Below are positions 1 through 16,951 of a DNA stretch of 16,951 nucleotides, in pieces; positions within the stretch are counted from its first letter, which is position 1, and the number at the start of each line of letters is the position of its first letter. The notes under the pieces were generated by a model, which had not been told where the DNA came from, made no database searches, and saw only the letters and a list, made by a program, of their open reading frames with translations. Where the stretch lies: IMG/VR virus record IMGVR_UViG_3300009149_000021, one strand, 5' to 3'. The translations under genes were made by a program, and so were the position numbers. Origin of the DNA: a virus. Lineage: Duplodnaviria; Heunggongvirae; Uroviricota; Caudoviricetes.

Positions 1-153
1 TGATTTGGATTTGGAAATATAAAGATGTCCTTTCGTCTTATGCTTTTGCGAATCACCACAATAAATACATCTCGTTATATAGTGACCAGATGTGTTTTGT
101 ATTATAGATAAATTATTTTTCAGGATATCTATAGTTTCCGGTGTATAAATCAT
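1..153 (-). CDS. DNA primase, T4 gp61-like, N-terminal Zn-binding part (partial, runs off the window)
   Basis: Not in the ORF track. Manual translation from ATG at 153 gives MIYTPETIDILKNNLSIIQNTSGHYITRCIYCGDSQKHKTKGHLYISKSKS, open to the edge. RCxxCGDS...HLY matches the Zn-binding motif of T4-like primases. Start overlaps the clamp-loader stop (ATGA). Confidence 0.7.
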   Translation of the reverse strand, partial: MIYTPETIDILKNNLSIIQNTSGHYITRCIYCGDSQKHKTKGHLYISKSKS

Positions 154-1109
154 TTTATTTCCTTCAGAGCCTCTAATGTTTCATATGTGAATGCCATGAA
201 ATGCATTGGCTGAGATGCAACCATATTCAAATTATTACAATATTTGTTTGCCAATACTTTGCATATGGGTAGTGTTGCCTTTTCAAAAAATAAATTTTCA
301 AACACTACAGAATAATTTATATCTTTTCTCATTAGTATTTCCTGCAATTTATTTAAACATACTTGACATCGAGAATCTTTAAGTTGATATGCTTTGAATA
401 TATCATTTGCGAGAGCTGCTATTGTTGTCTCGATTGGAATAAGATCATTAGTTGATGGTAGCCTTAATTTTAGCTGATATGTGTATGACTGCAACGTATT
501 TAATATTTTCCTAACATCCGGCATAAATAATTTAACAGCACGCGAAACCTCAGCTTCTGAATGTTCCACATTTTCAACATTTAAAACTTGCAAACAAAAA
601 GATAGAATTTGTGATTCTGTTAACGGCTTCAATTCATGTATTTGAAACCTAGAAACTATAGCATCCATAAATGCAGAAAATTTGTTGGCTGTGAAGATAA
701 ATCTTCCAACCCTAGTATAAAACTCAATTGGATGTCTCAAAGCCTTCTGAGAATCAGATGTTAGATTATCAGCCTCATCAATAAAAACTATTTTTATTTT
801 ATCCTTGCCAAAAGGTGGACTTGCTAGAAAATTAGGTACTTCTTCTCTTCCAAGAGATATTCCCCTGTTAGCGGAACCATTTATATATAGAACGTTATCA
901 TCTGATTCTGACATAATATTATCTATTAAAATTCTAGAAAGAGATGTCTTTCCTGTTCCGGGAGGCCCGTAGAAGAGAAGATTTGGGATTACTTTATTTT
1001 CTAGACAATGTTTAGCTGCATTCCTAACTGAATCATCCAAAACGAGCTGATCAATATTCGTTGCTCTATATTTTTCAACCCATAAATTTGTCTCAAAAAA
1101 ATTATTCAT
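150..1109 (-). CDS. Clamp loader AAA+ ATPase (RFC small subunit / T4 gp44-like)
   Basis: WVEKYR RFC box, Walker A GPPGTGKT, Walker B FIDEAD, and SRF at the SRC arginine-finger position. Confidence 0.93.
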   Translation of the reverse strand: MNNFFETNLWVEKYRATNIDQLVLDDSVRNAAKHCLENKVIPNLLFYGPPGTGKTSLSRILIDNIMSESDDNVLYINGSANRGISLGREEVPNFLASPPFGKDKIKIVFIDEADNLTSDSQKALRHPIEFYTRVGRFIFTANKFSAFMDAIVSRFQIHELKPLTESQILSFCLQVLNVENVEHSEAEVSRAVKLFMPDVRKILNTLQSYTYQLKLRLPSTNDLIPIETTIAALANDIFKAYQLKDSRCQVCLNKLQEILMRKDINYSVVFENLFFEKATLPICKVLANKYCNNLNMVASQPMHFMAFTYETLEALKEIK

Positions 1110-1773
1110 TTAAAACCTCTTCATTAGTTTCATTTGTATTTGTTGGTTCAGTTTCAGAGTCATTTTTTTCTTCGTCTTCCTCTTCAATTTCCTTTTCTTT
1201 CTCATTATATTTTTCTATACATTCCAGCGGATTTGTTGCATATACCCCATACCATTCCTCGAAAATCATTTTCATAATAGAATAAAACGTGTACGGTTTC
1301 AACACCTCTCCACCAAGTTGAAGTTCTGCTTCCTTTAGACGTGATATTGCCGCATTATTAAATGAACTAAGAATCCCAATCATTTGAGTTTCTTGTATTT
1401 TATTTTCTACAAAGCATTTGCTGCACAACTCGATTAGTATTTCAAACATTTTAATAATATGTAGATCTGCAGTAGACTCCACATTCTCCGAAAGTGGTTC
1501 ATTATTATTAAAATATTTTCTTTTCATCTCTAACACCAAACTAACATCAACAATAAAATGATTCATGCCAAGTAAAAAATACGGATTCTTCTTACTTATC
1601 ACATTTAAATATATTTTCTTGAATATTTTCCAAAGATAATTTAATTCTTTTTCCGTCTTATCATTTCTAACACATCTAATAACCGTCTGCATTTGTTCGT
1701 TTACAAATGAAAGTCTTCTACCTTTAAATTTTTTTAAGCCCGAAAATAAATCAGACACATCATTTTGAAGCAT
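1102..1773 (-). CDS. Hypothetical protein with acidic C-terminal tail
   Basis: 223-aa ORF, GGAGG upstream, overlaps both neighbours, ends in an E/T/N-rich tail. No recognised domain. Confidence 0.8.
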   Translation of the reverse strand: MLQNDVSDLFSGLKKFKGRRLSFVNEQMQTVIRCVRNDKTEKELNYLWKIFKKIYLNVISKKNPYFLLGMNHFIVDVSLVLEMKRKYFNNNEPLSENVESTADLHIIKMFEILIELCSKCFVENKIQETQMIGILSSFNNAAISRLKEAELQLGGEVLKPYTFYSIMKMIFEEWYGVYATNPLECIEKYNEKEKEIEEEDEEKNDSETEPTNTNETNEEVLNE

Positions 1774-2290
1774 TTATCATATCCTCCAATTTTTTATTCA
1801 TCTTTTCTTTTTCATCCTTATGTCTAGCAGCAATAGCACTCTCATCTTCCAAATGTTCAAACAGTGAATCATTTTCCATTTTTATAAAACCAAAAACCTC
1901 TAATTGTTTAGAGAAGCACTTTTCGCCATTTTCATCCAGGACATGGTTTCCATTCTCATCTTTCACATCAAATACCAAAACATTTATCTCATGAATCCAT
2001 ATATGATTTGTTTCTTTGAAAACTGAAAGACCTTTTATTCTATCTGATATAATTCTAACCACATCCTCTTCTGATGCATTATCTGGATCTATTTCTTCAT
2101 CCGACATAATATCTGTACACCCAAGAGTTATAATCCCACTATCGTGGCGATACTTGAAAAACATTTCTGGTGTGTGTTCCATTTTAATTTCTTTTTCTTT
2201 ATTTATTTCTTCACCAATAAGTCTGATAAATTTCTTAATGTCTGTTTCCGTAATTCTATACTTCTTATCATTTTCTTTCTTAAAAACCAT
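1760..2290 (-). CDS. Hypothetical protein
   Basis: 176-aa ORF with AGGAGG SD (TAGGAGGATTTGTAATG). First gene after a GAGAAC motif. Confidence 0.82.
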   Translation of the reverse strand: MVFKKENDKKYRITETDIKKFIRLIGEEINKEKEIKMEHTPEMFFKYRHDSGIITLGCTDIMSDEEIDPDNASEEDVVRIISDRIKGLSVFKETNHIWIHEINVLVFDVKDENGNHVLDENGEKCFSKQLEVFGFIKMENDSLFEHLEDESAIAARHKDEKEKMNKKLEDMINASK

Positions 2291-2319
2291 TACAAATCCT
2301 CCTATGTTAATTTAATTAT

Positions 2320-2326
2320 GTTCTCT
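2320..2326 (-). promoter_or_regulatory. Recurrent intergenic motif AGAGAAC (putative phage promoter)
   Basis: Minus strand TTTTTTAGAGAACATAA, just after a terminator and about 30 nt upstream of the next start. Confidence 0.45.
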
Positions 2327-2353
2327 AAAAAATGAAGAACTAATTTTAAGGGC

Positions 2354-2388
2354 AAAAAAAAGCTCAGCATGTTGTATCATGCGAGCTT
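2354..2388 (-). terminator. Intrinsic terminator
   Basis: Minus strand AAGCTC-GCATG-atacaa-CATGC-t-GAGCTT running into a T-run. Overlaps the stop codon of the YqgF-like gene. Confidence 0.8.
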
Positions 2389-2982
2389 TATTTGAGTATA
2401 CAGCCATCGTTTATAAATTAAATAGGCGGCGATTTCATCACGTTGTTTCTTGGAAGCATCGTGATGGCGATTAGCTTGGATGGTTGTAAATGATTCGTTA
2501 ACAAAATAATATCTTTTTCCGGTATATCGCATATAAAGTACTATTATCCTATTAAAACAAAACATAAAACTATCACGTCTGCCATTAAACTTTCCAATGA
2601 CGACGTTTTTATATTCATCAATAACCTTTAGTATATCCTGGGTTTTAATCGTCTTGCTTGTGCCATTGCTAGCAAAATACAAACCGGTTACTGATGTTCC
2701 GAGATCTATGGACACTGTTGAATCATGTTGCTCTATTCCTCTTCCGACTGGTTTGTGTACCCTTATAATTTTCGACGGTGTAATAAGGTATACCAGCTTA
2801 TTTAATCTAGTAAGAATATTCACATACAGATGCACATAGTTGTTGTAAGACTGATTTGATACAAACCTGGAGTCTAGCTCTAGACAGACTTTGTTTGTCA
2901 TTTTTAATTCATCGAAGAATTGTTCATATGACAAATTTTTTCCATCCTTAATTATATAACGTCCAGATAGTAAGCAAATCAT
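2377..2982 (-). CDS. YqgF/RuvX-like RNase H-fold nuclease with about 90-aa N-terminal extension
   Basis: C-terminal half has SIDLGTSVTG, VVIG, FVNESFTTIQA and DEIAAYLIY, matching in order the YqgF pattern (DxG, VVG, DERxTT, DxxAAxxIL). Start moved to ATG 2982 because GGAGG lies within the first codons of the track ORF. Confidence 0.7.
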   Translation of the reverse strand: MICLLSGRYIIKDGKNLSYEQFFDELKMTNKVCLELDSRFVSNQSYNNYVHLYVNILTRLNKLVYLITPSKIIRVHKPVGRGIEQHDSTVSIDLGTSVTGLYFASNGTSKTIKTQDILKVIDEYKNVVIGKFNGRRDSFMFCFNRIIVLYMRYTGKRYYFVNESFTTIQANRHHDASKKQRDEIAAYLIYKRWLYTQIKLA

Positions 2983-3003
2983 GCTTCCTCCACGCATTCC
3001 GAA

Positions 3004-3438
3004 TTAGGTTTGTTCAACCTCTTCCGATTCTTGGTCGGTTTCTTCCGATTCTTGAACACTCTCTTCCTCAATTTTGATTTCTTGAGGTGTCACTGATTCG
3101 ATCTGCTCTTTTGTTATTTCCAAGCTCATTCTGTCTATGTTCAGAATGATTCCTTCATAATCTGCAAAGCCATCTGCTTCCATTTTATCCATCACTGGAT
3201 CAAATAGCTTGCCGATTTTGGATGCCAGAAAATCGGATGGGACACCAACAGTCATGCCATCTTTAGATTTGAAGTAACAATAATCAGGTGAACAATCAAT
3301 TTTCTTACAGAAGAGAATCTTGACCTGATCACATCCCTCCACTATGTCTTTTAGCTGAACAGACCCGACGAAATTGTTTTGCATAAATACCGCAACAATC
3401 TTAGGTTCAACAAACAAGACCTGAACCTCAATCTTCAC
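3004..3438 (-). CDS. Hypothetical protein with Glu-rich C-terminal tail
   Basis: 144 aa, GTG start with AGGAGG SD, ends EEESVQESEETDQESEEVEQT. Confidence 0.82.
   Translation of the reverse strand: MKIEVQVLFVEPKIVAVFMQNNFVGSVQLKDIVEGCDQVKILFCKKIDCSPDYCYFKSKDGMTVGVPSDFLASKIGKLFDPVMDKMEADGFADYEGIILNIDRMSLEITKEQIESVTPQEIKIEEESVQESEETDQESEEVEQT
3020..3054. repeat. 14-bp direct repeat with 21-bp period, encoding QESEE twice
   Basis: TCTTCCGATTCTTG at 3020-3033 and 3041-3054. Confidence 0.75.
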
Positions 3439-3476
3439 TAATGCCTCCTAAAAATTCTTATACTCATACTATGCAC

Positions 3477-3512
3477 TTATCTTCCCTCGATTCTCCCTGT
3501 GACCCCAGAAAT
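3477..3512 (-). CDS. Candidate micro-peptide (M)SGVTGRIEGR with AUU start, or a decayed peptide gene
   Basis: Orphan SD AAAGGAGG (3525-3518), TTTAA spacer, then ATT TCT GGG GTC ACA GGG AGA ATC GAG GGA AGA TAA. Resembles the N-terminus of the 26-aa peptide at 5064-5144. Confidence 0.3.
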   Translation of the reverse strand: MSGVTGRIEGR

Positions 3513-3540
3513 TTAAACCTCCTTTCTTTCTATATATTTA

Positions 3541-4209
3541 TTAGATGGTTGCTGATATTGTTGGAGATCCATATCGCAAACCACAATATGCATCAGTTGA
3601 CTCAGTTGACGTGTATGTATAATATTGTGTTGATGCTGTGATTGATGGTGTTGAAACATATGTTGTTGCCCATGTTCCATAATTCGACTGATCCGGTTGA
3701 TGGAGGCAATGGTCATTAGCATCATTCAATTTAGAATATTTTTCTGAATATTCAGTGTATGAAATATTATTTTTAACAACATTCACCGCCAGTGATATTA
3801 TTTTTTGGAATATTTCATTATCATAATTAAGAAACAATGATAGGCATTTTTCACAACTATAATTAATTGCATTATATCTTAAATTGCTGAAAACACCTTC
3901 GTCTTTTGTAAAGAATATTTTTCCACGTGTATTCCCATAAAATAATCTTCTCAACGTGTTGCAATCGTGGAATTCATAAAACTTCTTCGTCAGAAATCTT
4001 ACAATGTTACCAACATATTGCAATGATTTTTCCGAATGAATCTCGCAGCTAATTTGAGCAACATTGATAGAAAATATCATCACTGTTTTGAGATTTTTCA
4101 TATCATTAAGAGTAATAGTTATTTTTGGTGTATCGGATGTAACCATCATTACAAAGAAACTTCTCTTTCCAAACATCATAAAATTTCTATGTCCAACTGT
4201 ATTAAACAT
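3541..4209 (-). CDS. Hypothetical protein with Thr/Ser/Tyr-rich C-terminal tail
   Basis: ORF in track (3541-4263). More likely start is ATG 4209, overlapping the ATP-grasp stop (ATGTTTAA). No recognised domain. Confidence 0.72.
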   Translation of the reverse strand: MFNTVGHRNFMMFGKRSFFVMMVTSDTPKITITLNDMKNLKTVMIFSINVAQISCEIHSEKSLQYVGNIVRFLTKKFYEFHDCNTLRRLFYGNTRGKIFFTKDEGVFSNLRYNAINYSCEKCLSLFLNYDNEIFQKIISLAVNVVKNNISYTEYSEKYSKLNDANDHCLHQPDQSNYGTWATTYVSTPSITASTQYYTYTSTESTDAYCGLRYGSPTISATI

Positions 4210-4987
4210 GCTCCATTTCAACACCCTCTTCCGAAGCAGATCGTCCTGTATCTGTATTATCATTCAACTTTCCTTTGATGTATTTTCTAAATGCCTTGTA
4301 TACAAAATTTGCTGATGTTGCATTTGATAAACACGGTGACGAATTTCCTTCCACACAATGTGCGTTCCCTTCAAGATCATAAATTATATCAAATGATGCT
4401 ACAACTATATCCAGTTCATTGATATATTCTGTTATTTTAGAAACGACGGTCTCATCATTATATGATGACATTTCATATTTCCATCCATTGGCTCCTGTTC
4501 TGACAAGCAGACTTCCTGGGTTGTCCCACTTCTGCGTCCAGATCTTTTCTTGCCAAAGGGAATTTCCATATTTATCTACGAATAATCTATATTCCTTTTT
4601 ACTTTTTATAAATTTATTTATAAATTTGTATTCGAGTCCAGATAATAACTGTCGCTGAAATCCAAATAATATCAAATGACCTGTTCCATTCATATGATAT
4701 TTCTGGTGGACGATATAAATTTCATCATCCTGCATCTCACAGATTTTCACTCGTTCTATCTCATATGGTAGCCCTTTCCTATTTGTGGAAAGTCTTCGTA
4801 TGCCTTTTTTACAATTAACGTCGAAGAGCCTCCCGGCTCCATCGTCATATGAATTGCCCCATCTAATTAATATATCGCATGGCTCCGATTCTGGAGCACA
4901 CTCACAATTGAATAACCCAGCTATTGCCTGAGCTGATTCCATAGTATACTTTTCATTATAAACAACGAACATACTCTGATCAAACAT
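4202..4987 (-). CDS. ATP-grasp amide/peptide ligase (phage phiEco32-type / YheC-D-like)
   Basis: IRWG, HxxGxG loop, KKEYRLFV, VRTGANGW and FDII...CVEGNSSP (ExN metal-binding motif). Start set to ATG 4987 from the SD AAAGGAGTG. Confidence 0.82.
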   Translation of the reverse strand: MFDQSMFVVYNEKYTMESAQAIAGLFNCECAPESEPCDILIRWGNSYDDGAGRLFDVNCKKGIRRLSTNRKGLPYEIERVKICEMQDDEIYIVHQKYHMNGTGHLILFGFQRQLLSGLEYKFINKFIKSKKEYRLFVDKYGNSLWQEKIWTQKWDNPGSLLVRTGANGWKYEMSSYNDETVVSKITEYINELDIVVASFDIIYDLEGNAHCVEGNSSPCLSNATSANFVYKAFRKYIKGKLNDNTDTGRSASEEGVEMEHV

Positions 4988-5022
4988 ATAATTTTTCACT
5001 CCTTTGGCAACAAAATTTTAAT

Positions 5023-5051
5023 CTTGGATGTGAGGGCCAGTCACATCCAAG
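5023..5051. promoter_or_regulatory. Perfect 11-bp stem-loop between the peptide gene and ATP-grasp
   Basis: CTTGGATGTGA-gggccag-TCACATCCAAG. No immediate U-run on either strand, so it is an RNA stability or attenuation element rather than a clear terminator. Confidence 0.6.
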
Positions 5052-5063
5052 TTGACGTTATAA

Positions 5064-5144
5064 TTATTCTAATAATACTTCACACTCACTACATGGCCCT
5101 AACGGGCCTACAAAACTAATTGCGCCAGTTATGAATCCTGACAT
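5064..5144 (-). CDS. Unannotated 26-aa peptide MSGFITGAISFVGPLGPCSECEVLLE
   Basis: Below the ORF-track cut-off. ATG preceded by AAAGGAGGTGGTGATTTAA, TAA stop, co-oriented with and lying between the two ligase genes. Confidence 0.65.
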   Translation of the reverse strand: MSGFITGAISFVGPLGPCSECEVLLE

Positions 5145-5515
5145 TTAAATCACCACCTCCTTTGTGTGATCTTGGTTTTATTTCGGCCTTTACAACACTT
5201 ATACTTCACATCAATCTATAACAAGATTACAAAATAATTATAAATCTATATGTTATATGCTACCCGCCAAACAAATATTTACATTATTTCATAAAAATGG
5301 AACAATTGATACTTCATATAGAATTTCTGGGTAGCTACACGCACCTCAGAAAAATGTAAAATTTTTCAACCCCTATCGTAATATCGTCTCACGAATGTGT
5401 TATATCAAACTTTTTTATCAGAATTGAATATAACTCATGAAACAGGTATGCATCTGTAGAGATGAGTTGGATGTATGCAATCATCCACCACAATTCCAGT
5501 GAAAATAGATTTATT

Positions 5516-5539
5516 AAAAAAATACACCAATAATGATGT
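5516..5539 (-). terminator. Possible weak intrinsic terminator after the COOH-NH2 ligase
   Basis: Minus strand ACATCA-ttat-TGGTGT (one G-U pair) followed by A and T7, about 45 nt after the stop. Confidence 0.3.
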
Positions 5540-5582
5540 GGCCGAAACAAATCTATTAAATCGTGGATTTAAGAAATTGAAA

Positions 5583-6392
5583 TTAAATTTCAATTTTATT
5601 ATCTGCGATATATTTCTGAATTATCGCATTTGCCTTGACGCAGTATGTCTTTGGCATTTTAGTCATGAAATTTTCCCATGTCTCCATATTGACCTCGGAT
5701 GGCAACATCTTTCCTCGCACTCTGTGACTATTCCACATGTTGTAGTATGGAAGGAACATCCTCCACTCTTTGGGAGACAGAACTGATTTTATATATTTCA
5801 AATGAGTCTTATAATTGACAAGTGTGCTGCCAAATAATTCAACATTGAAATATGTTGAGTACACTATAGATAAAATGCAGAATGCCCATCTTGGATCAGA
5901 TAACCAGGAAGATGGTGTGCGCCATTCTACCGATTTTTTATGATCCTCACGGAACTCATTGCTTTTTCCATAACCCGATTGTTCAACCCTTGTCTTTCGA
6001 CCGGGCTCACATAACAAGTATTTATGCTTTTCCCATTCATTCAGAACTTGCCGTATCTCATCTTTCTGTGGGCATTTGTCGAAATGAATATGTCCTCCTG
6101 TTGGAGGAGATCCGACTCCGCCCGCAATCATAATAAACTTATCAATTGAGGGATTCAATTTCTTAAATGCCTTCTCGACCATCACCAACGATATTCCCAT
6201 CTGAGCGATCACAAAAAATGGCTTCCCAGGATCCGGACGGAGTTCAACAACTCTATTTGAATGATCATATCCAATTCTCCCTCCACTTGGAAATGCCGGA
6301 TATTTAAATGACGTAAATTCCGATCCTGATTTTACCTTTGCTTTATAGCCGAATTCTGGATCACATCCTACGAACTTACCTTTATTAGACAC
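5583..6392 (-). CDS. COOH-NH2 ligase type 2 (phiEco32-like, glutamine synthetase / gamma-glutamylcysteine ligase fold)
   Basis: VGCDPEF, GYD...VELRPDP, GGHIHF, R...GYG...FR and VEWRTPSSWL motifs. GTG start with AGGAGG SD. Confidence 0.85.
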   Translation of the reverse strand: MSNKGKFVGCDPEFGYKAKVKSGSEFTSFKYPAFPSGGRIGYDHSNRVVELRPDPGKPFFVIAQMGISLVMVEKAFKKLNPSIDKFIMIAGGVGSPPTGGHIHFDKCPQKDEIRQVLNEWEKHKYLLCEPGRKTRVEQSGYGKSNEFREDHKKSVEWRTPSSWLSDPRWAFCILSIVYSTYFNVELFGSTLVNYKTHLKYIKSVLSPKEWRMFLPYYNMWNSHRVRGKMLPSEVNMETWENFMTKMPKTYCVKANAIIQKYIADNKIEI

Positions 6393-6400
6393 GAAAAAAC

Positions 6401-6476
6401 CTCCTGGGTTGATAAGGGTTTTACGGGTGGTATACTACCACCCCAACCCTCGAGCTAGACTCCACAGCTTGCGCTG
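6401..6476 (-). promoter_or_regulatory. GC-rich structured 5' leader of the ligase gene
   Basis: CAGC-GCAA-GCTG GNRA hairpin (6465-6476), perfect 8-bp stem 6425-6432/6436-6443 extended by 6415-6420/6445-6450, and an alternative pairing 6406-6411/6444-6449 next to the SD. Confidence 0.45.
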
Positions 6477-6549
6477 CTTTGTGAATAAAAATATTTGCCT
6501 ATTCAAATAATTAATATATGTACTTTTTTGAGATTAACAAAAATTAGCA

Positions 6550-6556
6550 GTTCTCG
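6550..6556 (-). promoter_or_regulatory. Recurrent motif CGAGAAC (putative promoter of the ligase unit)
   Basis: Minus strand TTTACGAGAACTG, pointing toward the structured leader and ligase. Confidence 0.35.
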
Positions 6557-6751
6557 TAAATACTAAATTAATAATATTGAAATAATAGAAGTGATGAAAT
6601 AAAAATATCTTTTGTAAAAAAGATTATTTTGTATATTATATGATATTAAATAAAGATAACAAATTTTACTTATGTGTATTAATAAACTATAGAGAATTAT
6701 TTTTATGTAAAAAATTTTAAACATAAATTTTTTGCTTACGCGTGTATAAAC

Positions 6752-6785
6752 GGATGGTCAACGTTCTTACGAACGCAACACATCC
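6752..6785 (-). terminator. Long GNRA-capped hairpin downstream of the helicase (possible terminator)
   Basis: Minus strand GGAUG(u)GUUG-CGUUC-GUAA-GAACG(u)UGAC-CAUCC. G-U pairs work only on the minus strand. Followed by a short GUUUAU tail, 42 nt after the helicase stop. Confidence 0.45.
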
Positions 6786-6826
6786 TTCCAATTTATACCT
6801 TTTATATCTTTAAGAGAACTAACTAG

Positions 6827-9800
6827 TTAATTCAAGAAAGCGAATTCTTTTATATGAATTCTTTCCTTCCAAACGAACATAAGTTTATTAGGCTTATCAA
6901 TTGTTTGAAGAATTGATTTATTTGCAAAGTCCGTAACCTTTACAATTTTATCATAGATGAATGATCCTATCTTCAAAATTGATTTCCATAAATCTTGTTT
7001 ATCATGATGTAATGTATAATTTTGTAAATAAACATTATAATTGCTTTCAAAGTTTTTCCCACCACGATATATTAAATAGTTAGTCAATTTGTCATTCAGC
7101 GACAAATTGCAATTTTTATCTATGAATTTAGAAATAGTTTTCTTATCATACTTATTTTTATTTATACAATTCAATAGTGTATCTGATATTGGTTTATAAA
7201 ATAATTCTTTGAATCTATTATATATAGAACTACCAACTGCAGTGCATGATTTTTGATAATATATATTTCTAGATTGTAATGTATTAAATAGAGAAAGTAC
7301 TGTTTTTGAAAATATCTCCAATTTTTTATTTTCGATGATTGTTGGTTTGAGAATACTAAAACAATAATCATCCATGGTTGAGTGATCATAATTTTTGATC
7401 AGACAAATTTTTGCTGTTTCAATTTGAAAGATAAAATGGATTATATAATAACAATCCAACATAGTCTCAACATTGATATGATGTTCCGTTCCATTCAAAG
7501 ATTTCTGGAATATCGCAAGCATTCTGGACATTCCTTTTTTATTGTGCAATGAAAATGATTTTAATAGTTTATCTAGTTCATGGTTGTATTCAGATTCTAT
7601 TCTATTAAATAATTGATCGTTATTCTTTTTAACATGTGAGAATATTTTTCTCATTGATTGCATTTCTTTTTCCAAACTGTTTATAATGATATTGTTGAAT
7701 CCAAGTTTCCATTTTTCTTTATAGATTTTCTTATTAATTTTTTTGGATAAAAAAACATTTTCCTTTTCATTTAGATTGGTGGATTCTTTTATTGCGTTGT
7801 AAACCCACTCACTTATTGTTTTTAATGATTCTCTGCCTGTGTCAAATTTTTTGTCAATTTTAGTCACATCGTCAACTTTATTTTCTTTATCTTTCTTAAT
7901 TTCATTATCGTTGTAGTCACAGCGTTTAATATTATATCTCGAACGCTCCATGGCTTCCAAAGCGATTCCTTTCTTATCATTGTATGCATATATATAAACA
8001 GCTGGTTTCTTTTTAAGAATCTTTCCACGTTCACCGAAGAATCTTCCAAGGGTCTGATTTATAGAATCTGTCATCTTGTTTACTGAAATCTCATAATATT
8101 TTTCTTTGAGATCTTCATTACGATTCAATTCATCAAATATAGAATCTTCATCGGGTCCAAGTTTATTTCCATATACTTTCATAAATGTTTTTGCAAGTGA
8201 TTTTGGATTCTCTGGCGAAATGAAATAATGAACTTCTTTAATAGGATTATCAGACTTATCTCTTTTAATAAATATGTTACTTCCTTTGATAGATGTAGAT
8301 GTTATATCTCCCTCGAACTGATTGTTTGAAATAACTAATATGGATTCGGGATCATCTTTCTTAAGTGATTTTATAAATTCACGAATAGAATCTTTATTTT
8401 TAGAAATAGGAAGCAGATCATTATATTCATTTTTTTCTGTAAAAATATATGCGAGTGCAGATTCACTTTCATTTTCAATTTTATTTGTCCTGTCTTCAAT
8501 ATTAACACCATCAAAATTGTTTTTCATATATTCAACAGGAATTATTTCTGTTGTTAGAATTATTGTCTGGATATCATTCTCGTAAAAGATGTTAAAGAAA
8601 TTTTTCTTTTGACTGTCTGGTACGAATAATAGATTACCAGCTTTGAAATTTTTATCTTGAAAATTTAATGGATTTATAATTTTGAATTCGTTATCTTTGA
8701 AAAGATCCTTATTCATTGAGAGTTCTGGATCATCTAGAAATTTGACAGCATCTTCAATATTTTTATTATACTTTCTTTTTAATTTGGATTTTAAATTATT
8801 TATCCTTCTTGACACATTGTGCCTCACTTCATCAGTATCAGCCTCTTTCATATGTTTTTCAGCTAGCTTTATCTGATCCATTATAGTTTCGAGACTATCG
8901 TATTTTGAAGAATACACGGCAGATGCTGCATTCAGTTCCTCTATAGTTAGGAATGGTGAATTCAATAAAGGAAACTCGTCGAATATCAGTGTGGCAGAAT
9001 CAGACCAATATTTTAGATTTTTCTCATTCATTTGTTTGAAGTGATATAAGAAATTACTTTGGTCTATGAAAAATATTTTATTGTTATGTTCTGTAATTGT
9101 ATGTTTGAATATATCATTATATTGTTTTGTCGCTTCAGCTAATTCCTTTTTGATTTCATTTAATAATTTTTTACTTAAGAATAATATCTTTATTTTGTAT
9201 TTGTCATGGTTTGTATAATTTCCATTGCCAGGGAACACTTCAGATTTGTCCAATTGTATATCTTCTATTATTATAGGTTTCTTGGATTCAAAATATGATT
9301 CGTCAATTTTATATGATATTGATCTATAGTCAGGATTCATACAATAACCATCATCATCTATCTTTTCCAAAAATCTTTTTGTTATCCACCATGATGTCTT
9401 CAGATCGTTAGTGAGAAACTTCTCTACATTATTAAACACCTTGAGGTCCATACAATGATTATATGCGACTGGGTCGGTTTTCTGCATGCTTTCGACTACA
9501 ACCAAACCAATGCCATTTAGTTTTGGATATCTGTGAATATTTTTAATTATTTCATTTAGATGTTTGTAGATCATTCTCGAACTTACCACAAAATTTCCAC
9601 TTAGCGGATTCTTATTAGTTGTATTTTGAGAATTATGCTTCCATTGAAAACGCACCAGTTCTTTCTCTCTGGTATTTTTGTGCTCAAATCTTATGCTCTG
9701 TGAATCTGTTTTAGAATCTTTCGACACCAAAAAACCATCATATATAAATTCAGTATGCTCGGCATTTATGCCAGACTTGATGTTATCATATAAATCTGGA

Positions 9801-10090
9801 AATGATGACTTTATAATTTTTCTTAGTATTTCACTTTTGGATTTTAACAATTCTGGGTTTTTTGATTTTTTGTTTTTTGATTGTCCGTGGATGGAACTGT
9901 AACTATTGTATTTTTCGACTGTCTGTTTTATGGACGGGCATATATAAAATATTGCCTTATCTCCATATGAGTCAATTATATCTGGAGGCGGGTTTGAGAG
10001 ATTATTGAAAATGCCAAACGACTTTCCACAACCCTCATTCCCACGAAGAACAGTAAATACACTGTTTAATTCTTCATTGTTAATCAACAT
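6827..10090 (-). CDS. Large divergent SF2 helicase-like ATPase
   Basis: Motif I GNEGCGKS, Ia IFYICPS, II LIFDEFP (about residue 371), III ILTTE and VI NQTLGRFFGER (about residue 679). SD AGAAAGGAG. Confidence 0.65.
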   Translation of the reverse strand: MLINNEELNSVFTVLRGNEGCGKSFGIFNNLSNPPPDIIDSYGDKAIFYICPSIKQTVEKYNSYSSIHGQSKNKKSKNPELLKSKSEILRKIIKSSFPDLYDNIKSGINAEHTEFIYDGFLVSKDSKTDSQSIRFEHKNTREKELVRFQWKHNSQNTTNKNPLSGNFVVSSRMIYKHLNEIIKNIHRYPKLNGIGLVVVESMQKTDPVAYNHCMDLKVFNNVEKFLTNDLKTSWWITKRFLEKIDDDGYCMNPDYRSISYKIDESYFESKKPIIIEDIQLDKSEVFPGNGNYTNHDKYKIKILFLSKKLLNEIKKELAEATKQYNDIFKHTITEHNNKIFFIDQSNFLYHFKQMNEKNLKYWSDSATLIFDEFPLLNSPFLTIEELNAASAVYSSKYDSLETIMDQIKLAEKHMKEADTDEVRHNVSRRINNLKSKLKRKYNKNIEDAVKFLDDPELSMNKDLFKDNEFKIINPLNFQDKNFKAGNLLFVPDSQKKNFFNIFYENDIQTIILTTEIIPVEYMKNNFDGVNIEDRTNKIENESESALAYIFTEKNEYNDLLPISKNKDSIREFIKSLKKDDPESILVISNNQFEGDITSTSIKGSNIFIKRDKSDNPIKEVHYFISPENPKSLAKTFMKVYGNKLGPDEDSIFDELNRNEDLKEKYYEISVNKMTDSINQTLGRFFGERGKILKKKPAVYIYAYNDKKGIALEAMERSRYNIKRCDYNDNEIKKDKENKVDDVTKIDKKFDTGRESLKTISEWVYNAIKESTNLNEKENVFLSKKINKKIYKEKWKLGFNNIIINSLEKEMQSMRKIFSHVKKNNDQLFNRIESEYNHELDKLLKSFSLHNKKGMSRMLAIFQKSLNGTEHHINVETMLDCYYIIHFIFQIETAKICLIKNYDHSTMDDYCFSILKPTIIENKKLEIFSKTVLSLFNTLQSRNIYYQKSCTAVGSSIYNRFKELFYKPISDTLLNCINKNKYDKKTISKFIDKNCNLSLNDKLTNYLIYRGGKNFESNYNVYLQNYTLHHDKQDLWKSILKIGSFIYDKIVKVTDFANKSILQTIDKPNKLMFVWKERIHIKEFAFLN

Positions 10091-10178
10091 GGGTTTACTC
10101 CTTTCTTATTTTAATTTTGTTATGCGAAAAAATATTTGATTTTTTTAAGCAATAAAAATGTATTCTTGTTTTTGTTTT

Positions 10179-10185
10179 GTTCTCT
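10179..10185 (-). promoter_or_regulatory. Recurrent motif AGAGAAC upstream of the helicase
   Basis: Minus strand CTTTTAGAGAACAAAA in the divergent intergenic region. Confidence 0.45.
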
Positions 10186-10277
10186 AAAAGAAAGAAATAA
10201 CGCAATCGTACTGCCTCTGGCATACAAGTAATGAATATCTGTACTTTTAAGCACTAAAAAAATATATCTTAATTTTT

Positions 10278-10284
10278 AGAGAAC
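10278..10284 (+). promoter_or_regulatory. Recurrent motif AGAGAAC upstream of the rightward gene block
   Basis: TTTTTAGAGAACAATT, back-to-back with the 10179 copy. Confidence 0.45.
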
Positions 10285-10334
10285 AATTAAAAACAGAGTT
10301 TCTGTTTTTTAATAAAAACGTGTGGAGGAAAACC

Positions 10335-10616
10335 ATGAGTAAAATTGTCGAGTATCAGATCAACACAACAAAGAGCTATAAAATCATGCCGGGGTTCTGG
10401 GTAAATGTAAAAACAAATCTTCAGATTGGTGAATCTGATAGTGTTGTTTCGCCCAAACTAGATCATAATCTTTGTGTAATAAAACCGATTTGTGCGATTG
10501 CTAGTAAAGTCGATGGTGATGGAACTGTTAATTTGTTGATTGTCAATCATAGTAGAATAGAGGTTGATATAAATGAAGAGGAGGTTTTAGGAACAATATT
10601 GGTCCTCGTAAATTAA
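10335..10616 (+). CDS. Degenerate/truncated dUTPase-fold protein
   Basis: KIMPGFWVNVKTNLQI and VDGDGTVNLLIVNHS...INEEEVLGTILV resemble the trimeric dUTPase core, but RSG, the DxDYxG consensus and the C-terminal motif V are missing. Start from GGAGGAAAACCATG. Confidence 0.5.
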   Translation: MSKIVEYQINTTKSYKIMPGFWVNVKTNLQIGESDSVVSPKLDHNLCVIKPICAIASKVDGDGTVNLLIVNHSRIEVDINEEEVLGTILVLVN

Positions 10617-10646
10617 TCAACAAAAAAGAAATAAGGAGATTAATTA

Positions 10647-12218
10647 ATGTCTAAGAAATACGATGAGATGAATTTTTACTTAGGAAGCTTTCTTCATCAG
10701 AATAAAAAAACAAGTTTGCAGCTAAACGGTTATGGCAGATGGAATGACGAGTCATCATCCTTGCAACTATTTTTAAATATTAAATATGGTGCTTTCAACT
10801 ACAACATGGCCATAACAGAGGTTTTGGGTTTTCATTTTGTTATTTCAAACTCTTTATCGAAAAGCCAAGCAATAATAGAATTTTCAGGAGAAAAAATAAA
10901 AACAATAGTAGATACTGCGTCAAAAACAATTAAGTGGGAGACGGAGAAAGGGAATTATGAATTTGTTTTTTCCAATGGTCCATCATTATTTTCTTTTATT
11001 CAAACTGTGGCTGGCTTTTATAATTTGTCCGGCAGCATTATAAATAGTTTTGTATTGTCTAATATATTGTCTAATTTTGAAAGTCAGACAAATATTATAA
11101 CAAATAAAATGGTTTCTGTAATTTCCTGCCAAGAAGAAAACAAAAGTGCGGTTGTGGAAGAAAGCGAAATAGATAAAGCATTGGACGCAGTGATAGAGAA
11201 TAATACAGAATTCGATGAAAAAGTATTGGCGCCGATAATGGAAACGGTATCAAAGAAAGTAACAAAAGAAGCATTGTTTGGATTTAACACATTGGAAAAA
11301 TTCAACGAATACCTTTCCAGTTTGATAATGGAAGATGATTTTCCGAAAATACTCTCCAACCTACCATTTAATCTAATATATATCCCTGATGAAGAAATAT
11401 TATTTTATGGCCTTCAATACGTCAGAAATATCATTAAAACAAAAGGAATTAAGGACAAAGCAATATGTGCACAACCAATTATAATTGGCGAAAGACACAA
11501 GAATATGAAATTTGTTGGTAGAGAAGCTGCAATTTTATTCCTAAGTTTTATAGAAAGTTTGATGGATGATAGATATAAAGATAATGTTTTGGTGATGCTC
11601 ACTTATAAAGTGTTCCTGGCACCATATTTTCAATATGCGTTTGTTGTCGAAAAAGAGAAGTTGCATGAAGATTTGAAATCTGTCTATGACGATTTGGGCG
11701 CATGGAATACCAACTGGGATTCGATGTGGAATACTATACAGGATATGAAAGTTAAAGTGGAAAAATCAAAAACACAGTTGACAAGTAAAGAAAATATTAA
11801 AAATATGCTGATGAAATTAGGATCAATTAAATTTATTAATTATGATTCCAATTCATCATTTGAAAGAAATGTTAAGTTGTTTGAAAGTTTATTATCACCA
11901 TCGGATACTGATAAGGAAATCAGATTTGATTCTGATATTATTAAATTTCTAGAATTGGATGAGTCTACAAAAGAATTATTTTCATGTATTATGAAAGGTT
12001 ATATAAAAGAAAATAAAACCATAGAAACAAATTTTGCAGATATATCTTCGGATGAAATTGCACCATTTAATGTTAATACTTTGAAATATGTTTATTTGTT
12101 TGATGTGTCTAACTTAAAGAAATGGATTAGTGATATAACATATGTCAAATCTAAATGTATAGATTTAGATGCTTCATATGTGGACATGTTGAAAAAATTT
12201 ATTCCATTTTTAAAATAG
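10647..12218 (+). CDS. Hypothetical protein (523 aa)
   Basis: Long ORF with AAGGAG SD. No recognised motif. Confidence 0.85.
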   Translation: MSKKYDEMNFYLGSFLHQNKKTSLQLNGYGRWNDESSSLQLFLNIKYGAFNYNMAITEVLGFHFVISNSLSKSQAIIEFSGEKIKTIVDTASKTIKWETEKGNYEFVFSNGPSLFSFIQTVAGFYNLSGSIINSFVLSNILSNFESQTNIITNKMVSVISCQEENKSAVVEESEIDKALDAVIENNTEFDEKVLAPIMETVSKKVTKEALFGFNTLEKFNEYLSSLIMEDDFPKILSNLPFNLIYIPDEEILFYGLQYVRNIIKTKGIKDKAICAQPIIIGERHKNMKFVGREAAILFLSFIESLMDDRYKDNVLVMLTYKVFLAPYFQYAFVVEKEKLHEDLKSVYDDLGAWNTNWDSMWNTIQDMKVKVEKSKTQLTSKENIKNMLMKLGSIKFINYDSNSSFERNVKLFESLLSPSDTDKEIRFDSDIIKFLELDESTKELFSCIMKGYIKENKTIETNFADISSDEIAPFNVNTLKYVYLFDVSNLKKWISDITYVKSKCIDLDASYVDMLKKFIPFLK

Positions 12219-12227
12219 GAGGAATCG

Positions 12228-12947
12228 ATGTCGTTATGGGTAACTGATTATGATGTGGAAGTAGAACCAAAAAATGAACGCTTTGATGATTATAAAACAG
12301 AAATAGAATATTATAAGGGAATATTTGATGATTCTGATATAAGTCAGGATGATTATAAGGTTGATTCTAGTGGTATATTGTATCCAGGAATGAGAAAGGA
12401 AACATGGAGAGAAGTTAAAATGGAACTTCCAATGACTTCTGGAGATGGAAAGAAATTTATTTCTAAATTTAGTCTTTATGTTTATTTGAAGGCTCCTCTC
12501 TACACAATTATATGTGATAATAAAGATGAAATTTATGATAGGCATGATATGGTTGTCAATATATGGCCATACATCCATCAACGAAAATTTCTGAGAAGAC
12601 ACCTGAAACTTGTAACAAAAAACAGTCCATCTATTGATATGTTTAATTTTCCGACTGGTTTTGTCAAGGATGATCTATGGGATCATCTCCATTCAGAATC
12701 ATATTTATTTACGAAATCTAGATTGACAATAAAGGATTTCACAGTTCACAATTATGTTGGAAATCTCTTCACTTGGTCCGTAAGTTCTATGAAAACGGAT
12801 AAACCATTGTATATTATCCTTTTAACATATGAATTTATTTCTAGATGTAAAAATCAGAAATTTGTGCGCACGTGTGCCATGGGTATATTTGATGCAAAAT
12901 TGACTAAATGGATCAATGATACAAATAGTGATTTACCAAATGTTTAA
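12228..12947 (+). CDS. Hypothetical protein (239 aa)
   Basis: AGGAGG SD overlaps the upstream TAG stop. Confidence 0.85.
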   Translation: MSLWVTDYDVEVEPKNERFDDYKTEIEYYKGIFDDSDISQDDYKVDSSGILYPGMRKETWREVKMELPMTSGDGKKFISKFSLYVYLKAPLYTIICDNKDEIYDRHDMVVNIWPYIHQRKFLRRHLKLVTKNSPSIDMFNFPTGFVKDDLWDHLHSESYLFTKSRLTIKDFTVHNYVGNLFTWSVSSMKTDKPLYIILLTYEFISRCKNQKFVRTCAMGIFDAKLTKWINDTNSDLPNV

Positions 12948-12961
12948 AGAGGTGCAGTAAA

Positions 12962-14068
12962 ATGGCAAGAGAAATGTATGCAGATCAATTGCAGTTTGTT
13001 AGTAATTTGCTTGGGACTTTTCATAAATCAATACTAGATTTTTTTCTGGATGTTTTCTATACAAGATTTAAGATAGGTGTTATAACCACAGCAGATAATT
13101 CCGTTTTCAAAATAACAAAGTATTATGAAAACATGGGAAAAGAAATAACAGGAATTCCGTTGCCATGCGTATCTATTGATCCAACGGGAGATTTAGATCA
13201 TGACGAGCGTACAAACTATCTATGGAGATATAGTAATCTTGCTGGCGGGTTCGGCGGGAAGTTATATGACCCAATTTATGCAGATGGTCATGTAAAAATT
13301 ACACCAGTTTATAATAGATTTCGTGGAACGTATGCTGTATATATGTTTCTAAGTTCCATGGATGAAATGCTTGATATGAAACTGAAATTAATACAATATT
13401 TCGGTGGAAAGGATAGATATTATAAACCAGATTTTATTCATTCATATTTACATATACCAGCGTCCTTAGTGGAATATAGATACCAGAATGATATTCTTGG
13501 TATAGATCAGCAATTGGATTGGTCATCATCACTTTTAGAAAATAGATTGTTTAGGGTTATTGCGAAAGATGTATATGCACATCCAATTGTTATGACACCA
13601 ATTATAAGAATGAGTGGGATACCGTCCCCAAGTGCAAATAAATTTGGTGATTCCAATAATATACCAGATTACAGATTGGAGACTACATTCGAATATGAAA
13701 TGGATTTGCCAGTCTTTCTTATAACCGAAGTAGATTATGAATTCGATTTTTCACAATGTAGATTTTGGGTCACCGGGCATAATGTATACAACCCAACACA
13801 TTATGAATTTTTGATTGATCGCAGTCAGCTGACATGTGATAAGAAAGATTATAATAGGAAAAATGTTCTTATTGCTGAACCAGATGTGGACGAAGAAAAC
13901 TATGAAGTGGATCTGAAACAAAATATTGGACCAGAAAATATTGTTCAGGTTTTTGATGACGGTGATATGATGCCTGTGGATAGATTAACTACAGTCGATA
14001 ATATATTGACTATATCACAAGTCCATGCAAATCACATTTATCATATATTGATTTGGGAGGAAGCATGA
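12962..14068 (+). CDS. Hypothetical protein, possibly virion tail-completion type (weak)
   Basis: 368 aa, SD GAGGTG. LPCVSI and FEYEMDLP segments loosely recall tail-terminator proteins. The confidence value refers to the ORF; the function is speculative. Confidence 0.8.
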   Translation: MAREMYADQLQFVSNLLGTFHKSILDFFLDVFYTRFKIGVITTADNSVFKITKYYENMGKEITGIPLPCVSIDPTGDLDHDERTNYLWRYSNLAGGFGGKLYDPIYADGHVKITPVYNRFRGTYAVYMFLSSMDEMLDMKLKLIQYFGGKDRYYKPDFIHSYLHIPASLVEYRYQNDILGIDQQLDWSSSLLENRLFRVIAKDVYAHPIVMTPIIRMSGIPSPSANKFGDSNNIPDYRLETTFEYEMDLPVFLITEVDYEFDFSQCRFWVTGHNVYNPTHYEFLIDRSQLTCDKKDYNRKNVLIAEPDVDEENYEVDLKQNIGPENIVQVFDDGDMMPVDRLTTVDNILTISQVHANHIYHILIWEEA

Positions 14069-14490
14069 GCAATGTTGTAAATTCCGAAATTTTATTGGCG
14101 GAGTACCGTGAAAACAGACAGAAAATAAAAGATATGATAGCAGATCTAGAATCAAATATGGTTGTTATAAGAACATTAATCCCAAAAGATACAAGTGATT
14201 TTAGGAAAAGTAAAATATATTTAGAAAATACATTAAAAACAATTACAGAGTTTTATAAACTTATTTTTGATATGAGAAAAGAAATAGGTAAATTAGTCAA
14301 AGACGAGATAGCAATTATAACCAAATTGGGCGAATCTGGTGATGATGATAATATATTTGGACGCATGAAAACGATTGATGCGTTTCTCATTGAAATGGGA
14401 ATATCGTTATCCGACCTAAACAAGATAAAACAAAATAAGGATAAGTTGCTAAGTATTGATAAAAAAGATGAGGAGGAAACTGATGAGTGA
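14065..14490 (+). CDS. Hypothetical helical/coiled-coil protein
   Basis: GGGAGG SD, ATG 14065 overlaps the upstream stop (ATGA). Confidence 0.8.
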   Translation: MSNVVNSEILLAEYRENRQKIKDMIADLESNMVVIRTLIPKDTSDFRKSKIYLENTLKTITEFYKLIFDMRKEIGKLVKDEIAIITKLGESGDDDNIFGRMKTIDAFLIEMGISLSDLNKIKQNKDKLLSIDKKDEEETDE

Positions 14491-15619
14491 GAAGAAAATT
14501 TTAAAATCAGTCCAGGGTATGTTTGACAGTTTTATAGAAAAGGATGTTGAAGGACTGATTACTGCAAATGAATCTAAATCGACAATTCCAACAGGAATTG
14601 ATTTACTGGATTTTTTTCTCGGTGGTGGAATAATCATAGGTGGGTTGAGTTGTATTGCTGGGCGCCCTGGTTGTGGAAAAACAACACTAACAGGTGGAAT
14701 CATTGGAAGTGCTCAGAAAGCATTAGAAGGCAAATTACTTTCCGTATATTTAGATTCTGAGAATGCAATGTCAACATTTAGATTATCACAGCTAGGAGTG
14801 AATAATCCAAAAATAAAAGTAAGGGAAGCCAAGACTGTTGAGCAAGTTTTCAGAATAATTGATTCGACTTGTAAATTCATAGAAGAAAATAAAAAGCAGT
14901 TTGAGGATTATAAAACATTAATAGTGTGGGATTCAATAGCAAATACAAAGACTGAAAAAGATTTATTGTCAGATGATATCAATGATACTATTGGTCTAAG
15001 AGCAAGGTTGCTGTCAGCATTACTTCCCAAATATCTGGATAAATTAGAATTGTATAATATCGCATTAGTTGGTATAAATCAATTCAGGGATAAAATTCAG
15101 ATGGGTTTATACAAGCAGCCATCAGATTTGAGATATCTTCAAGGGGATAAGATTCTTCCAGGCGGGAATGCCCTACAATATAATATATCACAGCTCATTG
15201 AACTTAAAGAATCTTCAATTCTCGATGAAAAACAATATGGCTTTAATGGTGTAGTTGTTAAAACCAAATGTTTGAAAAGTAGATTATTCACTCCAAATGT
15301 TGAATTTGAATTGATTTTGGATTATAATTTTGGATTTAGTAATTTTTGGACAAATTATAATCTATTGCGAATTGAAAAAAGAATGACGTCTGGGAGATGG
15401 AGCAAGTTGATAGATCAACCTGATGCAACATGGCAGGGAACAAAAGGCGCGTATGAAAAATATACAACAGACGATGCATTCAAAAAAATGTGGGATTCTG
15501 AAATAGAATCAACGTTAGCAAATTTAATAAAGCGATATAGGCCGGAAAGGGATGATGTTGTCGAACAGTCAGATACATCAACTCAACCAGAGCCAACACA
15601 AAATATCGACATAGTCTAA
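14483..15619 (+). CDS. uvsX: RecA/UvsX-like recombinase
   Basis: IPTGIDLLDFFLGGG, Walker A GRPGCGKT, YLDSE, Walker B IVWDS, INQFR and PGGNAL. Start ATG 14483 from GAGGAGG. Confidence 0.9.
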   Translation: MSEKKILKSVQGMFDSFIEKDVEGLITANESKSTIPTGIDLLDFFLGGGIIIGGLSCIAGRPGCGKTTLTGGIIGSAQKALEGKLLSVYLDSENAMSTFRLSQLGVNNPKIKVREAKTVEQVFRIIDSTCKFIEENKKQFEDYKTLIVWDSIANTKTEKDLLSDDINDTIGLRARLLSALLPKYLDKLELYNIALVGINQFRDKIQMGLYKQPSDLRYLQGDKILPGGNALQYNISQLIELKESSILDEKQYGFNGVVVKTKCLKSRLFTPNVEFELILDYNFGFSNFWTNYNLLRIEKRMTSGRWSKLIDQPDATWQGTKGAYEKYTTDDAFKKMWDSEIESTLANLIKRYRPERDDVVEQSDTSTQPEPTQNIDIV

Positions 15620-15630
15620 AAATGCAATTT

Positions 15631-15637
15631 CGAGAAC
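15631..15637 (+). promoter_or_regulatory. Recurrent motif CGAGAAC upstream of the 155-aa gene
   Basis: AATTTCGAGAACAAAA in the 49-bp gap after the recombinase gene. Confidence 0.45.
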
Positions 15638-15668
15638 AAAATAAAACTGTGGAGCGTTTGGAGGAACA

Positions 15669-16136
15669 ATGGAAAAATTTTCCAAAATGCAATTAAGAAT
15701 AATTACCGAAAGAATGTGGAGAAGCATTGATAGGATTTTTTCACAAGATGTAAAATCTTTCCTTGAATCCATGACACCATCGGATAAAGTAAATTATCTT
15801 CTTTGTAAACAACAATTATCATTGACAATTATGAATTGGTGGATGAATGAAAGTTTAAAACCACTTATGTTTGAACCAGAAAAAGCCATATATAGAACTA
15901 AGGAACAGGTGTATTGTGGTCTAATTGAAAATATTCAGACTGGTAAAGATGTCACATCAGACTTGTTGGAATATGCGATGGTCAACATGTTAATAGTTCC
16001 TAACATTTTAATTTTGACAGAAGACTGTGGCATTGTGCAACGCTATAACAAATCCAGGGGCCAAATAAAATTCGTGAGGGCCGCTATAAAAGATTGCGTA
16101 AAATGTGGAGCCAAATATAGTGACATGGGAAAATAA
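15669..16136 (+). CDS. Hypothetical protein (155 aa)
   Basis: GGAGG SD, one CxxC (CVKC) near the C-terminus. Confidence 0.8.
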   Translation: MEKFSKMQLRIITERMWRSIDRIFSQDVKSFLESMTPSDKVNYLLCKQQLSLTIMNWWMNESLKPLMFEPEKAIYRTKEQVYCGLIENIQTGKDVTSDLLEYAMVNMLIVPNILILTEDCGIVQRYNKSRGQIKFVRAAIKDCVKCGAKYSDMGK

Positions 16137-16672
16137 TGGGAAATATTGATAGAATTCTTGATTATGTAGATAAAAAGAAAGTGCGTGAAAATGTAATAGA
16201 AAATAAACAGCTAGATAAAATAGCAAATAATAAGCTGGATAAAGTCATAATAAGAGAACCCATACAATGCACGAATACTAAAGAAGACGTTTGTATTCAA
16301 TCCTTTAAAGATAAGGTTTTTAATATTAGAGCAACAAAAGTGGATGAGACCCAATTGGATTCTAAAAGTATAAAGTCTTTAATTAAAGATTATGTTGCTG
16401 AAAAATTGGGAGTGTCAAAAACAAAATTTAAATATGAAGATAACGAATTTGAAGATTATGGAATTAAAGATTCCGAATTCTATCATATATTTTTAGTTTT
16501 AGATCAGAATTATGTAGACTATAATATTATTAGAGATGTTTGTTGTCGATTGGTTATGAGTGAACAGTTTTTGGAAAAACAGAAAATTATTCTTTTTTCC
16601 ATTTTAGATATTAAAATATATATTTTTGAAATTATAATTGAAAAAGATATTATAGAATTTCTTAGGAGGTAA
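16136..16672 (+). CDS. Hypothetical protein (178 aa)
   Basis: TAATG overlap with the upstream gene. Confidence 0.78.
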   Translation: MGNIDRILDYVDKKKVRENVIENKQLDKIANNKLDKVIIREPIQCTNTKEDVCIQSFKDKVFNIRATKVDETQLDSKSIKSLIKDYVAEKLGVSKTKFKYEDNEFEDYGIKDSEFYHIFLVLDQNYVDYNIIRDVCCRLVMSEQFLEKQKIILFSILDIKIYIFEIIIEKDIIEFLRR

Positions 16673-16676
16673 AAAG

Positions 16677-16951
16677 ATGTTACTGGAAGACAAAGTACGA
16701 TTGAAGGCCGACGAATATGTACAAGCTATGTCGGTTTTGACATTTCCATTTGTTTACTGGCAAGATGTAGATCCAAATATAATTAGTTTTGCATCCACGT
16801 ATTGTGAATTTTTAACCGGGTTGTATGGTTCAAATAGATTTAAAAGATTATATCGCAATTTTGCACAAGGTTTAAAAAATCAAGAAAAAAATTCTGTTAT
16901 GTTTGATAAAGGAACCGTCAGTCTTGTGAAAAAATATTCAGGTGGTGGTGG
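16677..16951 (+). CDS. Hypothetical protein (partial, runs off the window)
   Basis: Not in the track. AGGAGG SD, then ATG 16677 MLLEDKVRLKADEYVQAMSVLTFPFVYWQ..., open to the edge. Confidence 0.75.
   Translation, partial: MLLEDKVRLKADEYVQAMSVLTFPFVYWQDVDPNIISFASTYCEFLTGLYGSNRFKRLYRNFAQGLKNQEKNSVMFDKGTVSLVKKYSGGG

Follow-up and report, generated by a model that had tools for sequence, protein, structure and literature searches.

A lineage-specific, split form of the phiEco32-type amidoligase cassette in a jumbo phage, and the long spacer between its enzyme genes

Between a COOH-NH2 ligase gene and an ATP-grasp gene of a tailed virus (Caudoviricetes; IMG/VR record IMGVR_UViG_3300009149_000021) lies a 26-codon open reading frame (ORF) with a near-perfect Shine-Dalgarno (SD) sequence, raising the question of whether the encoded peptide is the substrate of the two enzymes or the DNA in which it lies is maintained for a different reason. 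A preliminary description of the window (the whole stretch of DNA analysed, 16,951 nt) had favored the first possibility, taking the embedded peptide(s) as substrate. The record measures 56 kb and is 18% complete, and the counts given below for the phage's own genome refer to these 56 kb. The phiEco32-type cassette, in which both enzyme families occur, was predicted by Iyer, Abhiman, Burroughs and Aravind (2009; cited in PMC10580990), and according to the citing source no substrate is known for it.

Enzymes and layout of the locus

All parts of the locus listed in the preliminary description are present and co-oriented on the minus strand. In the order of transcription they are:

6512-6556, minus strand: promoter-like block upstream of the ligase, with TTTACGAGAAC from 6556 followed by AAGTACATATATTA at 6525-6512
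6393-6476, minus strand: 5' leader of the ligase, untranslated and folding into a stable hairpin (-34 kcal/mol, z -2.55)
5583-6392, minus strand: COOH-NH2 ligase type 2 (GCS/GS-like amidoligase, PF14395), paralog 1, 269 aa
4988-5582, minus strand: long intercistronic spacer, 583 nt, with nucleotide-level constraint
5154-5163, minus strand: near-perfect SD AAAGGAGGTG, 9-of-9 anti-SD match
5064-5144, minus strand: 26-codon ORF behind AAAGGAGGTG, the candidate upstream ORF (uORF) of an ATP-grasp leader
5076-5093, minus strand: GU-rich block TGTAGTGAGTGTGAAGTA within this ORF
5023-5051, minus strand: perfect 11-bp hairpin, loop CUGGCCC (7 nt), -16 kcal/mol
5009-5020, minus strand: conserved TAAAATTTTGTT between the hairpin and the ATP-grasp ribosome binding site, an identical 12-mer in the related locus L003
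4202-4987, minus strand: RimK/LysX-like ATP-grasp ligase, 261 aa (AF2, Foldseek, hhalign)
3541-4263, minus strand: orphan 240-aa protein with a Thr-rich C-terminal tail, overlapping the ATP-grasp stop
3477-3525, minus strand: second AAAGGAGGT plus TTTAAAT element, with no ATG/GTG/TTG start

The identity proposed earlier for the two enzymes stands. The ligase matches PF14395 (Pfam, 55.3 bits where the cut-off is 25, E 7.4e-15), in agreement with the scan of the phage's own genome, and carries GCDPE, ExRP, GGHxH and EWR where the family pattern is GxDPE, ExRP, GGHxH and ExR, these columns being invariant both in a 66-sequence alignment, which includes the window ligase itself, and in a 4-sequence alignment. 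Its orthologues show 62% (locus L002) and 49-51% identity. Pfam searches of the ATP-grasp protein and its two orthologues gave zero matches even at E 10; despite this, the assignment was corroborated by its fold, a profile alignment and invariant residues. The AF2 model built on 108 sequences (pLDDT 86.9, pTM 0.84) matched, at a Foldseek probability of 1.0, PDB structures of synapsin C, LysX/ArgX, TTLL6, RiPP ATP-grasps, RimK and Ddl, with the graspetide ligases 7mgv and 7drm among the nearest solved structures. By hhalign, the profile of this protein aligned with RimK-type ATP-grasps of other phage cassettes (E 2.7e-4; the cassette protein is PF08443-positive), and the protein belongs to a family of more than 1800 members of roughly 250 aa, many of them with PF08443. 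The Mg/ATP residues K148, D200, E213 and N215 are invariant in the 108-sequence alignment, and the enzymes of the window and L003 are 63% identical.

The orphan gene matched zero families in Pfam, PHROGs, NCBIfam and PADLOC. An overlapping gene follows the ATP-grasp gene in all three relatives, with an identity of only 30%, and its position is a SNP hotspot between the strains L003 and L004. The Thr-rich tail noted previously is real in the 240-aa protein but absent from the L003/L004 orthologues, so that it is not a conserved trait. As for the related micro-ORF described at the end of the block, the second AAAGGAGGT is indeed present, in DNA about 75% similar to the SD/start region of the 26-codon ORF, but it has no start codon of the three types searched and no counterpart in L003.

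The pairing of both amide-ligase families had been related to phiEco32-like phages, and the phiEco32 gene set bears this out, with a PF14395 protein (phi32_86), a glutamine amidotransferase (GATase, phi32_83), an ATP-grasp (phi32_80) and a YtfP/GGCT-like protein (phi32_77) encoded together. Two to three PF14395 genes, a GATase and a RimK-like ATP-grasp are combined in phiEco32 and in unrelated phage contigs. In the phage studied here, ligase and ATP-grasp likewise form one co-oriented block, the order of which is repeated in three relatives; the two genes are not packed tightly or coupled in translation, as the 583-nt spacer separates them. In the sister jumbo phage G001 a second PF14395 paralog is followed by a spacer of ~540 nt and a class-II GATase (PF13230), the two loci being about 52 kb apart, and the second ligase and the class-II GATase also occur together in locus L014. 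No glutamine amidotransferase had been seen in the window, and a search for the class-II GATase in the 56-kb record found none either. This is attributed to the incompleteness of the record which, by synteny with G001, probably ends before the second locus, so that the predicted place of this gene would lie beyond its end.

The locus thus shares with the phiEco32-type cassette (phi32_77-88) the PF14395 ligase, the RimK-like ATP-grasp and, in the sister phage, the class-II GATase, as well as the frequent presence of two or three ligase paralogs and a position among replication and early genes. It differs in that its genes are divided, judging by the sister phage, between two loci about 50 kb from each other, in the conserved 540-640-nt spacer with an SD-led ORF between ligase and partner enzyme, and in that no GGCT/YtfP gene was seen and the orphan gene overlaps the ATP-grasp gene. 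It is a lineage-specific, split jumbo-phage form of this cassette.

Transcription as one unit is suggested by the distribution of promoter-like motifs, which lie upstream of the ligase and were not found in the spacer when TTTACGAGAAC and AAGTACATATATTA were searched there. Both motifs recur on the matching strand upstream of other genes in the 56-kb record, and the block is kept in L002 and, in part, in L003. The structured leader ascribed to the ligase is supported by its fold and by an analogous hairpin of different sequence at the same place in L002 (z -4.27).

Conservation of the spacer

In every relative, and at both paralog loci, the ligase gene is followed by 540-640 nt of spacer, whereas the compact cassettes (phiEco32, L025, L027 and L030) have no such spacer. 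Over 367 columns aligned with L002, the identity of the spacer amounts to 73%, whereas the ligase coding sequence reaches 64% and its third codon positions 45%, and the lengths of its indels are not multiples of three. In the comparison with L003, the ~170-nt leader from SD to hairpin reaches about 75-81% identity, versus 59% in the coding DNA of the ligase and 68% in that of the ATP-grasp. The motif AAAATCCA(A/C)GAT stands directly after the ligase stop in both p1 and p2 spacers, and in strain L007 the p2 spacer is 93 nt shorter.

The 26-codon ORF and its SD are present as described previously. The existence of such an ORF is in itself weak evidence, because SD(5-mer)-led ORFs of at least 15 codons appeared by chance in about 20-26% of shuffled spacers; what exceeds chance is the 9-mer SD and the conserved position. 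The 56-kb record has only two copies of the 9-mer AAAGGAGGT, both inside the operon, and in L003 GAGGTGATC is found at the position aligned to the window SD. Within the ORF, 16/18 bases of the GU-rich block are the same in L003, where its reading frame is shifted by one base; the conserved block TGTAGTnAGTGTGnAGTA falls in another reading frame there. That the GU-rich block is conserved and yet read out of frame points to conservation of the RNA and not of the peptide. Indels of 1, 2, 4, 7 and 8 nt lie inside the ORF, and between the peptides of the window and L003, the only full orthologous locus for this comparison, only the SD, the start position and the first few codons correspond, the C-terminal half not being conserved.

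The perfect hairpin upstream of the ATP-grasp gene was also verified (11 pairs, z -4.2, with equally stable structures in 1/200 shuffles). A 12-bp hairpin occupies the same place in L003 (stem GGATGTGA vs GGAGGTGAC); the two stems differ by compensatory changes, and the loop CUGGCC and the 3' flank are conserved. In this flank, TAAAATTTTGTT is predicted to pair with upstream sequence, enclosing the hairpin, both in the window phage and in L003, and a scan of the record showed that it is not a genome-wide repeated motif. Two further spacer hairpins are found in both the window and L002 when each is folded independently by MFE; one hairpin shows two compensatory double changes, and among all changed pairs the compensatory fraction between window and L002 is 27%, compared to 4-16% in slid controls.

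Some observations count against an RNA leader. The MFE z-scores of the spacer are no better than those of neighbouring coding DNA, and the RNAalifold covariation term is weak, covariation being thin because only three orthologous p1 sequences, one of them truncated, are at hand. In addition, the two AAAGGAGGT elements have 5/7 N-terminal residues in common, with differences mostly at third positions. The Rfam 15 covariance models gave no match at E <= 1 in positions 3300-6900 of the window and, for the loci L002, L012, L014 and L005, chance-level matches far below the gathering scores, none naming a spacer family; a tRNA search of the spacer found none.

The element resembles leaders of the trp/pyrBI type and other cases of translation-dependent RNA remodelling in having a strong-SD ORF, a stable hairpin 12-22 nt further on and then a ribosome binding site, and in that the peptide, unlike position and RNA, is poorly conserved. 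It differs from them in its intercistronic location and in having no regulatory codon run, no clear alternative antiterminator and no stem-adjacent U-tract; the U-run begins 9-10 nt downstream of the stem, and the hairpin 5023-5051 is not listed by an intrinsic-terminator scan. Altogether, for the short ORF between the enzymes a place in a conserved regulatory RNA leader is more likely than a role as their substrate. For the full proposal, in which the phiEco32-type cassette is combined with a spacer acting in cis as an RNA leader that controls the downstream enzyme, the chances appear about even.

Other readings of the spacer and its short ORF

The spacer might instead give rise to an independent product that has nothing to do with the chemistry of the ligases. 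It could be a stable ncRNA processed from the operon transcript; it could also be a small hydrophobic protein whose mRNA, like those of type I toxins, has a long structured 5' UTR and a terminator-like hairpin. Such a product would be in line with the constraint on the roughly 370 nt that precede the uORF, with the conserved hairpins, with the hydrophobic character of the spacer-encoded peptides and with the motif shared by p1 and p2 spacers after the ligase stop. However, at two loci, and across three phage lineages, the element is always placed between a ligase paralog and the enzyme that partners it, which speaks for a functional tie to the cassette. As the spacer moreover has no promoter motif of its own and no conserved antisense ORF or RNA, and 93 nt of it can be missing at the p2 locus (L007), an independent product is considered unlikely, although it is the alternative that survives best.

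Ranking below it, and unlikely as well, is the view that the spacer is ordinary regulatory DNA between two transcription units, with a hairpin that stabilises RNA or terminates transcription, the 26-codon ORF being there by chance. SD-led ORFs often arise by chance, no real gene follows about half of the record's SD-like hexamers, and the MFE z-scores are unexceptional, all of which would be expected under this view. It accounts poorly for a 9-of-9 anti-SD match with a start codon at the same aligned position in L003, for about 80% identity over 170 nt, above that of the flanking genes, and for the recurrence of the spacer behind both ligase paralogs.

According to the third alternative, the spacer ORFs would encode ribosomal precursor or scaffold peptides, one per ligase paralog, to be modified or extended by the ligase, the ATP-grasp and/or the amidotransferase in a RiPP-, pearlin-, PGM1- or LysW-like manner. 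A precursor followed by a hairpin and then by the enzymes is a common layout of RiPP loci, mccA being an example, and the order of this locus matches it. SD-led short ORFs are found in the 3' half of all full-length spacers at both paralog loci, and among the structural neighbours of the ATP-grasp are enzymes whose substrates are peptide or protein carboxylates (LysX/ArgX with LysW, RimK, TTLL6, 7mgv, 7drm). As in graspetides/microviridins, PGM1 and the LysW-LysX/ArgX systems, a small ORF stands beside an ATP-grasp of this kind, and the window peptide has one CxxC, a C-terminal Glu and the residues for graspetide-type cross-linking.

In contrast with those systems, the peptide is not conserved, and no RRE or other leader-recognition domain, leader protease or exporter was found among the window proteins with Pfam, PHROG or NCBIfam. 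The peptides of the window and L003 cannot be aligned past the first few codons, owing to frame-breaking indels in otherwise conserved DNA, and a precursor conserved across orthologous loci, as in RiPP clusters, was not observed between them. The preliminary description had itself named lack of conservation at homologous loci as telling against its proposal, which is essentially what these indels amount to. Asp, Glu and Lys are all missing from the L003 peptide, which carries CxC instead of CxxC and ends in Val, so that neither ester/amide macrocyclisation nor C-terminal Glu ligation can be a conserved chemistry. Graspetide- and LysW-type chemistry were both rejected as the conserved function on these grounds, as L003 lacks the core of Ser/Thr or Lys plus Asp/Glu of the former and the conserved C-terminal Glu and zinc-ribbon Cys pairs of the latter. 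Besides, hundreds of compact cassettes encode the same enzyme families without such a spacer, and ORFs of this size are frequent in shuffled spacers. The peptide as enzyme substrate is therefore the most doubtful of the three alternatives.

The version of this idea that extends to the whole jumbo-phage clade, each ligase paralog having its own ribosomal mini-peptide as scaffold or substrate for the partner enzyme, is held to be the least probable of all, and is kept in consideration because of the coding-like conservation of an ORF in the amidotransferase-locus spacers. In these spacers, an ORF of 29-34 codons holds its frame over 17 codons, with 0/11 substitutions at codon position 2 and conservative replacements, resembling a real small protein and counting against the RNA-leader interpretation. 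The ORFs have H-x-x-F-R-R-G-T-Y-x-M in common, followed by a variable Cys-containing C-terminal part, a pattern reminiscent of a leader/core layout.

Possible mechanism and significance

Under the RNA-leader interpretation, the GCS/GS-like COOH-NH2 ligase and the RimK/LysX-like ATP-grasp would form one operon driven by a phage promoter at about 6512-6556, and the second ligase paralog and the class-II (Ntn) glutamine amidotransferase would constitute a distant second locus. GCS-type ligases (GshA/EgtA), ATP-grasps (GshB/BtrJ) and the Ntn amidohydrolase EgtC make and remove gamma-glutamyl amide bonds. The same three enzyme superfamilies are brought together in the glutathione, ergothioneine and butirosin pathways. 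The product of both loci of the phage, acting together, would most likely be a small amide of the glutamate/glutamine type or a short non-ribosomal peptide, which they build or trim; alternatively, the enzymes may attach such an amide or peptide to a protein. The phage enzymes differ from those of these pathways in that no sequence-level orthology was found: NCBIfam gave no match, nor did a PDB sequence search with the ATP-grasp protein return any.

The 583-nt spacer would be a conserved, structured, cis-acting RNA, the last ~170 nt of which may serve as the ATP-grasp leader, comprising the strong SD, a translated uORF with a variable peptide, the GU-rich block, the covarying hairpin and the conserved UAAAAUUUUGUU, which could pair back across the hairpin. 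Ribosomes on the uORF, or an RNA-bound factor or ligand, would remodel the helices of the leader and in this way set the level of the ATP-grasp and the downstream protein relative to that of the ligase, or else the transcript may be stabilised or processed. The 26-aa peptide would then be a by-product and not a substrate.

The phiEco32-type amidoligase cassette, predicted in 2009, is present in hundreds of phages. The locus described here does not reveal the product or target of the cassette, but one attractive candidate, the peptide encoded in the spacer as substrate, drops out at the ATP-grasp locus. Two further facts emerge: one jumbo-phage clade has the cassette divided into two modules, each consisting of a ligase and a partner enzyme, and each module carries a long spacer more conserved than the surrounding genes. 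If the mini-peptide reading were true, it would provide the first substrate for a phage amidoligase cassette and a virus-encoded RiPP-like product. If, on the other hand, the spacer RNA senses a substrate or product of the pathway, its ligand would lead directly to what the cassette produces.

Operon organization and genome context

The window is part of an IMG/VR record of 56 kb whose estimated completeness is 18% (CheckV), and the source is therefore a jumbo phage; near-identical copies (99.97%) are present in two other samples. All the parts of the locus listed in the preliminary description were confirmed, in the following arrangement:

2377-10090, minus strand: gene block, with every gene in the interval on this strand
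6512-6556, minus strand: promoter-like block, TTTACGAGAAC and then AAGTACATATATTA, both motifs being repeated upstream of other genes of the record
6393-6476, minus strand: hairpin-forming 5' leader ahead of the 269-aa ligase gene
5583-6392, minus strand: COOH-NH2 ligase gene, 269 aa (PF14395)
Between the 269-aa and 261-aa genes, minus strand: spacer of 583 nt
5064-5144, minus strand: 26-codon ORF (uORF) behind AAAGGAGGTG
4202-4987, minus strand: ATP-grasp gene, 261 aa
3541-4263, minus strand: ORF3, 240 aa, overlapping the end of the ATP-grasp gene
Past ORF3, minus strand: gap of 100 nt with a second strong SD inside, lacking a canonical start
Downstream of the gap, minus strand: a 144-aa acidic-tailed protein, a weakly RuvX-like protein and, further on, the clamp loader

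The ligase and ATP-grasp genes share a single promoter-like block, and the spacer carries no such motif. The oriented motifs TTT-n-(A/C)GAGAAC and AAGTACAnATATT precede genes on the matching strand in the window (6512-6556, 10185-10278, 15631 and 2326) and across the whole record. They probably serve as promoters, read by the RNA polymerase of the phage itself or by that of the host, and they are arranged in a different order at the ligase gene than at the gene for a 1087-aa protein (6827-10090, minus strand). This protein could be assigned to neither a Pfam nor a PHROG family; a conserved, terminator-like hairpin (about 6730-6790) lies behind its gene, and in the sister phage a counterpart of conserved size (1088 aa) occupies the equivalent position, immediately upstream of the ligase. 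The 144-aa protein (3004-3438, minus strand) ends in a C-terminal tail that is rich in Glu and Ser and strongly acidic, matches the PolC OB region weakly (E 0.007), and may be a single-strand DNA-binding protein of the phage, encoded between the ligase operon and the RuvX-like and clamp-loader genes.

The ligase, the ATP-grasp and a split cassette

The product of the 269-aa gene matches PF14395, "phiEco32-like COOH-NH2 ligase type 2", above the cut-off (E 7.4e-15) and retains the invariant residues of the family. Neither blastn and tblastn searches of a collection of phages, run with the locus and the ligase, nor a first scan of viral contigs with the ligase alone gave a match. The 261-aa protein has no Pfam match, and a sequence search of the PDB was likewise negative; its profile, nonetheless, aligns over about 180 residues to RimK-positive proteins encoded next to PF14395 genes and GATase genes on other phage contigs, and a profile search retrieved a family exceeding 1800 proteins, each about 250 aa long and many of them with PF08443. 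An AF2 model built on a 3-sequence alignment reached a pLDDT of only 31.6, and one built on 108 sequences was confident (pLDDT 86.9, pTM 0.84). Foldseek at probability 1.0 returned ATP-grasp enzymes only (synapsin C domain, LysX/ArgX, TTLL6, graspetide ligases, RimK and Ddl), and the Lys, Asp and E-x-N columns of the alignment are invariant; hhalign against the ATP-grasp of phiEco32 was only marginal. Altogether, profile alignment, profile search, model and fold comparison with invariant columns assign the protein to the ATP-grasp superfamily. Because of these four lines of evidence and of the PF14395 match, both enzyme calls made earlier are correct. The two proteins belong, as intact enzymes, to the amidoligase cassette of phages. 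The window proteins had no matches in PADLOC or NCBIfam.

In phiEco32 the PF14395 gene (phi32_86), an amidotransferase (phi32_83), the ATP-grasp (phi32_80) and a YtfP/GGCT-like gene (phi32_77) are tightly packed. Compact blocks were also seen in randomly sampled contigs of the ligase and ATP-grasp families, where 2 or 3 paralogs of PF14395 accompany a GATase_6/7 gene and the ATP-grasp. In the source available on the cassette, its role is a prediction from 2009 of cell-wall or metabolite modification, made without experiment (PMC10580990). The sister phage (119 kb, 38% complete) encodes two PF14395 paralogs. One of these, accompanied by the ATP-grasp (locus L003), is orthologous to the window locus; the other (L005) lies about 52 kb away and precedes a PF13230 class-II GATase beginning Met-Cys. 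A third complete copy of the ligase and ATP-grasp locus is carried by an 8,910-bp ENA contig (sample ERZ27252253). This second module is also present in two more phages:

L005 8001-10145, L014 3595-5777 and L012: PF14395 paralog, spacer of ~540 nt and PF13230 class-II amidotransferase (Met-Cys start)

The preliminary description had seen no glutamine amidotransferase partner. None was found in the 56-kb record, 18% complete as it is; the absence is probably accounted for by the second module, which by synteny would fall just past the record end in the phage of the window. The sister phage also has, some 7 kb away from its second ligase locus, a TnpB/Cas12f-like gene of only 213 aa (OrfB_IS605 and Cas12f1-like_TNB; L005 306-947).

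Thus, in contrast to the compact cassette of phiEco32 and the sampled contigs, that of the window clade is split, with long spacers between each ligase and its partner. The enzyme assignment and family context are already known; what is new is the split architecture and the long spacers, more conserved than the genes and carrying a uORF and a hairpin.

The overlap of ORF3 with the ATP-grasp stop is constant across relatives, and the Thr-rich tail ascribed to this protein turned out to be lineage-specific rather than a general feature. ORF3 is a SNP hotspot between two strains, L003 and L004 (99.3% identical): 33 of their 49 differences fall in the N-terminal half of its orthologue (L003 10159-10515), while the ligase and spacer are identical and the ATP-grasp gene has one difference, near its 3' end. 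ORF3 is hence locally hypervariable, in line with a rapidly evolving protein of an accessory or host-interaction kind; it shows no similarity to the conserved unknown proteins of one compact cassette.

The 26-codon ORF, its hairpin and the peptide hypothesis

The AAAGGAGGTG ahead of the 26-codon ORF matches the anti-SD at 9/9 positions and occurs only twice in the 56 kb. A perfect 11-bp hairpin (z -4.2) starts 12 bases past the stop codon and is followed by the conserved UAAAAUUUUGUU and the ATP-grasp RBS. The order in L003 is the same: behind GAGGTGATC comes an ORF of 18-25 codons with a UUG/AUG start, then a hairpin of 12 bp, and the identical 12-mer precedes the RBS. The stems differ, GGAUGUGA in the window vs GGAGGUGAC in L003, and the loop CUGGCC is kept in both, a pattern that reads as covariation in the aligned sequences. 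The possibility that TAAAATTTTGTT and the hairpin form a terminator repeated genome-wide was rejected, as they are not repeated in that way.

It had been proposed that the 26-aa peptide is the substrate of the two enzymes, a proposal that is not supported at the window locus. A stretch of ~170 nt is about 75-81% identical between the window and L003, vs 59% and 68% in the flanking genes, and its alignment contains indels of 1, 2, 4, 7 and 8 nt inside the ORF that break the frame. The best-conserved block, TGTAGTnAGTGTGnAGTA, reads Cys-Ser-Glu-Cys-Glu-Val in the window and lies one base out of frame in L003, whose peptide therefore ends in Val and has neither an acidic residue nor Lys. The CxxC and the terminal Glu of the window peptide are thus not conserved, and the residues of the L003 peptide exclude graspetide-type or LysW-type chemistry as the conserved function of these 63%-identical ATP-grasps. 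The peptide, in short, is not conserved at the homologous locus, and the pattern in the last ~170 nt indicates that selection maintains the RNA, together with a short, putatively translated frame as such, and not the peptide. The mere presence of an SD-led ORF is weak evidence, since about 20-26% of shuffled spacers have one of 15 codons or more, and the Cys enrichment of five small peptides is at least partly due to GT-rich DNA.

Two observations keep the idea of a peptide role alive at the sequence level. An ORF of 29-34 codons is present in the spacers of the second, GATase module; its first 17 codons align without indels between L005 and L014, with 0/11 substitutions at codon position 2, conservative replacements and the motif H-[VI]-[SG]-F-R-R-G-T-Y-[HY]-M, and this frame is also open in the truncated L012. 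In addition, the codons behind an orphan SD at 3525 resemble the start of the 26-aa ORF, most of the differences being at third positions (roughly p 0.02 by our own count); this element has no canonical start in the window and no counterpart in L003.

The spacers as putative RNA leaders

Spacers of 537-639 nt separate each ligase paralog from its partner in this jumbo-phage clade only. That of the window is 73% identical over 367 aligned columns to the orthologous one of L002, with indels that are not multiples of three; the adjoining ligase genes share 64% DNA identity and 45% at third codon positions. Six-frame translation comparison for a hidden or recoded protein gene gave nothing above shuffled controls for the ATP-grasp spacers, the sole signal among all spacers being the short ORF of the second module; an antisense 103-codon ORF (5475-5786, plus strand) was rejected as not conserved in L002, as was the 44-codon ORF of L002, interrupted by stops in the window. 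Rfam and ARAGORN detected no known RNA family and no tRNA. When folded independently (MFE), the spacers of the window and L002 yield two hairpins in common, one with a conserved A-rich loop and changed stems, the other with two compensatory double substitutions, and 27% of the changed pairs are compensatory vs 4-16% in slid controls; RNAalifold on three ATP-grasp-locus spacers gave a weak covariation term. The MFE of whole spacers (z -2.8 to -4.4) was not used as evidence of structure because neighbouring coding DNA, scanned in sliding windows, scores in a similar range. Identity, indels and compensatory changes among these three sequences are signs, not proof, of a function at the RNA level.

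Other elements were noted in the spacers. AAAATCCA(A/C)GAT lies 13-45 nt past the ligase stop codon at both paralog loci (5569-5557 in the window and the spacer starts of L002, L003 and L005), forms a weak A/U hairpin, followed in L005 by a T-run, and may act as a processing or termination signal that both loci acquired when the ligase was duplicated. A hairpin of the second-module spacer conserves its apical CCGAAGG while the stems changed. In one strain, L007, 93 nt are missing from the 5' portion of this spacer relative to L005 (8923-9015), the small ORF region being identical; part of the spacer is therefore dispensable, or the assemblies differ.

The spacer, above all its last 170 nt, is under nucleotide-level constraint and contains a covarying hairpin, and in the window and L003 alike the conserved UAAAAUUUUGUU has a predicted pairing partner within the uORF or immediately past it. 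Most likely, the spacer is a cis-acting RNA leader in which translation of the uORF, or binding of a factor or ligand, would remodel the helix enclosing the hairpin; this remodelling would adjust, relative to the ligase, how far the ATP-grasp and downstream messages are expressed, processed or kept stable. As each cassette combines several ATP-dependent ligases with an Ntn amidotransferase (plus GGCT in phiEco32), the enzymes most probably assemble or trim, stepwise, a glutamate/glutamine-type amide or a short non-ribosomal peptide, by analogy with the chemistry of glutathione, ergothioneine and butirosin.
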